A DNA stretch of 64,000 bases. It comes from a bacterium (GTDB lineage: Bacteria > Patescibacteriota > Patescibacteriia > HK-STAS-PATE-3). The stretch covers positions 26,662 to 90,661 of the forward strand of contig JAZDMR010000009.1 in the NCBI GenBank assembly GCA_043800725.1. The letters run 5' to 3'. The number at the start of each line of letters is the position of its first letter. The first letter of the stretch is position 1. The notes under the pieces were generated by a model. That model did no database searches and was not told where the DNA came from. It saw nothing but the letters and a program-made list of their open reading frames with translations. The translations under genes and the position numbers were made by a program. Below are positions 1-64,000 of the stretch, in pieces.

Positions 1-1
1 A

Positions 2-493
2 ATTTTACAAAAAGAATTTCCTATAACAGAAAGCATCACTAGGCCTGAATTGGAAACTTCTTTAGCTGTTCTGGGCGGAAAACTTCTAATTGAAAGTCTG
101 CCACAATATTTATCAAAACAAATATCTTCTAATCCCCAGCCAAATAGCTCCCAGCCAGCTACCAAGCGTATTTCAAGGGCTGATGGGCTGATTAATTGGA
201 ATAATTCAGCATTGTACATTTATCGTCAATTTCGCGCTTTTTACTCATGGCCAGGCATTTGGACAACATACCATAAAAAAATGCTTAAACTGACCAAAAT
301 AAGGCTGTCAGAGCACGGCATATCAGATCTCTCACCTGGAACAGTCTGGCAAAACCAAAAATCTCAGCTGTTTATCCAAACCGGTAAAAACTCTCTTGAA
401 ATTATCGAGATTCAGCTTGAAGGAAAAAAACCGGTCTCAGGCCAGGAATTTATAAACGGCTATCAAAACTTTATTGGCTCGCGTCTGGGTTAG
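2..493 (+). CDS. fmt: Methionyl-tRNA formyltransferase, C-terminal portion (gene begins upstream of window)
   Basis: Reading frame is open back to base 2. The translation (…SITRPELETSLAVLGGKLLIESL…YSWPGIWTTY…LKLTKIRL…IQLEGKKPVSGQEF) matches the Fmt C-terminal domain. ORF track lists 50..493. Confidence 0.65.
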   Translation: MLQKEFPITESITRPELETSLAVLGGKLLIESLPQYLSKQISSNPQPNSSQPATKRISRADGLINWNNSALYIYRQFRAFYSWPGIWTTYHKKMLKLTKIRLSEHGISDLSPGTVWQNQKSQLFIQTGKNSLEIIEIQLEGKKPVSGQEFINGYQNFIGSRLG

Positions 494-2003
494 CAGGCTG
501 CTTTGTTCTAATCTTTTTTGTTGGCCAAAATCCCAGATACTTGCCAAGCATCAGCCTGGTCTGGGCATCAATAGCCGGAATTGACCCGAAAGCAATGGTT
601 GTTATGGGAAATATCAGCCATTGCAAAGCCATTGATGACACTTTGAGTATTCCTTTATTTTTTACAGGCAAGATTATTATACTCAGCACGGCGCTGACCA
701 ATAATCCTATCATCGAAATTGTCAGCAGAATTTGCAGAGTATGAGGAGCATTCTGAAAAATTGTCGTTGACCTTTCCAGCTCAGGCGTAAACCACAATGG
801 CAAGTAGCCCAGCAGATAAATCAGAATCGGCGCGGTTGACCAGGAATACTCACCTTCCAATTGATTCCATAAATAGCGCAATCTCACTCGTTTGGTGATT
901 CTGGTATTTTTAAAATTCCAAATCATAAAGGGAAAATTCTCAATGCCGTAAGCCCATCTACGAATTTGCTTGTACTGATGTTCTATGGTTTGTCTTAAGC
1001 CTCGCCCTTGCACAGTATCCATGGAGATGGGCAAATAAATCGGGGTAATAGAATATTCGCCCTCGTAATAGACCAAACATTGCAAATAGATTCTTGAATC
1101 CTCGGTAACAATGTCATTTTGCCAAAAATCAACGTCCACCAATGCTTGGAAGCTCATACTGTGCGAGGAAAAAGTAAACATTCTTTCAGACCTGGCTGTT
1201 TCGGATAAAAGCCAAAAAGTAGTGCTGTTGGCGACTACTCTGGTAAAAAAGGGCGCCTCCCAGACATTATTTGTAAAAAGCGGTATTGGCTGATAGCTGT
1301 TTCTGGTAGGGTTGGGGCTGATTAAAAAATGGTAGGACAAACAGGCGAAATACTGAGAATGAACGCAGGAATCAACATCTAAGGAGGTGACTATCACGTC
1401 CTGATAACTGATCCCTTCTTGGTCAATAATTTCTTGGGCTTTTCTGCCGGCCCAGGTAATGTTCGAGCCTTTTCCCGCGATTTCTCCAGGCAGGTCTGCG
1501 GGATGATAAGTTACTAATAGTTTGCCGAAAGTGCTTGAATATCTCTTTTTTATCTGTTCAGCAATTGATCGTCCCTGTTCTCCGCTTCTTTCTTCTATCG
1601 CCAATACCACAAACAAACTTTTTAAAGGAACCGTGACTTTTGCTAAATAGTCAAAAGTGTTTTTTACAACTTCAAAATCATCCTGGAACGTAGGTATGAC
1701 AATCAAATGCTTTATTTTATCGAACCTGTCTTGGTATTCTTCTTTTTGGCATTTTTCTATCCAATTAACTTTATTTGCTTTTCTAAACCTAATAAAAGCG
1801 ATTATTACATAGCTTAAAATATAAATTATCCGTATTAACCAAAGAACATCAAAAATAATAATGATAATAATGGCCCAAATCGGCTTGATAATTATCAACA
1901 ATATCGCCACGGTAAAAGTCACCCAAATTAAAGCTCCGGGTATTATTTCATAAAACCGGTATTTTCTCCGCTCCTGGATAATGTTTTCCAATGATTTGGC
2001 CAC
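471..2003 (-). CDS. Family-2 glycosyltransferase, polytopic membrane protein
   Basis: 510 aa. Central GT-A like region (IVIPTFQDDFEVV…SLDVDS) flanked by multiple hydrophobic helices at both ends. Confidence 0.5.
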   Translation of the reverse strand: MAKSLENIIQERRKYRFYEIIPGALIWVTFTVAILLIIIKPIWAIIIIIIFDVLWLIRIIYILSYVIIAFIRFRKANKVNWIEKCQKEEYQDRFDKIKHLIVIPTFQDDFEVVKNTFDYLAKVTVPLKSLFVVLAIEERSGEQGRSIAEQIKKRYSSTFGKLLVTYHPADLPGEIAGKGSNITWAGRKAQEIIDQEGISYQDVIVTSLDVDSCVHSQYFACLSYHFLISPNPTRNSYQPIPLFTNNVWEAPFFTRVVANSTTFWLLSETARSERMFTFSSHSMSFQALVDVDFWQNDIVTEDSRIYLQCLVYYEGEYSITPIYLPISMDTVQGRGLRQTIEHQYKQIRRWAYGIENFPFMIWNFKNTRITKRVRLRYLWNQLEGEYSWSTAPILIYLLGYLPLWFTPELERSTTIFQNAPHTLQILLTISMIGLLVSAVLSIIILPVKNKGILKVSSMALQWLIFPITTIAFGSIPAIDAQTRLMLGKYLGFWPTKKIRTKQPANPDASQ

Positions 2004-2063
2004 GTTTTGTTCGAAATTAAGCTACCTCTTAACCGGCATTGTATTAGTTTAAGAGTTAATCGA

Positions 2064-3062
2064 TTAATAAGCTGTTTTTTGGCTGGTTACTTTTATGCTG
2101 GATTTTTTTGGAAAGCGCCTTATTATCCCCTGTTTGGCTCCAATATGTTGTATTACGGATTCAGAATTCTCTGTGCCAACTTGCAGTGAATATTTAATAT
2201 TTCCGGTTTTTATATAGGCTGCTAAAAAACCTGAACCAAAAGCATCTCCCGCTCCGGTGGCGTCAATCACCTTCACCGAGTGAATATTCGAATGATAGTG
2301 TTTTTTATTATCGCAAACAAATGCGCCTCTTTTTCCCGAAGTAATTACCACGATGCCAGGCAAATAGCAGCAAATGTTTTTTAATAATATTCGATCCTGC
2401 TTATTCATCAGCCCGGTTAAAACTCCCGCCTCCTGATCATTTAAAAACAGTATTGAAGTGTCTTTTAAAATACTTTTTAATTTATTTTTATTTGTTGTCA
2501 GCTCGGACATTCCGGGATTAAGAGCCACTGAAATATTATTCTTTTTTGCATAATCAATTATATACGATAAGGTCTTTATGTCACCGCCCAAAGAAGTAAT
2601 GTAAAACCATTTAGCGTGTATTTTGTTTATTGGAATATTTTTTATTGACATGTCTGAAGAAACTCCGCGATGAACCATGGCTGTTCTTTCACCTTTTCTG
2701 GTTAGTAATATTACCGTATAGCCGGCTTCTTTCTTGTCATCATGTGATACAAGACTTGTGTCAACTTTTTCCAATTCCAATCTTCGTAATATTTCTTTAC
2801 TTCGAATATCATTTTTTCCTAGTCGGCTAACAAAAGCTGTTTTATAGCCTAGTCTGGAAAAAGTTACCGCGCTATTGGTTGCTCCGCCTCCTGTATCAAA
2901 GGCAATATTCGTTATTTCTTTTTTTGATCCCAGCTCTAATCCGATAGCTTGTCCGGTAATAAATTTACTGCTCTTAACAACCTGAAAATCAGTGTCATAC
3001 ATAAAAACATCGCGGAAAGCATTCCCAAATGTTACAATGTCGTGTTTTTTTAATCTGACCAT
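2064..3062 (-). CDS. PfkB/ribokinase-family carbohydrate kinase
   Basis: 332 aa. N-terminal GG dipeptide motif (DTGGGATN) and C-terminal DATGAGDAFGSGFLAA ATP-binding motif typical of PfkB kinases. Confidence 0.75.
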   Translation of the reverse strand: MVRLKKHDIVTFGNAFRDVFMYDTDFQVVKSSKFITGQAIGLELGSKKEITNIAFDTGGGATNSAVTFSRLGYKTAFVSRLGKNDIRSKEILRRLELEKVDTSLVSHDDKKEAGYTVILLTRKGERTAMVHRGVSSDMSIKNIPINKIHAKWFYITSLGGDIKTLSYIIDYAKKNNISVALNPGMSELTTNKNKLKSILKDTSILFLNDQEAGVLTGLMNKQDRILLKNICCYLPGIVVITSGKRGAFVCDNKKHYHSNIHSVKVIDATGAGDAFGSGFLAAYIKTGNIKYSLQVGTENSESVIQHIGAKQGIIRRFPKKSSIKVTSQKTAY

Positions 3063-3183
3063 ATTTCTTCGTAAAATATCATTAAGTCATATTTTTAATA
3101 TATTAATTTGCCTTCAGTACAGGTTAATTTATTTTAGCATCATTAGACTCTATAGACAATTTAGTAGCACAGAATATAGAGTT

Positions 3184-3222
3184 AGAAAAAACACCGTTTC
3201 GCGTCGACTGACACGAAACGGT
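3184..3222 (-). terminator. Rho-independent terminator downstream of the 3245..3640 gene
   Basis: 9-bp perfect stem (ACCGTTTCG / CGAAACGGT at 3193-3201 and 3214-3222) followed on the minus strand by a U-run (plus-strand gaaaaaa at 3185-3190). Confidence 0.55.
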
Positions 3223-3244
3223 TCAACCACAGAACGGATTCGAC

Positions 3245-3640
3245 CTATCCTTCAGCAACTACCCAGAAAAGCTCACAGTACTGAGCCCATGATTTTTGGG
3301 CAGTTTTTATTTCAGTCGTTGTTTTTCCCGGAGCTACATAAAATGTTGGGAGCTTGCCTAAAACTCGCTTCGTTCTTCTTCTGAAATAACTGTTAATCAG
3401 TCTTGCCACTTTTTTAACAAGAAGAGGTGGTAATGGCACGTTCCGTCCTTCATCGCTTTCGATAATTCGATACAATGTAAAACGGTGTTCCGGCAGACAC
3501 CATTCTTCGCTAATATCCACCTTACCTTCAAGTCCAAACTTTTGAAAAACCAATTTGCACTCTTCAGAGAAATTACCCTTCTTTCTTATAAAGAACGATT
3601 GTAAGCCCATTCTTTCAAACAGACCACCAAATTTTAACAT
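3245..3640 (-). CDS. Hypothetical protein (131 aa), slightly GC-enriched
   Basis: Clean ORF with a downstream terminator hairpin. No recognisable motif. Confidence 0.35.
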   Translation of the reverse strand: MLKFGGLFERMGLQSFFIRKKGNFSEECKLVFQKFGLEGKVDISEEWCLPEHRFTLYRIIESDEGRNVPLPPLLVKKVARLINSYFRRRTKRVLGKLPTFYVAPGKTTTEIKTAQKSWAQYCELFWVVAEG

Positions 3641-3761
3641 TGTGCGATTCCTCCTCTTTCCCGCGAAGCCCTAAGTCGAGTAAACACTACAAATTACGTA
3701 TTTTACGGACAAGTCAATCTTTTTTAACTTTCTCTTGCTCAGTACCATTTTATACACACTT

Positions 3762-4088
3762 TTAACAGCTATTTATCAAATTAGGATGCATCATCTGCCT
3801 GCTCCAAGACGGCTTGAAAACAAGTCGAGTTTTTACATCCGCAACCCCTTCTATCTCTCTTATTTTTTTCTTTATCTCCCCTTCAAAAAAGGAGATAAGA
3901 GGGCAGCCTGGATAAGTTAAGGTAAAAGTTATCAGCCAATTGTTATTTTTTATTTCCTGAATCCCGTAAATCAGCCCGATATTAACAATATCAATATCAA
4001 GCTCTGGATCAATAATTTTAGATAATTGCGTTATAATTGCTTTTTTTTGGCTAAGATGATCAGTTTTCAATAACTGTTTCATGATCAT
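3762..4088 (-). CDS. DUF59/MIP18-family Fe-S cluster assembly protein (SufT-like)
   Basis: 108 aa. IIDPELDIDIVNIGLIYGI…TLTYPGCPL pattern characteristic of DUF59 metal-sulfur cluster biosynthesis proteins. Confidence 0.55.
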   Translation of the reverse strand: MIMKQLLKTDHLSQKKAIITQLSKIIDPELDIDIVNIGLIYGIQEIKNNNWLITFTLTYPGCPLISFFEGEIKKKIREIEGVADVKTRLVFKPSWSRQMMHPNLINSC

Positions 4089-4887
4089 GAATAAATATCC
4101 ATTGAGTTTCCAGGGAACGGCAGGCCCATTCTTGTGAGTTTTTTGGACCTGGCAACATTGGATAGGGCGGCGTGCAAGATACGGGCCTGTTTAATATTTT
4201 CAATTCCTGTCCCAGCTTATCGTAATATTTTATTTGGTTGTTTATTTGGCTGAAATAATATCTGCCGGCAATATTAACTTTTGATTTAATAATTACCGGG
4301 CCAACTGTCGGATCTAGATAGTATCTTATCTCTTTTGTTAAGTCATCAACTACTGTTTGTTTTAGCGGATAAATCGATGAAGCCATTAATGAGCCGCCAA
4401 ACCATAAAATTACGAATCCGAAAAATAGCGCTCCGCCGGCAAAAACTGACTTTGCAAAAATATGCTGTTTTTTGGTGGGCAAGGGTTGGCTTCTTCCCAA
4501 TACAAACATACTAATTAACAAAACACAGGCGATTCCGATTATCGACAGCCAATAATTAAGATAATAATATGGCCAGAAAAATAAGCTTAATAACACGGAA
4601 AACGGTGCCAGAGCAATTTGTCCGGGCTGTCTGTGCCTCACCCCGTATATGAAAAAAAACATTCCTTGGATAATAATGCTTCCAAAGATGACATACCAGC
4701 CCCAATCAGTTTCTGAATACTGTCCGATAATGTTCATAAACCAGGCCGCCAGAGCAAATAGTTGCGTGCTGAAAACTATTCTTTTCATCCGAAGATAGCC
4801 CAATAACTTCTGCTGTTCTTTCTTGTGTTGGCTTTCTTCTTTTTGACTTATGCTTCCTAATAAATTTTGATTGGTTGGTTCAGGCAT
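4060..4887 (-). CDS. Hypothetical polytopic membrane protein
   Basis: 275 aa with about 5 predicted TM helices and a Pro-rich C-terminus. No diagnostic motif. Confidence 0.4.
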   Translation of the reverse strand: MPEPTNQNLLGSISQKEESQHKKEQQKLLGYLRMKRIVFSTQLFALAAWFMNIIGQYSETDWGWYVIFGSIIIQGMFFFIYGVRHRQPGQIALAPFSVLLSLFFWPYYYLNYWLSIIGIACVLLISMFVLGRSQPLPTKKQHIFAKSVFAGGALFFGFVILWFGGSLMASSIYPLKQTVVDDLTKEIRYYLDPTVGPVIIKSKVNIAGRYYFSQINNQIKYYDKLGQELKILNRPVSCTPPYPMLPGPKNSQEWACRSLETQWIFIHDHETVIEN

Positions 4888-4909
4888 TTATTCACTAGAA
4901 ATCGGCTAA

Positions 4910-5524
4910 TTATTGAATTACAAATGATAGCTGATATGTTTCTTGCTCAGATACTTTTATCTCAACGTCATATTGTCCACCCTGTTTCGGATTTATTAAT
5001 CCAATATCTCCGCTTAATAAATCAACTGTCATTTCCTGAACAAGCTGATTGTTCGCCCGATTAACGGTTTTTATTATCATAGTTCCTTCTTGATTATTAT
5101 CCATCAATTCTATGGCCAGGATAATTTTACTCTCGATGGAAAATACGTTTTTATTTCCGGAACTTTGTCCCTTTACAAACTCAGAAAAATACAGCTCTTT
5201 TATTATTTTTACATATTTTGCTTGTTCTACCTCGTATATCTGCTGTCCGTATTCATCAAACTGCTGATCAGAGGGAAATGGTTCTTTTTCTTCTACCGCA
5301 TCCATATTGTTTTCTTCCTGTATCTCATCTTTCTGGCCTAAAACGATCTCAGTCCGGCTTTTTGTTGCCTTATTACTATTATTAGCTTCAATTTTTGATA
5401 TTTGTTGAGTTTTACTGTCCCGGTTGTTATCTGACTGATTTTTGTTAATTTTAAAGCTAATCAGTGTAATTATTACAACCAAGATGATGGGCAAAGAAAT
5501 TTTTATGATAGTAGAGTTCTTCAT
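4910..5524 (-). CDS. Hypothetical membrane-anchored/secreted protein
   Basis: 204 aa with an N-terminal signal-anchor (ISLPIILVVIITLISF) and a low-complexity N/Q/E-rich region. Confidence 0.4.
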   Translation of the reverse strand: MKNSTIIKISLPIILVVIITLISFKINKNQSDNNRDSKTQQISKIEANNSNKATKSRTEIVLGQKDEIQEENNMDAVEEKEPFPSDQQFDEYGQQIYEVEQAKYVKIIKELYFSEFVKGQSSGNKNVFSIESKIILAIELMDNNQEGTMIIKTVNRANNQLVQEMTVDLLSGDIGLINPKQGGQYDVEIKVSEQETYQLSFVIQ

Positions 5525-5584
5525 ACAATCTTAAACTATCAAAAAAGCCTCATTTGGGCAATTTTTCTTTAAATATTTATCTTT

Positions 5585-6499
5585 CTAAGTAAGCTTTTTT
5601 CTTTTGAGAAAGTAATAAGTAATCACCATAATAAAAACCAATAAACTGGATATTAGGAAGAAAGCTTTTGGCCGGTCAGCAAACGGCAAATCAATGTTCA
5701 TGCCAAAAAAATTAATAATCAAGCCGGGTACGATGGTTATCACAGAAATTACCGTTAAAGTTTTTATAATATCATTAAGCCTTTGGGAGATCAGTGTTTC
5801 ATTGGTTCTGTCCAGACCGGCAACCGTGTCTTTATAGCCATTTAAAATGCTCCATGTCCTTTCCAGGCCATCATGAATGTCATCGAAATAAACTGACAAT
5901 TCTGGACTGATAAATTCTTTATCTATTTTAACTAGCTTATCAATCACTCTTAACTGAGGCTCCAGCAGCCTTTGATAAGTTAAAATATTCCGCCTAACAA
6001 CTGACAAATCCATAGTTGCTCCCCGTTTGTTTTCTCTGAATACTTCTTCCTCAGAAATGGACAGTCTTTCACCGATTATATCAATAACCGGCTGGGAAGC
6101 GCCAAACATCTGGTCAAGTATTTTGTACAGTAAGTAGCCTGATGAATTTTGAAGAATATTGTATTCAGGATTTCTTTTTATTTTTTTCTTGTATTCATTG
6201 AAATACTCAGCCAGGCCATGATTCGGCTGATTGGTTAGAGTAATAATATATTCCGGCCCGATAAAAACATTTAGTTCTTGTATCCGAATGCGTCGCTGCT
6301 CCCTATCGTATTGCGGAAAATGCAGCACCACAAAAAGATAATCCTCGTAAATGTCGATTTTTGGCCTTTGGGTAATGCCGATGCAATCTTTTAAATCAAG
6401 AGGGTGAAAGTGATAATTTTCCTCTAAATATTCAACATCTTTATATGTTGTCTGCTCAATGTATACCCAGTCTAATTTTTTATAATTTACTTTTTCCAT
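5585..6499 (-). CDS. corA: CorA-family Mg2+/Co2+ transporter
   Basis: 304 aa. Two C-terminal TM helices with the signature GMN motif (FFGMNIDLPF). Confidence 0.8.
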   Translation of the reverse strand: MEKVNYKKLDWVYIEQTTYKDVEYLEENYHFHPLDLKDCIGITQRPKIDIYEDYLFVVLHFPQYDREQRRIRIQELNVFIGPEYIITLTNQPNHGLAEYFNEYKKKIKRNPEYNILQNSSGYLLYKILDQMFGASQPVIDIIGERLSISEEEVFRENKRGATMDLSVVRRNILTYQRLLEPQLRVIDKLVKIDKEFISPELSVYFDDIHDGLERTWSILNGYKDTVAGLDRTNETLISQRLNDIIKTLTVISVITIVPGLIINFFGMNIDLPFADRPKAFFLISSLLVFIMVITYYFLKRKKLT

Positions 6500-6644
6500 A
6501 AAATACGATTATTGCTATATAACGAATTTATCTCGCCCCCAATTCTGGCTGACGGGAGAGGGATTTTCCCGCACTTTATATTTTTTAATAGTTTGAGGGA
6601 TCTCGCTGCTATGCGGGAGAACCCCCTCTCTGTTATATTGTTAA

Positions 6645-6718
6645 TGGCTGCCGGGGAGGGATTTGAACCCCCGTACCCACCTCCAAAGGGTGGTGTCCTA
6701 CCGCTAGACGACCCGGCA
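6645..6718 (-). tRNA. tRNA-Gln (anticodon UUG)
   Basis: Minus-strand 74 nt: TGCCGGG-TC-GTC…GAC-CCACC-CTTTGGA-GGTGG-…GGGGGTTCAAATCCCTC-CCCGGCA-G-CCA. Has a 7-bp acceptor with U1:A72, a T-loop TTCAAAT, an anticodon loop CU-UUG-GA and an encoded CCA. Confidence 0.75.
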
Positions 6719-6904
6719 AAGCTGCATACGACACCGTACTATAACTGGCTTATTAATATTGGTCAACCCTGATCTTGCTATATTCTGCCCTGAACCGCAA
6801 CTTAACCCAAAATAATGTTCACTTCATCAGCGTAGCCGTAATCTTTCCAAGTCGTAGACTCAGAGAGACCACTGCTTCCGCGACATAAGATATCCCCTTT
6901 TTTA

Positions 6905-7828
6905 TTAAACCTGTATATACCGGCCTACAGCAATAGCCGCACTGATAGTGCTTAATAATATAGCGGAAATCGCCTGAAGTAGGATAATTTTTACCAAATT
7001 ATCGTTAAAATACTGTAAAAGAGAAAAGTCATACCCTCGGAAAAAATTATCAACCAAGGGCGCGGAGAAATTAATTGTCAGATAAAAAACCAGCGAAGTA
7101 ATCAGAGTGGCAGTAATAGCATAAATAATACTTTCGAAAATAAAGGGATATCTGACAAAAGAATTGGAAGCGCCCACTAATTTCATAATCCCGATTTCTT
7201 CGCGATGAGTGTAAATATTTATTCTCAGAGTGTTATAGATAACCATAAAAGCGATCAGCGCGAAAATGCCCACCAAAATAATGCCCAAGTTTTTTGTCTG
7301 GTCAATTATATTGGAAAGCCGCTGAATAACAATTTGTTTGCTTTCAAAATCCCTTTCTTTGTCCTGGATCAGCGGCCTGATCGAATCATTATCAAAAAAC
7401 TCCAAGATAGCCGGATAGTCGTCCAAGGTTTGCGCCTTGATTACCAGCACCGGCCCAAGCGGATTCAGGCCCAGTTCCTCCAATGATTCACGGATAATCG
7501 GATCGTCTGCGTTTTCTACTTTGAATTCCTCGTATGCCTCCTCAGCAGTTATTTTTCTGATATTCAATATTTCCGACCGAGTGGCCAGCTGTTCGACAAT
7601 CGAATCCAATTGTTCATTGGAGGTATTTTGTGTAAAAAATACCGCCACATCCACCTTTTCAACTATTGCCTCGACTGCTTGATTGCCCAAAGTTTGTACT
7701 GTGATCAGCAAGCTGAGCATGAATAAAGCCAGGGTCAGGATAATGACCGTCACTATGGACAACCAAGCATTCCGATAAAAACCCTGGAAGCCGAACTTAA
7801 TAACCCGTTTAATGTTCTGTATTATCAT
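6905..7828 (-). CDS. ftsX: Cell-division ABC transporter permease FtsX
   Basis: 307 aa with FtsX topology (N-terminal TM, large periplasmic loop, 3 C-terminal TMs). Immediately downstream of ftsE. Confidence 0.8.
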   Translation of the reverse strand: MIIQNIKRVIKFGFQGFYRNAWLSIVTVIILTLALFMLSLLITVQTLGNQAVEAIVEKVDVAVFFTQNTSNEQLDSIVEQLATRSEILNIRKITAEEAYEEFKVENADDPIIRESLEELGLNPLGPVLVIKAQTLDDYPAILEFFDNDSIRPLIQDKERDFESKQIVIQRLSNIIDQTKNLGIILVGIFALIAFMVIYNTLRINIYTHREEIGIMKLVGASNSFVRYPFIFESIIYAITATLITSLVFYLTINFSAPLVDNFFRGYDFSLLQYFNDNLVKIILLQAISAILLSTISAAIAVGRYIQV

Positions 7829-7835
7829 ATTATAA

Positions 7836-8516
7836 TTATAATAGATATTTGCCGGCTATTTGATCCATGGTGATCTCCCCGTGATCAATAGTAATTACTC
7901 TTTTCCTCAACGTGTTAACGATTTCACGATTATGCGTTACCAGGACAACAGTGGTTCCAAATTCGTTAATTTTTTTCAGTAGCGTAATAATTTCCTGGGC
8001 GTTGATCGAATCCAAGTTTCCGGTCGGTTCGTCAGCTACCAAAATTTTCGGCCGATGAACCAAGGATCTGGCAATAACGGCTCTTTGCTGTTCCCCTCCG
8101 GACACATGCTTGGGATATCTGTTCATTTTTGTTTCTAGGCCAACAATTTTAAAAACCTGCGGAACAATCGCCTGAATTTTCTTTTTGGGCTCTCCGGACA
8201 CCTCCAAAGCAAAGGCCACGTTTTCAAACAGCGTTTTTCTGGGTAATAATTTAAAATCCTGAAAAACCACTCCGATTTGGCGTCGAAGCAAAGGTATTTC
8301 ATTTTGCTTAATCTTGGTAATATCCCAGCCTCCGATGATTACTTTTCCTTTGCTAGGCCGCAGCTCGGCAATAATTAACTTGGCAATAGTTGTTTTGCCG
8401 GAACCTGACTGTCCCACCACGGAAACAAATTCACCAGGAGTAATATTCAGCGTTACATTTTTTATGCCTGCTATGTCGCTCGTGTATAATTTTGTAACGT
8501 TTTCGAATTTTATCAT
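7836..8516 (-). CDS. ftsE: Cell-division ATP-binding protein FtsE
   Basis: 226 aa. Walker A (GQSGSGKTT), ABC signature (LSGGEQQRAV), Walker B (ILVADEPTGNLD). Confidence 0.85.
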   Translation of the reverse strand: MIKFENVTKLYTSDIAGIKNVTLNITPGEFVSVVGQSGSGKTTIAKLIIAELRPSKGKVIIGGWDITKIKQNEIPLLRRQIGVVFQDFKLLPRKTLFENVAFALEVSGEPKKKIQAIVPQVFKIVGLETKMNRYPKHVSGGEQQRAVIARSLVHRPKILVADEPTGNLDSINAQEIITLLKKINEFGTTVVLVTHNREIVNTLRKRVITIDHGEITMDQIAGKYLL

Positions 8517-8660
8517 TATTTTTCCCCAACTATAGATTAACGCAAGTTAGCTATTTAGTCCATATATAGCACCTAAAAATTAGTGTTCGAGCGGAGTCGA
8601 GAATTCTAATTTTAGGCATATTTTAAGACAGGCTTCTCCACAAGGTCGAAGACTAATTGC

Positions 8661-10241
8661 CTATTGCTCCATGGCCCAATCACCCAAATCAATCATGTCC
8701 TGGTTTCGCGAGGAGCCTGTATGAGAGCCTAGAAGCACTACTATTCTTTGCTTATCGCCTGAGACAAACTTTAAGCCAAAAGTAGCCATATCAGTGCCTA
8801 AATACCCTGTTTTTCCGCCATAAATGGGCAATCCCTTGTCTAATATATGATTGGAATTCTTGAGCTCAATAATTCTTTCATGATCCGTACCAGTATTCGC
8901 GCTGATGCGATCATATTTAGTTATGCTCATTATTCTGATACCTTCCCTGGTCATCAAATAGTTAATCAATTTGGCCACATCTTTTGGCGTAGAAACATTG
9001 CCGGCATTAATTCCGGTGGTTTCTACAAACAAAGAATTAGTCATACCCAAGCGCCGAGCCGCGTCATTCATTCTGTCAACAAATTCTTGCTGGGTATAGC
9101 CTGAGGCTCTGACTAAAGTTTTGGTGATATTATTGGCCGAGTTAATCAAAACTGCTTTAAGAGCTTCGTCCACTGCTAGCCTGTCTCCTTGATTCATGGG
9201 GATGAAGCTTTCAATCGTGGTATTTACATTATCCGTTGATTCGTAAACAATCTCACTTTGATCATAGGGTATTAAGCTGGTCCCGCCCGGCGACTCAAGA
9301 AAAATTAACACAGTCATCAGCTTGGTAATGCTGGCAATCGGCACGGTTTGAGGATTTTTTTGATAAATAATCCTACCGTCTGTCGGATCATAAACCAGGG
9401 CTGAGCTGGCGGTTATGGCTGGCGCGTTACTAAGCACGTCGGTGGTTTCTGTTTGCGTTTCTTTCGTCTCATCTTTTGGCTCCACACGCACGGTGATAAT
9501 CCCCTCACCCAAACTTTCCAAGGCTAAAAAAGCATCACTGGATAAATCAATAATCCTTCCTTTAACAAACGGACCGATAGATACAATTTTAACTGTGACT
9601 GATTTTTGGTTTGCGGTGTTAGTCACTTTTACATATTCACTAATATTATAATTATTAGACGAGGCGGTCATGGGTCGATTGGCATCTCGATACCAGCTGG
9701 CATAGCCTTCTTGGTAGCCCACCTCTTCAAAAACCGCGATCTTGGAATAGGGCAAATGCGTAAAAGCTCTGACGCTGGAGATGTCTTTTATATCAACTGA
9801 GTACAGAGCAATCCATTTCTCTTTAATAGAATCCCAGTACCTAATTTGCCGATGATCAACACTGCCCGAATCGTACTTTAAAACCACAATTACTTCCTTG
9901 GCAAATATCTTGATCGGATCTGTCAGAATATCAAACTCATACAAAGGACTGACCATTTTCAAATCTTCCGGAATAGGAATTTCTTCATTAATCTGCTTCA
10001 GGGTAATCAGTGCCGGCCGATCCAGCACATTGGGAAATATGCCCATGATTAAATTTTCTGACGGGGTTTTAATAGTGTATCCCTTTTCTACAGTCGCCTG
10101 ATCCAGGTGCAGCTGAATTAAATCAGAATCAACGGCTTGAGCTGTTTGTGCGTTAAATATGGCTACTAAAACTAATAACATCCCCAGGGCAGGGGCTGTA
10201 ATCTTGGTCATTTTTAACATGTTATTTGCGTGTTTTTTCAA
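8661..10241 (-). CDS. Serine-type D-Ala-D-Ala carboxypeptidase (S11) with an N-terminal RlpA-like DPBB domain
   Basis: 526 aa with a signal peptide. Central GYASWYRDANRPMTASS…VKVTN…RIIDLSSDAF matches the RlpA double-psi beta-barrel hallmark. C-terminal SITK (SxxK), SANN (SxN) and KTG motifs match an S11 DD-carboxypeptidase. Confidence 0.65.
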   Translation of the reverse strand: MKKHANNMLKMTKITAPALGMLLVLVAIFNAQTAQAVDSDLIQLHLDQATVEKGYTIKTPSENLIMGIFPNVLDRPALITLKQINEEIPIPEDLKMVSPLYEFDILTDPIKIFAKEVIVVLKYDSGSVDHRQIRYWDSIKEKWIALYSVDIKDISSVRAFTHLPYSKIAVFEEVGYQEGYASWYRDANRPMTASSNNYNISEYVKVTNTANQKSVTVKIVSIGPFVKGRIIDLSSDAFLALESLGEGIITVRVEPKDETKETQTETTDVLSNAPAITASSALVYDPTDGRIIYQKNPQTVPIASITKLMTVLIFLESPGGTSLIPYDQSEIVYESTDNVNTTIESFIPMNQGDRLAVDEALKAVLINSANNITKTLVRASGYTQQEFVDRMNDAARRLGMTNSLFVETTGINAGNVSTPKDVAKLINYLMTREGIRIMSITKYDRISANTGTDHERIIELKNSNHILDKGLPIYGGKTGYLGTDMATFGLKFVSGDKQRIVVLLGSHTGSSRNQDMIDLGDWAMEQ

Positions 10242-10282
10242 GTATGATGGTTATTTGTCAGTACGGATAAGGTTAGCATATT

Positions 10283-10311
10283 TTGGATATATTTCAATAT
10301 CACTATTATAA
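10283..10311 (+). promoter_or_regulatory. Candidate sigma70-type promoter (TTGGAT-17-TTATAA) in a 445-bp intergenic region
   Basis: Found by eye. There is no plus-strand CDS downstream; a plus-strand terminator lies about 190 nt further on. Confidence 0.3.
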
Positions 10312-10496
10312 ATTAGAAAATGGATACAAAAAGAATGGTCTTCCGCCTCCGCGGGAGAGACAATGTGTTGATAATTACACTTAGGATTGTGCCTTGGCCA
10401 TCTTCCTGGACGTAATTAATCTATTCAGAACTCTTCTGCGAATTTTCGGCAGCAAGGAGTCTTCAACTTCACGACGATAGGCAAATGCCCTTTCAA

Positions 10497-10532
10497 CCCC
10501 CCTGTCTAAATTGATGGGGGGTGTTTTCTTTT
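10497..10532 (+). terminator. Rho-independent terminator hairpin (CCCCCC-13 nt-GGGGGG then TGTTTTCTTTT)
   Basis: Perfect 6-bp GC stem plus a T-run on the plus strand. No plus-strand protein-coding gene is upstream. Confidence 0.45.
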
Positions 10533-10687
10533 ATTCATTAATATTGTCGCGATATCGGTCAATAAAATATTATAATCAACCCGCCCTGTGCTTAAGACGC
10601 TGAGCAACGCGGGGAGTTATTATTAGACATGTAGTCAATTGGAGATTATCGGGTCAAGCCCGATAATTACAGGGCGGTGCGGATTAT

Positions 10688-11035
10688 TTAATTGGCTGAT
10701 AGTCCGGTTTTGTTTTCTATGTTACCTACTCGGTGGGTCAGCTCGACCAGCTCGAACCGATAGGCGGCTTGGTCCAGGCGGAGCTCTACTCCATCCAGGC
10801 GCTGTTCAACACCGTCCAAGCGCTGTTCAACAGTGTTTAATCTTAGATCAATAATATCAAATCGCTTATCAATTGCATCAAATCCTTGTTTTACATAACC
10901 AGCCAAATCTTCAATAGATTGAGCTATTCTGTCTATTTTAACCTCAAGACTATCTACCTTGGTGGCTAAATTATCTAAAGTTAGCTCGTCTTTCACTTTT
11001 TTATACCCTTTTTGCCACCATGATGTCATGGGCAT
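10688..11035 (-). CDS. Small coiled-coil protein (115 aa) with RLDGVEQ heptad-like repeats
   Basis: Repetitive LRLNTVEQRLDGVEQRLDGVELRLDQ segment. A truncated paralog lies at 13660..13860. Confidence 0.5.
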   Translation of the reverse strand: MPMTSWWQKGYKKVKDELTLDNLATKVDSLEVKIDRIAQSIEDLAGYVKQGFDAIDKRFDIIDLRLNTVEQRLDGVEQRLDGVELRLDQAAYRFELVELTHRVGNIENKTGLSAN

Positions 11036-11084
11036 ATGTTAACTTGCCACTTATCCATTGTCAATCAAGCAATTCTAACTTGAA

Positions 11085-12467
11085 TCAAAACGGAATATCA
11101 TCCAGGCTCTTGGCAACGCGATAACTATTGAATATCCCTTTCTTGAGTTTATTATCTTTTATAAATTTCTTTTGTTGCTGCTTTATTTCTTTTTTACTCA
11201 AGGTGTTCAAATCGGCTAAAGATTTTCTCGACGATTTAATAAATTTTTTATCCGCTTTAATTATTTCTTGATTAACTTTCAAGGCTAAATCATTTATACC
11301 TACTAGTTTAATGCCGTCCAGAGTCTTCACCCTAGAAAGCGCTACATAACCCATGCCGTATTCAAATGTTTTCCCTAAATCAATTTCTGCACAATCCAAA
11401 CTCATCCCCTGACTCTTATGAACCGTTATGGCCCAGGCTAACCTAAGGGGCACCTGGCTAATTGAGGAAATCACTCGACCATCATCTTCGATCACCCACC
11501 TTTCCGGTGTGGCAATAATTTTCTTACCCTGTACCGTTTCAACGATTGGATAGCCCTCTTCTTCATCAAAGCCTATTACCTTGCCTAGTGTGCCATTGAT
11601 ATACCCTTTGCTAAAATTATTTTTCACAAACATAACAACCGCACCTATTTTTAGCCTGAGTATTTCCGGAGCCAAACAATAACTATTTTTAAGGTTTTCA
11701 ACTAATTGCTGAACACCTTCTGAGTCCATCTGATAGTTAACCTCATCCTCTGTTAACTTACTAAGTTCAGAATTATTCTCAGCATCAACGTTTCTATTAT
11801 GAGTATATAATTTTGTTGGTTTTATATTGCCTTTTATTGATTCCTTAAACCTGGTATGTAAGATATCTACGGTCTCATCGGTTGTTTTATTCGATCGAAT
11901 ATCAGTTAACAGTTGCGAAAACTGCTCATCCTTTTGTCGGTGCTGTTCCTCTAGGTAACAAATCTTTATAGCCATATTATTCCAGATATCCGATTCAATA
12001 ACAAAACGACCATCTTCGTCTTTATGCTTTTTAACCGGTGGCAACTGGAATAAATCACCACACAAAATTATTTGAATACCTCCAAATGGCCGTAAGTCCT
12101 GCCGGAAAGCCTGACAAATAGTATTTACCAAATCCAAACGCTCCGCATTGAGCATGGAAATTTCATCAATTATCAAAACCTTAGCGTCTTCAATCCGTGA
12201 GGTCAGATATTCCTTTTCCCTCAAACTATTGATTTGCGCTTCATTCAAAATATTATTAATGCCCATACCGCACCAAGAATGAATGGTCCGACCGTTTAAA
12301 TGCGTGGCCGCCAAACCAGATGTGGCGGTAACTGCTATATCAATACCATTCCTCTTTAAATAACTAACATATTTATTTAGCAGATATGTTTTACCGCTTC
12401 CGGCGGGCCCAGTCAAAAAAACATTATGACCTAACTTGAGAATGTCTAGCGCCTCTTCTTGTTTCAT
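11085..12467 (-). CDS. Pif1/RecD-family (AAA_30) 5'-3' DNA helicase
   Basis: 460 aa. Walker A GPAGSGKTY, motif II LIIDEISML, Pif1-like LCGDLFQLPPV and C-terminal AITVHKSQGMSLD. Confidence 0.75.
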   Translation of the reverse strand: MKQEEALDILKLGHNVFLTGPAGSGKTYLLNKYVSYLKRNGIDIAVTATSGLAATHLNGRTIHSWCGMGINNILNEAQINSLREKEYLTSRIEDAKVLIIDEISMLNAERLDLVNTICQAFRQDLRPFGGIQIILCGDLFQLPPVKKHKDEDGRFVIESDIWNNMAIKICYLEEQHRQKDEQFSQLLTDIRSNKTTDETVDILHTRFKESIKGNIKPTKLYTHNRNVDAENNSELSKLTEDEVNYQMDSEGVQQLVENLKNSYCLAPEILRLKIGAVVMFVKNNFSKGYINGTLGKVIGFDEEEGYPIVETVQGKKIIATPERWVIEDDGRVISSISQVPLRLAWAITVHKSQGMSLDCAEIDLGKTFEYGMGYVALSRVKTLDGIKLVGINDLALKVNQEIIKADKKFIKSSRKSLADLNTLSKKEIKQQQKKFIKDNKLKKGIFNSYRVAKSLDDIPF

Positions 12468-12504
12468 GTTCTAATCTAGTATTAAAATTGCCTAATCTCA
12501 ACCC

Positions 12505-12537
12505 AAAACCCCCTAGACTAAATACCAAGGGGGTTTT
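12505..12537. terminator. Bidirectional rho-independent terminator (AAAACCCCCT-13 nt-AGGGGGTTTT)
   Basis: 10-bp stem flanked by an A-run and a T-run, directly downstream of the 12549..13121 gene stop. Confidence 0.6.
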
Positions 12538-12548
12538 ATCTACTTATT

Positions 12549-13121
12549 CTATTTCTTCTTCTTAGCCACCTTCTTGACTGTCTTTTTATTAGCTTTCTTG
12601 GGAATATTCTTTGTTTCCTCGGGCTTTTCTGAATCGGGCTTGGTAATAATTTCTTTGGTTGTAGATTCTTTCTTGGTCGCTCCTGGATCCAGTAAATCTA
12701 TTATCTTATCCAATTTGTTGCTTAGAGATTTCAGTTGTTCTGATATCTGTTTGTTCCCGACGCCTTCTCTGTCTCCGCCACCATGCCTTACTCCACCGCG
12801 CCGATCACCGGATCTGTCCTCTTTATTAAAACATTCACTGCAGTATATGGGTTTTCCGCTAGTTGGTCTAAATGGCACTTCACAGCTCTTGCCGCACTTA
12901 TCACAAGTTGCCGAGTACATTTGCCGATCACCTGATCTACCAAAACCACGATCTCCTGATCTGCCGTGATCGCGTCCGCCTGACCTTCCCTGGAATCTGT
13001 CTCCTTGTTGCTCAAAACATGAGCTGCATAAAACCGGCTTGCTGCCAGTCGGCTTAAACGGCACTTCACAGCTCTTGCCGCACTTGCTACAGGTTGCTTG
13101 AAACATTTTTTTATCGTACAT
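12549..13121 (-). CDS. Tandem zinc-ribbon (2x CxxC-x17-CxxC) protein with RGG/RSGDR-rich linkers and a Lys-rich C-terminal tail; probable nucleic-acid binder
   Basis: 190 aa. Two near-identical units (CSKCGKSCEVPFKPTGSKPVLCSSCF and CDKCGKSCEVPFRPTSGKPIYCSECF) are separated by GRSGDRGFGRSGDR repeats. The C-terminus is KKANKKTVKKVAKKKK. Confidence 0.55.
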   Translation of the reverse strand: MYDKKMFQATCSKCGKSCEVPFKPTGSKPVLCSSCFEQQGDRFQGRSGGRDHGRSGDRGFGRSGDRQMYSATCDKCGKSCEVPFRPTSGKPIYCSECFNKEDRSGDRRGGVRHGGGDREGVGNKQISEQLKSLSNKLDKIIDLLDPGATKKESTTKEIITKPDSEKPEETKNIPKKANKKTVKKVAKKKK

Positions 13122-13140
13122 TATTTATTAAATTAGTTAT

Positions 13141-13515
13141 TTATGCTTCTTCTTCATTTTTAAAAACATACAAATTCCTTGCTTCTTTAAAATTATCTAG
13201 TATATTTTCTATTATTTTATCAATCTTATTTGCCTTATTGCGATCCTCTTTAAGTGTCCCGGAATCTCTTGAATTTAATACACCAATATTTAGAGCAACT
13301 AATTCCTGCCACATTCTAAAAAAGTCTTCTCGGGATAAAAGCGCAAATTCAGATTCAGACTCAGTTACTTCTTCAATTGAATTTAATATATCGTATACCT
13401 CATCCCATTCTTGTTTATCAGCACTTGTTTTTAATTCTTCAAAATTGCTAATTAATGCAGTTTTTTCTGTTTTAGTTTCTGGCGGCTGTAGCCCCTCTGA
13501 TATTTCTCTTAACAT
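13141..13515 (-). CDS. Hypothetical acidic protein (124 aa)
   Basis: Glu/Asp-rich and predicted helical. No motif recognised. Confidence 0.4.
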   Translation of the reverse strand: MLREISEGLQPPETKTEKTALISNFEELKTSADKQEWDEVYDILNSIEEVTESESEFALLSREDFFRMWQELVALNIGVLNSRDSGTLKEDRNKANKIDKIIENILDNFKEARNLYVFKNEEEA

Positions 13516-13659
13516 GTCTTTATCTTTTAATAATTAATATACTATTACTATTATTACACCCCTATCCTACACCAAATCTGTTCCTATTGTAAATGATAAA
13601 GGAAGTCTAGCGCAGACTCATTGGAGATTCTTTGTTCTGTCGTACGTCGGAACTCAGAT

Positions 13660-13860
13660 TTACAGCCCGACCTTATTTTCTATTATATCAACCCTATGAG
13701 TCAGCTCAATCATTTCAAATCGACAAGCGACTTGATTTAAACGTAATCGCATCTCATCTTGGTTTAGCTCTAACCTATCAAGACGTCCCTCAATACCACT
13801 GAATCGACCATCAATATCCTTGAATCGCTCTTCAACACCATAAAAACCCTGTTTGACCAT
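13660..13860 (-). CDS. 5'-truncated paralogous copy of the 10688..11035 coiled-coil gene (66 aa; possibly a remnant)
   Basis: Its C-terminus ACRFEMIELTHRVDIIENKVGL aligns with AYRFELVELTHRVGNIENKTGL of the 115-aa protein. The upstream in-frame sequence encodes …LARSIEDLAF, homologous to IAQSIEDLAG, but is interrupted by stops. The downstream flank is also similar. Confidence 0.4.
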   Translation of the reverse strand: MVKQGFYGVEERFKDIDGRFSGIEGRLDRLELNQDEMRLRLNQVACRFEMIELTHRVDIIENKVGL

Positions 13861-14095
13861 AAATGCTAAATCCTCAATAGACCTAGCTAAGTCTTTTTAT
13901 TGTTACCTCTTTTTCATTATCCTCATTCCTTTTTGCTACCTATGCATCATGTTTATAGATTAGCCTGGTTAAATATTATTATTAATTTTGAACCGACTAT
14001 TTTATTAATTCATTCCAAATCAAGCCGAGGGCATGCTTGACAATTTCAAAATTACTTGATACTTTTTGATGTTTATGAGAGCTTTTTAAGGTACC

Positions 14096-14443
14096 TTGAA
14101 AATTCTAAGTCACTTGACTGCTGGACTTGAAAGAGGAGGAATGTGCATGTCATATAGTCTTAGTAAACGAGTTTGGAACCGTGCTGATGAGTCTGTGGGT
14201 CACGATCTGTCCAAGACTTGTTATATTGGTTTGGTTAGCGGTCTGACTGTTTATGGATTGATTATTGCCACGGTCATTGCCGGCATTGCTATGTACTGTC
14301 CTTCAAACAGTGTTTGGCTTGTTCTGGGTTCGGGTCTGGGTATTTCCTTACTTGGAATCTTGGTTATCCTGGGCAGTGATATCTGGCTGGCTTCCATGAG
14401 TGGATATACCATAATGATTTTTGGTCTGGGTATGATAAGATGA
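14096..14443 (+). CDS. Small polytopic membrane protein (115 aa as listed)
   Basis: 3 predicted TM helices. The likely true start is the internal ATG at 14147, which is preceded by AGAGGAGG. Confidence 0.45.
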   Translation: MKILSHLTAGLERGGMCMSYSLSKRVWNRADESVGHDLSKTCYIGLVSGLTVYGLIIATVIAGIAMYCPSNSVWLVLGSGLGISLLGILVILGSDIWLASMSGYTIMIFGLGMIR

Positions 14444-14814
14444 TCTTGGTGTCAACAGCTGGCGCAACTCTAGTCATAGCCCTCATCGGCATAATAATTC
14501 CGTTCGCGATATATGGCTTGGGCGGATTCTTGATTAATGTGCTTCTTGTTTCGGTCATGGTCCGGCTTAGACAGATAGTTATTGCCTTCACTATTTTCGA
14601 TGGATCGATCTGGTACATGAAGTATATTGAGTATGGCGCGGTTCTACTTCTCACTCTCTACATTGTTAACAATTGGAAACGTGCCATGAACCTTCCACGC
14701 ACAATCGAAAATGCCATGGATTGCGCTCTGGCAAACCTTCTGGATGTTTTCAATCTGATCTATACTTTACTGCGCTTTACAGGTTCCCGGATAACATCCC
14801 TGGTGCGTAGGTAG
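14440..14814 (+). CDS. Small polytopic membrane protein (124 aa)
   Basis: Start overlaps the stop of the previous gene (ATGA). 3-4 TM helices. Followed by a terminator. Confidence 0.45.
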   Translation: MILVSTAGATLVIALIGIIIPFAIYGLGGFLINVLLVSVMVRLRQIVIAFTIFDGSIWYMKYIEYGAVLLLTLYIVNNWKRAMNLPRTIENAMDCALANLLDVFNLIYTLLRFTGSRITSLVRR

Positions 14815-14843
14815 TTCACATGTTCATTAAATCCTCTATATCA

Positions 14844-14884
14844 AACACCCTTTGTTTTAAATGATAAAGGGTGTTTTTATTTAT
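14844..14884 (+). terminator. Rho-independent terminator (AACACCCTTT-13 nt-AAAGGGTGTT then TTTATTTAT)
   Basis: 10-bp stem plus a T-run immediately after the 14440..14814 gene. Confidence 0.55.
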
Positions 14885-14911
14885 CCTAATTCTTAACCTA
14901 TCACCAAATAA

Positions 14912-15091
14912 CTATTGTCCTAAGAACTTGAACAGCTCATAAACCAGAAATACCGGCCAGACTATGGCTTTGAGAAAACCCAAAACGCCAACCCAAAAAG
15001 AGCCGGCTTCACTTATGAAATATACTGCCGCACCGATTAAGCCTAATCCGTAAATGGCTCCGCCTGGTGCACCATCACTTACTTTGCTCAT
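14912..15091 (-). CDS. Possible 59-aa glycine-zipper membrane peptide (below the ORF-track cutoff)
   Basis: Hand-translated as MSKVSDGAPGGAIYGLGLIGAAVYFISEAGSFWVGVLGFLKAIVWPVFLVYELFKFLGQ. There is no clear SD. It lies in an otherwise empty 480-bp spacer. Confidence 0.2.
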   Translation of the reverse strand: MSKVSDGAPGGAIYGLGLIGAAVYFISEAGSFWVGVLGFLKAIVWPVFLVYELFKFLGQ

Positions 15092-15298
15092 ATTTTAATC
15101 TATAATTAATAGTGAATACTTCTTAATCATAATAGCTCCAACTGAATTTAAATTCAAACAGCAATCTATTATAATTTCTGTCATGTTATAAAAAAAACAG
15201 GACATGATCTAGCTTCAAGGGAAGGTTTATCTTCCATCAAAGTAGATTCATGTCCTGATTAGGTGCTGGGTTTAATCTTTGATCTTCTGGTATCCCTG

Positions 15299-16474
15299 TT
15301 AGGCTGCTTTTACCCGTTTTAATGCCCTGCTCCCTGGAGGGTTCAGGCCAGCCAGTTTCGGAAGCACGAATAGGCCGTCTTTACGAACCAGTACGCCATC
15401 AAACCAGATCTCGCCTCCTCCGGCCGACTTTCGCTGGTCGCAAACAATGTCCCAGTGGATGCTTGAATGGTTACCGTTAGGAGCCATTTTATAAGCATTA
15501 CCAGGAGTCAGGTGGAATGTTCCTCCAACCTTTTCATCGAACAGCGTATCGCCCACTATTCGGGTAATATCCCAATTTATACCCAGAGCAAATTCTCCAA
15601 AGCGACGGCTGCCTTCGTCAGTATCCAGCATTATATTCATATTTATTTCATTGCCGGTCTGACAAGTGGCTTTGATAATCCGACCGTTATTAATCTCAAA
15701 TCGAATGTTGCCGTATGCTTCACCGTTCTTGGCAACGGAAGTGGTGTTGTACTGAATTGTGCCATTAGCAGAATCCAGCACCGGAGCAGTGTAAATTTCG
15801 CCGTCCGGTTTGTTTCGTTTTCCCACGCAAGGAACTACCGGAATACCTTTAATGCTGAAAGTAAGATCTGTGCCCGGACCGACAATCCGAACTTGGTCAG
15901 TTTTTTCCATTAGCTTAACCAACGGACCGACCGCTTTTACCATGGCAGGGTAGTCTGCCAAGACTGCTTTAAAAAAGAACTCCTCGGCCTCAACCTTGGG
16001 TATGCCCATCATCTGGGCAAAGCTATCGGTGGGCCAACCGGTCAGCACCCAGCGCGAATGATCAATTTGTTCAGGCAGGCACATACCATTAAGTATGCTA
16101 CTGACTCTCTGTCGGATATCAGGCAAGACAGCCTTTGCTTCATAGGGGTTTTGAATACCCCGAATAACCAAGTTCACGTCAGAGCCTAAATACCTCAGGT
16201 ATTGAGACGCCGCCTCGATTCGCAAGCTGCGATCTGTGCAGGTTGCTCTGGATGCGGCCGTGATCGAATCGTCATGCAGCCAGGGATCCAGCATCACTCC
16301 GCCCGCCTTCTTTACCGCCTGGATGATTGCCAGGATCATTTGTTTGGGCACGCAAGTTGCTGCTTTTAAAAAGACTATATCGCCCTTCTTGACTCTGGTC
16401 GAATAGCCAACCAGACCCTCGGCCAACTTTACATATCTTGGATCCATCCTTCCCTCCTTTACTTGATTTGTCAA
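15299..16474 (-). CDS. M29-family aminopeptidase (AmpS/PepS-like)
   Basis: 391 aa. Overall similarity to thermophilic aminopeptidase T, for example the C-terminal HSSIHWDIV…GGGEIWFDGVLV. Markedly GC-richer than its neighbours. Confidence 0.6.
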   Translation of the reverse strand: MTNQVKEGRMDPRYVKLAEGLVGYSTRVKKGDIVFLKAATCVPKQMILAIIQAVKKAGGVMLDPWLHDDSITAASRATCTDRSLRIEAASQYLRYLGSDVNLVIRGIQNPYEAKAVLPDIRQRVSSILNGMCLPEQIDHSRWVLTGWPTDSFAQMMGIPKVEAEEFFFKAVLADYPAMVKAVGPLVKLMEKTDQVRIVGPGTDLTFSIKGIPVVPCVGKRNKPDGEIYTAPVLDSANGTIQYNTTSVAKNGEAYGNIRFEINNGRIIKATCQTGNEINMNIMLDTDEGSRRFGEFALGINWDITRIVGDTLFDEKVGGTFHLTPGNAYKMAPNGNHSSIHWDIVCDQRKSAGGGEIWFDGVLVRKDGLFVLPKLAGLNPPGSRALKRVKAA

Positions 16475-16635
16475 TCAGCGAACAACATCAATAACTTTCA
16501 TCCCCTCCAAAAAGATGACTTATTCAATGAATCGAACTTAGCAAGCAGATTAATAACAGTCAAGGTGAAACAACACGTAACCTAAAACGAGTCTACTTTG
16601 TAGACATGCGCAAGATGAAGTATTGATTGAACCGC

Positions 16636-16710
16636 TGGAGCGAGTAACGGGAATCGAACCCGTGTCTCGACCTTGGGAAGGTCACATAATAACCACTATA
16701 CGATACTCGC
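16636..16710 (-). tRNA. tRNA-Trp (anticodon CCA)
   Basis: Minus-strand 75 nt: GCGAGTA…GACCT-TCCCAAG-AGGTC…ACGGGTTCGATTCCCGT-TACTCGC-T-CCA. Cloverleaf with a 7-bp acceptor stem and T-loop TTCGATT. Confidence 0.75.
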
Positions 16711-16718
16711 AAAAACTA

Positions 16719-17504
16719 TTATTGATGATTATGCCTCTTATAAAAATTTATTATTTCCACAAATAAACCGTGCTTCTTTTCTGATTTCAGCGGCGAATGA
16801 TTCGTATCATGAACCCAATACAATTTTTTCTCCTGAGAAGCAACTTTTTCATAGATATATTCGGCACTATGCGGTTTGATCATGCTATCATGGAGCGAAT
16901 AGACCAGCATTACCGGCAAATTAATCCTTTTTATTTGCTCTCGACTAATCTTTAAAAATTCCATAAATCTTTTAAAGGCTCTCAGGGGCACTTCCAAATA
17001 ACCTCCGCTTAGTTGATACTCTGACTTATTTTTATCCTTTAGCCAATATTTTTTTACTGAAAATATAAACGGTAACGCTAGAGGAAGAATTATTTTTTTC
17101 CACCACTCGCCATAAATATATATGGGGGTAGCCAAGAGTACCAAGCCGGTAAACTTATGCTGTGAACGAATGGCTAAGTCCACCAGCAAATCTCCACCAA
17201 AAGAGTTGCCAACCAGCATTATATTGTCAGTGGTTTGTTCTAGCTTTTTTAACCCCTCATCTAGAGATTTTGCCCAATCATCAGTTGTGGTTTTTGCTAA
17301 ATCATGAACATTGGTGCCATGGCCCGCTAACCTTTTCACCAGGACTGTGGCGTTTTCTTTATTCAAAGCCGTGGCCAACTCGCTTAAATCATTAGTCGAG
17401 CCCGCCAATCCATGGGTCATTAATACGCCGGATCGTCCTCCCTGCAAATAAATATCCTGCGCGTTTTTGTTTATTTCCATTGTTTCTGCTTGACTTGTCT
17501 CCAC
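16719..17504 (-). CDS. Alpha/beta-hydrolase fold esterase/lipase
   Basis: 261 aa. Nucleophile elbow GNSFGG (GxSxG), HG oxyanion motif (MTHGLAGS) and a C-terminal His. Confidence 0.65.
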   Translation of the reverse strand: METSQAETMEINKNAQDIYLQGGRSGVLMTHGLAGSTNDLSELATALNKENATVLVKRLAGHGTNVHDLAKTTTDDWAKSLDEGLKKLEQTTDNIMLVGNSFGGDLLVDLAIRSQHKFTGLVLLATPIYIYGEWWKKIILPLALPFIFSVKKYWLKDKNKSEYQLSGGYLEVPLRAFKRFMEFLKISREQIKRINLPVMLVYSLHDSMIKPHSAEYIYEKVASQEKKLYWVHDTNHSPLKSEKKHGLFVEIINFYKRHNHQ

Positions 17505-17542
17505 TGTATTAGATATCCTACCTTTCGTTGGTTGGTAATCTT

Positions 17543-17618
17543 GCCGAAGTAGCTCAGCTGGCAGAGCAATGCTTTCGTAAAGCAGAGGTCGTGGGTTCGA
17601 TTCCCACCTTCGGCTCCA
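17543..17618 (+). tRNA. tRNA-Thr (anticodon CGU)
   Basis: 76 nt: GCCGAAG-TA-GCTC-AGCTGGCA-GAGC-A-ATGCT-TTCGTAA-AGCAG-AGGTC-GTGGG-TTCGATT-CCCAC-CTTCGGC-T-CCA. One A:G mismatch at the base of the anticodon stem. Confidence 0.75.
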
Positions 17619-17685
17619 ATCTATAATTTTTTAAGCTCTCGGAGCCTGTCTCCCACACTTGATGCGAAATAAGGGATGGGTCTTC

Positions 17686-17905
17686 GGTTCTCCGCCACAG
17701 ATTATTATTTAATAGCCTTTTTTGCGGATCAGCTTTCGGCTGAAAATCCGACCGATGTCTCCAAGGGCGGCTGACGATATAATGCTTTGCCTGCCTCGAA
17801 CACAAACTTTTGTAACTGCTTCAGGGTAAAGCAAAGGTCATAGGTTCTCCTCCACAGATAACTTTTTAATTAGCAAGGTCTGATCAGTCTTCTGCCCCAG
17901 ATAAA
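17686..17905. repeat. Three imperfect direct repeats of about 35 nt (GGTCnnnGGTTCTCCnCCACAGATAA) in the noncoding region downstream of tRNA-Thr
   Basis: Copies at about 17686-17722, 17838-17874 and 17875-17910, read directly from the sequence. Confidence 0.5.
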
Positions 17906-17948
17906 ATTACCACCTACGAAAAAGTGCTGGTATTTTTTATGCCTTATT

Positions 17949-19043
17949 TTAAGTTGTCGGACTATCTTTGCTGATTACTGTTGAGTTAGCCTTATCCCAG
18001 CTGTAATCTTTTGCCAGCAACCAAACTGAGGTTTGTGCTAATTCATCATTGATAAAATCATCAACCGTTTTTGTCCTTATTAGAATATGCCTTGCTCTGA
18101 AAGTCGGTACATCATTTTCATCCAGCACTTTTTCTTCCAGCTTGATAATATGATATCCGTAAGCAGTTTTAACCACATCGGAAATTTCCCCTTCTTCTAA
18201 AGATATAACTGCTTGCTCAAAAGACTCAACCATCTCACCCAAACCGAAATATCCTAAATCTCCGCCGTTGGAGGCGGTTGATTCATCCTGGCTGTATTGC
18301 TCAGCTACTTGTTCAAAGGGTTCGGATCCGTCTCCGTCTTTTACTCGAGCCAAAACCGCTTCAGCTAGCTCTCTAACGTCATTATTCAGTTCTTGATCCT
18401 CTGAAATCTTTTCTTGCAGTTTAGTTCTAACCAAATACGGCCTGATTACTTTTTCTTTAAAAGTCGCCGCATCCCAATTATATAATTCACGGATATTTTT
18501 TTCGACATCAGCCAAATCACCTGATTGTTCGCTGACTGAATCAAACTCAGCATCAACATCCGTCTGGCTGACGCTTACCCCTTGCTTGGTAGCTATCTGG
18601 TTTGTCATCTTATCCCTGATCAGCTTTGTTAAAACTACCCCTTCAATCTCCGTAGTTTCAGGCATGGGAAAAAGTTCAGGATTTAATTCTTCTTGTTTTG
18701 AATAGTAATAGGACAATGTTTCAGTGTCTTCCCGGTATACAGTATAGGAAATTGGACTGCTGTTTACAAAGATTATGGGATATCGCAGAGTTTTGGCCAC
18801 TGAATCAACAGCTGGTGTTTTCCAGACAAAGCCGTAAACTCCCACAGCCACAAAGCCTAAATATAAAACAACAATCGCTAAAGCGATAACAATAGTCTTT
18901 TTCACAATTTTTGAATTATTGTTTGTTATATTCATCGCGCTTTGATTTAATCCAGCCTCTTTTGGGACAATATCTGACTGATTAATCCTAGCTGGATCTT
19001 TTGTATTTTTGGCATTTGTTTTTTGGGATATTTTGTCAGTCAT
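17949..19043 (-). CDS. PpiC/parvulin-type peptidyl-prolyl isomerase (PrsA/SurA-like), membrane-anchored
   Basis: 364 aa with an N-terminal TM. Parvulin domain …FEQAVISLEEGEISDVVKTAYGYHIIKLEEK. Confidence 0.65.
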   Translation of the reverse strand: MTDKISQKTNAKNTKDPARINQSDIVPKEAGLNQSAMNITNNNSKIVKKTIVIALAIVVLYLGFVAVGVYGFVWKTPAVDSVAKTLRYPIIFVNSSPISYTVYREDTETLSYYYSKQEELNPELFPMPETTEIEGVVLTKLIRDKMTNQIATKQGVSVSQTDVDAEFDSVSEQSGDLADVEKNIRELYNWDAATFKEKVIRPYLVRTKLQEKISEDQELNNDVRELAEAVLARVKDGDGSEPFEQVAEQYSQDESTASNGGDLGYFGLGEMVESFEQAVISLEEGEISDVVKTAYGYHIIKLEEKVLDENDVPTFRARHILIRTKTVDDFINDELAQTSVWLLAKDYSWDKANSTVISKDSPTT

Positions 19044-19094
19044 ATATTTAGATTATTTCTTATCAAGAATACTTGATTTAATTTAATATGTCAA

Positions 19095-19529
19095 TCAATT
19101 GCTAAAAATAAAATTCCACCATTTTTGAGGGTTGGGCTGTTCAATCAGGACAGCTGTTGAATTATTTTCAGCCCCTTTAGAGCTATTAGCGTTATCGGTA
19201 ACTGATTCAGGAATGTTCAAAACTGTTTCTCCTGGCTTTTTTAAGCCTAACTTGATTCTTGCTTCCTGTTCTTGATAGTCAGTACTTTTTAAATAAGAAA
19301 TCAATGAGCTCAATTCATCATTTCTCCCTTCCAGTAGCTCAATTTCACCTTTTAAATCATCAACTTCATCAGTTATTGCATGCCTACGAATCACTTCCTC
19401 AACTATGGCAAAACTGACAAATCCGAAGATTATCAAAGCGATTATTAAAACCACTCGGGTTTTAAGAAGAGCGGATATGCCTTTTTTCTTTTTCATGGGC
19501 AGTTTTCTAGTCATGATTGGTTTGCTCAA
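19095..19529 (-). CDS. FtsB/DivIC-like septum formation initiator
   Basis: 144 aa. N-terminal TM followed by a coiled coil (LKGEIELLEGRNDELSS…QEARIKLGLKKPGE). Confidence 0.5.
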   Translation of the reverse strand: MSKPIMTRKLPMKKKKGISALLKTRVVLIIALIIFGFVSFAIVEEVIRRHAITDEVDDLKGEIELLEGRNDELSSLISYLKSTDYQEQEARIKLGLKKPGETVLNIPESVTDNANSSKGAENNSTAVLIEQPNPQKWWNFIFSN

Positions 19530-20037
19530 TCGCCGGACTTGAACCTTCCATTTGATCTTGTAATTCAGTTAATAAATCCTGAATCTGTTCGGGATTATGA
19601 ATATAATCAAGCATTATTTTTCCCTGCGTCCCGGCTGTCTGGATGGTAATAGTACCATAGTGAAACATGGTTGGCGCCATTCCTTTGATCGAGTAGCTTA
19701 CATCTTGAATTTTTCTATAGATTGTTTCGGATACCGTCCGATTAAAAAATCCTTTTTGATCGATATCAATCAGCCTTTGATCAGTAACTATTAGCACATT
19801 CAAAGACCAAATATACCACGAGCGATAGATCATAATTCCCGAAAATACCAGTATGACAGCAAAGACTATCATGCCCCACCAATAATTATTTATAAAGTAC
19901 GTCATAAAAAAGAAATCTAGCAACATTAAAAGCCCAAAAACAGTCAGTCTTATTATTATAAACAAAGCATATCGCTTAACTATCCTAAGAATTGTTTCGC
20001 CTTCTTTTAAATTTTTGCTAAGATACTTGTTAAGCAT
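19507..20037 (-). CDS. Membrane protein with a bacterial PH (bPH_2/YdbT-like) domain
   Basis: 176 aa. Two N-terminal TM helices, then a TDQRLIDIDQKGFFNRTVSETIY…GTITIQTAG pattern. Confidence 0.5.
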   Translation of the reverse strand: MLNKYLSKNLKEGETILRIVKRYALFIIIRLTVFGLLMLLDFFFMTYFINNYWWGMIVFAVILVFSGIMIYRSWYIWSLNVLIVTDQRLIDIDQKGFFNRTVSETIYRKIQDVSYSIKGMAPTMFHYGTITIQTAGTQGKIMLDYIHNPEQIQDLLTELQDQMEGSSPAIEQTNHD

Positions 20038-20148
20038 ATGAAACGGAAAAATGTTGTTAAAATAACCTGGATAATTATCGCTACGCTGATGATCGTGGGG
20101 ATGCTGTTGTTTACGATCTCCCCTCTTTTATCCAGCCTTTTTTAGATT

Positions 20149-21921
20149 TTACCGACGTAGCAGCTTAATAAAAGCGCTTGCGGGAATGGCCACTCGTCCC
20201 AGGGTTTTCATCCTTTTTTTGCCTTTTTTCTGCTTATCGAGCAGCTTTCTTTTTCTGGTAACGTCACCACCATAGAGCTTGGCAGTTACGTCTTTTCGAA
20301 GAGGGGCAATGCGGCTTGAGGCGATTATTCGTCCGCTTAGTAAGGCCTGAATTTTGATTTCAAACTGCTGCCTGGTCAATACCTCTTTTAGGGTATCCAC
20401 AATCCTTCTGGCTCTTGAATAGACATCTTCTTTATAAACGATACTGGACAATGCTTCAACCGGCTCTTGTGAAATCTGTATATCCAACCTGACCAGATCG
20501 GTTTTTCGATAATTTAACATTTCATAGTTCATAGAAGCATATCCCTGGGATACGCTTTTCAATTTATCATGAAAATCTACAATTAAAGAGGCTAAAGGAA
20601 TCTGATAATGTAAAACAATACGATCAGCATCCAAGTACTCGGTATTTTGATATGTACCCCTTCTCTCGTTTACAGACGTCATGATAGCCCCGACATATCG
20701 GCTAGGAGTAACAATTGTCAATTCCATCCAGGGCTCCTCTAATATTTTCGTTTTCATACTGTTGGGAAATTCCAGGGGACTGGCAAATTCAATAACTGAT
20801 GAATCAATCATCTTGGCTCGATAAGCCACAGTCGGCACGGTAATAATCACTTCTACGTCAAATTCTCTTTTTATTCTTTCCTCAATTACCTCCATATGAA
20901 GCATACCCAAAAAGCCGCACCGAAAACCATGGCCCAAGGCCGGTGAATGCTCTGGTTCAAAATTCAAGGCAGCATCATTAAGCTGTAATTTTTGCAAGCT
21001 TTCTCTGAGCTTGGCAAATTCGTCTCCGTTTTTACTGTAAAGCGAGGCGTAGACCATGGGTTTAATCTTTTTATAGCCAGGCAGTGCCGGTGACGGATTT
21101 TTCAACGAAGTAACCGTGTCACCGACTGGCGTGTCTTTTACATCTCTTATTCCAGTGATAATATACCCGATTTCACCCGCCGATAGCACTTTATCTGCTT
21201 TAGGCTTATCTAGAAAATGACCCAGCTCTAATACCTTGGTTTTCTCTCCGGTAGCTATCAGCTTGACCTCTTGGCCTATGTGAAATTCACCCGTAACTAC
21301 TCTTATGGAATTTATTACTCCTTGGTAATCATCAAACTGGGAATCAAATATCAAAGCCTGGTCAAATGATTTGTCGCCTACTTTGGGCGCTGGAATGTCG
21401 CTAATAATTTTAGCTAATAATTCCGCCACTCCTTTGCCGGTCTTGGCTGATACTTCCAAAATTTCCTGTTCCGCCACTCCGATCAGCTTTGAAATCTCAG
21501 TTTTAACTTTGGCAACCTGTGCAGCGGCCAAATCAATTTTATTGACAACCGGAATGATTATCAGATTCTGTTCTAAGGCTAGATAAAGATTGGCCACAGT
21601 CTGGGCTTCGACTCCCTGGGTAGCATCAACAACCAAAATCACACCCTCAACCGCGGCTAGCGATCGGGATACTTCATAATAAAAGTCCACATGACCGGGC
21701 GTATCGATTAAATTCAGCACGGCATCCTGATAATGCATCTGAATCGGCTTTAATTTTATGGTGATTCCCCTTTCCCTTTCCAGGTCCATGGTGTCCAAAA
21801 ACTGCTCTCTCATCTGACGAGAAGTAATAGTTTTAGTCAATTCCAGCATTCTATCCGCCAGAGTGGATTTACCATGATCAATATGGGCAATAATACTGAA
21901 ATTGCGAATCTTCTCAATCAT
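20149..21921 (-). CDS. lepA: Elongation factor 4 (LepA)
   Basis: 590 aa. GTPase G1 AHIDHGKST, DTPGHVDF and NKID motifs, with LepA C-terminal domain architecture. Confidence 0.9.
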   Translation of the reverse strand: MIEKIRNFSIIAHIDHGKSTLADRMLELTKTITSRQMREQFLDTMDLERERGITIKLKPIQMHYQDAVLNLIDTPGHVDFYYEVSRSLAAVEGVILVVDATQGVEAQTVANLYLALEQNLIIIPVVNKIDLAAAQVAKVKTEISKLIGVAEQEILEVSAKTGKGVAELLAKIISDIPAPKVGDKSFDQALIFDSQFDDYQGVINSIRVVTGEFHIGQEVKLIATGEKTKVLELGHFLDKPKADKVLSAGEIGYIITGIRDVKDTPVGDTVTSLKNPSPALPGYKKIKPMVYASLYSKNGDEFAKLRESLQKLQLNDAALNFEPEHSPALGHGFRCGFLGMLHMEVIEERIKREFDVEVIITVPTVAYRAKMIDSSVIEFASPLEFPNSMKTKILEEPWMELTIVTPSRYVGAIMTSVNERRGTYQNTEYLDADRIVLHYQIPLASLIVDFHDKLKSVSQGYASMNYEMLNYRKTDLVRLDIQISQEPVEALSSIVYKEDVYSRARRIVDTLKEVLTRQQFEIKIQALLSGRIIASSRIAPLRKDVTAKLYGGDVTRKRKLLDKQKKGKKRMKTLGRVAIPASAFIKLLRR

Positions 21922-21979
21922 AAAGTATGGAATATTACTAAACCAAGTCCTGTCCCGACGAGGCGCCGGATTGTCCTAG

Positions 21980-22366
21980 TTAGGTAGCTTTACTGGCCCC
22001 CTTGTCAGTCACTGCTCGCAGAGAATAATTATACGCCAGAATAATGCCAACTACTAGAACCAGCTGAATCAGATTCATGTTGATTAGAGAACTAAAAGCA
22101 ACTAACGACAAAATAATTATTGGTAGTTTGTTGAGTTTGAACATTGACCAGATGAGAATTGGATAGACTAAGATCATTATGGCCGCAATTATTATCCAAA
22201 CTGAAAGCATTGACGGATCCTCCAAGGAATCGGTAGATGCAATGAGTATCAGAAATACCACAATGCTGTAGAGAATTATCAGAATGGTCAAGACAAGAGA
22301 GGCCCAGTATAGCACTCCGGCATGGGGCTTTTTCCTCAATCGTTCTTTTTGTTTTTTGTTAGGCAT
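21980..22366 (-). CDS. Small membrane protein (128 aa)
   Basis: Four predicted TM helices. No motif. Confidence 0.35.
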   Translation of the reverse strand: MPNKKQKERLRKKPHAGVLYWASLVLTILIILYSIVVFLILIASTDSLEDPSMLSVWIIIAAIMILVYPILIWSMFKLNKLPIIILSLVAFSSLINMNLIQLVLVVGIILAYNYSLRAVTDKGASKAT

Positions 22367-22423
22367 ATTGTGAATTAATTAAGAACTAATATTAACATAA
22401 ACAGTATATCATACCTGGTAGAC

Positions 22424-24046
22424 TTACTGAACTCCATTATTCGAGCCTCCGTTTCCCAGCTGCTTTAATTGATGCCAGATTTTTATCAGCCACTGCCTGA
22501 CTATGGTTACTTCATCAAATCTAAAAACTAAAGCGATAATAATATATACGGCCAAACCGATGCTGCCCGCTACCGAGCCTTGCAAAAAAATGCCGATAAA
22601 GGTTCGATTATTAATTCCCGGCAATATTGCCCGCAAGCTCAACCAGACAGCCAGGCCCATGACAGCTGTAGCAATTACTATTTTTAGGGATGATTTGATA
22701 ATTTTTTGGTCGTCTAAATCTCCGTGCCGGGCCCGCAGCACCCCTATTAACAAAAGCATATTTACAATATTTGATACTGAAAAAGCCGCTGCCAGTCCGA
22801 TAATGCCGTAGATCGGGGCCAGACAAATTGATAACCCAACATTGATTAATAAGCTGACAATGGCAATTTTAACTGGAGTTTTGGTATCTTTGTCTGCATA
22901 AAAAGATCTGGCCAGCATGGGAATTAGACTTTGCGCTACCAACGACAGGGAAAAAAATCCCAATGTCTGGGACGTCAAATAAGTCGCCTCCCAGTCAAAT
23001 TCCCCCACCCCCAAGACAATTCTTACAATATGAGCTCTTAATAACAGTATCAAGACCGCGGCAGGAATAATAAAAAAAAGTATTCTGCGAAACGTCATTG
23101 AGAAATGCTCTACAAACTTTAATCTATTTTGCTCTGAGAATGCTTCGGAGAAAAACGGAAAGGCCGCAACTGCCAAAGAAACTCCAATTAAACCAATGGG
23201 AAAGCTTTGCAGGTTATTGGCCAAATTGAATATGGCTACTGAACCAACCGCCAAAGTAGACCCGATTATAGTAATTACCACATGGTTCAATTGATTTACG
23301 GCTAATCCCAAGGTTCTGGGCAACATCAAAGTTAAAATCTTTCTGACGCCTGGATCTTTGATATCCAGCTGGGTAGTATAGCGATAGCCTGTTTTTAATA
23401 CTGCCGGAATTTGAACAATTAAATGCAAAAAAGCGCCCAAAACCACGCCCCAAGCCAAGCCATTTATCCCCCACCAGTAATAAAACACTCCGATACCGAT
23501 AATAATGCCCAAATTGTAAAATATTGGGGCAACGGCATAGGCGGCAAATCTCTTAAAAGCGTTAAGCAGACCGCTCAACACATTGCTGATACTGAAAAAA
23601 AGTATGGAAAGAAGCATTATTCTGGTCAGCGTGGTAGTCATTTCCAGCTTATCAGCCGGAAATCCAGGAGCTAGCCAGGGCACTATCCAGGGAGTAAAAA
23701 TAATTAAAATAATCGTCAGAACGCCCAAAACAATCATCAGGCCATTCATGACTGAATTAGTAATCCGCCAGGCTACTTCGCGTCCCTGCGGACTATTGTC
23801 TTTTTGCCAATATTCAATAAATATCGGGATGAAGGCCGAGGAAAGGGCGCCCAGAACCAGCACGTTGAAAATCAGATCCGGCAATTTAAAAGCGGTATAA
23901 TAAGCATCTAATACGTCGCCAGCGCCAAACTGGGATGCCAGCATCCGATCTCTGACAAAGCCCAATATTTTGCTGATCATAGATGCGGCCGCGATTAATA
24001 AAGCACCGCCAGCCACGCTAGTCTGAAGTTTTTGCCAGATACTCAT
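22424..24046 (-). CDS. murJ: Lipid II flippase MurJ (MviN)
   Basis: 540 aa, about 14 TM. Conserved N-terminus GGALLIAAASMISKILGFVRDRMLASQFGAG. Confidence 0.85.
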   Translation of the reverse strand: MSIWQKLQTSVAGGALLIAAASMISKILGFVRDRMLASQFGAGDVLDAYYTAFKLPDLIFNVLVLGALSSAFIPIFIEYWQKDNSPQGREVAWRITNSVMNGLMIVLGVLTIILIIFTPWIVPWLAPGFPADKLEMTTTLTRIMLLSILFFSISNVLSGLLNAFKRFAAYAVAPIFYNLGIIIGIGVFYYWWGINGLAWGVVLGAFLHLIVQIPAVLKTGYRYTTQLDIKDPGVRKILTLMLPRTLGLAVNQLNHVVITIIGSTLAVGSVAIFNLANNLQSFPIGLIGVSLAVAAFPFFSEAFSEQNRLKFVEHFSMTFRRILFFIIPAAVLILLLRAHIVRIVLGVGEFDWEATYLTSQTLGFFSLSLVAQSLIPMLARSFYADKDTKTPVKIAIVSLLINVGLSICLAPIYGIIGLAAAFSVSNIVNMLLLIGVLRARHGDLDDQKIIKSSLKIVIATAVMGLAVWLSLRAILPGINNRTFIGIFLQGSVAGSIGLAVYIIIALVFRFDEVTIVRQWLIKIWHQLKQLGNGGSNNGVQ

Positions 24047-24070
24047 TAAGGTTTATTTGTTGGATTGTTA

Positions 24071-26239
24071 TTAATTTTTATTTTCAAATAAAACGCCATA
24101 AGATAAATCCTTTGTCAGGGTGCTGGTGTAATGAACTGATCTGCCAATTCTGATTAGGGTACTGTCCTGGGGCGTTGTCCATTGAGCATCCAGCCATTCG
24201 GGATAATTCAGCTCACTCCGGAAATATCTGTTCTTGGCGCCCGGCTGGACCTGAACATACAAGCTGTACCTGGGCTGTTGCTCGTTTTTAAAATTAAAAG
24301 GCAGCCGGTAAGTCAGAGTGGCTTCCACTTTTTCTCCCGGACTGGTCTCCAGCCAATTGCCGAAAACTGTTTTATTTAATGATCGGCCGATCCTTGTGCC
24401 AGAATATTCATCAATAAGAGTGCTGCCTTCTGATTCATTGATATCCGGATCGATCTGGGCTTCCGACTCGGGATATTTAATCCTAGACTCTCCAATACTA
24501 TTAAACCCTTCGGCGCTAACAAATTCACAGCCTTCCGGCACATAAACGCGCAGATAGCTGACATTTTTCATTTTGGTCCAGGGGTCTTCTTTGTCGCCGA
24601 AGTTTTCGCGAATCAACTTAAGTCTAACTGTCGCTATCCCCTGATCATCAATTTCAACATCATGCTCGATTGTTTGATGAATTATTCCATCAGTTTTGCC
24701 CCCGCCAATATTTGTGTCCACCACCATTAAATAATCTGCTGGCACTGACATCATCTGCCCGCCCCAGCCCAAGTCGATTACCCTTTCTTGAATGCTTTGA
24801 TTATTTGAATAGATTAGTAGGTCTCTATCCGTCAAAGATTGTGTTAAAACAGATCCTGCTTCAATTATTTTCTCGGTGGGCAGGAGAAATATTTCGTTTA
24901 AAACGGCGGTCATCAGCTCGCCGATAATCTGTTTTGGCTTGTTTAGCTCTTTATCGTAGGTGATCTCAACGTTTTCCTGTAAAACATCAGTTAATGACTC
25001 GCTATTAACAGTTATACCGAATTCTGGCAGATGGATGGGTCCGGTCAATTTCAAAAGGTCTTCTATCACCTGGGGCGTAAGAGCGATTATTCCGTCAGCA
25101 ACATAGCCTCTGGACTGCTCATAAAACCAGTTTATCTTTCTGGCTGAGGTAGGCCAGTCAGGCCACCAATTGGCATCCTGCGCTTGCCACTGGTTATTGA
25201 CCAGCCACATTGGCTTCGGAGGAATTAGCTTGGGTAAGTTAGCATGATTTAGGTCCAAAAATCCCCTGCCGGGTACATCCAATATTCTTATTTGACCTGA
25301 CTTAACCGAGGCCAGAGCAAAACTGCCCATAAATCCTCCGGTAGCCCTGAGCTCATTGCTGTTTTGGAAAATTAGCAAATATTGTTTATCTTCCTTACTG
25401 CCAATCAAATCTATCAGGGTTTGAGCGGTCTTTTCAATCTTTTCGTACGACTCCATTAATGCCGGAAGCTGATTTTTTACCGTACTAATTGTATCTTGAT
25501 AATTCTCAGGCACATCTTTTACCTTCACCTTATCAAGTTCCTGAGCAGCCTTCCTGACATGAGGCCCAATTTCTATTAAATTTGTTTCAACAATATCCAA
25601 AGCCAGGCCAATGCTTGTTTTATCGGTAACGTCAAGGCCAATGGTGTTTTGGCTGGTCAACGCCTGGATGCTCTGGCTAAAAAGCTGGCCGGCCATAGAC
25701 ATTTCTTTACCGGCAATAATCAATGCTTCGCCGCTTTTTATCGACGACCCGGTAAACGGGAGATGCTTGGTAATAGTAAAAAGTATTCCATTAATCCCAG
25801 TCAGAATTTCCTCCGCCCTGTCGAATTCTTGCAAAGCGCTGCCAAACGATTGCTGAGCATCGTTAAAATTATACGACACTGCATAATCGCCCGCTTCCTG
25901 AAGATGGGAAAAAGCTTCAGTAGAGGCAGCCAATACTTGTCCTTTTGCCTTAGTTAAATTTTTGATCATCCCAGAAGCAAAAAACGGTGTGCTGATCACC
26001 AGCGAAACCAAAACAAAGGCTGACAAGGCAATCATGACTCGTCTATTAAATACCCTAGAAGTGTTCGATTTCAAATCCTGCCAAAGCAAGCTGATCATTT
26101 CTCCGGGCCCCGGCCCTTGGTCCTCAGTCGCTTGCTTCTTGTTTGTATTAAAATCACTCGGTGCCTGTTTAGGGAGGTTCCTTAAATCCAGGACATTACT
26201 TTCGGGTATCTTGTGTTTATTTGTGGTTTTATTCGACAT
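24071..26239 (-). CDS. DUF4012-like large secreted/membrane-anchored protein
   Basis: 722 aa with an N-terminal TM anchor. Motif …QDANWWPDWPTSARKINWFYEQS…ADGIIALTPQVIEDLLKLTGPI… resembles DUF4012. Sits beside murJ and GT genes. Confidence 0.55.
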   Translation of the reverse strand: MSNKTTNKHKIPESNVLDLRNLPKQAPSDFNTNKKQATEDQGPGPGEMISLLWQDLKSNTSRVFNRRVMIALSAFVLVSLVISTPFFASGMIKNLTKAKGQVLAASTEAFSHLQEAGDYAVSYNFNDAQQSFGSALQEFDRAEEILTGINGILFTITKHLPFTGSSIKSGEALIIAGKEMSMAGQLFSQSIQALTSQNTIGLDVTDKTSIGLALDIVETNLIEIGPHVRKAAQELDKVKVKDVPENYQDTISTVKNQLPALMESYEKIEKTAQTLIDLIGSKEDKQYLLIFQNSNELRATGGFMGSFALASVKSGQIRILDVPGRGFLDLNHANLPKLIPPKPMWLVNNQWQAQDANWWPDWPTSARKINWFYEQSRGYVADGIIALTPQVIEDLLKLTGPIHLPEFGITVNSESLTDVLQENVEITYDKELNKPKQIIGELMTAVLNEIFLLPTEKIIEAGSVLTQSLTDRDLLIYSNNQSIQERVIDLGWGGQMMSVPADYLMVVDTNIGGGKTDGIIHQTIEHDVEIDDQGIATVRLKLIRENFGDKEDPWTKMKNVSYLRVYVPEGCEFVSAEGFNSIGESRIKYPESEAQIDPDINESEGSTLIDEYSGTRIGRSLNKTVFGNWLETSPGEKVEATLTYRLPFNFKNEQQPRYSLYVQVQPGAKNRYFRSELNYPEWLDAQWTTPQDSTLIRIGRSVHYTSTLTKDLSYGVLFENKN

Positions 26240-26339
26240 ATCTTGCTGTAACGTCTCCTAGTATATTATAGCAATTCTTGATAAATTTCCAGCGTTTTCT
26301 AAGATAATACCAGTAATAATTTTCTTGTATTAACCCCCC

Positions 26340-26368
26340 TTGACAGAAATTGTTATACGTGCTATACA
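26340..26368 (+). promoter_or_regulatory. Near-consensus sigma70 promoter (TTGACA-17-TATACA)
   Basis: ccccTTGACAgaaattgttatacgtgcTATACAaat, about 55 nt upstream of the small ORF ATG at 26422. Confidence 0.45.
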
Positions 26369-26421
26369 AATAGGTTAATTTGTCCTTTTAAACCAAGTGA
26401 TAAAGATTGGGGGGTATAAAA

Positions 26422-26622
26422 ATGGACCTGGGATCTTTTGCTGACGCAGTTGAGAATGCTATAAGCTTTATTTTAAAGTATACTCTTGGCATCTCTTGCT
26501 TTATATTTTCAGTACGTTTGTTGTTGATTGATCAAGGATCCAAAATATCTAATGATGCAAGGTGGGGACTTTTGTTTTTTAGTCTATTTTACATCATATT
26601 AAAGGTTGGCTCCCTAAATTAA
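26422..26622 (+). CDS. Small hydrophobic protein (66 aa from the ATG; ORF track lists a TTG start at 26407)
   Basis: MDLGSFADAVENAISFILKYTLGISCFIFSVRLLL… with a G-rich SD (GGGGGGT) 7 nt upstream. Has its own promoter and terminator. Antiparallel to both neighbours. Confidence 0.35.
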   Translation: MDLGSFADAVENAISFILKYTLGISCFIFSVRLLLIDQGSKISNDARWGLLFFSLFYIILKVGSLN

Positions 26623-26707
26623 GCTTCTACATCAGGAATGCTTGCCTGTCAGACAACATCGCACTTTAATAGTTGGAATTATTATGCCTCCTACTCCAAA
26701 CAAACCT

Positions 26708-26745
26708 GAGCTCTTAATATTAATACATTAAGAGCTCTTTTTTTA
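26708..26745 (+). terminator. Strong rho-independent terminator (GAGCTCTTAAT-8 nt-ATTAAGAGCTC then TTTTTTT)
   Basis: 11-bp perfect stem plus a T7 run. Confidence 0.65.
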
Positions 26746-26751
26746 TTGTAA

Positions 26752-27900
26752 CTAGAGCAGTTCTTGATAAAGTTCCAGTGTTTTTTGGGCTGTTTTGTCC
26801 CATTGATATTTATCAGCTTGTTTGTGTCCTTTATTAATTAATGACTGCCTTAAATCGTCTGAATCCAACACTTTAGACATTTCCTGGGCCATATTATCCG
26901 GGTTATGCGGATCAAAGTAGTGTGCTGCTTCTCCTAATATTTCAGTAAGGCACGAGCTCTTGGCTGAGACAACCGGCACGCCAGCTTGCATGGCTTCCAG
27001 GGCTGGTAAGCCAAACCCTTCCATCAGTGATGGGAAAACATACATCTTGGCATTTTTGTACAGCCAGAGCAGTTCACGGTCATTTACAAATCCCGGGAAA
27101 ATTACCTGGGCTGGCAGACGATCCAGATCAAGCTCTGATGCCAAGCTGCGCACTCTTTTATAAAAGTAATCCATGCGTCCAACTAAAATTAGGGATTCGG
27201 TTCTGCCCCGGTCTTTTAATTTCTTCCAGGCCAGGAGAAGCTTCTCAACATTTTTGTGCGGATAAACATTACCAACATAAAGAACATAGTCCTGGGGCAG
27301 GCCTGCTTTTAAATTAGGGGCTTTGGCATCGTCAAAAGACGGGCTTAAATCACTCCCTTCATAAATGACTGATATTTTTGATAACGGAACTTTCAGTCGT
27401 TGGCTTATTTCCTGGGCAGAGTAATCCGATACAGTGACTATCTTGGCTGATTTTTTAGCTGCGTTTCTCAACACTAGCTGAGAAGCATAATGCTTTATCT
27501 TATATCGAAAAGCACCTAAGGTAGTTGCTCGTTCTGTGGGAAACTCAGTAAGAATCAAATCATGAATCGTGGTAATAAATTTTCTACGATACAGCAAGGG
27601 TACGTTAAAATGGGCAAAGTGCACCAAATCAAGACCGTATTTTAGCAGGTGTGCTAGAAACTTTGTCTGTTCGCTTACGGAATACCATTGATAAGGAGCC
27701 AGCACCTTGGTAAATAGCTTATTTTTTGGCTGGTACTCAAACCAGTTTTCCCTTTTCAAAAAAACAAAGAACCTGAAATCAGAATTCAGCTTTTCTAGGC
27801 TATTAATTAATCTCTCAGTATAGCGGCCTAATCCTTTGCCAATCGGTCCATAGAATCTTGCGTCAATTCCAATGGCCGGCTTAGTCTTGTCGTGAGCCAC
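26752..27900 (-). CDS. GT4-family (GT-B) glycosyltransferase
   Basis: 382 aa. C-terminal EGFGLPALEAMQAGVPVV motif (EX7E-like). Confidence 0.75.
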   Translation of the reverse strand: MAHDKTKPAIGIDARFYGPIGKGLGRYTERLINSLEKLNSDFRFFVFLKRENWFEYQPKNKLFTKVLAPYQWYSVSEQTKFLAHLLKYGLDLVHFAHFNVPLLYRRKFITTIHDLILTEFPTERATTLGAFRYKIKHYASQLVLRNAAKKSAKIVTVSDYSAQEISQRLKVPLSKISVIYEGSDLSPSFDDAKAPNLKAGLPQDYVLYVGNVYPHKNVEKLLLAWKKLKDRGRTESLILVGRMDYFYKRVRSLASELDLDRLPAQVIFPGFVNDRELLWLYKNAKMYVFPSLMEGFGLPALEAMQAGVPVVSAKSSCLTEILGEAAHYFDPHNPDNMAQEMSKVLDSDDLRQSLINKGHKQADKYQWDKTAQKTLELYQELL

Positions 27901-28504
27901 GTTTTACCCCTTCTATTGCGGCAGCTAAAAACAAACCAATAAAAAATCCAGCAATCAAACCAATTATTCCATATAATACAGAATCAATTCTATTTTCCAC
28001 TACCACAGATTTAGAGGCCTGAGCTTCAAACGACGCTTGATCATCAGTTGTGGTAACCAATTGAGCCACGCGAGTGCTAATATCCTCGGTAATCGCTGCG
28101 GCTAGCTTCCTGGCAACTTCCTCTGATTCTTCGTTAACCTTGACGACAATATTCTGCGATGACAGTTTTCTGGTTGTGAACCTGCGAGTTATGTCATTGA
28201 GTGATTTAATAGCTGGGTCTAAATCCGCTCTCTGGTATATCTCAGTAACCACTGATGGGGTGGCTAACCAGCTAACCACTGTCTGGGATACCAAGTCAGA
28301 TGCTTGGATAGCGTAAAATTCATCATACTGAAATTCAGAAGTTTCCGGATTATTAACCCGCTTTATCGTAATTGAGACCGAAGCATCATAAGTGATTGGC
28401 CTGCTGAACGCATAAAAATACGCTCCCAGGACGGATATAATGACAACTATGATAATTAGCCAGCGATGGCGAAAGAGCGATTTTATGTAGTCATCTAATT
28501 CCAT
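27881..28504 (-). CDS. Wzz/polysaccharide co-polymerase-like chain-length determinant (short form)
   Basis: 207 aa. N-terminal TM and C-terminal TM (GIIGLIAGFFIGLFLAAAIEG) bracketing a soluble domain. Embedded in a GT cluster. Confidence 0.45.
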   Translation of the reverse strand: MELDDYIKSLFRHRWLIIIVVIISVLGAYFYAFSRPITYDASVSITIKRVNNPETSEFQYDEFYAIQASDLVSQTVVSWLATPSVVTEIYQRADLDPAIKSLNDITRRFTTRKLSSQNIVVKVNEESEEVARKLAAAITEDISTRVAQLVTTTDDQASFEAQASKSVVVENRIDSVLYGIIGLIAGFFIGLFLAAAIEGVKRGSRQD

Positions 28505-29619
28505 ATTGGTATGTTGTTATGAATCGTATTATGTTTCTCATATTCCTCATTGATAAAAGAAGTTATTTTTTCTTTAAACACATCGGTATCAAACTGCATG
28601 GCATGCTGTCTAATAGATACTGTATCATAATTTTCCGGTTTCCAGCGCACGATTGTATCTGCCAATGTTTCCCAGTTTTGATCATCAAATAACTCGCCTG
28701 TCCGGCCAGGAATTACTGTTTCCAGAGCGCCGCCGGACGCATAGGCAATTACTGGACGGCCTGAAGCCATGGCTTCGATGGCAGTAATGCCGAAATCCTC
28801 CTCTTGGGGATGCAGAAAAGCAACACATTCCCGATACAAGCGCTTCAACTCATCGTTTGAGACCTTTCCTAAAAATTCAATATTCGACTTTGCCAAGCTT
28901 TTCAAATTCTCCAGCTCAGGGCCATCACCAAATATTTTTAAAGGAATTCCGAGCCGATTAAAAGCCATCACTGCCAAATCATATCTTTTATATGCAACCA
29001 GCCGGCCGCCAATCAAATAGAAGTTTTGTATTTTCGGCGATATGGAAAATGTTTTTACGTTTACCGGAGGATAAATAACCGTACTGTCTCTGGAATAATA
29101 TTTCTTTATTCTTGCTTGGATGGCCCTAGAATTTGCCAAAAAAACATCTACCCGATCAGCAGCCAGCCTATCCCAAATTCTGATACGATTAAGTAACACC
29201 GGTACTAATTTTTTTATCAGCCGATTATAGGGCAAATCTTGAACATAGCGATGCGTATCGCTCCATAAATACCTAGTGGGAGAATGGCAATAGCATATGT
29301 GCAGGGTTTCTGGCAGAGTTATCACGCCTTTTGACAGGGCTGAACTGGAAGATAGCACTAAATCATATTCAGTAAGATCGAACTGCTCAATAGCCGTAGG
29401 CATTAGCGGCAGGTATGCTTGGTATTTTTTCACGCCAAACGGCAAATTTTGAATAAACGAAGTTCTGATATCCTTGCCTAAAAACGACCGATTGGCTTTG
29501 AATTTATTGTAAACCAGCGTGTAGGTTGGCGCCTTTGGAAACATTTCCTGAAATGATTGGAGTACTTTCTCGGCTCCCCCATCTTGCGCTAAGTGTTCGT
29601 GAATTAAAGCAACTTTCAT
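28495..29619 (-). CDS. GT4-family (GT-B) glycosyltransferase
   Basis: 374 aa. EDFGITAIEAMASGRPVIA motif. Confidence 0.75.
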   Translation of the reverse strand: MKVALIHEHLAQDGGAEKVLQSFQEMFPKAPTYTLVYNKFKANRSFLGKDIRTSFIQNLPFGVKKYQAYLPLMPTAIEQFDLTEYDLVLSSSSALSKGVITLPETLHICYCHSPTRYLWSDTHRYVQDLPYNRLIKKLVPVLLNRIRIWDRLAADRVDVFLANSRAIQARIKKYYSRDSTVIYPPVNVKTFSISPKIQNFYLIGGRLVAYKRYDLAVMAFNRLGIPLKIFGDGPELENLKSLAKSNIEFLGKVSNDELKRLYRECVAFLHPQEEDFGITAIEAMASGRPVIAYASGGALETVIPGRTGELFDDQNWETLADTIVRWKPENYDTVSIRQHAMQFDTDVFKEKITSFINEEYEKHNTIHNNIPIWN

Positions 29620-29623
29620 ATCT

Positions 29624-31012
29624 TTAAGTAGCTGAGCGTGTAGAAAAAACTACTGAAACAGTTTTGGCAAATATTCGAATATCTAAGCCCATTGACCAAT
29701 GTTTAATATAGTAAATATCCAATTTTACTTCTTCTTCAAAGCTTAATTCGGATCGTCCTGAAATCTGAGCCATCCCGGTGATGCCCGGTTTGATAGTTAA
29801 TAGTGCTCGATGCGATCGCGTATATTTTGCCACTTCTTCGGGCTCATGAGGTCGCGGCCCCACCAAGCTCATATCTCCCATTAATACGTTCCAGAGCTGC
29901 GGCAACTCGTCAATACTGGTTTTCCTCAACCATTTTCCCGCACGAGTTATCCGCGGATCATTTTTCATTTTAAAAAGAGGGCCGTCATTGCGTTCGTTTT
30001 CCGTCATTAAATTGGATTTCAACTCGTGAGCATTATTGACCATAGATCGAAATTTATACAGGGTAAATTTATTATCCGCCTGTCCAATTCTTCGAAGCTT
30101 AACAAAAATCGTTCCCGGCGAATCAAGCTTAATTATTATTGCCACTACCAGCGTAATTGGAGATATTAATATCAAACCAATTATCGCCCCAAAAATATCA
30201 ATCGTTCTTTTTATTATCTTGCCCCAGCCATCGAGCGGCGTCCTTCTTAGTTCAATTATTGGAATACCGCCGATAGCGTTAATATCCAGACTGGCAGCCT
30301 CGGTATCAAACTGATCTGCTGCGTATTTGAAGGTTATATGATTATCATTGGACAGCTCGATCAGCTCTAGAATACTTTTTTTGTTTAAATGTGAATCCGC
30401 TACAATTATTTCATCTATTTCTTTTTTATGAATTCTATCTTCCAGTCTTGCCTTTACTTCTTGATTTATTTCGGGATATTGCTCAACAATATGAAAACCA
30501 AGTTGCGGATTGTACTTTAAGTAACTGGCAATTTCCTGCGTTGAATTATCCGCCCCAACCAAAGCGAGATTATGAATGCCAATTCCTTTTCGAAACAGCG
30601 AATGTTGAAGCAGTCTGATAAAAATACGGGCTATACTTACAAAGACGATGCTCAAGACCCAACCGGATAGAATAATAAACCGCGAAGAAAATAATTCTCT
30701 CTGAAAAAATATTAATATAATCAGCAACATCACCCCGGTTGAACAGGCTACGAATATTTTTGCAAACTCTTCAGTCATTCTTCTCGTACCCTTTATGGCA
30801 TATAGTCCGCTAATAGCAAAAACGCCAATCCAAACAGCGGCAACCAATGATACAATATTTACATATTCATCAAAAGGCAATTCATAAAGAACCGGCCTTA
30901 ATTCAGCAAAACTCGTGAAACGTAAATAATACGAAGCCAAGCCTGCGGCCACGACCATTATAAAATCTACTGGAACAAGAAGTGCACTAAAAAATAGCTC
31001 TACACGCTTCAT
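29624..31012 (-). CDS. Polyprenyl-phosphate sugar-phosphate transferase (bacterial sugar transferase, WbaP/EpsL-like PGT)
   Basis: 462 aa. Four N-terminal TMs and a C-terminal catalytic domain with KFRSM and [10 protein letters not shown]…MSLVGPRP motifs. Confidence 0.8.
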
Positions 31013-31094
31013 AGAATTTGATTATATTGCTGATGCGCATCTATAAGCCGAATTCTGTCCATTCCGATTCCCGAAGCAACTAAGTTCGGGACTT

Positions 31095-31503
31095 CGAAAT
31101 TGAATGATTATCTATCTAGTCCCGACGTCGCCATCAGGATCAAGCGACCAACCCGTCCCGATCGCACACTTGTGTGGACGCATCGGGACCTACTTGGTCT
31201 TGCACCGGGTAGGGTTTACCCGCCCAAATGGTCACCCATTCAGGCCGTGCGCTCTTACCGCACGATTTCACCTTTTCCCCGCTCCGCGGGGCTTACCCGC
31301 ATCAACGAGGTAGTATGTTTCTGTTGCACTGGCCCTAAAATACTCGTAAAGTCGGCCGATTTTATGTCGTCTTCGCGAGAATCTCGGTTCCATTTCGGAA
31401 CTACCCACTTCCCCACCTTCGCTAAAGCTACGGTGGGGGGTGTTCGGACTTTCCTCCCCGAACACTGTAAAATGCAGTGCTTCGGGGCAATCATTCAATG
31501 CGC
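31095..31503 (-). ncRNA. rnpB: RNase P RNA (bacterial type A)
   Basis: Minus-strand transcript contains GGAGGAAAGTCCGAAC (the P4 5' strand), CGTGCGGTAAGAGCGCACGG (compare E. coli GCGGUAAGAGCGCAC) and GGGTAAACCC. The P1 helix is closed by TTGAATGATT (31489-31498) pairing with AATCATTCAA (31101-31110). Flanked by an outer inverted repeat, ctgatgcgcat at 31030-31040 and atgcgcatcag at 31499-31509. Confidence 0.75.
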
Positions 31504-31590
31504 ATCAGCAAAGCAAAACATACCCAAAAGTGGCTGACATGTCAAGCTGAAATATATATCAAAAATAGGTTATTTTGTCTGTTTTATGCT

Positions 31591-32115
31591 CTATTCTTCT
31601 GGATTTGTAGAAGTACCTAAAATAACAAAAGTATTATCCTCATCTTCATTTATAGTTACTGAAAGCGAGCGATTGCCTTTCTCTGCTCCTATGGAAGCTC
31701 CTCCTTGTATTACCAGAGATAGTGTTATTGTCCAACCATCATTATTCAGCTCTGTTTCAAATTCTTGCTTTAATTGACTTACGCTATCATTAGATTCCAA
31801 TGAAACAGAAAAAGAATCAGCGCCTGTATTGCTAGTTACCGAGGTAATAGTTCCATCAGGAATGTATATATCCGAGGGAAAATCATCAGGCAGTTCTACG
31901 TTTCCACCGCTGGTGGCGGTAAAAGAGCCTTCATTGGTATTAATAGTCACTGTACCCTCATCCAGGTCTACATCTGCCGCGCCGTTAGTTGTTTTTTCAA
32001 TAGCTTTTTCAAGGGTACTTTCTGCTGCTTCTTCGCTTGATCTATTAAATATTATTACTACGCCAATAATTGCCACGATTATTATCCCGCCAATAAGATA
32101 ATTTTTTTTATTCAT
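31591..32115 (-). CDS. Hypothetical secreted protein (174 aa), Thr/Ser/Asn-rich
   Basis: N-terminal signal-anchor. No motif. Confidence 0.4.
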   Translation of the reverse strand: MNKKNYLIGGIIIVAIIGVVIIFNRSSEEAAESTLEKAIEKTTNGAADVDLDEGTVTINTNEGSFTATSGGNVELPDDFPSDIYIPDGTITSVTSNTGADSFSVSLESNDSVSQLKQEFETELNNDGWTITLSLVIQGGASIGAEKGNRSLSVTINEDEDNTFVILGTSTNPEE

Positions 32116-32137
32116 ACGCTTATTAATTAATTATTTA

Positions 32138-32518
32138 TTACTTTTTTAAAATATTTTCTACTTTCTTAACCAGCTCATCAATAGAAATTTCCGCTTTGAT
32201 TATCACCTCGCTGGCTCCGAATTCCTTGCCTTTTTTCTTGGTTTCTTCACTGCTTAGATTAGTAAGAATAACCACCGGGGTATCTTTTCCTTTTTCAGTT
32301 TCTTTCAGCTTTTTCAATAATGTCATGCCATCCATTTTCGGCATAATTATATCCAGCAGAATAATATCCGGATGCTCCCTTAAAGCAATTTCCAAACCCA
32401 CTTCACCGTCTCTGGCTTGCAGTACGTTATATCCTTCGCTGGTGAATTTATTATTCAATGACGAGAGCAGGGTGGCCTCATCATCAATCAATAATAGTGT
32501 TTTATTATCACTGTTCAT
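32138..32518 (-). CDS. Stand-alone response-regulator receiver (CheY-like) domain protein
   Basis: 126 aa. LLIDDE (acidic pocket), phospho-acceptor Asp in ILLDIIMP, and a conserved T…K (VVILTNLSS…K). Confidence 0.75.
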   Translation of the reverse strand: MNSDNKTLLLIDDEATLLSSLNNKFTSEGYNVLQARDGEVGLEIALREHPDIILLDIIMPKMDGMTLLKKLKETEKGKDTPVVILTNLSSEETKKKGKEFGASEVIIKAEISIDELVKKVENILKK

Positions 32519-32604
32519 TAGTTTAAATCATTTTTTTTCATTGAAAAACTGATTTTATACTACCTTATGGAATAAAAAATAGCTATTAAAATATGCTAGC
32601 CTGC

Positions 32605-35385
32605 TCATGGAAGCTGATTCAATATTCCGCCGAGTTTTTCAATTTCTACGCCATATTGGCTCCAATCCCCTTTGGTTTGCGCTTGTAAAGCACTTTGATA
32701 GGCCGCCTGGGCCTGCTCAATAAGAGAGCTTAATGAACTATCTAGGTCATCGGATTCTGTAACTTCGGTTTCATCTTGTGTTTCGGTTGAAGCGGCTGTT
32801 TGATTGAAAATCTGAGCCAGGGCTTTATCTAGCGTTTCTTCCATGGCTATGCGATTTTCATTAGCCACAATTACTCTTTTTAACTCAGGAATCCGTCCGC
32901 CCTCAGCTCGCAGATAGATCGGCTGAACATAAAGCAATGATGATTCAATCGGTATTACCAATAAATTACCGCGGATTACCTGTGAGCCTCTCTGATCCCA
33001 GAGCGATATTTGCTCTGATATTTTCGGATCTTGATTGATCCGATTGGTAATCTGCTGAGGTCCATATACTAATTTTTGCTTAGGGAACCGATAGACAACT
33101 AATTGGCCGTAATATTCTCCATCATTTCTTGCTACCATCCAGGCTGACAGATTGTCTTTACCCCGAGGAGTAAATGGCAGCATTAGAATATACTCTTCAT
33201 TTTCTTCTTCGGGCAGTTTCATTATTATATGCCTCATAAAAGGATCATCAGTTTCTGCTTCAGGCCGAGTGGGAATTTCCCACTGATCCTCTCGATTATA
33301 AAAGATCTGCTCATCTTCCATATGGTAGGTCGAGTAAACACTGGTCAGATATTGAAACAGTGTCTCTGGGAAGCGGATATGTTTTTTTAAATCTTCGGGC
33401 ATTTGGTCAAAACTCAAAAAATTGCCAGGATAAATTTTGCTGTAAGTTTGAATAATCGGATCTTGAGGGTCGGAAATGTAAAACTCCATTGTTCCGGAAT
33501 AAGCATCAATCACGATTTTTACCGAGTTTCTAATATAATTCAGGCGTCCGGGCAGTACCTGGCTGCTTGATTTACCCAATATGGTGTCTGAGACTTTTTC
33601 TGAATAAGGATATTTATCACTGACTGTGTAGGCATCGTATATCCATTTCAGCTGGCCATTACCATCAATTACCATATAGGGATCTTTATCAAATTTTAAA
33701 AAAGGCACAGCCCTTCTAACTCGCTGTTTAATATCCCGATAATACTGCACTCGCGAACTGCCGGTAATATCATTGGACAGCAATATTTTCATTGATTGAA
33801 ATCGTAGGGCAAACAGCGCCTTTCGAAATAACGACTTAACAGGCACTCCGCCCGTACCCTGATATTCCGTAAAAACATTTTCCTCTCCTGACGGATAATT
33901 AAATTCTTTAGCCTGGCTATTTACCACCACAAATTCATTGGCCAACTCGCCATAATAAATTTCCGGACGGTTTATCGCCAAAGACTCAATAGTGGCCTGC
34001 GGAGGCAGGTCCTGAACAAATAAAACCGGCAATCCCTCGGGAGTAACTTCGTTGACTGGTCCTAGGGTCAAGCCATATCCGTGAGTGAAGGTGAGATGCT
34101 CATTAATAAAATTCCTTTGGGGCAGGCTGGCAGAATTCAGCTCACGAGGCGATAAAAGAACTTGACGATAGTCGCCATCAATAGTATAGCGGTCATTATC
34201 AATGGAGGTAAAATCGTAATAAGTCCGAATTTCCTGGATCTGCCCAAAAGTATCCAACAGCGGCTCACGGTCCCAGAGTCGGACGTTTTGGATAGTCGTG
34301 GGATTGGCTTCGATATCAGCCTGCGTAAGAGTTGTTTCACCAGTTAACTCTCTTTTTTCTACATTATCTAATCCAAAAGCTGCTTGTGTTGCCAGGATGT
34401 TCCTTTGGATATACGGCGTTTCTTTTACTAATTCGTTTGGCAGAACTATAAACCGCTGTAATAAATCCGGCACTGCCCATCCGCCAATAGCTACTACGAG
34501 AAAATAGATGCCTAACATCCCCCAAAACCACCTGGTTACTGGCTTAATAACATTTACTAGCAGTATCAAAACCAAGAGCAAGGCAATTATTGATCCAACC
34601 TGCAAGATGGGCAGTCTGGCAGTAATATCACTATAGCTAGCGCCGGTGAACGGCCCGGTATTGCTAAAAACCAGAGAGGGAATGTCCAGATAGTATAACC
34701 TCACCGCAATAATTACGAAAAATACCGCAGCTATTATGGAAATATGCTGGCGTACCGAGCTGGCAATGCTCTTCCAGCCGCCCTTTATTACCCCGGTGGC
34801 ATTTTTTGTAAATTCAATTCCTCCATTTACCAAATACATCACTAACACGCTGATTATTGAAACGACCATCAAGCCTACCGCCAGTCCTGATATCATTTCT
34901 AGAAATGGTAACGAAAAAAAATAAAAGCCAATATCTTTACCTAGCATCGGATCTGTTTGGTTAAACGGCGTTCTATTTATAAAAGTCAGAACATTTTCCC
35001 ACTGAGCTGAAGCCGTTAATCCAAAAATTATTCCTGTTAGCCAAGCAAACGCCAAAGCGACTTTTTTAACAATCGGACTTAGTTTGACTGTGCGAACATT
35101 TATCGTGCCTCTGGCACGCTCTTTCCAGGTAAAAGTTTTTTCTGGCAGCTGGGTCACCGCCCTATTTACAATTTTAAAGTTTACCCACAACCACAGCAAG
35201 ACAAAAAGCCCTACTCCTAAGCCCAAATACACCTGTGTGAGCAGCGTCTTGGTAAATAAATTGGTATGATTAATTTCCTGAAACCAATACCAGTCCGTAA
35301 TCAGCTTGGTTGAGTTTAATACCAATACTACTAAGACAATTAGCGAGATTATCAAGGTAAGTGCTGCCTTTTGACCTTTTTTCAT
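32605..35385 (-). CDS. UPF0182-family large membrane protein
   Basis: 926 aa. N-terminal multi-TM region beginning …ITDWYWFQEINHTNLFTKTL…, matching the UPF0182 consensus (…TDWLWF…), plus a large C-terminal extracytoplasmic domain. Confidence 0.6.
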   Translation of the reverse strand: MKKGQKAALTLIISLIVLVVLVLNSTKLITDWYWFQEINHTNLFTKTLLTQVYLGLGVGLFVLLWLWVNFKIVNRAVTQLPEKTFTWKERARGTINVRTVKLSPIVKKVALAFAWLTGIIFGLTASAQWENVLTFINRTPFNQTDPMLGKDIGFYFFSLPFLEMISGLAVGLMVVSIISVLVMYLVNGGIEFTKNATGVIKGGWKSIASSVRQHISIIAAVFFVIIAVRLYYLDIPSLVFSNTGPFTGASYSDITARLPILQVGSIIALLLVLILLVNVIKPVTRWFWGMLGIYFLVVAIGGWAVPDLLQRFIVLPNELVKETPYIQRNILATQAAFGLDNVEKRELTGETTLTQADIEANPTTIQNVRLWDREPLLDTFGQIQEIRTYYDFTSIDNDRYTIDGDYRQVLLSPRELNSASLPQRNFINEHLTFTHGYGLTLGPVNEVTPEGLPVLFVQDLPPQATIESLAINRPEIYYGELANEFVVVNSQAKEFNYPSGEENVFTEYQGTGGVPVKSLFRKALFALRFQSMKILLSNDITGSSRVQYYRDIKQRVRRAVPFLKFDKDPYMVIDGNGQLKWIYDAYTVSDKYPYSEKVSDTILGKSSSQVLPGRLNYIRNSVKIVIDAYSGTMEFYISDPQDPIIQTYSKIYPGNFLSFDQMPEDLKKHIRFPETLFQYLTSVYSTYHMEDEQIFYNREDQWEIPTRPEAETDDPFMRHIIMKLPEEENEEYILMLPFTPRGKDNLSAWMVARNDGEYYGQLVVYRFPKQKLVYGPQQITNRINQDPKISEQISLWDQRGSQVIRGNLLVIPIESSLLYVQPIYLRAEGGRIPELKRVIVANENRIAMEETLDKALAQIFNQTAASTETQDETEVTESDDLDSSLSSLIEQAQAAYQSALQAQTKGDWSQYGVEIEKLGGILNQLP

Positions 35386-35406
35386 ATTAAATCCTTTTAA
35401 TAATTT

Positions 35407-36129
35407 TTATAATATTGAATAATCATCGCTATCCTTAATCATTTCCACTGTTTCGGGCAGAGTGCCTTTGAAATAAACATAACCATCGTGGTATTGCAGC
35501 TGTTCAATGGAAAAGCTTCCAATTTCTTCAATCCGGGAAGCAATAAATTCTTCGGCAGATTTTTCTATTTCGTCATAGTATTGTTCTGGTACGGAAAAAA
35601 CTCCAACCTTTGCTTTTTGCAAATCAATATCAATCGTTTTTTCCGAGGTTCTGGTTACGCCAATTTTTACATAGACAGGCGCTTTGATAAACTTTTTAAT
35701 AAAAGCAGACAGTTCCATGCCTCCCTCAGTGAATTTAACCTGGAGGTCAGAAATAAACGGGGCATCCTGGGTATAGAGCTCGATAAATGAAGTGACTTCT
35801 TCCGAGCTATGCTGGTCATCAATATTAACTTGTCCGGTAAATATTTTCTTGCCCAATCCGTAATACTCAGTCGGACTGCCTTTTAGCTCCATAGGATTAT
35901 CAGCCAAAGCGCTGGCCAAAGCTTCTGGGCTTGTTTTAATGCCTAAGTCTTTCGGCTTTCTGGCGCCAAACACATCAGACACCAAAGGAATATAATAAAT
36001 ACCTGAAATTCCCACTGCTAAGATAGGCAATATAATAATTATTCCCAAAGTAATCCAGGGCCATTTCCGACGCTTTTTTTTATCTGGCTGAGGATTGATT
36101 GGTTCTGGATTAGTTATTTCTTCTGTCAT
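35407..36129 (-). CDS. Hypothetical membrane-anchored protein (240 aa)
   Basis: Pro-rich N-terminus, a single TM, then a soluble domain. No motif. Confidence 0.4.
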   Translation of the reverse strand: MTEEITNPEPINPQPDKKKRRKWPWITLGIIIILPILAVGISGIYYIPLVSDVFGARKPKDLGIKTSPEALASALADNPMELKGSPTEYYGLGKKIFTGQVNIDDQHSSEEVTSFIELYTQDAPFISDLQVKFTEGGMELSAFIKKFIKAPVYVKIGVTRTSEKTIDIDLQKAKVGVFSVPEQYYDEIEKSAEEFIASRIEEIGSFSIEQLQYHDGYVYFKGTLPETVEMIKDSDDYSIL

Positions 36130-36143
36130 AATTATTTTTAAAT

Positions 36144-36538
36144 TTAAATTAAACTGCTTTTATTAAATACTTTAACCATGATGGTAGAATTTAAGTCTTG
36201 GCCATTTGTGGCTGTCGTTCCAAAAGGAATATCGCAGGGAATAATCAGCGCTGAATTCTCATTGTCCCAGTTAATCAGTTTAGCATACTTTCCCCTTGGA
36301 TCTCCTTTTAAATTATACCCTAATAAACTATCCACAATAGCTGAGTATTTACATTTTTTAGGCCAGCTAACGATATTGCCACCTGATATTTTTGCTAACC
36401 TTAGATGATTTTGGCCGTGTATATTTTAAAAAACTTTAAGGGTTCTGCCAAAACTATGTCTGTTTTATGTCCCCGGTTTTGGAAATGTCTGGCCGCGGCA
36501 ATGCCATCAGCTCCATTATTGCCTTTGCCTGATTTCAT
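36144..36538 (-). pseudogene. nnr: Disrupted NAD(P)H-hydrate epimerase (YjeF N-terminal domain) gene fragment
   Basis: From the ATG at 36538 the translation is MKSGKGNNGADGIAAARHF…, the YjeF_N signature, and stops after 46 codons. Downstream, other frames continue …IIPCDIPFGTTATNGQD (the 63-aa ORF). At least one frameshift, and the total span is too short for an intact gene. Confidence 0.4.
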
Positions 36539-36819
36539 GCTTAAAACAGCTCTAGATATTTTTTATACTGGTCAATGAAAACGCTATTTTATACGAGCTA
36601 TTTGCTATTTTGTCTGTTTAAATTGTTTTTTATTGTTTATTGAAAATACCTTTTTTAAATCTTTTTCACCTGGATCTGTTGATAATAAGATTCAGCTTAT
36701 GATTATTCTATTCTTCGGTATCCCTTATTGTTACCGATTGTTTTTGTTTGCTAATTACGCTAACGTCTGATGCCTAGCCCAATATATAAGAAAATTAATT
36801 TATAATTCATTTTCAGCTA

Positions 36820-36868
36820 ATATTTCGCAATATGCAATGTTTCAATGCTTAATATCGCGTGTTGGGTG
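36820..36868. repeat. Degenerate copy of the AACGTTTCGGCG-family intergenic repeat
   Basis: …atttcgcaatatgcaatgtttcaatgcttaatatcgcgtg… has weak similarity to the other copies. Confidence 0.25.
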
Positions 36869-36895
36869 TAATAAAATATATATTAAGGGTAAATA

Positions 36896-37408
36896 TTACA
36901 AATTTATTATTTCTGCCTCATTATTGTTTGTTTCATATATTGCTATGGTATATTCATTAATTAATTCAGACTCTCGTGTGCCTGAAATTGTTCCTGGATT
37001 AATATGTAAAACTCCATTAATATTTTCGACGACAGGCTTATGAGTATGGCCAGACAATACAATATCATATTTCTGTGCATTAAAAAGGTCGGCCAATAAT
37101 TTTTTATCGTGGCCGTGATAAACAGCAATTCTTTTTCCACCCAAAACCAGTTTTTTAATTCCCTCGTTGAATTCTATATTCCAATTATTCTTTGCTAAAC
37201 GTTGTTTGAAACGCGTTTTATCCCCCTCATTATTACCGTATACAGAAATTATTTTACAATTTAAATCTTTACAAAAATCAGGCAAAAACGGCGAAACCCA
37301 ATCACCACAATGTACTACCAAATCAACTGATTTATTGTTAAATATCTTTATTGCCTCCAGTATTTTTTTGGCATTATCATGTGTATCTGAAATAACTCCA
37401 ATTTTCAT
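36896..37408 (-). CDS. YfcE/MJ0936-type metallophosphoesterase
   Basis: 170 aa. Motifs DTHDN, GDWV, GNNE and GHTH in the order expected for the calcineurin-like phosphoesterase superfamily. Confidence 0.75.
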   Translation of the reverse strand: MKIGVISDTHDNAKKILEAIKIFNNKSVDLVVHCGDWVSPFLPDFCKDLNCKIISVYGNNEGDKTRFKQRLAKNNWNIEFNEGIKKLVLGGKRIAVYHGHDKKLLADLFNAQKYDIVLSGHTHKPVVENINGVLHINPGTISGTRESELINEYTIAIYETNNNEAEIINL

Positions 37409-37435
37409 ATGTTTAAATTTATTTTCATATTTCGC

Positions 37436-37490
37436 CTAACGTTTCGGCGTATGCGATGTGACAATATCGTATACATGCTGTTTCGGATGG
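37436..37490. repeat. Intergenic repeat, copy A (core AACGTTTCGGCGTATGCGATGTGAC…TGTTTCGG)
   Basis: Immediately upstream of the 36896..37408 start codon. Confidence 0.5.
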
Positions 37491-37578
37491 AGTACTCTGT
37501 ATTTAAAATTTAAAAAACATTCTTAAGGGGTGAGGGAAGATATGGTTCTTCCCCCAAATTGGATTTCTATGGTTCCTC

Positions 37579-37794
37579 CTAGGGACGAAAGATCTGTCGA
37601 GTATCATGGATTAGTATTTGTCCACTATTCGTGTTGACACAAATACCGATGAACCCGACGACGACCGCGACTAATCCAATGAACGTGATAGAATCACCTT
37701 TGAAGTACAGTATTCCTATCACTGTTATCAGGAGACTCACTACCTCAAACATGGCCCAGTACTTTCGCTTTGGGTAGTTAAGACTGATGCTCAT
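37579..37794 (-). CDS. Small membrane protein (71 aa)
   Basis: Two predicted TM helices. Weak support. Confidence 0.3.
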   Translation of the reverse strand: MSISLNYPKRKYWAMFEVVSLLITVIGILYFKGDSITFIGLVAVVVGFIGICVNTNSGQILIHDTRQIFRP

Positions 37795-37896
37795 TCGTAC
37801 ATCCTCCTTCCTTTACCATCACCCCCTAAGAATGTTTTGACAAAGAACCAGAAAATGATAATAGTGCTTCTAAACTATTTTGTCAAGATGAGCGCT

Positions 37897-37956
37897 CTGT
37901 CCGATAATGTTTCGGCGTGTGTGACGTACTCGATATGACATAAACTCCCTGTTATG
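37897..37956. repeat. Intergenic repeat, copy B (AATGTTTCGGCGTGTGTGACGT…TGTTCGGC)
   Basis: Shares the TTTCGGCG core, the GTGAC motif and the distal TGTT(T)CGG with copy A. Confidence 0.5.
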
Positions 37957-38174
37957 TGATGTTCGGCTTTTATGCTTTTTTAGATAAACTAACAATAATA
38001 AATCCGATTCCAGACAAAATAGAAGCAATGTCATATGTTAAAATTGTTGCATCATCAATAATATTTAGCAATCCATTTAATAATAATAGAATACCAATAA
38101 TTATTAATGTAATTTTTTTTGCTTTGTTCATAATATTATTTTAAATTATATTTTTAAAGTAAAAAAAGCCGAAT

Positions 38175-38222
38175 TTCATATAACGTTTCGGCGCATATCT
38201 GATGTCCTGCGTAGTTACACAT
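38175..38222. repeat. Intergenic repeat, copy C (AACGTTTCGGCGCATATCTGATGTC…)
   Basis: Immediately downstream of the rnhA stop. Confidence 0.45.
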
Positions 38223-38227
38223 AATAT

Positions 38228-38635
38228 TTATTTCAAAGCTTGGTCAATCGCTTGATTAACCAAAGTATCAGCCAGCTTGTTTTCTTCCCGGTAAAAATGC
38301 TTGAACTCGACTTTTTCAAATTGCTGAACCAGATTCCAAACTTTTAAAAACAATTTTCCCAGTTCGGGATTTTTTACCTTATAGTTTTGATTTAGTTGCT
38401 CGACAACCAGCTGGCTGTCCAGATAGCATTCAAGCTGCTTGGCACCAAGTTTTTTCGCCTCTGTCAAAGCTTCGATAATAGCAGTGTATTCAGCAAAATT
38501 ATTGGTCCCTTCGCCAATATACTTGCCGATTTTTTTTATCACCTTGCCGTCCTGCTCAAAAACGATCCCTATGCCGGCCGGGCCCGGATTGCCTCTGGCT
38601 CCTCCATCGGTTTTAATCACCAGTTTATTGCTCAT
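38228..38635 (-). CDS. rnhA: Ribonuclease HI
   Basis: 135 aa. TDGGARGNPGPAGIG start, catalytic DEDD arrangement (…AEYTAIIEAL…DSQLVV…). Confidence 0.8.
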   Translation of the reverse strand: MSNKLVIKTDGGARGNPGPAGIGIVFEQDGKVIKKIGKYIGEGTNNFAEYTAIIEALTEAKKLGAKQLECYLDSQLVVEQLNQNYKVKNPELGKLFLKVWNLVQQFEKVEFKHFYREENKLADTLVNQAIDQALK

Positions 38636-40388
38636 AATGCAGATCCAATATTTTTAATTGTAAACGTTTTTCGCCATTCCATTGATCAGCGCTTAATTCA
38701 AAAGCCAGAGATATTGTTCGTCCAATGGGCAACTTGGGTAATTGATCGCCCAGTGAAAATCCAATAGTTTTTTTGGTTTCACCTGCGGGTGATTTTATAG
38801 TTAAGCTAAGATGACGATCATCTCGGCCAACATTTTTCGCTTCTACTACTTCCACGTTTTTTAATGCAAAAACCGGCCGCTGGGCTTTTTGGCCGAAAGG
38901 CGACAGCTTATCCACTTTTTCTAATAATCGCCAATTGACCTGATCCATATCAACTGTTTCATCAATGATTAACTCCGGAGCTAAGTTTTTCCCGTGTAAT
39001 TGCTGCTTGGCAATTTTTTCCAGCTCTTTTATAAATGCTTCTTTGTCATTATTATTTTTCAGAGTGAACCCGCAAGCCTGAGGATGGCCGCCTAATTTAC
39101 TAAAGTAATGACTAAGCTTTTGCAAAGCTTCAATCATGTTAAAAACGGGAATCGATCTGCCTGATCCGGTAACTTCGCTGTTTAACTCCCCCATTATTAT
39201 GGCTGGCCGTCCGTACTTTTGCACAAGGCGTCCGGCAGCGAGCCCCAAAACTCCGACTATCCACGATGAATCATGGGCTGATATTATATACCTGCTCTCA
39301 GCTGATCCGATCTGTTCTATGGCTTCTTTTACAACATTTTCCGTAGTAGACTGCCTCTGAAGATTCGTCCTTTGCAGGTCCTGCGCAATTGCCTGGGCTT
39401 CTTTTTGGTCGTCAGTTACCAGAAGCCGAAAGGCTGAATTCGCATGCTCTAAGCGGCCGGCGGAATTCAGGCGAGGAGCTATTTGAAAACCGATTGCCTC
39501 ACTGTCCAAGTCTTTCGGATCACAGTTCATTATCTTGAATAATTCCAGCAAGCCCGGGCGCTTGGTCTTTCGCAGCACCTGTAGTCCATAGCTTGTCAGG
39601 GTCCGATTTTCTCCCAGCATGGGCATCATGTCCGCCACTGTGGCAATGGCCACTAAATCCAGAAGCCATTTTTCCCAGCCTTCGGGCAGCTGCTTATTAA
39701 ACTTTTTTCCATATGATGTTTCCTTAAGTAGGGCGTAAGCGAGCTTAAAAGCCACAGCTGTTCCGGCTAGCTCCGAAAACGGATATTTTTCTCGAGAAGC
39801 AAGCTTGGGATTAAGGATTGCATGGGCTTTGGGCAATTTATCAGGCTCACTGTGATGATCAGTAATAATCACATCTATGCCTAATTCATTGGCTCGATCT
39901 ACTTCTTCATAATTAGTAACTCCACAATCATTGGTAATCAGCAGCTTATATCCTTCTTCGTTTAATGATTCGACGGCTTTCTTATTAAGACCATACCCTT
40001 CTGTTTGCCGATAGGGCAAATAAATCCCCGGTTCAGCTCCCAGTTCCCGCAAAGTGACCCAAAGCAGGGCCGCGCCGCATACTCCGTCAGCGTCATAATC
40101 TCCATAAACCACGATTTTCTCATTTTTTTCCAGGGCCTTAATAATTCTGTTTACCGCCTTCCTCATATCCACAAACAAAAACGGATCATGGGTGTCTGCC
40201 CCGTAATCCGGATTTGAAAACTCGTCTATCTTTTCCTGTGTGTCCAGCCCTCTATTGTAAAGTAGCTGTAAAAAAGTTTTTTCAAGCTCAGGAAAGGACT
40301 CAGCAATATTTTCAGGGACAGGTTTAGAAAAAACCCACTTTCGTCGTGAGCCGTATTGGCTGCTTTGCTTATTGTTTTCTTCAGTCAC
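38625..40388 (-). CDS. recJ: Single-stranded-DNA-specific exonuclease RecJ
   Basis: 587 aa. DHH motifs (VVYGDYDADGVCG, ITDHH) and a DHHA1 region. Confidence 0.85.
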   Translation of the reverse strand: MTEENNKQSSQYGSRRKWVFSKPVPENIAESFPELEKTFLQLLYNRGLDTQEKIDEFSNPDYGADTHDPFLFVDMRKAVNRIIKALEKNEKIVVYGDYDADGVCGAALLWVTLRELGAEPGIYLPYRQTEGYGLNKKAVESLNEEGYKLLITNDCGVTNYEEVDRANELGIDVIITDHHSEPDKLPKAHAILNPKLASREKYPFSELAGTAVAFKLAYALLKETSYGKKFNKQLPEGWEKWLLDLVAIATVADMMPMLGENRTLTSYGLQVLRKTKRPGLLELFKIMNCDPKDLDSEAIGFQIAPRLNSAGRLEHANSAFRLLVTDDQKEAQAIAQDLQRTNLQRQSTTENVVKEAIEQIGSAESRYIISAHDSSWIVGVLGLAAGRLVQKYGRPAIIMGELNSEVTGSGRSIPVFNMIEALQKLSHYFSKLGGHPQACGFTLKNNNDKEAFIKELEKIAKQQLHGKNLAPELIIDETVDMDQVNWRLLEKVDKLSPFGQKAQRPVFALKNVEVVEAKNVGRDDRHLSLTIKSPAGETKKTIGFSLGDQLPKLPIGRTISLAFELSADQWNGEKRLQLKILDLHYEQ

Positions 40389-40515
40389 TTATTATTGGTT
40401 TAATTGGTTGATTATAGGTCAAATTAACCGTTTTGGCAATGATAATTTGACAATTTTGTAAATTCTGTTTGGCTGAAAGCAAAGACCAATATTTGAACCG
40501 ATAAATAAAGAGGGT

Positions 40516-41139
40516 GTGATGAAAATATGGTCTATGCTCATTTGCATTATTCTACTCTCTGGCATAGCAATCAGCTGCGCCAAAGACCCACCTACTGCCC
40601 AGGAAAAGTACCTGCCCTTTCATGAACGCCTGGCTACTTCCCAGGATTTCAAAGACTTTGGAATAGCTGGTCATCAGCCAGACCTGACAGATATTGAATT
40701 CGTAGTGGCTGGTGATCGTGCAATAGCTAAGCTGGCTATTCCCGACTATGGCTTTGCGGTTTTCGCATTTGAAGGAGACACCTTGTCCGCTACTGAATTT
40801 CACGGCTTTGGTATAAAAACCATGCCTGAGGACAACGAAACCGTGGCTCTATACGTTGAGTCACCTGACCAGGCGCATTCTCTCAGACTGGCCTATCTGC
40901 CCGATATTGGTTTGGCTGAATCGCGAATCATCAGTCCAGACAACATGCAGGCTTATGGGTTTGACTGGAATCAGTTCTTCCAATGTGTGGAGTTGCGAGC
41001 TGATAGTTTTCCAGGCTGGGTCGATGCCACTTGCGGCATCTCGCTGTTCTTATGCGTATTTGGTAATCCTCTGGGATGCCTTGCCACCGCAGGTTGCGCA
41101 GTAGCCTATATCGCACCTTGTTTTTTGGAACAGTGGTGA
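40516..41139 (+). CDS. Lipoprotein with a Cys-rich hydrophobic C-terminal tail
   Basis: 207 aa. Lipobox LSGIAIS-C at residue 21. C-terminus CGISLFLCVFGNPLGCLATAGCAVAYIAPCFLEQW. GC-richer than its flanks. Confidence 0.5.
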   Translation: MMKIWSMLICIILLSGIAISCAKDPPTAQEKYLPFHERLATSQDFKDFGIAGHQPDLTDIEFVVAGDRAIAKLAIPDYGFAVFAFEGDTLSATEFHGFGIKTMPEDNETVALYVESPDQAHSLRLAYLPDIGLAESRIISPDNMQAYGFDWNQFFQCVELRADSFPGWVDATCGISLFLCVFGNPLGCLATAGCAVAYIAPCFLEQW

Positions 41140-41150
41140 GTTGTTCAATT

Positions 41151-41182
41151 AAAGCCCTTGGTTCACGCTAAGGGCTTTTTAT
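41151..41182 (+). terminator. Rho-independent terminator (AAGCCCTT-10 nt-AAGGGCTT then TTTT)
   Basis: Directly after the lipoprotein stop. Confidence 0.6.
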
Positions 41183-41390
41183 TATCCTAACACTTTAAGT
41201 CGCAATACACCGAGGCTCTATGTTTACCAGCCTTTAATACTAATATTATCCCCACAGACTAAAGTCTTTTACACCGGCACTAGAAGTGCCGTCTTATAAA
41301 AATAGTCTAAAGACCCAGCTTTAGCTGGGGTTTGAAAGCTTTAGCTTTCTCTTACTCCTTAAGGTCAATGCACTTGCGACTATGAGAACA

Positions 41391-41888
41391 TCAAAACAAA
41401 TTCACAAACCACGTCCAAGCTCTGCTTAGCGGATCGCTTACCTGGCTTCCAAAATAGGCCAAGGGAATATACCAGACAGCCCGGCCAATAAAGTTTGCCA
41501 GTAAAAACTTCTTAATAGAATATTTTTCATACCCGCCATACAGGCCAACTAGCTGGTCTGGTAAAGGGGTCCAGAGCAATACCAGGATCATAATAAACGG
41601 CCGGTTTTTAATTTTATCAAAAAACTTTTTCCATTTAGGGTGCTTATCAATCCAGGCCTGCACTTTTTTTACTTCTTTAACTTTAATGCCTACGTAATAA
41701 AGCGGCAATACTCCCAAGGTGGTGCCGACTGAAGCTATCAAGCCCACTGTAAAAAAAGGCAAATGCGTACCCATGGCTAAAATTATCGGTATCGGCCTAA
41801 AGGGCGAAATAAAATTAAAAGTCGGAATCAGTAAAGTAACCAAAAACAGAAAAACATACTCGGCCAAGGCTGTACTGAAAAAATCCAT
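41391..41888 (-). CDS. DedA/VTT-family membrane protein
   Basis: 165 aa, 4 TM. Conserved …LLWTPLPDQLVGLYGG… region typical of the DedA/TVP38 family. Confidence 0.55.
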   Translation of the reverse strand: MDFFSTALAEYVFLFLVTLLIPTFNFISPFRPIPIILAMGTHLPFFTVGLIASVGTTLGVLPLYYVGIKVKEVKKVQAWIDKHPKWKKFFDKIKNRPFIMILVLLWTPLPDQLVGLYGGYEKYSIKKFLLANFIGRAVWYIPLAYFGSQVSDPLSRAWTWFVNLF

Positions 41889-41891
41889 AAG

Positions 41892-43499
41892 CTATCTCGC
41901 TCTTTTTTGGGAAATGATCGTAATTAAATTTTTTCCGGACATTGAAGCGGCCGGCGTCAAGCCTAATAAATGAAGGACAGTCGGGGCAATGTCAGCCAAA
42001 ATGCCGCTGGGTGTTTGCAGTGATAAATCCTTGGCTGTGCCGCTTTTTTGACTGGTTTGTTTGAAGTCTTCGCCAATTAGGATGAAAGGCACCGGATTGG
42101 TGGTATGCTCTTTTTGGATAAAACCGGTTTGCAGATTAACCACATCCTCGGCATTGCCATGATCAGCCGTAATTAATAAAACACCGCCTATTTCTTTTAT
42201 AATTTCGTAGATTTTGCCTAAACATTCGTCTATGACTTCAACAGCCTCAACCGTAGCTTTAAAATTACCAGTATGGCCGACCATGTCCGCGTTAGCGTAA
42301 TTAATCACAATAAAGTCATATTTGGCTGTTTTCATTTCTTGAACAACGCGATCAGTAATTTCTCGAGCGCTCATAGACGGTTTTAGGTCATAATTAGCTA
42401 CCGAAGGAGAAGGTATTAAAACGCGTTCTTCCCCGGGGTAGGCCTGCTCTCTGCCTCCATTCAAGAAAAACGTAACGTGAGCGTATTTTTCAGTTTCCGC
42501 AATATGCAGCTGCTTCATACCCGCATCAGAAATAACCCTAGCCAAGGGAAAATCATTTTTTTCAGGCGGAAAAGCTATATCTACCGGGAGATCTTTTTCA
42601 TATTGGGTCAGAGTGACAAAAAACAAGTCTTTTAAATACTTGCGTTCAAACTTTTCAAAGCCCGGCAAAACAAACGCCTTGGTCAGCTCACGAGACCGAT
42701 CCGGACGAAAGTTAAAAAAGATTACCGCGTCATTATCAGCCACTGTGGCTACCGGTGATCCGTCTTCATTGGTTATTACTGTCGGCTCAATCTCTTCGTC
42801 AAACACCTTTTTGATATACGAATCCTGAATAGCCTTGATTGGATCATGAGATGTCGTTTCTGCCTTTCCTTCGACAATCGCCCTATAAGCTTTGGCAATG
42901 CGCTCCCAGTGATTATCGCGATCCATTGCCCAATACCTTCCTGATAAACTGGCGATTTTGCCTACGCCGATTTTATTTATTTTGTCTTGGAGTTTAGTAA
43001 TAAATCTTTCAGCGCTATTATGCGGAGTATCGCGACCATCAAGAAAAGCGTGGATAAAAACCTTCTTTAGCTTTTCTTCTTTGGCAAATTCAAGCAAAGC
43101 ATAGGCATGTTCGTTAAAACTATGTACCCCGCCGGAGCTCATCAGTCCCATGATATGAAGCTGGGAATTATTTTTTCTCGCCTGGCTTGCGGCCTTTTTT
43201 AACGCTTCGTTGTTGTTAAATGTCCCGTCTGAGATTGTTTTGGTAATCCTTGGCGAGTCCTGATAGACGATTTTACCCGCCCCGATATTTAAATGTCCGA
43301 CTTCTGAATTGCCCAGCTCGCCCCAGCTCGATCCCACAGCTTCACCCGAAGCTTGTAATGACAAGACCGGATAGTCCTGAACTAAGCTGTCATAAACCGG
43401 TGTCTTGGCTAGATCAATGGCATTGCCGCGTGAAGGCGGGCAAATGCCCCAGCCGTCAAAAATAACTAATACTACTGGGCGGTATTTTTTTATTCCCAT
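41892..43499 (-). CDS. gpmI: 2,3-bisphosphoglycerate-independent phosphoglycerate mutase (iPGM), copy 1
   Basis: 535 aa. N-terminal VVLVIFDGWG, catalytic-Ser motif GNSEVGHLNIGAG, and a metal-binding HG…DHGN region. Confidence 0.85.
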   Translation of the reverse strand: MGIKKYRPVVLVIFDGWGICPPSRGNAIDLAKTPVYDSLVQDYPVLSLQASGEAVGSSWGELGNSEVGHLNIGAGKIVYQDSPRITKTISDGTFNNNEALKKAASQARKNNSQLHIMGLMSSGGVHSFNEHAYALLEFAKEEKLKKVFIHAFLDGRDTPHNSAERFITKLQDKINKIGVGKIASLSGRYWAMDRDNHWERIAKAYRAIVEGKAETTSHDPIKAIQDSYIKKVFDEEIEPTVITNEDGSPVATVADNDAVIFFNFRPDRSRELTKAFVLPGFEKFERKYLKDLFFVTLTQYEKDLPVDIAFPPEKNDFPLARVISDAGMKQLHIAETEKYAHVTFFLNGGREQAYPGEERVLIPSPSVANYDLKPSMSAREITDRVVQEMKTAKYDFIVINYANADMVGHTGNFKATVEAVEVIDECLGKIYEIIKEIGGVLLITADHGNAEDVVNLQTGFIQKEHTTNPVPFILIGEDFKQTSQKSGTAKDLSLQTPSGILADIAPTVLHLLGLTPAASMSGKNLITIISQKRAR

Positions 43500-45064
43500 A
43501 ATGATTTCAGTTTCATTTGTTCAGGTATGGGAATATTAAGAGTTTCGAGTACAGTGGGAGCGATTTGACCGAGTGTTCCTCGGGCAGAGATTTTTTTTGG
43601 AAAATCTTTATCAGCAACAACAATAAACGGTACAGGATTGGTGGTATGCTCGGTATCTTTCTTTTTAGTATCTTTAAACAACATGCTTTCGGCCTTGCCA
43701 TGATCGGCTGTGATAAAAGTCACCCCGCCTTGCTTCAGTGTTAAGCGGACAATCTGACCCAAACATTTATCAACCGTCTCTATCGCCTTAATAGTCGCGG
43801 ATAAATTCCCTGAATGCCCCACCATATCTGGATTGGCAAAATTCATGCCGACAAAATCATACACGTTATTTTGAAGATATTTAATTACAGTGCGGGCAAT
43901 CTCAAAGCTGGACATTGCCGGCTTTGATTCATAAGTAGGCACTTCAGGTGAAGCCACCATTACCCTATCCTCATCAGCCACGGGTTCGGCATACCCGCCA
44001 TTGAAAAAATAAGTTATATGGGCAAACTTTTCTGTTTCGGCAATGTATAATTGACGTAATTCTTTTAAGGCCATAGGCAAGGTGCCCTTCAGATCCTGAC
44101 TGGGATGGGCAGTCACCACATTATCCAAATCAGGTCCAAAATCAGTCATAGCAATGAATAGGAGGTTTTTCAGGGTCCTTCTTCTTTGAAACTCATTAAA
44201 CGACTCTTGAACAAAAGGCTTAGTCAGCTGCCTGGCCCTATCAGACCTTAGGTTAAAGAAAATTATTGTGTCATAATCATCAATCGTCGCTATCGGCTTA
44301 CCTCTCTTGGTAATTAATGTTGGCTCGATAAATTCATCTGTTATTCCCTGATTATAGGAATTTTGAATTGCCTGTTCAGCTGAAACGTCAGTCTTACCTT
44401 CGCCTAAAGTTAAGGTATGGTAAGCGCGTTCAGTTCTGGGCCAGTCTTTTTTTCGATCCATTGACCAGAATCTGCCAGTGATTGAAGCGATATGCTCATT
44501 TTTATTCAGAGTTTTTTCCAGATCCTTAATCATGTTAATGCCGCTCTTAGGGTGAGTATCGCGGCCATCGGTAAACAAATGAATATATATATCTTTCAAT
44601 TTTTGCTGGCGGCAGAACTTTAATAACGCCTGGATATGATCCGGATTACTATGGCCGCTGTTACCATTTGACAGCAGTCCCATCAGATGGATTTTTGATT
44701 TCCACTTTTTTGAATGCCGAACACCGTATAAAAAGGCCGGATTACGAAAAAACCTGCCGTCTTCAATACTGCGCAAAATTGTGACTACGTCCTGTTCAAC
44801 TACCCGGCCAGCGGCCATGTTTATATGCCCTGCTTCAGAATTCCCTTGTTGACCTTTAGGCAGTCCCACGGCTTCTCCTGAAGCTTCCAAGGACGATGAA
44901 GGATACTTATTAATAAATTTGTCGTAATTTGGCGTCTTGGCTAACGTTATGGCATTGCCTGGTCCGGGCGGCGCAATGCCAAAACCATCAATAACAATCA
45001 AAACTGCCGGCAACAGCTTGCCGGATTTAATTTTTTTCGGCTTTCTTGTAAGTGTTGCTACCAT
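43490..45064 (-). CDS. gpmI: 2,3-bisphosphoglycerate-independent phosphoglycerate mutase, divergent tandem paralog
   Basis: 524 aa. VLIVIDGFG, GNSEAGHINMAAG and ADHG motifs. Clearly homologous to the downstream gpmI but diverged. Overlaps it by 10 nt. Confidence 0.8.
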   Translation of the reverse strand: MVATLTRKPKKIKSGKLLPAVLIVIDGFGIAPPGPGNAITLAKTPNYDKFINKYPSSSLEASGEAVGLPKGQQGNSEAGHINMAAGRVVEQDVVTILRSIEDGRFFRNPAFLYGVRHSKKWKSKIHLMGLLSNGNSGHSNPDHIQALLKFCRQQKLKDIYIHLFTDGRDTHPKSGINMIKDLEKTLNKNEHIASITGRFWSMDRKKDWPRTERAYHTLTLGEGKTDVSAEQAIQNSYNQGITDEFIEPTLITKRGKPIATIDDYDTIIFFNLRSDRARQLTKPFVQESFNEFQRRRTLKNLLFIAMTDFGPDLDNVVTAHPSQDLKGTLPMALKELRQLYIAETEKFAHITYFFNGGYAEPVADEDRVMVASPEVPTYESKPAMSSFEIARTVIKYLQNNVYDFVGMNFANPDMVGHSGNLSATIKAIETVDKCLGQIVRLTLKQGGVTFITADHGKAESMLFKDTKKKDTEHTTNPVPFIVVADKDFPKKISARGTLGQIAPTVLETLNIPIPEQMKLKSLWE

Positions 45065-46347
45065 ATTCTTTTAATTGGCTTCCATTCGCCTAGCTCCATT
45101 TCTATCTCCATTAATCGATTATATTTGGCTAAGCGTTCTCCGCGGCTTAATGAGCCTGCTTTAATAAAGTCAGCATTGGCGCCCACGGAAAGATCAGATA
45201 TAAACACATCAATAGTCTCTCCCGACCGGTTAGCCACAATTGTTTTATAGCCATGGGCTTGAGCAAGTTTAATGCAAGTTATTGTTTCAGTCAGAGTGCC
45301 GATTTGGTTTGGCTTGATAATGATGGCATTTGCCGCATTTTTATCAATCCCTTGCTGAAGCATCTTTGGATTAGTCACGAAAATATCATCGCCCACGATC
45401 ATCTGTTGTTTGCCAAGCTTTTTATTCATAGACTGCCAGCCAGCCCAATCGTCTTCTGCAATTCCATCTTCAACCGAACGCAGATAATATTTATCGTACC
45501 ATTCCTGATAAAGATCAATCAGTCTATTAGCTGTATAGGTTTTATTTTCCGGATTTAAACGGTAAATATTATTATCTGATTCATAAAAAGTTGTAGCTGC
45601 AGCATCGATTGCCAGAGTTACATCGCTATCCATTTTAAAGTTTGTGTTATGAACCGCTTCAATAATCATTTCAAAGGCCTGAGCATTTGATTCAAGGGGC
45701 GGGCTATAACCACCTTCATCGCCGACCAAGGTTGTCAAATGCTTGCTTTTTAAAACCTCTTTCAGGGCAATGAATACTTCGCCGCCAATTCGTACGCGCT
45801 CATGAAAAGTGGAGGCTTTGGGCATTAGCATTATTTCCTGGATAGACGAGCCTGAATCGCTATGCTTGCCTCCATTCATAATATTCATCATAGTGCCCGG
45901 TAAAGTTAGCTTTTTTTCATTAAAACCGAACTTCTGTCGGATGTACTCATATAATGGAACTCCTTCAACTTTAGCGGCCATTCGCGTGCAAGCCAGAGAT
46001 ACTGCCAGTATGGCATTTGCCCCTAAATTGGATTTATATTCGGTACCGTCCAGCTCAATCATGATTTTATCAATCAACTTGATATCATTAATTGGTTTGC
46101 TTTTTAGTGCTTGATTAATCTTGGTCTTCACATTAGCTACCGCTCTTTGAACTCCTTTGCCTCGATAGCGGTTGATTTCTCCATCTCGTAATTCAAGCGC
46201 TTCAAACCTGCCCGTAGAGGCACCGGAAGGAACGCCGGCACGCGATTCACGGCCATTCTCAAGCTGCACGCGGGCCAAAATAGTAGGAGTTCCGCGAGAG
46301 TCTAATATTTCAAGGGCAGATATGTTGTCAATAATATTGCTTGCCAT
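45058..46347 (-). CDS. eno: Enolase
   Basis: 429 aa. N-terminal ILDSRGTPT and C-terminal NQIGTLTET…SHRSGETED-like (ANRSGETID) motifs. Confidence 0.9.
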   Translation of the reverse strand: MASNIIDNISALEILDSRGTPTILARVQLENGRESRAGVPSGASTGRFEALELRDGEINRYRGKGVQRAVANVKTKINQALKSKPINDIKLIDKIMIELDGTEYKSNLGANAILAVSLACTRMAAKVEGVPLYEYIRQKFGFNEKKLTLPGTMMNIMNGGKHSDSGSSIQEIMLMPKASTFHERVRIGGEVFIALKEVLKSKHLTTLVGDEGGYSPPLESNAQAFEMIIEAVHNTNFKMDSDVTLAIDAAATTFYESDNNIYRLNPENKTYTANRLIDLYQEWYDKYYLRSVEDGIAEDDWAGWQSMNKKLGKQQMIVGDDIFVTNPKMLQQGIDKNAANAIIIKPNQIGTLTETITCIKLAQAHGYKTIVANRSGETIDVFISDLSVGANADFIKAGSLSRGERLAKYNRLMEIEMELGEWKPIKRIW

Positions 46348-46362
46348 AATTTTACTAGTTAA

Positions 46363-47544
46363 TTATTTAATTCTAATCGGTTCAAGTCCAGGCAAAGTTC
46401 CTTTTTCTAAATAAACCATCATAGCTCCCCCACCCGTAGAAATATGAGTCATTTTTTTCACTAATTTATATTTGTTAAGTATAGCCAGAGTGTCTCCGCC
46501 ACCTACCACTGTTTCAGCTTTACTTTTTGCGAGTTGTTGAGCAATCGATTTTGTGCCATAAGCGAATTTTGAATTCTCAATAAAACCCATGGGTCCATTC
46601 CAAACAACCATTTTGGCTTTTTTAATTATCGAACCGAATAAGGTAACGGTATCCGGCCCAATGTCTAAAATATATTCATTGCTTCTCACCTTGCCAACTG
46701 GCCGTCGATTAATTCCTCGTTTGCCTCTAGATCCCCGCGAAGTAACCACGTCAATCGGTATATGAAGCTTAGGGTTATTCAGGTTTATTTTCTTTATTAT
46801 TTTCTTTATATTAGTATCGCTTACGGATTTACCTATTTGGATTCCTCTGGCGGCTAATATTGTATTTGATAAGGCGCCGCCTAATAATAAATAGTTAACT
46901 TGTTTTAATAATTTATTAATAACAGCCACTTTAGTTTTAATTTTCGCACCGCCAATAATCGCTACCAACGGACGCTTGGGTGATTTTAAAACTCTATCTA
47001 ACATTGTAACTTCTTTTTCCAATAAAGGTCCGGCATAGGATGGCAAGTATTTTTGTAAACCTACAATCGAGGAAACCTTTCTATGGCATTGGCCAAACGC
47101 ATCATTGACCACTAAATCTCCATTTCTAGCCAACTCTTTTGCGAATTCTATTGAATTTTCCTGCTCTTCTTTGTGAAAACGGACATTTTCCAATAAAATA
47201 ATACTTCCGGGTTTAGCTTGTTTTATTTTCTCTCTAACCTGAGGCCCCACGCAATCATCCAGTTTAATTATTGGCATTTTTAATAACGCTCTCAAGCGAT
47301 TTGCTACGGCGTTTATTTTAAACTGAGGATCATTAGCTTTTTTAGGCCGTCCCAGCCAAGTAACGATCACTATTTTATTTGCTCTTTTTTTCAGCCATAA
47401 TATTGAAGGGATGGTTTCTTTAATCCTTGTAACGTCAGGACAACACCAAGAATTACCACGCTTTTGGAGAGTGATATCATAGGTAGCCCTGTAGATTACT
47501 GTTTTATTGTGATAGCTTGCTTGTTTGTATGATCGTAGCTTCAT
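46363..47544 (-). CDS. pgk: Phosphoglycerate kinase
   Basis: 393 aa. LGRPKK hinge motif, DAFG and GGGD/GGA motifs. The N-terminus is somewhat atypical. Confidence 0.85.
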   Translation of the reverse strand: MKLRSYKQASYHNKTVIYRATYDITLQKRGNSWCCPDVTRIKETIPSILWLKKRANKIVIVTWLGRPKKANDPQFKINAVANRLRALLKMPIIKLDDCVGPQVREKIKQAKPGSIILLENVRFHKEEQENSIEFAKELARNGDLVVNDAFGQCHRKVSSIVGLQKYLPSYAGPLLEKEVTMLDRVLKSPKRPLVAIIGGAKIKTKVAVINKLLKQVNYLLLGGALSNTILAARGIQIGKSVSDTNIKKIIKKINLNNPKLHIPIDVVTSRGSRGKRGINRRPVGKVRSNEYILDIGPDTVTLFGSIIKKAKMVVWNGPMGFIENSKFAYGTKSIAQQLAKSKAETVVGGGDTLAILNKYKLVKKMTHISTGGGAMMVYLEKGTLPGLEPIRIK

Positions 47545-47600
47545 TTTATGTGTTCAATTGCTGTAATTATAACATTTTCTAGCCTGAATAAAAAGACTTG

Positions 47601-47630
47601 TTGACAACCAAAATAACCTAGGATTATAAT
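47601..47630 (+). promoter_or_regulatory. Consensus-like sigma70 promoter (TTGACA-17-TTATAAT) with no CDS behind it
   Basis: Read directly. Divergent from the pgk promoter region. Followed at +14 by a GC hairpin and T-run. Confidence 0.4.
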
Positions 47631-47643
47631 ATATTTGGAGTGT

Positions 47644-47676
47644 GGGGAGAGGATTTTATCCTCTCCCCCGTTTTAA
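47644..47676 (+). terminator. Hairpin GGGGAGAGG-8 nt-CCTCTCCCC then CGTTTT (terminator-like), member of the GGAGTGTGGGGAGA repeat pair
   Basis: 9-bp perfect stem and T-run. A near-identical sequence recurs at 55103-55140. Confidence 0.45.
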
Positions 47677-47685
47677 TATTTAAAC

Positions 47686-47720
47686 AATAAAAAATACCGT
47701 TCGTGTGATTACGAACGGTA
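47686..47720 (-). terminator. Rho-independent terminator of the 47721..48446 gene
   Basis: Stem ACCGTTCG / CGAACGGT, with the A-run at 47688-47695 on plus giving a U-run on the minus strand. Confidence 0.55.
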
Positions 47721-48446
47721 TTATAATAGAACCAACTGATTTTGAAACAAAGTGCGATGCTTCTCCAAAACTAGCCAGACATCATTTTGGACTATCTGCT
47801 GTTGATTCCTCCTCACCCTTTTCAAAAAACCTAACACTTCTTTTAGCTGTAGATCTGGGCATTCTTGGGCAAGTTTGCGAAAAGTGATTGCGCCAACAGG
47901 ATTTTTTTTGTAATAACGCGCGAACAATCGATAAGACAGAGCAAATGACATATTGGCCAGAGTCATGGCTAATGAATAATCATGATTTCGCTTTGGATCC
48001 GGAAACTTGCCTTGGACAGTGACTTCTGTGGCATAAGTATAGTACTCACAAGCACAAGAATAAGAAATTCTTGCTCGACGGCATAAAAAACCAACTGCCT
48101 CATCTGATAATCGATTAACCGTTAACCACTTTTTATATCCTTCCGCCTCATCGGCATTGCCCCAGATTAAATCTCCTGTTAAAATCGGCTCGGTAACCAC
48201 CGGATCGAACATTCGCATGAATAAATGAAAATCATTTATTCCAATTTCGGCAATATCAATCAAACCATCCGGCCCATAATATGGATCGATTTGATCGCCT
48301 TCACAAACAGCTATCAGGTCGATATCTTGCTTTTGATTTTTCGAGCCATAGTACCACAGATACCTAATCTGTCCGAAGCGCCTACCAAGACGTGTCCGTA
48401 CTAGTGTCAATATATCTGACTTTGACTGAGACATCTTTGCCTCCAA
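47721..48446 (-). CDS. Putative Pol-beta-superfamily nucleotidyltransferase-fold protein with a C-terminal helical domain
   Basis: 241 aa. YYGSKNQKQDIDLIAV resembles a minimal-NTase GS…DxD motif (the spacing is short). The C-terminal half is predicted helical. Assignment is tentative. Confidence 0.35.
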   Translation of the reverse strand: MEAKMSQSKSDILTLVRTRLGRRFGQIRYLWYYGSKNQKQDIDLIAVCEGDQIDPYYGPDGLIDIAEIGINDFHLFMRMFDPVVTEPILTGDLIWGNADEAEGYKKWLTVNRLSDEAVGFLCRRARISYSCACEYYTYATEVTVQGKFPDPKRNHDYSLAMTLANMSFALSYRLFARYYKKNPVGAITFRKLAQECPDLQLKEVLGFLKRVRRNQQQIVQNDVWLVLEKHRTLFQNQLVLL

Positions 48447-48539
48447 AAAATATAGGGGAGAAACGTATTTAACGCTTCTCCCCTGTGATAGACAACGACT
48501 TACCCCATTTTTAAACAGTCGTTATCTTAGGTGATTGTC

Positions 48540-48737
48540 CTAACGGCCCGGATTCCAGGGCATATGGATCTTCTGGCCGCCCGGGATCTGAGCCGTGGTA
48601 TGGCCGCTGCTGATGTTGCCGTACGGATCGACCCTGAACGTGTCATGAATACCACCGCCCATCGGAGTCGGCCCCATGGGTTGGATACCAAAGCCATTAT
48701 TGATCGGCCGGAACGGAGGATTGGCTGGTATGGACAT
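48540..48737 (-). CDS. Small Pro/Gly-rich protein P1 (65 aa), member of a tandem paralog array
   Basis: MSIPANPPFRPINNGFGIQPMGP… SD is ATAAGGAGAA, 9 nt upstream. GC-rich codons in an AT-rich genome. Confidence 0.5.
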   Translation of the reverse strand: MSIPANPPFRPINNGFGIQPMGPTPMGGGIHDTFRVDPYGNISSGHTTAQIPGGQKIHMPWNPGR

Positions 48738-48870
48738 GATTTAATTCTCCTTATCTGCTTCGAGGTAATGGGCCAGGGCAATTTCTTATCACCCCGGCCC
48801 TTTGATATCTCTTGTTTCACGCTTTCCAACCTTAAGGCCGAAAAACGTCTTGGTTGCGCAGCGTACCGCC
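48738..48870 (-). promoter_or_regulatory. Conserved leader/intergenic element, copy 1 (about 80% identical to 49456..49580); contains hairpin 48770-48800
   Basis: Reading 5' to 3' on the minus strand, the aligned shared blocks are CGCTGCGCAAC, CGGCCTTAAGGTTGGAAAGCGTG, AGATATC, AAGGGYCGGGG, CCCTGGCC and GAAGCAGATAAGGAG. Its 5' part overlaps the last 13 codons of P2. Confidence 0.5.
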
Positions 48871-49071
48871 CAATCTGGCTAACTGTGCATCATTTTCATA
48901 GCTGGGCCGTCCGCCGATTCCGAACGTCGGCAAAGTGGTCTGACCGCTAAACGGCACATGAACCTTTTTCCGACCAAATCCGATATCAGCATGAACACCT
49001 GCTGACGGCGAGAAATGGACCGGGGACAAAGGCTGACCACCAACCATCGGGGGTCTCATGGGAATGGACAT
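48832..49071 (-). CDS. Small Pro/Gly-rich protein P2 (79 aa from the ATG at 49071; ORF track lists a start at 49089 inside the SD)
   Basis: MSIPMRPPMVGGQPLSP…IGFGRKK…FGIGGRPS… SD is GAGGAGGTGAT, 7 nt upstream of the 49071 ATG. Confidence 0.5.
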   Translation of the reverse strand: MSIPMRPPMVGGQPLSPVHFSPSAGVHADIGFGRKKVHVPFSGQTTLPTFGIGGRPSYENDAQLARLGGTLRNQDVFRP

Positions 49072-49179
49072 ACTATCACCTCCTCTCATCGTCCGGTTAA
49101 GGTGATTTTCGCTTTGCTAATCGACATCTAATCAATCCAATGCAATATTTTCATTCAAGAATATGCTGATTCTCAAAGA

Positions 49180-49455
49180 TCACAGAATAGTGGGGAACGG
49201 CAGGGTTGGTCTACTTGTAGGACCAATTGGAGGAAATGTCCCGGGAGGAAAATGCCGGATTGACAATTGCTGAACCTGGGAACAGTATCTTGGCGGATGG
49301 TTTTGGACTGGAAATTGTTGGTCTTGGGAACAGAGTCGTGGTGGGTTGCCAAATCCCACCACTCTTCCACAAAATGGGCAGTGGCCGCCGAAAGTATAGG
49401 TTAAAGGGTGGCCACAGATTGGACAACATGTTCTTGGTAGTGCAGGAAGTGACAT
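49180..49455 (-). CDS. Small Pro-rich zinc-knuckle protein P3 (91 aa)
   Basis: MSLPALPRTCCPICGHPLTYTFGGHCPFCGRVVGFGNPP… has two CPxCG knuckles forming a zinc ribbon. SD is AAGGAGG, 6 nt upstream. Confidence 0.55.
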   Translation of the reverse strand: MSLPALPRTCCPICGHPLTYTFGGHCPFCGRVVGFGNPPRLCSQDQQFPVQNHPPRYCSQVQQLSIRHFPPGTFPPIGPTSRPTLPFPTIL

Positions 49456-49580
49456 AACAAGCCTCCTTATCTGCTTCTAGGTAGTGGCCAGGGTATTTTT
49501 TATCTCCCCGACCCTTCGATATCTCATGTTGCACGCTTTCCAACCTTAAGGCCGGAGAATATCTCTGTTGCGCAGCGTAT
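49456..49580 (-). promoter_or_regulatory. Conserved leader/intergenic element, copy 2; contains hairpin 49485-49514
   Basis: Begins immediately after the P4 stop and ends at the P3 SD. The hairpin differs from copy 1 by a C to U change that keeps pairing as a G.U wobble. Confidence 0.5.
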
Positions 49581-49960
49581 CATCCAGCTTTCAAGAGATT
49601 AAAGCTATTGCAATGCGATTGGATTTGTAATGTAGGCATCAGATGGTCATGAATTCTGGGGTGCAAAGGATCCCATGGTCTAGGCCCCCAGGGTCCTGGA
49701 CAATTATGATGTCCACTAACCCAAGCGCCGCAACTAGAGCAGTACCACTTGTCCATGATCGGATTTGGTCTTGGGAATGGCGAGGGAATACAGTTGTGGA
49801 AGCCATAAACCCATCGACCACAAACATGGCAATGATATCCGCGCTCTTCCCTGCGGCAAACATGAATGCAGCCATCATAGTACTCACCACAGAGAGAACA
49901 GTATTGCCTTCTATCCCAGGTGGGTCCCTGGGGCATACCGGGTAGTGCGGGAAATGACAT
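49580..49960 (-). CDS. Small Cys/His/Pro-rich protein P4 (126 aa) with three CxxCG…(H)HxC repeat units
   Basis: MSFPALPGMPQGPTW…CSLCGEYYDGCIHVC…HCHVCGRWVYGFHNC…CSSCGAWVSGHHNC… SD is AAGGAGG, 6 nt upstream. A 360-bp AT-rich putative promoter region lies upstream. Confidence 0.55.
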   Translation of the reverse strand: MSFPALPGMPQGPTWDRRQYCSLCGEYYDGCIHVCRREERGYHCHVCGRWVYGFHNCIPSPFPRPNPIMDKWYCSSCGAWVSGHHNCPGPWGPRPWDPLHPRIHDHLMPTLQIQSHCNSFNLLKAG

Positions 49961-50322
49961 GACAAGCCTCCTTGTTTAGTTGTCGATGAACGGTTTTAGT
50001 TTCTTTGCTTGCATCATGCGCTAACTGTTATCGAATAACTAAGGAAGAAATAACGAAAAATCCCCCTTTCTGCCTTATTGGGCACTATCGTGAGGGATTT
50101 ATTTCAGAACTACGCGGACTATTAACCAGTTGAATTGGTCTCTATCGTTGAAACAAATTAATAGTTATTTTGTAAATTATCTTGGTTTTATTGATATTTC
50201 AATGGATTATTAATAGCTAATTGAAATTATTTACTTATTCAATTTGTTAATAACCATTTGGAAAAACATGTAAAAAACGAAAAATGGTCATTTTCCGCCA
50301 ATTTTTAAATATACTGCAGTTT

Positions 50323-52176
50323 TTATATCCTTCGAACTAGAAAATATACCTCAAATTGGGGCGATTCCATTTTAATAGTATATTTTCTGATTGGACCCTG
50401 TAAATTTATTGGCAAGGACTGTTGAAGCTTTGTTTTAATCGCTTTCTGCAGCGGAGTAATAATTTTACTTTGCAGCTCATTACGGTCAGCCGTATAGGAA
50501 CAAACCGGAAGGCTGGTTTTATCAAGACTTTCATTTAAATGATCTGCCATGACTTTAAATATTTTTATAGTCGCTATGGCCGACTTCAGTTCTTTGGAAT
50601 CCAGGTGGTGTCCGTGAATCAATATGCTTTTTGTCGTCAGGTCAAAAAATAACGGGAAGGTATCACGTTTACCCTCAAACTGCTCCATTGTCATGGTCAA
50701 AGATGTTTTACCGGTTTTGGAAAACATATCCAAAACCACACTGCCTTTTGAGATAAAATTCGAATAGACATCTTGACTGAGCATCTGCTCGACGATTACT
50801 CCTTTTTCCTCAAAACCGTCGCGACTTGAAGAATAATCAAGATTGATTGTTTCTTTAATCGTACGGCGTAATCCAATAATTATTTTATTTAATTCCCTGA
50901 TTCCGTCTCTCCCCGGGACGACCACTACGATATCTCCGCCACGCCCTGCTCCGGTCATTTTCACTCCCGCATCAGAAAAACCGTATTTTGTTCGAAGACT
51001 GTCTTTTATTATATGGGTTATTCGATTATTTGTCGGGGAAGTACGCCGTAGAATGCGCAATGATTTTTGAAACGAATTTATTGATTGGCATAGACTAGTT
51101 ACTGATCGTTCTGAACCACCCATTTCGAAAAGTTCTTTTAGCGCTAACAATACAAATAACGTTAAAGTCGCATTAGTGCCCAATAAACTCTTATGCAATC
51201 CCTCCCAACCTTCAGTCAGACATTGTTGATAAAATATTGGACTAAAAACATTCTGATTTTCACTTAAAAAGTTGAATGACTTTTTTATGGTTTTATCAAT
51301 TTCCATTAAGTTATTATCAATTTCTCGAATCGACTTCGCTGAACGTCCTCCACCTCGTTCACCTGAAAAAACCAGAAATATTTCCAGCGGCCAGGTCGAA
51401 TCATGAGGGATTTTAAATAGTTCGTCTAGTTTAATTCCGCCATAAAAAAGACGGTCCAATAAATTATAGTTTTCATCGATGTTTAAAGGCACCCGAACGT
51501 CTCCGGGCGTAGCCAGATAACCTGCACGTTTTTCCGAATAATAAATAATCGGATAAATTGATCCGATAAACGATAGAAAGCTCGCACCGCCTGAAGAAAT
51601 TCCGTCATGGAGCAGCGAGGATATTTTCCAGGAAAATCGCTGAGCCCGATCAAATGAGCGTATCTGAGAAAGTAAATATGTAGGCTTTAAAGACCATTTA
51701 TCAATATCTGATAATAAAATTCTGCCAATATGCAATTGCAAAGCTACGGACAAAGCAGACGCAAACGATCCCGAGGCGCCCATCCCGTTTCCTGGCGGTA
51801 CTTCGCAAATAGAGTGAATACGCAAGCTTTGAAAATCCGGTCGACCCAACCACTGTTCTACCCGACTTCGCAGGTACCGTTCCAAATTTTTTCGATGTAT
51901 CTGATCCATCTGCGCGATAAAATTATCACGCGATGGAATATACATTTTATCGATTATTTCTATCTTGCCCTTCGACTTCAAATATTCCAGACCAACATAA
52001 GCGCGTAGCGGCAGATTTTGTCCGATTAAGGGACTGCCGATATATGCACCGTATTCGCCTGCCCAGAAAAACTTTACCGGTGTGGAAACAACGATAAAAC
52101 AGCTTGAGTAGAGATTTTGGTAAATCTCTTTATGTCTCTGTTTTATACTTTTTGAGTTGTTGATCCGCTCAGCCAT
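50323..52176 (-). CDS. GHMP-family kinase with an unusually long inter-motif spacing and a C-terminal extension of about 170 aa
   Basis: 617 aa. Motif I-like PVKFFWAGEYGAYIGSP, motif II PPGNGMGASGSFASA, motif III KMTGAGRGGDIVVVVPG (GHMP_kinases_C). Residues after about 450 are unassigned. Confidence 0.6.
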   Translation of the reverse strand: MAERINNSKSIKQRHKEIYQNLYSSCFIVVSTPVKFFWAGEYGAYIGSPLIGQNLPLRAYVGLEYLKSKGKIEIIDKMYIPSRDNFIAQMDQIHRKNLERYLRSRVEQWLGRPDFQSLRIHSICEVPPGNGMGASGSFASALSVALQLHIGRILLSDIDKWSLKPTYLLSQIRSFDRAQRFSWKISSLLHDGISSGGASFLSFIGSIYPIIYYSEKRAGYLATPGDVRVPLNIDENYNLLDRLFYGGIKLDELFKIPHDSTWPLEIFLVFSGERGGGRSAKSIREIDNNLMEIDKTIKKSFNFLSENQNVFSPIFYQQCLTEGWEGLHKSLLGTNATLTLFVLLALKELFEMGGSERSVTSLCQSINSFQKSLRILRRTSPTNNRITHIIKDSLRTKYGFSDAGVKMTGAGRGGDIVVVVPGRDGIRELNKIIIGLRRTIKETINLDYSSSRDGFEEKGVIVEQMLSQDVYSNFISKGSVVLDMFSKTGKTSLTMTMEQFEGKRDTFPLFFDLTTKSILIHGHHLDSKELKSAIATIKIFKVMADHLNESLDKTSLPVCSYTADRNELQSKIITPLQKAIKTKLQQSLPINLQGPIRKYTIKMESPQFEVYFLVRRI

Positions 52177-52286
52177 AAGGCGTTGGATTACCTAGCAATA
52201 TATATTATTTTATATATAAAAGCAAGGAGTGGTAATAAAATTTGCTCATTTGCAAATTATCATCTAAAAAAGCTGCCTGTTTTTGT

Positions 52287-53699
52287 TTATTTATCTGAAC
52301 CGTGCTTTTTTCTTAGTTGATTCATTATCTTGATAATTTCCTTACTAACCCTTACTGGATATTCATACTTTTTGTTAATCTCTTTAAGGCTATCTGGCAA
52401 GGTGCTGATTTGCTGGCTAGCGTATTTACGTAAAGTATCAAGATTAGGCAGCTTTTTGGTTAGACGGCCTTTGGTCATTACTTTTTTCAGCATGAGTTTG
52501 CCGAGCTTTTCTGTTTCTAGGCCGATAATGTCTTTATGAACTTTATTTTTTTTGTAAACGCGAAAAACCTGCTTGCGTCCCGGATAGCTTTCTTTGCCAG
52601 GGGTTAACTTTGCTTTGTATTGCACTTGTCCTTTTTGACGAATCTCCGCCAGCTTCAAAACCACTTCAAGTTTGGGTTGATCTGAAGAGGTCACTCCCTC
52701 AGTGGCTATTACAACCATATCTATAGGTGCGTTGTGCTTGGCTAATATGGCAATCTTATACTCTTCAAAATTTCCAGCCATAGTAATTTTTACTTTTTTC
52801 AGTCCGGCTTTATCCAGCTCTTTTCGCACAAAGCGCGCCTGCCTGATAAAATCGTACACATCCTTGCCGCTATCAATGACAACTCCCTCCACTGCTGATT
52901 TACCATTTTCTTTTGCCACGATAATGGCATTCTTAATTCCTTGTTTGATATTATATGTGTCAATCATTAAATCCAGCTTGTCAAAAACACTGGCTGCAGC
53001 GCGCATGGCTACCAATTCGCTTGGAAAAGATTTTATAAAAGCATGATAGGTTTTTGAGCTGACCCTGGAAGACGGCAGATTAAACTTCCTGGCAAAACTG
53101 GGAACCAAGGCCGAAGGCGAACCTAAAATATATGCGGACCGACCGTACTTCAAAGCAGACTCAAACGAGTGGGCTCTGGTAACCGGGCAGGTTATTGCGC
53201 TGAATTTTTCCTGGCTGGCCAGCACGCTCCGAACAATCTTGGATAACGACATTGTATTATAAGTCAGCGCGTTGATTAGAAAAAAGGTGAACAAGTTAAT
53301 CTGCCAAATCGGGCCGTCCAGACGCAATACCGGCTCCTGTTGGAACAGAAGACTGCCCTCAGGCATAGCATAGATATCGCCAGAGAATTTAAATTTTCTC
53401 ATCAGCTTGGCCATTTTGGGAGTGATAATTCCCCGCTTAAGCAAGTAATCAACTTCATCTTTGGTATATTTCCAAGCGCGGATACTTTCCAGAATTTCCT
53501 CCAGTCCGCCAAACAATAAAAAATTCCTTTGATCGGGCAAATCACGCACTACTAGATCATAAGTAGCTGTAATGTTTTCCATGCCCAACTCCACCCACAT
53601 AGAAGACACAATAAAAATTTGATTGTAGTCAAATAAGTGTTGATCTTGGGGAAGGAAAAAGTGGTTTAGTAATCCTGGGGAGCCTTTTTCATTTTTCAT
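52287..53699 (-). CDS. Nicotinate (or nicotinamide) phosphoribosyltransferase-family protein
   Basis: 470 aa. The VIDSGKD motif resembles the RIDSGD of the NAPRTase family. Size and overall pattern fit. Moderate certainty. Confidence 0.5.
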   Translation of the reverse strand: MKNEKGSPGLLNHFFLPQDQHLFDYNQIFIVSSMWVELGMENITATYDLVVRDLPDQRNFLLFGGLEEILESIRAWKYTKDEVDYLLKRGIITPKMAKLMRKFKFSGDIYAMPEGSLLFQQEPVLRLDGPIWQINLFTFFLINALTYNTMSLSKIVRSVLASQEKFSAITCPVTRAHSFESALKYGRSAYILGSPSALVPSFARKFNLPSSRVSSKTYHAFIKSFPSELVAMRAAASVFDKLDLMIDTYNIKQGIKNAIIVAKENGKSAVEGVVIDSGKDVYDFIRQARFVRKELDKAGLKKVKITMAGNFEEYKIAILAKHNAPIDMVVIATEGVTSSDQPKLEVVLKLAEIRQKGQVQYKAKLTPGKESYPGRKQVFRVYKKNKVHKDIIGLETEKLGKLMLKKVMTKGRLTKKLPNLDTLRKYASQQISTLPDSLKEINKKYEYPVRVSKEIIKIMNQLRKKHGSDK

Positions 53700-53856
53700 A
53701 CTATTATCATACTGTTAAAAATGACCAAATGCAAATAACTGTCAAAAAACCATGGGTCCTGAATATACTTAATTATTCCGTCCGATTAAAACTCTAAAAA
53801 TTCGTACCAAAAACGATAATTATCAGTGAATCAACGCCCGAGGTGCGCGATAATAT

Positions 53857-53893
53857 GCTCTCCCGCACCGCCCCTGTGAAAGAGAACAAACTA
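53857..53893. repeat. CTCTCCCGCACCGCCCCTG…AGAGAAnAAACTA repeat, copy 1 (degenerate hairpin)
   Basis: Overlaps the stop codon of the 53891..54094 gene. Matches 55181-55217. Confidence 0.45.
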
Positions 53894-54094
53894 GTCGTTT
53901 TCTTCAATCACTTTTTCAATAACAATATAAACAATTATCAACACAGAAGTTGGTAGTATAAGTGCTATCCAAATATTTTGATTTTTAATAATGTCAAAAT
54001 AATATAGAGAAATCAAAATACTCACAGCAAGTACTCTTAATATTGCTTTTGTAATATTTGGTCTTATATTCATAATAATTCTGATAAATTCCAT
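53891..54094 (-). CDS. Small membrane protein (67 aa)
   Basis: Two TM helices. AT-rich. Confidence 0.35.
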   Translation of the reverse strand: MEFIRIIMNIRPNITKAILRVLAVSILISLYYFDIIKNQNIWIALILPTSVLIIVYIVIEKVIEEND

Positions 54095-54100
54095 AAATCT

Positions 54101-54367
54101 TTATTTGTTGGTCTTTAGCATCGCTCTCTCAGTAATAATAAATATTACTACCAAAATCACTAACGGAGCCCCAACATCAAACAATGGATTATTAAATTTA
54201 ACTAAATCGCTATTTACCCACAAAGATAAAATATATGCAGATACGATCCTAACTGAATATACTCGAACAGAATATCTTTTACTTATTTTATTTTTTAACA
54301 AATACACAAAAAACAATACTATAACGACTGCAGCTGTCAGAATTAAAAATGATGTTTGATTATTCAT
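54101..54367 (-). CDS. Small membrane protein (88 aa)
   Basis: Three TM helices. AT-rich. Confidence 0.35.
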   Translation of the reverse strand: MNNQTSFLILTAAVVIVLFFVYLLKNKISKRYSVRVYSVRIVSAYILSLWVNSDLVKFNNPLFDVGAPLVILVVIFIITERAMLKTNK

Positions 54368-54464
54368 AAATTTAATGATAAATAGTAACTATATAAGGAT
54401 AAGTTTTTTTAGAAGAATGCGAAGATAACAGTGGCTACCTTCGCATTCTTCATTAAACCACATC

Positions 54465-55076
54465 TTAAGGACACGTTAGCCATACACCTCCGACCCAGGT
54501 AGCGTTGATGCAGAAGCCACCGCAATTGCTATTTAGATATCCGGCCCAGTAAGCGTAGGCATGCATTATCGCACCCGATATCCAATTTAAGGACGATATC
54601 CAAGCCGAAATATTCATCAGATGGATGGTGTACTCTGCGTCACCACCAGCGTAACAGCACTTCCTGCCCCACCATCGTGTCCAACAGCCACTCCAGAGCG
54701 CTGCTTTTTCAGACAAGATCTGCTCGTTGCCGATATCAATCGATTCCATCAGCTCAAGGATCACCTTGGAATCGGGATTGTCCTCGTCAGACAAAGCCAG
54801 TTGTTGAACGAGTTCAGATCGATCGTTGCTCAAACTTCCCAGAAATGCTTCCTGATCAAAGACATAAGTGCCATCTTCGCTCTGCGTAACAAAGGAGTCC
54901 ATCTGGTCGATCCAGTACTGGTAAAGTTCAGCTTCCTGCTCTAATGCAGTGAAGTCATCGGTCGTATCTTCTTGCTGAGTCGTTTCTTGCTCGGTCGGCA
55001 TGTTTTCGCTACAGGCCGGAAGAAACATCGCCAGCATGAAGAAAGCGAGCGTAGTCCAGACTGTTGTACGAGTCAT
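54465..55076 (-). CDS. Acidic lipoprotein with a Cys/Trp-rich C-terminal region
   Basis: 203 aa. Lipobox FLPA-C. Acidic N-terminal region (TEQETTQQEDTTDDF). C-terminal …WSGCWTRWWGRKCCYAGG…NCGGFCINATWVGGVWLTCP. GC-richer than its flanks. SD is AAAGGAGAAG. Confidence 0.5.
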   Translation of the reverse strand: MTRTTVWTTLAFFMLAMFLPACSENMPTEQETTQQEDTTDDFTALEQEAELYQYWIDQMDSFVTQSEDGTYVFDQEAFLGSLSNDRSELVQQLALSDEDNPDSKVILELMESIDIGNEQILSEKAALWSGCWTRWWGRKCCYAGGDAEYTIHLMNISAWISSLNWISGAIMHAYAYWAGYLNSNCGGFCINATWVGGVWLTCP

Positions 55077-55112
55077 GGTTACTTCTCCTTTTCAAAGAAC
55101 AATATGGAGTGT

Positions 55113-55140
55113 GGGGAGAATATTTCTCTCCCCTTTTCTG
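55113..55140 (+). terminator. Second copy of the GGAGTGTGGGGAGA…TCTCCCC-TTTT hairpin
   Basis: Lies in the 5' UTR region of the 54465..55076 gene, on the opposite strand. Confidence 0.35.
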
Positions 55141-55180
55141 ATCCTTTTTTTAATAAGAATCAGGGAGTTACAGTGTTTCT

Positions 55181-55217
55181 GCTCTCCCGCACCGCCCCTG
55201 CGGGAGAGAATAAACTA
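55181..55217. repeat. CTCTCCCGCACCGCCCCTGCGGGAGAG repeat, copy 2 (perfect 10-bp palindromic stem)
   Basis: CTCTCCCGCA-ccgcccc-TGCGGGAGAG then AATAAACTA. Confidence 0.45.
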
Positions 55218-55364
55218 TTTACAATAAGTTGCTAGAGTAATTACAATTCCAATAAAAATAAATACATAAAATTCATACATAATATGCCGGTGATATTTCA
55301 TATTCATCATGATTCGTATAAATTCCATTATGGTAAACTTGCAATGAAAATAGTCTATATATAC

Positions 55365-55766
55365 TTATTTAATAGCGATACTGTCCTCCGTCTCACCGAT
55401 CCTATAAATATATTCACCTATATCATGAAAAGTATATGAATAACTGTTATTTGGTTTGATTGTATAATCTTCGTCTTGAGTGATAAAATCAGCACTAAAC
55501 GTGACATCGCGATCAGTTAAGTTATTCCAAATAAAAGTATTTGGGTTCGTACAGTTTCCTCGATAGAGAATAAATCCCGATAATGAAACACCCTCTTTAT
55601 TATAGACTTCGGAGTTTTTATATTCTTCAGAATTAAATACTTTATAGTCAATAGTAAACTGCTCTGTTGCTGAGCAAGATCCGCCATCAAAAATTAATAG
55701 TCCAACAATTACTCCAATTATAAGGACGCTTATTGGTAGACCTAGTTTTATAATTCTAGATTTCAT
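55365..55766 (-). CDS. Hypothetical secreted protein (133 aa)
   Basis: Signal-anchor then a beta-rich region. No motif. Confidence 0.4.
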   Translation of the reverse strand: MKSRIIKLGLPISVLIIGVIVGLLIFDGGSCSATEQFTIDYKVFNSEEYKNSEVYNKEGVSLSGFILYRGNCTNPNTFIWNNLTDRDVTFSADFITQDEDYTIKPNNSYSYTFHDIGEYIYRIGETEDSIAIK

Positions 55767-56033
55767 AATATCCTTATAAATTAATTGGATGTTTTGTATG
55801 CAGTTTATTTAGCAACTCATCATTCCGTTTTTATCAGCTTAATAACTAATAAAGAGAATATCCTAACTGGACAGCCTCTCGACCACCCGATTTAAGAAGC
55901 TTAATGGCAGACAAATTTTGGTGGCGATCAAAAATTAATGGACCATTAAACCCCTAAACAAATCGAGTGGGCGAGAAGCCTGAACCGAATGGTTCATACC
56001 TCTCTCAAGGAAATGAAAAGAACAGCCAGCTAC

Positions 56034-56444
56034 TTACGCTGTTACCGGGATTTCTTCCATGCTAAGCTCTTCCTTGGGAAGCTCAGTCGGATCTTTTTTG
56101 TCTTGGTTCGAAGTTCGATGGCCTAACATAATCAGGTTTTCGGCAACTATTTCAACTTTACGTTGCTTTTTTCCTTGTTTGTCCTGCCATTCTCGTCTGT
56201 GTAATCTGCCTTCGATATACACTTTGCTGCCTTTTTTTACGTAGGTATTGATAATCTCTGATAGTTTTCCCCAGGCTACAATACTGTGAAATTCAGTATT
56301 TTCCTTTCTTGCTTTTGTTTTAATATCCTGCCAGCTATAATTGGTAGCTAGGTCGAAGCTACTAACACTCTGCCCAGAAGGCAGTTTTTTGGCTTGCGGA
56401 TCTCTTGTGAGATTGCCGATGAGCGTGACTTTGTTCACGTCCAT
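56034..56444 (-). CDS. ssb: Single-stranded DNA-binding protein
   Basis: 136 aa. OB-fold pattern VTLIGNLTRDPQ…F…W…VYIEGRL. Acidic C-terminus ending …EEIPVTA. Confidence 0.75.
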   Translation of the reverse strand: MDVNKVTLIGNLTRDPQAKKLPSGQSVSSFDLATNYSWQDIKTKARKENTEFHSIVAWGKLSEIINTYVKKGSKVYIEGRLHRREWQDKQGKKQRKVEIVAENLIMLGHRTSNQDKKDPTELPKEELSMEEIPVTA

Positions 56445-56670
56445 TTTTTTCTCCTTATGCCACCAATCTTGTCGTATTAATGCTTTTCCACAGTGCGCCG
56501 CGACGGCTCTTTTTTGCGACGGCTACGATTATTTAAATTTCTTTTAGCTTTATTTTATTAACTTTCTAATGATCATTATGTGCGCCGTCGCCTATTTTCT
56601 ACGACGGCTCTTTATATACCAATTCTAACTCTGACCTAATTTTAAGTCAAGGTTGTTTTTAATATTTAAA

Positions 56671-58539
56671 TTATTGTGTTTCTATTTTTACCTTTTCTAG
56701 GTCTGGCTGCAGTGACTCCCCCACCAAGGCTTTGATCCTGCGAATGCCGGAGCTGGATGACTCTTCCTTTTTAATCTTAAATGATCCAATCAAACTGGTG
56801 TGTGTGACATGAGGCCCACCACAAAATTCTTTACTAAAAGCCTTTTTAGCATCTTCTGAACCAATAAAATATAAGGATACTTTATCGCCGTATTTCTCTT
56901 CAAATAAACCCATGGCTCCCAGAGCATTCGCTTCATCTAAAGTCATCATCTTTTTGAATACCGGCAGGTCTTCCTGTATCTTTTGATTTACAATTTCTTC
57001 TACTTGCTTTATTTGCTTTTCGTTCATTTTCTGGTCATGATTAAAATCAAACCTTACTCGATCGGCAGTGATATTGCTGCCCTTTTGCAATACATGATCG
57101 CCTAAAACTTGCCTAAGGGCCGCCTGTAATAAATGGGTAGCCGTATGGCCTCTGATGGTATTGGGTTCATGGTCTGCTAAGCCTCCGTGGAACATTGCTT
57201 TGGGCTGCTGGGATCTCGAAACTTCCTGGTGCCGGTCAAATTCTTTTTTAAACTCTGCTTCGTCAAACTCATATCCCTCCTGCCTAATCCGTTCAGGCGA
57301 GAAGCCATAGGTAGTATATAATCGAAACGCTTCCTGGGCGGTAATACTCCTGGAGGAGGGTTTGCTTTCCTCAATCTTTTCCTTTTTTCCGCTCAACTGC
57401 TTTTTTACCTTATTATAAACAATGGTGATATCCGCTTTGAGCACTCTTTGATAAATATCAAGTTCCTTTGCAATTTCTCGAACAATACCTGGGGTGTTTT
57501 CCGATAATTCAGGGTAAGATTTCTGATAAACGTCTGCTATGGTTTTAACAATGGGTGCAAAATCAATATCCATACTTTCATATTGATCTATGGCCCGCCG
57601 GACTATTCTTCTCAAGACATAACCCTGCTGTTTATTGCTAAAATTCACTCCATCATTGATTAAAAAAACTGCGGCGCGCAAATGATCAGCCACGATTCTT
57701 AATCTTTTTATATTTTCTGAAGAGCTTTCAAGCTGACCATAGTTGTCATCCTTATTCAATATTTCAAGTATTGGTGAAAATAAATCCGTCTCAAAGATGT
57801 TGGTCCTTTTTTGAGCTGCCAAGGCGATTCTCTCAAGACCCATTCCGGTATCAATATTTTTTGTTTCCAGCAGCCTGAAGTGTCCTTGAGAGTTTTTTTC
57901 GTATTCGGTAAACACGAGATTCCAAACTTCAACAAAACGATTGCATTGGCAATTGGGCAGGCATTTAAAGCCAAGATCGCAGGGCTGATTGGTTATATCA
58001 AAATGCACTTCACTGGATGGTCCGCATGAGCCTGTCTTGCCGGGCGGTCCCCACCAATTATCCTCTCTGCCAAACCCTAAAATTCGTTTTTTGGGCAAAT
58101 ACTTTTCCCAAAGTCCGGCCGCTTCGATATCTTTTTTAATAAGTTTATCGCCCTCGTAATAAGTAGCCCATAATCGGTCTTTGTCCAGATGGTATGTCTT
58201 GGTAAGCAGCTCCCAGGCAAAATCAATTGTTTCTTTTTTGAAATAATCTGCTATAGCGAAATTACCCAGCATTTCAAAAAAGGTGTTATGAGTTTGATCG
58301 CCAACATAATCAATATCTGAGGTACGGAAGCTTTTCTGGACTGAGACTAACCGCGATGCGCCAAAATCTTTTTTTGGATCTTTTTTGCCTAAAAAATACG
58401 GTTTAAACTGCTGCATGCCGGCTGTAGTTAATAAAACCGACGGGTCATTGTCTGGAATCAGCGAAGAAGAAGGCACTTCTACGTGTCCTTGCTTTTTAAA
58501 ATATTTAATAAATTCCTGTTTAATCTTGTATGAATCCAT
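56671..58539 (-). CDS. alaS: Alanyl-tRNA synthetase, short form (catalytic plus editing domains, no C-Ala domain)
   Basis: 622 aa. Class II catalytic core (…FKPYFLG…FEMLGNFA…), editing-domain HxxxH (HTATHLL) and …CGGPHV. Confidence 0.85.
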   Translation of the reverse strand: MDSYKIKQEFIKYFKKQGHVEVPSSSLIPDNDPSVLLTTAGMQQFKPYFLGKKDPKKDFGASRLVSVQKSFRTSDIDYVGDQTHNTFFEMLGNFAIADYFKKETIDFAWELLTKTYHLDKDRLWATYYEGDKLIKKDIEAAGLWEKYLPKKRILGFGREDNWWGPPGKTGSCGPSSEVHFDITNQPCDLGFKCLPNCQCNRFVEVWNLVFTEYEKNSQGHFRLLETKNIDTGMGLERIALAAQKRTNIFETDLFSPILEILNKDDNYGQLESSSENIKRLRIVADHLRAAVFLINDGVNFSNKQQGYVLRRIVRRAIDQYESMDIDFAPIVKTIADVYQKSYPELSENTPGIVREIAKELDIYQRVLKADITIVYNKVKKQLSGKKEKIEESKPSSRSITAQEAFRLYTTYGFSPERIRQEGYEFDEAEFKKEFDRHQEVSRSQQPKAMFHGGLADHEPNTIRGHTATHLLQAALRQVLGDHVLQKGSNITADRVRFDFNHDQKMNEKQIKQVEEIVNQKIQEDLPVFKKMMTLDEANALGAMGLFEEKYGDKVSLYFIGSEDAKKAFSKEFCGGPHVTHTSLIGSFKIKKEESSSSGIRRIKALVGESLQPDLEKVKIETQ

Positions 58540-58593
58540 GCAATTTTTAGTTCAAGCTACTTTTTTATACACATTCAATGGCGAAATATCAAA

Positions 58594-59265
58594 TCAATGG
58601 TTTGTTTCTCGCTTTTTTGCTCGATGTATTGCCTTTGAAAGATACTTAAGGGTTTGCCTGGGATTCTTTGCATCCCTTAAAACCGAACCAACGATAATAT
58701 CATTTGCTCCTGCTTTGGCCGACAAGCCAATGGTATCTACACCTATACTGCCATCGACGCTGATGATGAGTCTAGGATATTTTTTATGAACCGCGCGGAT
58801 TACTTCGATCTGCTTTGGAAGAAACGCGCTTCCTTGCTTTCCAGGCTTGACCGTTAAAACGTGCACACCGATAATATATGGAACGAATTTCTGAAGTAAC
58901 CGTATAGGCGCTCCTGGTTTTAACGCCAACAGAATATCAAACTCCAGACTGGCTGTTTTTATAAACTCAGGCGTAATATCCGCATCCACATGGATGATTA
59001 AACGCTTGATTCCGGCAGCTAAACATCCTTTCAGCCACTTGTCAGGTTGTTTTACCATTAGGTGGGCTGTGGTGTGCTTTGGTAAACGCAATTTTTTCAA
59101 GCTGTCTGGTCCGTAAGATTTGGTTTTAACGTACTGCCCATCCATCAAATCCAAATGCAAATAAAAACTCAATGATTTAAGCCGGTTGATACGTTTTTGC
59201 GCCACGGTGGTATAGCGGGTCAATACCGCCGGGATAATTCTATGCTGCCTTGTTGCCATTTTCAA
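58594..59265 (-). CDS. rpe: Ribulose-phosphate 3-epimerase
   Basis: 223 aa. HLDLMDG and …VDGSIG… motifs of Rpe. Confidence 0.85.
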   Translation of the reverse strand: MKMATRQHRIIPAVLTRYTTVAQKRINRLKSLSFYLHLDLMDGQYVKTKSYGPDSLKKLRLPKHTTAHLMVKQPDKWLKGCLAAGIKRLIIHVDADITPEFIKTASLEFDILLALKPGAPIRLLQKFVPYIIGVHVLTVKPGKQGSAFLPKQIEVIRAVHKKYPRLIISVDGSIGVDTIGLSAKAGANDIIVGSVLRDAKNPRQTLKYLSKAIHRAKKRETNH

Positions 59266-59695
59266 GCTTCTTTATTTGCTTTAACCGCCTATTATCCCTG
59301 ACTTTGTTACGAAACTTTTGGTTCATCCAGGCTCTGATGATGCTCCAATTATTTTTTGAATTCTCATGCTCCCCTGCTAAACACAACACATTGGCATTCT
59401 CATCTCGTTTGCCTCGCTTGGCTGTCCAGACATCGGTAGCCCCGATCGCCCGGACTCCTTTAACCTTATTAGCCGCTATGACTACGCCGGTGTTTGATCG
59501 GCATATTAATATGCCTTTATGTTGAGCGTTTTTACTAACTGCTAAACCAACTTTTTTTGTAAATATCGGGTAATCATCATCAGGGGCATATTCTTGGGGA
59601 CCTAAATCAACAAAAGATATTTTCGCTTTGGTTAGCTTTTGCTTAATTTGTTTTTTGGCAGCAAACCCACCATGATCAGAACCAAGATATAACAT
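59240..59695 (-). CDS. rpiB: Ribose-5-phosphate isomerase B
   Basis: 151 aa. MLYLGSDHGGF start and …ILICRSNTGVVIAANKV…. Confidence 0.85.
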   Translation of the reverse strand: MLYLGSDHGGFAAKKQIKQKLTKAKISFVDLGPQEYAPDDDYPIFTKKVGLAVSKNAQHKGILICRSNTGVVIAANKVKGVRAIGATDVWTAKRGKRDENANVLCLAGEHENSKNNWSIIRAWMNQKFRNKVRDNRRLKQIKKLENGNKAA

Positions 59696-59741
59696 AGGTA
59701 AAGTATACCAGGATTAGCTTATCCGGTGAATGATGCGCCAA

Positions 59742-61058
59742 TTACTCCCCTAATATGCTTTGAGTTTTCTTCTTGTACTCTTCCACATTGGGCTGATCAA
59801 AAGGATTTACTGACATTAGCTCGCCCATCAGCATCGTCTCGATCATTTTCCACTGCATAAACTGCCCAATTGAATATTCGGATATTTCTGGCAGACTAAT
59901 CTGCATTATCGGAATGCCCTTTTTCTCATAAGCCTGAACTGCCCCTTGCAGTATGGCTTTCTGGATATCGGCCAAGGTTTTATTATGAATTCCTTTGGCT
60001 AATTTTGTAATGGGTAATTGAGCTATTTCAACGCTCTCTTTCGACGTAGCATACATAAAAGAGACCACCTTATCCAATGGCCCGCCTAAATGCAATTGTC
60101 CAATCGAATGCAAATCAGTCGAACCGACCGAGACAGTCGGGGTGATTCCCGCATTCACATCTTTACCTTTGAGATCTTTTTCTTTGCCTAGGCTTTCTGC
60201 TGTCAATTGCCGATACCATTTTCCCAATGACTCCAGCTGCGGACGAAATACAAACAGATCATTAATAGATTTGCCGTGATTTAAATGATGCCAGAGCACC
60301 GCAGCCGACTGGACCGCCGGATTATTCCGATCGATTGTTAAGCATTTCTCCAAAATATTATAAGCGCCTTTTTGAAAAGAGTTAATGTTAAATCCGGCTA
60401 AGCCCAAAGGAAACAGCCCCACGCTGGAAAGAACTGAATAGCGGCCCCCAACCTTTACGGGCACTTCCAGTATGCTCCATTCCTGCTTCTGCGCCAGCTT
60501 AATCAGTTCTGACCCGCGGTTGGAAATAACTGTTATGGGCAGTTTGCGATTAGGCCAGCGTTTTTGCATTTCGTAAAGCAATATCGAAGCATTGGCTATT
60601 GCTTCGGTGGTAGTGCCTGACTTACTGATTATGCAAACTGCTACTTCCTCAATTTCAACTATTTCAGATCTAATAATGTCTTTGAAGCGCTCCATTAAAT
60701 CTGACTCCACAGTGTCTAAAAATAATATATTGGGATCTTCCGGATCAAGCCATCGGGGCATGCCTCTTAGAGCATCGTAAATCGCCATCGTGCCCAAATT
60801 TGATCCGCCGATTCCCACGATGATTAAATATCTTAATCGCTCTTGAGCAATGCTATTAATCGCCCGGGATATTTGAGTTCGAAACTCAGAATCTCTGGGC
60901 AAATAAAGAGAGCTGGCATCGTCCTGGTAGTCTTTGTTTTTCGCAATTGACTGAAGCTCTTCCAGTCTTGGTTTGAGTTTTTTTAAAGTTTTTTCCAGTT
61001 CTATCTCCAGCAGCCGAGATTTTGAAATATCTAGAACTAGATTCGGTAGATTATCCAT
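59742..61058 (-). CDS. pgi: Glucose-6-phosphate isomerase (short bacterial/archaeal type)
   Basis: 438 aa. GIGGSNLG and the PGI signature VKVGGRYSVLSSVG. Confidence 0.8.
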   Translation of the reverse strand: MDNLPNLVLDISKSRLLEIELEKTLKKLKPRLEELQSIAKNKDYQDDASSLYLPRDSEFRTQISRAINSIAQERLRYLIIVGIGGSNLGTMAIYDALRGMPRWLDPEDPNILFLDTVESDLMERFKDIIRSEIVEIEEVAVCIISKSGTTTEAIANASILLYEMQKRWPNRKLPITVISNRGSELIKLAQKQEWSILEVPVKVGGRYSVLSSVGLFPLGLAGFNINSFQKGAYNILEKCLTIDRNNPAVQSAAVLWHHLNHGKSINDLFVFRPQLESLGKWYRQLTAESLGKEKDLKGKDVNAGITPTVSVGSTDLHSIGQLHLGGPLDKVVSFMYATSKESVEIAQLPITKLAKGIHNKTLADIQKAILQGAVQAYEKKGIPIMQISLPEISEYSIGQFMQWKMIETMLMGELMSVNPFDQPNVEEYKKKTQSILGE

Positions 61059-61068
61059 AATTTTATAT

Positions 61069-61914
61069 TTAATAATTTATTAAATCATTCCAGTCTTGGA
61101 CAAACTTTTTCAATCCCTGATCCGTCAACTCGTGTCTAATATCAAAAGACTGCCAGTCATCCCCAATATTAAAATTATCATAGGGAATGGCTGTTTTTTT
61201 ATCCTGGTCAGATTCTTTATCAACCGATGAATCCCGGTGCCAATCCAATAATACCTTCTTAGGCACTGTCATGATATCCACGCCCATATCCACTAATTTT
61301 TGAACATGATATGGATGGCGAATACTGGCGGCCAACACTTGCACATGACCATCGCTCTGCTGATACATTTTCATGATATTTTTAATCAAATCCAAACCGT
61401 TAATATTTAAATCATCCAACCGGCCGATAAACGGTGATAAAAACACGTCACCTGGCTTGGCCCCTCGGGTAGCGGAATAAACGGCTGCGGCTTGGGCTTG
61501 AGAAAAAACTAAAGTCATATTAATCCTGATACCTTCCGAAACAGCCTGCCTACCAGCTTTCAACCCCTCGGAAATAGTTGGCAATTTAATATGAGCATTT
61601 GGAATCCATTGATTCATTTCCCTGGCCTGGATGATCATTTTTTCTGCTGTGGTTTGCTCGTCCGCATAAGTCTCGATCGAGACTGAACCTTCTGGTATTT
61701 TTTTGGAAATATCCTGAACTATCCGTCTATATAAATCTAGCAACTCCTGATTCGTAAAGCGCTCGCCTGATTCTTTGCGAGCTGTCGCTTCGGTTGATTT
61801 GGCAATTAAGCTGGGATTGGTTGTCTGGCCGTCAAGCCGGCCCAGTACGGATAAAACTTCGTCCGTATCCTTTGGGTCACCGCTATCTAGAAATATTTTG
61901 GTCTGGCTGGTCAT
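61069..61914 (-). CDS. tal: Transaldolase
   Basis: 281 aa. IFLDSGD… and the TTNPSLI signature. Confidence 0.75.
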   Translation of the reverse strand: MTSQTKIFLDSGDPKDTDEVLSVLGRLDGQTTNPSLIAKSTEATARKESGERFTNQELLDLYRRIVQDISKKIPEGSVSIETYADEQTTAEKMIIQAREMNQWIPNAHIKLPTISEGLKAGRQAVSEGIRINMTLVFSQAQAAAVYSATRGAKPGDVFLSPFIGRLDDLNINGLDLIKNIMKMYQQSDGHVQVLAASIRHPYHVQKLVDMGVDIMTVPKKVLLDWHRDSSVDKESDQDKKTAIPYDNFNIGDDWQSFDIRHELTDQGLKKFVQDWNDLINY

Positions 61915-63755
61915 TTGATTCTTTCTACGGTTCGGATAATTGACTGAGCATCAATGCCCTGGTGCTTTAACAATTGTTCCGGCCGGCCGCTTTTAGGTGT
62001 TTTTTCAACTGATAAAGAGATTAACTCTTTACACATATTTCCCAGGGCCGTCTGCACTGCTTCGGCTAGACCGCCCACCCTGCGATGGTCTTCCACAACG
62101 ATAAACCTTCCACTAACTCTGGCGGCGCGTTGCAAGGTGCTTTTATCAATTGGTTTAATGCTATATAGATCAATGACTCTTACTGGAATTTTCTTCTTGG
62201 CAAGCAGATCGGCGGCTGTTAAAGCCTCAAATAAAGTTATTCCGGCCGCCACTATGGTCACCTTGTCTGATGTGCTGGATCGAACAACCTGACTGCCGCT
62301 GATTTTAAAATCAGTCTTACTGTTATAAATAACGGGGGTATCACCGCGAGTTGCTCGCAAATATGTTAAACCGGGATTTTTTAAAGATAATTCAAGTAAC
62401 TTCTCCATGGCAACTGCATCGGACGGATATAATACAGTGCTGTTTTGCAAAGTGCTGAACATGGCAATATCTTCCAGTCCCATTTGCGACGGCCCGTCTT
62501 CGCCGATGTGAACGCCAGCATGAGTGCCCACATAAATCTGACGAGTTTGGGCATACTGAGCCATGCGCAGATGATCAAAGGCCCGCGTGAAAAAAGCCGC
62601 AAAGGTCGAAGCAACCGGCAATTTACCTCGAGCCGCCAGCCCCCCGGCCATGCCGACCATGTTTTGCTCGGCAATATAGGCTTGAATAAATCTATCAGGA
62701 TATTTTTTGCCAAATGCTTCCGTATAAGTAGAATTTTTTACATCACCGTCCAAGACAGTCATTTCTGGATACTGAAGCGCTAGCCGTACCAAAGCATTGC
62801 CAAAGGCCTTTCTGGTGGATATTAACTCACTTTGAGAATACCTTGGGCTGGGCGCACGTTTGGTTTTTACAATCGTTTTTTTCTTTTTTATCGGTTGCGC
62901 TATCGAACCAACCAAGCTGCGATCAATATCCCCCAATTCAGCCATGGCTACCGACAGCTGTTGTTTGGATAAGGCTTTTCCGTGCCAGCCACCTTTGTTT
63001 TGTATCAGAGAAACGCCTTTGCCTTTAAGAGTGCTGGCCAAAATCATGGTTGGTTTTCGCTTTATCTGTTTGGCTTTTTGATAGGCTGCCAATATCTGAT
63101 TCATGTTGTGCCCATCTATGGATAGAACATTCCAACCAAAGCTTTTTATCCTTTGAAAATACTTTTTTATATCATGGCCTAATCTAGTATGCCCGCTTTG
63201 TCCAAAGCCATTAATATCCAAAATGCCCACCAAATTGTCTACCTTGTTGTTTGAGGTATAATCAATCGCTTCCCAAACAGAGCCCTCTGACATTTCTCCG
63301 TCGCCCAGTAAAACATAAGTAGTAAAGGGCAAATTATCCATGGTCGCCTGTAAAGCCATGCCTAAACCAGTAGATAATCCCTGGCCCAGCGAGCCAGTGG
63401 GAACTTCTGTATATGGAAAATCCGGCATAGGATGTCCCTGTAAACGGCTGCCAAATTTCCTCAAACTCATCAACTCTTTCCGACTGACTTTTCCGGCAAC
63501 CGAATAAAGCGAGTAAATCAACGGCGCGGCATGGCCTTTGGAAAATATCAGCCGATCGTTTGTTCGATTTTTAATATTATTTAAATCCGTTTTAAACACG
63601 CCGGAAAACATCAGACCAACCATTAAATCAACAGCTGATAAGCATGTGCTGGGATGGCCCGAGCCTGCCCTGGTAGTCGATTCGATAATATCCGCTCTTA
63701 CCAGTTTGGCAAGCTCATTTAGCCTATCAACGCTTTTTGTTGGCTTAATTTTCAT
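61911..63755 (-). CDS. tkt: Transketolase
   Basis: 614 aa. TPP-binding GSGHPST, GDGE…E, and a C-terminal domain. Confidence 0.9.
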   Translation of the reverse strand: MKIKPTKSVDRLNELAKLVRADIIESTTRAGSGHPSTCLSAVDLMVGLMFSGVFKTDLNNIKNRTNDRLIFSKGHAAPLIYSLYSVAGKVSRKELMSLRKFGSRLQGHPMPDFPYTEVPTGSLGQGLSTGLGMALQATMDNLPFTTYVLLGDGEMSEGSVWEAIDYTSNNKVDNLVGILDINGFGQSGHTRLGHDIKKYFQRIKSFGWNVLSIDGHNMNQILAAYQKAKQIKRKPTMILASTLKGKGVSLIQNKGGWHGKALSKQQLSVAMAELGDIDRSLVGSIAQPIKKKKTIVKTKRAPSPRYSQSELISTRKAFGNALVRLALQYPEMTVLDGDVKNSTYTEAFGKKYPDRFIQAYIAEQNMVGMAGGLAARGKLPVASTFAAFFTRAFDHLRMAQYAQTRQIYVGTHAGVHIGEDGPSQMGLEDIAMFSTLQNSTVLYPSDAVAMEKLLELSLKNPGLTYLRATRGDTPVIYNSKTDFKISGSQVVRSSTSDKVTIVAAGITLFEALTAADLLAKKKIPVRVIDLYSIKPIDKSTLQRAARVSGRFIVVEDHRRVGGLAEAVQTALGNMCKELISLSVEKTPKSGRPEQLLKHQGIDAQSIIRTVERIK

Positions 63756-63762
63756 AAACCTT

Positions 63763-64000
63763 TTATTCAGTAGTCTCTAGCTCATTCTCCGACTCCTCAT
63801 CACTGCTACTGCTTTTTAGCTGGCTAATACTTCCCGAGCCAGATATTGACTGATTAATATTCGGACTTCCTAGGTATTGGACATCACCGCTGCCGCTGAT
63901 ATCAACTGTTAGCTGGTCAGCAACATTAACGATTGCTTGACCAGAACCGTTTATGATCACTTCAGCCGATTGTCCGGCTAATTCCCCGGCGCGGTATTTA
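63763..64000 (-). CDS. C-terminal part of a DUF2807/GIN-domain-like repeat protein (gene continues beyond the window end)
   Basis: Frame is open to base 64000 (…KYRAGELAGQSAEVIINGSGQAIVNVADQLTVDISGSGDVQYLGSP…). Repeated SGSG-D/S units. Confidence 0.4.
   Translation of the reverse strand, partial: KYRAGELAGQSAEVIINGSGQAIVNVADQLTVDISGSGDVQYLGSPNINQSISGSGSISQLKSSSSDEESENELETTE

Follow-up and report, generated by a model that had tools for sequence, protein, structure and literature searches.

Analyses of the window, the whole 64,000-nucleotide stretch of DNA to which all coordinates refer, suggest that the region holding two copies of a coiled-coil gene (copies A and B) is what erosion has left of a small cassette that was duplicated long ago, locally and in a tandem-type manner, with reciprocal decay afterward; this is the reading that we favor, with some reserve, and we infer both the tandem origin and the order of events. 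There are two duplicated pairs, copies A and B and a membrane-protein gene (tm2) with its relic; both are in direct orientation, and each has one intact and one degenerate member. The preliminary description had proposed an old insertion or segmental rearrangement. Its old, diverged direct duplicates are upheld, and the tm2 relic adds a segmental duplication, but the idea of an insertion scar is not supported, copy B being a whole gene.

Copy A (10688..11035, - strand) is an intact coiled-coil gene of 115 codons, recognized from its open reading frame and its homologs. Its product carries the N-terminal motifs M..WWQKG, ITLDxLA, and VKxGFD, heptad repeats, and a C-terminal LDQAAYRFELVELTHRVxxIENKxGL; the AF2 model consists of one helix, residues 20 to 110, with a pLDDT of 90. 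The protein is most likely cytoplasmic, with one helix of ~90 residues that must oligomerize as a coiled coil, the oligomeric state being a prediction. A repeat search (spacing, 21) revealed 21-nt tandem repeats at 10779..10848 (- strand) that encode the heptads VEQRLDG and VELRLDQ, and the same derived repeat block is carried by a homolog in another organism (locus L071). By consensus scan, a promoter-like site, TTGACA-17-TAACAT (11036..11064, - strand), abuts the ATG of copy A; we infer from an alignment of the N termini that the transcript may be leaderless and may begin at Met3, the residue that lines up with the first residue of the homologs. The 3' flank (10575..10687, - strand) is predicted to form a stable RNA-type structure, in which a long closing stem encloses a 9-bp hairpin, with an MFE of -42 kcal/mol and a z score of -5.05 (0 of 200 shuffles were equally stable); an Rfam search with this structure gave no match.

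A protein search with copy A returned 19 homologs, and the family was found at 60 loci in Patescibacteria genomes (GTDB). We refer to it as the AYRFE family, which is defined in this analysis and is not a curated family, by a GF motif, the invariant core L..AYRFE....R....E, and one long helix; all invariant columns of a 37-sequence alignment are present in copy A, for which the model also shows a single helix. In Pfam and NCBIfam searches, all matches of copy A fell under the family cutoffs, and neither copy belongs to Haemolysin XhlA (PF10779; 29.7 bits for copy A and 13.5 bits for copy B versus a cutoff of 34.7). What XhlA, DUF16 (PF01519), and DUF7310 have in common with the AYRFE family is that they are short and all-helical and have heptad repeats. 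A hypothetical coiled-coil protein of "Candidatus Giovannonibacteria" (PDB 7o97) has the N-terminal KKxITLxxLxxMVxxGF in common with the family (profile E value, 3.4e-5) but lacks AYRFE, the C-terminal motif that defines it.

Copy B had been described as 5' truncated. We found instead that it is a whole-length paralog of 96 codons with three in-frame stops (13660..13950, - strand), as seen from its translation and its colinearity with the L071 homolog; the 66-codon open reading frame at 13660..13860 (- strand), which begins at an internal Met, is what is left of it as an open frame. The in-frame homology reaches a start codon at 13950 (MMHR-stop-QKGMRIMKKR-stop-Q-stop-KDLARSIEDLAF...), and copy B aligns gap-free, codon for codon, with the 89-residue L071 homolog (MTPWWQKGIKRMGKEITLNDLAKSIDDLAI...). 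The stops, TAG at codon 5 (13936-13938) and TAA at codons 16 (13903-13905) and 18 (13897-13899), take the places of W, I, and L, respectively, in homologs; the stop-interrupted upstream reading that had been noticed before, LARSIEDLAF/MVKQGF, is present. A Logan assembly made independently from the same sample has the identical copy B sequence. Since the gene is recognizable over its whole length, and since its stop-bearing N-terminal part has 73% nucleotide identity to the L071 homolog, the nonsense mutations would be later than the duplication. Copy B is probably a pseudogene, its frame being disrupted relative to those of intact homologs.

It is possible, if rather unlikely, that copy B is instead expressed as a 66-residue, N-terminally shortened coiled-coil protein that coassembles with the copy A product, for example, as its partner or antagonist. 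The 66 codons are uninterrupted, they were predicted as a gene by the gene caller in an independent assembly, and a GAGGA lies 10 nt upstream from their ATG. With the family HMM, the core of copy B reaches 82.7 bits, a score that falls among those of intact members, so the open reading frame may not be dead. Of the 10 invariant columns of the family alignment, 9 are kept; the exception is the invariant Tyr of AYRFE, which is replaced by Cys, and the near-invariant D88 and L96 are also changed. Further points against expression are that the shortened frame is missing the conserved N-terminal ITLDxLA motif, that a consensus scan upstream on its own strand found no promoter-like site, and that the GAGGA lies within a predicted hairpin (13887..13865); moreover, for a while after recent N-terminal nonsense mutations, a remainder of 66 intact codons is to be expected.

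The homology of the two copies, both of which lie on the - strand at the coordinates given in the preliminary description, is real: a BLASTP alignment gave 55% identity (36/65; E value, 3e-22), and tblastn with copy A extended the match in copy B to 13890..13663 and found no third coiled-coil copy in the 64 kb. Local alignment of the coding-region DNA scored 52, against 19.6 ± 2.7 for shuffled sequences (0 of 500 shuffles reached 52), and blastn found 71% identity over about 100 aligned nucleotides. The copies lie 2.6 kb apart. Their downstream flanks, which had been called similar, have only one 10-mer, AATCTCCAAT, in common (P of about 0.03 versus shuffles), and the fold predicted for the 3' flank of copy A is absent from that of copy B (z, -0.1 versus -5.05); the 5' flanks showed no similarity (P = 0.19 versus shuffles). 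Each copy has a closer relative elsewhere: copy A is closer to the L071 homolog (49/59 in the C-terminal part; 82 to 91% nucleotide identity) than to copy B, and copy B is closer to the homolog at locus L011 (46/66) than to copy A (36/66). Either the duplication would therefore predate the splits between those lineages, or one of the copies was gained independently.

Beyond copy B, and divergent from it, lie two overlapping membrane-protein open reading frames on the + strand, tm1 (14096..14443) and tm2 (14440..14814); a comparison of tm2 with Bax1-I gave 25 bits, under the cutoff of 34.1. By tblastn, tm2 is the intact counterpart of a relic at 10385..10480 (+ strand), the 3' end of a tm2 paralog with an in-frame stop upstream. 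The relic (DCALAIFLDVINLFRTLLRIFGSKESSTSRR) and tm2 (DCALANLLDVFNLIYTLLRFTGSRITSLVRR) end in stop codons that coincide in the alignment, with 19 of 31 residues identical (61%; E value, 4e-6) or, in the gapped alignment, 24 of 57 (E value, 1e-6), and weaker similarity continues back to about 10307. Each is followed on the + strand by a terminator-like hairpin, that of the relic (10498..10534; repeat search and consensus scan) adjoining copy A and that of tm2 (14843..14884; consensus scan and alignment) being its counterpart; the two are 73% identical over 37 nt (local score of 27 versus 13.7 ± 2.3; 0 of 2,000 shuffles reached 27). The duplicated span, in which the relic and its hairpin at 10385-10534 match 14720-14884, had been missed before. 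Hairpin similarity alone is weak evidence, as the hairpin at 14848 reaches the same score, 27, with a hairpin at 41155 to which it is unrelated. A third similar hairpin was noted at 12510.

In the history that we propose, the ancestral cassette would have consisted of a coiled-coil gene (- strand), one or two membrane-protein genes (+ strand), and their terminator, and it would have been duplicated locally, in tandem fashion, after which the decay of the copies would have been reciprocal. The left copy would have kept its coiled-coil gene (copy A) intact, with its membrane gene reduced to the 3' relic and the terminator (10385-10534); the right copy would have kept its membrane genes intact, and its coiled-coil gene (copy B) would have gained three nonsense mutations and changes of conserved residues. 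The degrees of divergence are comparable (71% nucleotide identity for copies A and B, 73% nucleotide identity for the hairpins, and 61% amino acid identity for the relic and tm2). The permuted order (relic, terminator, and A against B, tm1, tm2, and terminator) points to a tandem junction, since a single dispersed copy does not give it; because A lies at the junction and B heads a complete unit, the model calls for no fewer than three units or else for two events. Two caveats apply: something must have placed three genes (for a Pif1 helicase, a zinc-ribbon protein, and an acidic ORFan) between copies A and B, and the relic matches tm2 over a short stretch of 31 to 57 residues. The steps given here are a reconstruction. 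Direct orientation, permuted order, intact/degenerate pairs, and pairs in other genomes are all features in common with known cases of duplication with reciprocal degeneration and with tandem small-gene pairs; the region differs from these in that three unrelated genes lie between the copies and that three units or two events are required at the least.

The three bracketed genes are as previously described: a Pif1 helicase, a tandem zinc-ribbon protein with an RG-rich linker, and a small acidic protein. The first (11085..12467, - strand; 460 codons) encodes an SF1B DNA helicase of the Pif1 family (PF05970, 130 bits versus a cutoff of 25.9; E value, 1.3e-37) with a Pif1_2B domain (PF21530, 33.7 versus 23.9 bits), and it matches the solved human and yeast PIF1 structures with an E value of 3e-74. 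Its translation shows GPAGSGKT, DEIS, and RPFGGIQIILCGDLFQLPPV, which we take to be the Walker A motif, the Walker B motif, and a stretch like the Pif1 signature, a motif located between helicase motifs II and III. Compared with the Pif1 family (PF05970, with Pif1 structures from humans, yeast, and Bacteroides), the protein matches over its full length and has nothing unusual; a short Lys-rich C-terminal tail is present. There are at least 8,000 homologs with E values of <1e-50, the best among the matches listed having 55 to 70% identity and about equal length, and Pif1 is a conserved Patescibacteria gene. The zinc-ribbon gene (12549..13121, - strand; 190 codons), in which the repeat search found an internal 95-nt repeat, encodes a zinc-finger protein of a common kind, with two CxxC-x17-CxxC domains, CSKCGKSCEVPFKPTGSKPVLCSSC and CDKCGKSCEVPFRPTSGKPIYCSEC, that are joined by a linker rich in RG/RSG and followed by a Lys-rich tail, and it belongs to PF23477 (115.2 bits versus 27; E value, 1e-33; two stretches) and TIGR04272 (114.5 versus 36 bits). 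In small proteins of Methanosarcina mazei, this domain (TIGR04272/PF23477 zf_Tbcl_2) binds zinc (PMC12704099); two domains, the linker, and the long tail set the protein here apart within that family. The gap between these two genes holds a terminator-like hairpin followed by TTTT (12509..12532, - strand) and a promoter-like site (12501..12473, - strand), both consensus matches only. The acidic ORFan (13141..13515, - strand; 124 codons; pI 4.4) has an AF2 model with a pLDDT of 48 and found only itself among 5.8e9 proteins and likewise in a full phmmer search against 1.84e9 representatives; its gene is strongly low in GC (0.307) and GC3 (0.192), and it may be a later arrival.

The preliminary description had treated these three genes as a module, possibly a degraded mobile or defense block inserted in or beside the coiled-coil gene, with copies A and B as its scar. 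The three genes, a helicase gene among them, do lie between direct repeats, as in integrated mobile elements or defense islands; the ORFan is a compositional outlier without relatives, some Pif1 orthologs elsewhere adjoin restriction-modification, nuclease, or prophage genes, and Pif1 has weak partial matches to helicase models of candidate defense systems. We nevertheless consider this insertion very unlikely. Copy B is complete and carries point nonsense mutations rather than being an insertion-made fragment, copies A and B are not mutual closest relatives, and unlike att sites or target site duplications, the repeats are whole diverged genes whose similarity is confined to coding sequence, the flanks beyond the 10-mer being different. 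The compositional contrast is limited to the ORFan, while Pif1 and the zinc-ribbon gene are normal (GC3 of 0.37 and 0.44 versus 0.41 ± 0.05 in the window), and Pif1 is widely conserved and constant in length in Patescibacteria. The interior genes are unlinked elsewhere: the neighborhoods of six Pif1 orthologs (64 to 70% identity) all differ from one another, and none of the six has a zinc-ribbon, acidic, or coiled-coil gene or any other gene of the region; the search for a close relative found none, since pepS11 had no match in GTDB genomes and the best Pif1 relatives (70% identical) had no neighbors in common. Within 8 kb of the 60 coiled-coil loci, no homolog of Pif1, the zinc-ribbon protein, or the acidic protein is present, and the terminator-like site splits the block. 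No integrase, recombinase, or transposase gene was found at 8 to 17 kb, no terminal inverted repeats were found at the bracketed block, and the tRNAs, at 6.6, 16.6, and 17.5 kb, do not adjoin the region. The preliminary description had suggested looking for helicase and zinc-ribbon pairs in defense-island databases; PADLOC-DB 2.0 gave no specific defense system, only generic partial helicase matches (65 bits or less) and marginal coiled-coil matches of copy A (13 bits), with no match for the zinc-ribbon, acidic, and copy B proteins; no viral relatives were found. Lastly, the tm2 relic lies outside the bracket, where an insertion does not explain it. In the reading that we favor, the three are chromosomal genes without relation to one another, each transcribed on its own, and they form no functional, mobile, or defense module.

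A different possibility, which we regard as unlikely, is that copies A and B are ancient dispersed paralogs that became neighbors through gene order shuffling, with no local duplication and with the tm2 relic an unrelated leftover. The nearest relatives of the two copies, L071 for A and L011 for B, are in keeping with this, and four MAGs carry copies of the family on separate contigs; relatives differ in the order of the genes around Pif1, so shuffling is common in this group. Against it, a span of 4.5 kb contains duplicates of two independent kinds of element, both in direct orientation and with broadly similar divergence, and the remaining 59 kb has no further copy of either the coiled-coil gene or the tm2 element. 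Such a double coincidence would be improbable had no local event taken place.

We also considered whether the family, Patescibacteria-wide, undescribed, multicopy, and single-helix, with a variable number of heptad repeats, keeps start-less or stop-bearing copies such as copy B as silent recombination donors for an expressed copy. If true, such copies would amount to a cassette-type variation system in a reduced-genome organism; we give this reading hardly any credence, as no conversion tracts were seen here and the family proteins lack a signal peptide. In this family, local duplication is the usual pattern, and local paralog pairs are frequent: locus L051 has a tandem pair of members with 84% identity, locus L053 also holds a pair, and at locus L044, two intact paralogs with 43% identity stand on either side of an unrelated gene of 423 codons.

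The window reads as chromosome of a member of the Patescibacteria (CPR), with a GC content of 40.5% and nearly all genes on the minus strand, and its genes have their homologs in MAGs of Patescibacteria. Both ORFs of the duplicated pair are present: the intact coiled-coil gene (copy A; 10688..11035, minus strand, 115 aa) and the 66-aa residual ORF (13660..13860, minus strand) of its paralog (copy B). BLASTP aligned the two at 55% identity over 65 residues (E 3e-22), and the local-alignment score of their coding-region DNA was 52, compared with 19.6 +/- 2.7 in shuffles, which establishes the repeat as real. With copy A as the query, tblastn extended the match up to 13890 and found no third copy in the 64 kb. 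The preliminary description was right that the repeats are old and the product of a segmental event; of the similarity it saw in their flanks, one 10-mer common to the 3' flanks remained (p about 0.03), and the 5' flanks gave nothing significant.

Copy B had been described as truncated at its 5' end, but the gene is complete. Upstream of the ATG of the 66-aa ORF, its in-frame reading is MMHR-stop-QKGMRIMKKR-stop-Q-stop-KDLARSIEDLAF, continuing into MVKQGF, and this is colinear and gap-free both with an 89-aa homolog at L071, a locus from another organism (MTPWWQKGIKRMGKEITLNDLAKSIDDLAIMVKGGF), and with copy A at its beginning (MPMTSWWQKG...); the whole gene (13660..13950, minus strand) is therefore present. 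It contains three in-frame stops, a TAG at the position of a Trp in the homologs and two TAA, and a Logan assembly made independently from this sample has the identical sequence. Recoding of these stops was rejected, since TAG and TAA occur at three positions where the homologs have W, I, and L, and it is also contradicted by the ordinary stops that end the other genes of the window. Copy B is probably a pseudogene and should be annotated as such, not as a 66-aa protein. The 66-aa remainder may be expressed, as the score of its core against the family HMM (82.7 bits) lies within the range of intact members, but Cys replaces the invariant Tyr of AYRFE and two near-invariant positions are also changed. 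Two Logan contigs of SRR26275510 are 100% identical to the window, one over 8250-13648 and the other over 13656-14586; the break between them falls within 7 nt (13649-13655) just 3' of copy B and could reflect strain heterogeneity or a drop in coverage.

The affinities of the two copies bear on the age of the duplication. The closest match to copy A is the L071 gene (67/89 residues in all, 49/59 toward the C-terminus, nucleotide identity 82-91%), and the two have a derived VEQRLDG heptad block in common. Copy B retains the LExxQDE segment typical of the family and in its C-terminal part is closest to the homolog at another such locus, L011 (46/66), while A and B match at only 36/66. Judged from these comparisons, the A/B split would be older than the split between A and L071. 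The nonsense mutations in copy B, in turn, appear to postdate the duplication, since B is still 73% identical to L071 at the nucleotide level across the part that carries the stops.

The preliminary description read the arrangement as the scar of an insertion, possibly of a degraded mobile or defense module made up of the three genes between the copies. These genes are as it described them, a Pif1 helicase (11085..12467), a two-domain zinc-finger protein with an RG-rich linker (12549..13121), and an acidic 124-aa protein (13141..13515), all on the minus strand; the interpretation placed on them was not supported. Pif1 has at least 8000 homologs at E<1e-50, of which the best 120 listed are 55-70% identical and nearly all of about the length of the query, and those listed with a source name are mostly from Patescibacteria, a pattern that points to a conserved resident gene. 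Six different neighborhoods were seen for its orthologs (64-70% identity): after a UvrD-exonuclease fusion and with a RhuM-like gene (L007, 260-5772); after a PD-(D/E)XK nuclease, with an overlapping start (L074, 9249-11386); after an alpha-amylase; beside a serine recombinase and a terminase-like gene (L078, 199-7100); between an MmeI-type restriction-modification gene and a Bro-N gene (L079, 5232-10404); and, on a short fragment (L008), without a recognizable neighbor. Homologs of the zinc-ribbon, acidic, or coiled-coil genes, of the membrane-protein ORFs to the right of copy B (tm1 and tm2), or of the peptidase gene to the left of copy A (pepS11) are absent from all six. Across these Patescibacteria the surroundings of Pif1 seem to vary. 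The search for a close relative that could show an empty site or intermediate states gave no such genome: GTDB genomes yielded no relative with pepS11 as the query, and the Pif1 relatives in metagenome and protein collections were at most 70% identical and had no neighbors in common with the window. Within the window, a terminator-like hairpin and a promoter-like site separate the zinc-ribbon gene from Pif1, and copy A has a promoter-like site of its own. Given the six Pif1 contexts without the other genes and the sites that split the block, the three genes are not a module.

An insertion scar is likewise unsupported, as copy B is a whole gene and the flanks are nearly dissimilar. Against a mobile or defense element stand the absence of any recombinase, transposase, or adjacent tRNA at the region, PADLOC results limited to generic helicase matches, and scans of PHROGs and IMG/VR and tblastn against GenBank phages that returned nothing specific for it; the three genes should not be reported as such a module. 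The zinc-ribbon protein carries two CxxC-x17-CxxC zinc-finger domains, known zinc-binding domains (PMC12704099), joined by the RG-rich linker. Neither 5.8 billion clustered proteins nor 1.84 billion representatives yielded a relative of the acidic protein; the GC3 of its gene, 0.19, is more than 4 SD below that of the long ORFs of the window (0.41 +/- 0.05), and its single-sequence AF2 model reaches a pLDDT of 48. The gene may have arrived recently or be evolving fast, in either case a single gene and not a block. Stretches of 400 nt that are similarly AT-rich occur near 36.5, 37.9, and 53.9 kb.

The arrangement is best explained by an old duplication of tandem type, in which a small cassette was copied and the copies then decayed reciprocally. 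On the left side, tblastn with the neighboring genes found a plus-strand segment (10385..10477) encoding DCALAIFLDVINLFRTLLRIFGSKESSTSRR followed by a stop, which matches the C-terminus of tm2 (14440..14814, plus strand) at 19/31 residues (E 4e-6; gapped 24/57, E 1e-6); the two end at the same aligned stop, and an in-frame stop precedes the relic. The hairpins that follow them are also similar: the terminator-like hairpin after the relic (10498-10534, plus strand) and that after intact tm2 (14843-14884, plus strand) are 73% identical, with an alignment score reached by 0 of 2000 shuffles. The relic of the 3' end of a tm2 paralog and its hairpin together occupy 10385-10534. The left side accordingly reads tm2 relic, terminator, and copy A, and the right side copy B, tm1, tm2, and terminator, all in direct orientation, with one member of each duplicated pair intact and the other decayed. 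This permuted order is that given by a junction in a tandem array. The ancestral cassette would have comprised the coiled-coil gene, one or more membrane-protein genes, and a terminator; after its local duplication the copies would have decayed reciprocally, and unrelated chromosomal genes would have come to sit between the surviving coiled-coil copies. The tandem model is incomplete: it calls for no fewer than three units or two events, and the placement of Pif1, the zinc-ribbon gene, and the acidic ORFan lies outside it.

A third similar hairpin lies at 12510, between the zinc-ribbon gene and Pif1, and an HMM of the three hairpins finds just those three in the 64 kb. It was not accepted as the relic of a middle unit and was left out of the evidence because an equally high score is obtained between the hairpin at 14848 and an unrelated one at 41155. 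The tm1 and tm2 ORFs (14096-14814, plus strand) overlap by ATGA and may represent a single gene interrupted by a frameshift, or else a coupled pair. Against the Bax1-I model, tm2 scores 25 bits over the C-terminal half, below the cutoff of 34.1, and a fusion of tm1 and tm2, made as a test for a frameshifted Bax1-I gene, had no Pfam match.

The finding is an ordinary one with little weight beyond annotation, its by-products being annotation corrections and an uncurated family of Patescibacteria coiled-coil proteins. Among the former, the 446-nt "intergenic" segment 10242-10687, from copy A to the peptidase gene, contains both the gene relic and an element of stable structure. This element is the 3' flank of copy A (10575-10687, minus strand), predicted to form a very stable fold (-42 kcal/mol, z -5.05) in which a long stem, CCGCCCUG...CAGGGCGG, encloses a 9-bp hairpin, whereas the copy B flank has none; Rfam gave no match in 10200-14200 at E up to 1. 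On the other side of copy A, a near-consensus promoter-like site (11036-11064, minus strand; TTGACA, 17 nt, TAACAT) runs right up to the ATG, with no Shine-Dalgarno sequence upstream; Met3 aligns with the start of the homologs, and the copy A mRNA may be leaderless.

The coiled-coil family is the one item of wider use and could merit definition as a family. A protein search found 19 relatives, and 60 loci emerged when one genome of each GTDB species was scanned for the pattern; they lie in MAGs labeled Kerfeld-, Falkow-, Doudna-, Azam-, Uhr-, and Portnoybacteria, other Patescibacteria, and in several cases otherwise; no relatives were found in IMG/VR. Members are mostly about 65-135 aa long, with ITLDxLAxMVKxGFD as their N-terminal motif, RFDxVDK-type heptads that vary in number, and an invariant core, L..AYRFE....R....E; the subfamily comprising A, B, and the genes at L003, L011, L050, L071, and L073 has in addition an M..WW motif at the N-terminus, which is WWQKG in A. 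AlphaFold2 modeled copy A as a single helix from residues 20 to 110 (pLDDT 90), and a protein of this modeled form would have to oligomerize as a coiled coil. Against the Pfam and NCBIfam models the protein always stays below the cutoff (XhlA, 29.7 against 34.7). The one solved structure found, 7o97, that of a distantly related hypothetical coiled-coil protein of "Candidatus Giovannonibacteria," matched a 37-sequence profile at E 3.4e-5, a likeness that rests on the N-terminal motif. Similarity to the long helix of influenza HA2 (E 6e-4 to 3e-3), unlike that to 7o97, did not gain with this profile (E about 3e-3) and was judged to be coiled-coil noise. Literature searches on 7o97 and on Pif1 in Patescibacteria found nothing relevant.

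All-against-all clustering of the neighbors at 57 loci revealed no conserved neighbor of the family; the commonest recurring type, Wzy_C-TPR-type membrane proteins (7/57 loci), is common in these genomes and was treated as background. The family is frequently duplicated, is uncurated in Pfam and NCBIfam, and is prone to local duplication: L051 carries a head-to-tail tandem pair at 84% identity (4340-4900), L053 also carries a pair, and four MAGs have copies on separate contigs. At L044 (6346-8294), two intact paralogs at 43% identity lie on either side of an unrelated gene, whose 423-aa product has a hydrophobic segment at its N-terminus.

Follow-up and report, generated by a model that had tools for sequence, protein, structure and literature searches.

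Two copies of an intercistronic two-hairpin element in a putative small-protein operon of Patescibacteria

Intercistronic protective stem-loops are known to set the differential decay of bacterial mRNAs, as exemplified by the REP hairpins of malE-malF, the stem-loop of puf, and the 5' structures of the papBA type (Dar & Sorek 2018, PMC5927463). That such protective structures stand at the 3' and 5' sides of cistron boundaries, often overlapping coding sequence, is well established (PMC5927463). Here we analyse a repeat lying between small genes of an uncultured patescibacterium, within a stretch of 64 kb (hereafter the window, to which all positions refer unless a locus is named). Like the protective stem-loops, it consists of stable sense-strand hairpins at the boundaries of cistrons that we infer to be part of one polycistronic unit. 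The first-pass annotation had described it as a conserved leader and as a duplicated cis-regulatory element of RNA or DNA. The element is indeed duplicated, its structure is at the level of the RNA of the minus strand, and its two-hairpin architecture recurs in an independent lineage, but it contains neither a detectable promoter nor a match to Rfam. It is also not simply a leader: the 5' third of copy 1 is coding sequence, and copy 2 is a recombinant carrying a dead fragment of the gene P2. The best explanation, which we hold with moderate confidence, is that these are intercistronic stem-loops of the protective or leaky-terminator type that were duplicated by recombination. Rather than being a new sensor RNA, the element most likely modulates how stable the mRNA is or how much read-through occurs between genes.

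The four small genes of the locus are encoded on the same strand (Table 1). P1 and P2 belong to conserved families; homologues of the former include P0023, P0025, P0026, P0028, and P0029, as well as those in loci L015-L022. P3 and P4 are Cys-rich paralogues whose synonymous sites are saturated (third-codon identity of 15/37 at identical residues), and P3 has a homologue in locus L001 (1790-1972, tblastn E 1.5e-12). Sequence searches of Pfam, NCBIfam, PADLOC, and PDB with P1-P4 and with the nucleotidyltransferase-like (NT-like) protein encoded downstream of P1 gave no informative matches. Canonical terminators with a U tract were found only after P1, where L001 has an equivalent (2567-2592), and after the NT-like gene (47722-47693). 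The consensus and terminator scans were negative for promoters and terminators from P4 up to the terminator that follows P1. P4-P3-P2-P1 would then be a four-gene small-protein operon with a terminator at its end. The cluster contains a GHMP-kinase-like gene, P1/P2-type peptides, and the NT-like gene. As a separate observation, the small-protein family almost always adjoins an uncharacterised nucleotidyltransferase-like gene, which we regard as the more interesting lead.

Table 1. Positions and properties of the genes, hairpins and junctions at the duplicated element.
Feature	Position	Strand	Description
Terminator after P1	48454..48484	-	Canonical intrinsic terminator, 13-bp stem and U tract; end of the small-gene transcription unit
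P1	48540..48737	-	Small protein of 65 aa, conserved family
Copy 1	48738..48872	-	Native P2-to-P1 junction: P2 tail, hairpin A, linker, hairpin B, Shine-Dalgarno region
P1 Shine-Dalgarno	48747..48752	-	AAGGAG; 3' limit of the repeat
Hairpin B, copy 1	48770..48800	-	Core stem GGGCCGGGG / CCCUGGCCC, extends to 13 bp, AAGAA loop
Linker, copy 1	48801..48818	-	GAAACAAGAGAUAUCAAA; 18 nt, A-rich, predicted single-stranded, includes the GATATC palindrome
Hairpin A, copy 1	48819..48848	-	13-bp stem ACGUUUUUCGGCC / GGUUGGAAAGCGU, 4 G.U pairs, UUAA loop
P2	48832..49071	-	Small protein of 79 aa, conserved family, about 22 homologues
P2 last 13 codons	48835..48873	-	LGGTLRNQDVFRP; genuine coding sequence, 5' third of copy 1
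P3	49180..49455	-	Cys-rich small protein of 91 aa
Recombination junction	49436..49468	-	AAGGAG at 49468-49463
Copy 2	49456..49586	-	Derived copy, between P4 and P3
Hairpin B, copy 2	49485..49514	-	GGGUCGGGG / CCCUGGCC, 12-nt loop
Hairpin A, copy 2	49533..49562	-	Inner 7 bp only (UCCGGCC / GGUUGGA), 2 mismatches in the outer stem
Relic of P2 tail, copy 2	49546..49590	-	(TGA) K L D D T L R N R D I L R P TAA
P4	49580..49960	-	Cys-rich small protein of 126 aa, paralogue of P3

The two copies had been described as about 80% identical over some 125 nt, and this is what we find, with identities of 81-86%. A repeat search returned a 92-nt direct repeat of 84% identity (48781-48872 / 49495-49586) and a 25-nt repeat of 92% identity (48747-48771 / 49463-49487), a global alignment of 48738-48872 with 49456-49586 matches in 106 of its 131 ungapped columns (81%), and blastn aligns the copies at 85.7% over 119 nt (E 1e-19). 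There is no third copy in the window according to blastn. The 23-nt core CGGCCTTAAGGTTGGAAAGCGTG occurs exactly twice, where none is expected by chance, and an exact search for it in viral contigs gave no matches. The borders were also correctly placed: copy 1 covers the last 13 codons of P2, and copy 2 begins at the stop of P4 (TGA, 49582-49580). In contrast, the neighbouring ORFs, which had been said to have diverged strongly, are members of different families (P1 vs P3, E 0.86; P2 vs P4, no alignment). Being non-homologous, they do not demonstrate that the element was kept under constraint while they diverged, and neither do the substitutions, which fall with about the same density on stems, loops, and linker. 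Differences between copies number 10 in the 41 nt of the tail vs about 11 in the 84 nt of the non-coding remainder, which is the expected direction and is not significant.

The anatomy of copy 1 is that of a working gene boundary. The C-terminal tail of the P2 family, LGGTLxNxD[IV]F, was found in 13 of 23 P2 homologues, and its codons show synonymous-site variation between loci. Among the homologues, the tail (N-x-D-[IV]-F) is conserved at the protein level. The P2 stop codon, UAA (48834-48832), falls within the loop of hairpin A. This hairpin ranks in the top 0.5% of the 40-nt hairpins that the minus strand of the window can form, and hairpin B, at -24.3 kcal/mol, is the second most stable of them.

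Copy 2 is derived from a junction of the copy 1 type, and copy 1 is the original. Indeed, the P2 tail is coding and conserved in copy 1, whereas in copy 2 the register matching it reads KLDDTLRNRDILRP up to a stop codon, is preceded by an in-frame TGA, and is out of frame with P4. The family-invariant GG (columns G68, G69) has become DD in this relic. The region upstream of P3 is a mosaic. It resembles copy 1 on the 5' side of AAGGAG, and starting with AAGGAG, as far as codon 7 of P3, it shares 91% identity with the start of P4 (49941-49973). The two repeats involved (D3 and D4) overlap by exactly the 6 nt of the Shine-Dalgarno (SD) sequence. A P2-to-P1-type junction was copied by recombination with its 3' breakpoint in the hexamer AAGGAG; the P2-tail fragment in the copy is now meaningless, and the hairpins have partly decayed. 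Two other ideas on this region were rejected. A programmed frameshift connecting P4 to the relic tail was dropped, there being no supported slippery motif and the family-invariant residues having been lost. As for a possible deletion junction, local alignments of the 3' extension of P4 with the P3-P2 spacer, or with the region of L023 upstream of its P2 homologue, gave z of 1.2-1.4, not above shuffles.

The structure is on the coding strand and at the level of the RNA, because the sense strand folds far better than the antisense. The 101-nt core of copy 1 has a sense fold of -40.9 kcal/mol (z -5.65) and an antisense fold of -24.3 kcal/mol. Copy 2 is weaker, with -26.2 kcal/mol (z -2.0) in the sense orientation, a value no better than that of about 3% of shuffles, vs -16.5 (z +1.25) in the antisense. 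Several G.U pairs can form in the sense strand only. Within copy 2, hairpin A is merely in the top 10% of the hairpins of the window. Hairpin B (-13.9 kcal/mol) is in the top 1.2%, having lost its inner extension and one outer pair. The C-to-U change that had been taken as preserving the helix is real, turning the C-G of helix B pair 5 into U.G, but other stem changes break pairs. In total, three changes are compatible with wobble pairing and three are pair-breaking (G-C to GxA in helix B; G-C to AxC and U-A to CxA in outer helix A), so the window holds no signal of covariation.

Relatives of the locus inform on the architecture more than on the sequence. The L001 lineage encodes a P1 homologue of 78% identity and lacks the P2 gene. 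Its element has an 11-bp hairpin with a 4-nt loop, 18 nt separating the stems (exactly the length of the copy 1 linker), a recognisably homologous hairpin B, and then an SD. It folds at -27.5 in the sense orientation (z -3.0) and at -17.0 in the antisense. Five helix A pairs are changed on both sides relative to the window, and four helix B pairs are changed on one side and still paired, in counts that come from an alignment fitted by hand to the structure and biased towards it. A MAFFT alignment of both copies with L001 does not keep the register of helix A, and the apparently compensatory changes in this helix could reflect two unrelated hairpins at one place. We found no sequence conservation between the window and L001 in loops or linker. 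An SD-like stretch of the L001 spacer, GGAGGTGAT, was considered as a relic of P2 and rejected as not significant (z -0.1, local alignment vs shuffles).

Both hairpins and their spacing are thus kept, on changed sequence, in one lineage (L001-L005, L015). Absence of the element from homologous loci had been named in advance as counting against the first-pass reading, and most P1 and P2 loci do lack it: it is absent at P1 homologues of 43-66% identity, plus one of 75%, and the other homologous loci have different gene orders. Strong hairpins lie just 3' of P1- or P2-type genes, in some cases immediately upstream of the SD of the small gene that follows, in L023, L024, L025, L026, and L029, and a canonical terminator follows the P2 homologue at the equivalent position in L006, L014, L024, and L026. 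Closer relatives were sought by means of the NT-like protein, which returned the query itself only, and of an alignment of P3/P4, which returned no matches. An exact-protein look-up of P1 gave no matches, and that of P2 gave one Logan contig, 100% identical to the window and therefore devoid of population variation.

How would such an element work? On a polycistronic mRNA, the upstream cistron would be shielded at its 3' end by hairpin A and the downstream one at its 5' end by hairpin B, or else hairpin B would halt a part of transcription. Between the two, the unstructured linker would be a likely entry site for an endonuclease, and the stem-loops would jointly determine how strongly the small cistrons are expressed relative to one another. 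Hairpin B is a GC-rich stem-loop of 9-13 bp (-24.3 in copy 1, -13.9 in copy 2), as intrinsic terminators are, and it is followed by the tails AUUACCUCG (copy 1) and CUACCUAG (copy 2), in which there is no U run. It was not reported by a terminator scan, although the scan found the terminators at 48484-48454 and 47722-47693. The lack of a U tract makes classical intrinsic termination at hairpin B unlikely. Dispersed REP/BIME or MITE elements are expected in many scattered copies, and here there are two in 64 kb, within one operon.

The alternative that survives best concerns copy 2 only. It might be a neutral leftover of a segmental duplication or recombination of fairly recent date, with the 81-86% identity reflecting age and copy 1 possibly still functional. 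We consider this a tentative but serious possibility. Since stems are no better conserved than loops and linker, copy 2 may be a by-product of this kind, and the idea fits with pair-breaking changes being as frequent as wobble-compatible ones, with the weak fold and degraded hairpin A, and with the dead gene fragment and the chimeric SD junction. On the other hand, hairpin B still ranks high among the hairpins of the window, and there is no change in the inner 7 bp of hairpin A, in the entire 3' arm, or in the 14 nt that precede the SD. Besides, if P3 and P4 were duplicated in the same event, the saturation of their synonymous sites means that the element changed much more slowly.

An internal promoter followed by a 5' leader is improbable. 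Transcription would start in or just before the element, giving P1 and P3 transcripts of their own with hairpin B, or A and B, as 5' UTR; hairpins at the 5' terminus are known to stabilise mRNA. The best-conserved stretch of the repeat holds TTGGAA, 16 nt, and TATCAA (copy 1) or TATCGA (copy 2), the nearest to a promoter in both copies, but these -10 hexamers lack the invariant final T. A scan for sigma-70-like promoters (at least 9/12 hexamer matches, A2 and T6 in the -10, spacing of 16-18 nt) found none inside 48738-48872 or 49456-49586. L001 has a 9/12 site (TATACA-16 nt-GATAAT, 2162-2189) just upstream of hairpin A. Yet it is a weak match in a region with five such sites vs 1.6 expected, and L001 does not share the candidate hexamers of the window. 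Moreover, the DNA upstream of copy 1 is the coding sequence of P2 and is devoid of promoter-like sites.

We are equally doubtful that the element is a structured regulatory leader, be it a riboswitch, a protein-binding operator, or a translational attenuator, controlling the translation of P1 and P3. Two hairpins with conserved spacing do precede the SD in two lineages, they belong to a conserved cluster of unknown function, and the P2 stop in the loop of hairpin A could couple translation of P2 to the folding of the downstream RNA. However, the 4227 Rfam models gave no match in either copy, whether at gathering scores over the whole window or at E up to 10 over 48400-50200. Loops and linker are not conserved in sequence between lineages, as would normally be expected of a site for a ligand or protein. 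The folds show no SD-hiding alternative pairing common to both copies, no translated ORF crosses hairpin A in copy 2, and P1 homologues, as described above, lack the element. Little weight can be given to a bolder version, in which the two-hairpin module is a previously undescribed structured cis-regulatory RNA specific to this patescibacterial small-protein cluster that gates translation of the next small cistron. The gating might then occur by binding of a protein of the cluster to the module, or by coupling to translation termination at the stop codon that the loop of hairpin A contains. Finally, protein-coding in another frame is highly implausible: the TTG-initiated ORFs 48527-48829 and 49211-49543 have products that both begin MESV..EISKGRGDKK, with 4 of 6 differences over the first 16 codons being synonymous third-position changes, but we calculate that 4 of 6 fall on one codon position in about 30% of cases by chance, a 2-nt indel after codon 16 splits the frames and leaves unrelated products, the ORFs overlap P1 and P3 (the frame of P1 itself being conserved across genomes), and L001 has no such ORF.

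Our analysis splits what was annotated as one conserved leader into a coding tail, two sense-strand hairpins, and an SD. It identifies the ancestral copy, the other having arisen by recombination at the SD and leaving a dead gene fragment. To our knowledge, post-transcriptional control in the Candidate Phyla Radiation is almost unstudied. If the hairpins set mRNA stoichiometry, this locus would exemplify how RNA structure reshapes an operon in this group.

The element can be placed among known systems by its resemblances and differences. It resembles Rfam leaders and riboswitches in being upstream of an SD, in its length of about 100 nt, and in having two helices, and differs from them in matching no model, in lacking conserved unpaired nucleotides between lineages, and in its very narrow phyletic spread. 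As in intrinsic or leaky terminators, the stop of a small gene is followed at 18-35 nt by a GC-rich hairpin; unlike in intrinsic ones, the tail of this hairpin has no U tract. Leaky terminators follow highly expressed small structural genes, such as those of lantibiotic-type precursors, and a search of the literature found nothing specific. Such a terminator would let a part of transcription continue into the next gene, and so might this hairpin. In contrast with the REP hairpin family, the element is not dispersed in the window and has two copies only there, in the same operon. The described protective stem-loops differ from it in that the cistrons here are very short (65-126 codons). It is nevertheless these stem-loops that it resembles in most respects: there is more than one structure per operon, an A/U-rich single-stranded segment separates the 3'-side from the 5'-side hairpin, and, as in many of the published examples (PMC5927463), hairpin A overlaps the coding end of the upstream gene.

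The repeat is real. Its two copies are 81% identical in a global alignment, blastn joins them at 85.7% over 119 nt (E 1e-19), and a repeat search of the window links them by two direct repeats, one of 92 nt (84% identity) and one of 25 nt (92%); a 23-nt core occurs exactly twice in the window (0 expected). A third copy was not found by blastn in the 64-kb window, and a dispersed repeat was rejected on this copy number. The first-pass annotation was right to see a duplicated element, to place the copies as it did against the P2 and P4 stop codons, and to report a C-to-U change in the hairpin. It took the flanking ORFs for diverged homologues, and there it erred: P1 and P3, like P2 and P4, are unrelated pairs.

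Every gene in this section of the window is encoded on the minus strand, where the small genes follow in the order P4, P3, P2, P1. The source is an NCBI MAG (locus tags V1853_00890 to V1853_00900) with relatives among the Patescibacteria. The cluster has 47-53% GC vs ~38-42% in the surrounding genome region, and the intergenic stretch preceding it 27-31%. A terminator after P1 ends the unit and, since no promoters or terminators lie between the genes, we infer that the four appear to form one transcription unit. All four ORFs, from at least three unrelated families, start with M-S-x-P-(A/M)-x-P, and the MS.P start recurs in many P1 and P2 homologues; it may reflect a signal common to these N termini or a limit that translation initiation imposes. 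P3 and P4 (window 49180-49960) have no match in a 5.8-billion-protein collection, and an internal repeat of P3 encodes PPR(L/Y)CSQ(D/V)QQ... twice. Annotation of the small genes is inconsistent between gene calls: on a Logan contig identical to the window, an antisense 73-aa ORF is called over P3 and P1 is uncalled.

Coordinates of the features discussed (window positions unless a locus from another contig is named)
Feature	Location	Strand	Remark
GHMP-kinase-like gene	50323-52176	-	upstream border of the four small ORFs
GHMP-like genes, other loci	L001 1-1671; L014 6-1115
P4	49580-49960	-	126 aa, Cys-rich
Copy 2	49456-49586	-	between P4 and P3
P3	49180-49455	-	91 aa, Cys-rich
Repeat D2 in P3	49257-49296, 49305-49344		direct, 48 nt (16 codons), 73% identity
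P2	48832-49071	-	79 aa
Copy 1	48738-48872	-	P2-to-P1 junction
Palindrome CCTTAAGG	48829-48836		top of hairpin A; matching position in copy 2
Palindrome GATATC	48806-48811		linker; matching position in copy 2
P1	48540-48737	-	65 aa
M-S-x-P-(A/M)-x-P starts	48717-48737, 49051-49071, 49435-49455, 49940-49960	-
Terminator	48484-48454	-	end of small-gene unit
NT-like gene	47721-48434	-	downstream border of the four small ORFs
NT-like genes, other loci	L001 2617-3288; L006 3308-3949; L019 ~2809-3400; L021 ~1074-1630; L024 2305-2922; L025 1807-2454; L026 416-1024
NT-like gene, L027	1676-2341	-
CxxC-pair small proteins	L023 560-751, 778-948; L029 445-699, 770-1066
Antisense ORF over P3	L028 523-744
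Most stable local hairpin	54412-54451	-	-25.6 kcal/mol
Class A RNase P RNA	31028-31506	-	479 nt

On the mRNA strand, copy 1 begins with the final 13 codons of P2 (LGGTLRNQDVFRP) and continues with 1) hairpin A, 13 bp with four G.U pairs, whose UUAA loop holds the P2 stop codon; 2) an A-rich linker of 18 nt (GAAACAAGAGAUAUCAAA); 3) hairpin B, with a core GGGCCGGGG/CCCUGGCCC extending to 13 bp; and 4) 17 nt, the Shine-Dalgarno (SD) sequence AAGGAG and the P1 AUG. Among 40-nt minus-strand hairpins of the whole 64-kb window, hairpin B ranks second in stability and hairpin A falls within the top 0.5%. Predicted folding is much stronger on the sense than on the antisense strand in copy 1 (-40.9/-24.3 kcal/mol), copy 2 (-26.2/-16.5) and the related contig L001 (-27.5/-17.0), which disfavours a DNA palindrome or an opposite-strand element. 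Two short perfect DNA palindromes are kept in both copies. Elsewhere in the window, the most stable local minus-strand hairpin is a perfect 18-bp stem (GAAGAAUGCGAAGGUAGC / GUUAUCUUCGCAUUCUUC), and a bacterial class A RNase P RNA match must carry sizeable insertions, given its span on a 367-position model.

Stem changes between the copies gave no structural signal: three are wobble-compatible (helix A pairs 2 and 8, helix B pair 5) and three break pairs (helix A pairs 3 and 6, helix B pair 2). The C-to-U wobble reported earlier is the change at helix B pair 5. Differences are scattered over the tail (10/41 positions), the linker (3/18), the loop of hairpin B and the stretch 3' of it, and copy 2, with a predicted fold at z -2.0 vs -5.65 for copy 1, looks like a weakened copy.

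The direction of copying can be read from the P2 tail. Profile searches gave ~22 homologues for P2 and five for P1, and the C-terminal motif LGG(T/S)LxNxD(I/V/L)F.. is present in 13 of 23 aligned P2-family members; from locus to locus its codons show synonymous differences (aac/aat, gac/gat, atc/att/gtt/gta, ttc/ttt), and the tail is thus under protein-level selection. In the identical register, the sequence of copy 2 translates as K L D D T L R N R D I L R P stop. A TGA five codons before the T-L-R-N motif closes this frame, which is not that of P4, and two family-invariant glycines are aspartates here; copy 2 therefore holds a dead P2-type gene fragment. It derives from a P2-to-P1-type junction, not the reverse. 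Its 3' boundary is a recombination junction within the SD: upstream of AAGGAG the P3 leader matches that of P1 (repeat D4, 92%), from AAGGAG through codon 7 the similarity is to the beginning of P4 (repeat D3, 91%), and the two repeats overlap by exactly the six SD bases. Recombination between SD sequences, either unequal or illegitimate, accounts for this mosaic leader. In one version, P3, P2 and the element were tandemly duplicated and most of the upstream P2 was then lost; similarity between the P4 tail and the P3-P2 spacer was not significant and did not confirm it. P3 and P4 are old paralogues: of 37 codons for identical residues, only 15 share the third position. The element copy is thus either younger than their split or slower to change, and the data favour neither.

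A second lineage (L001-L005 and L015) has the order GHMP-like gene, P3 homologue, 336-nt spacer, P1 homologue (78% identical), terminator and NT-like gene, without P2 or P4. Within the last 115 nt of the L001 spacer lie a hairpin of 11 bp capped by a 4-nt loop and, 18 nt further, a second hairpin with arms GGGGUCAGG/UCUGGCUCC, recognisably homologous to hairpin B, followed by the SD. In register with the window, helix B shows four one-sided pairing-preserving changes and one new outer pair, and in helix A both partners have changed at five pairs; architecture and spacing seem shared, in an alignment hand-fitted to structure that carries no statistical claim of covariation. No ORF crosses hairpin A in L001, where it is thus not a by-product of coding constraint. 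CCAA-T-TTGG lies where the L001 linker meets hairpin B.

The element is absent upstream of the more distant P1 homologues (43-66% identical), whose upstream regions are AT-rich and promoter-like; one that is 75% identical starts just 49 nt after the preceding gene. In the closest P2 homologue (L023; 81% aa and ~80% nt across the P2 gene) the stop codon is still covered by a 9-bp hairpin; beyond it come another strong hairpin, unlike that of the window, and other genes. Among the remaining P2 homologues with the tail, a small hairpin at the stop is common, and every one carries a strong hairpin 15-35 nt further on, which in several cases is a canonical terminator. At L029 the small Cys-rich gene that comes next has a terminator-like hairpin immediately 5' of its SD. 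Strong hairpins bordering small genes thus recur across such clusters, and this particular 125-nt sequence is restricted to the window lineage. We consider these anatomical and evolutionary statements, taken jointly, quite probable.

The neighbourhood has other recurrent members. In other lineages, P1- and P2-type genes are followed by genes for small Cys-rich proteins that have CxxC pairs and charged helical tails; these echo P3 and P4, and the P1/P2 families may regularly be partnered by small zinc-ribbon-like proteins. The uncharacterised nucleotidyltransferase-like (NT-like) protein (202-241 aa; minimal motif G-S...D-I-D-L) has no sequence match in Pfam, NCBIfam, PADLOC or PDB, and at practically all loci that extend far enough to tell, its gene adjoins a P1- or P2-family gene. 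The pair has the look of a conserved two-gene module, possibly with a role in peptide modification. The long GHMP-like protein (~520-620 aa), encoded upstream of the small genes in the window, the L001 lineage and L014, has only a weak N-terminal GHMP-kinase or mevalonate-kinase signature.

Several alternatives bear on function. Copy 2 could be a neutral remnant, as its weakened fold and dead gene fragment would fit; we find this unlikely, if worth keeping in mind. An internal promoter plus leader is improbable, and a promoter scan of the element rejected a consensus promoter. We attach equally little weight to a regulatory leader or attenuator; the Rfam covariance-model comparison suggested earlier matched no family. 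A canonical intrinsic terminator was rejected for want of a U tract, the scan finding true terminators after P1 and the NT-like gene. Alternative-frame coding, for which the ORFs were not convincing, is hardly credible.

We give an even chance to intercistronic protective or leaky-termination stem-loops, a functional step drawn by analogy. Each element would set two stable stem-loops and an unstructured A-rich linker between two cistrons; in a variant, termination at hairpin B would be partial and independent of a U tract. The element is best described as a lineage-restricted case of a known kind, duplicated by recombination; it leaves current understanding unchallenged and illustrates that an apparent 'conserved leader' can prove to be a copied gene junction. 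Its layout is that of known intercistronic protective structures: in malE-malF and the puf operon a 3' hairpin blocks 3'-to-5' exonucleases after endonucleolytic cleavage, in papBA a 5' hairpin protects the downstream fragment, and such structures frequently extend into adjacent coding sequence (PMC5927463).
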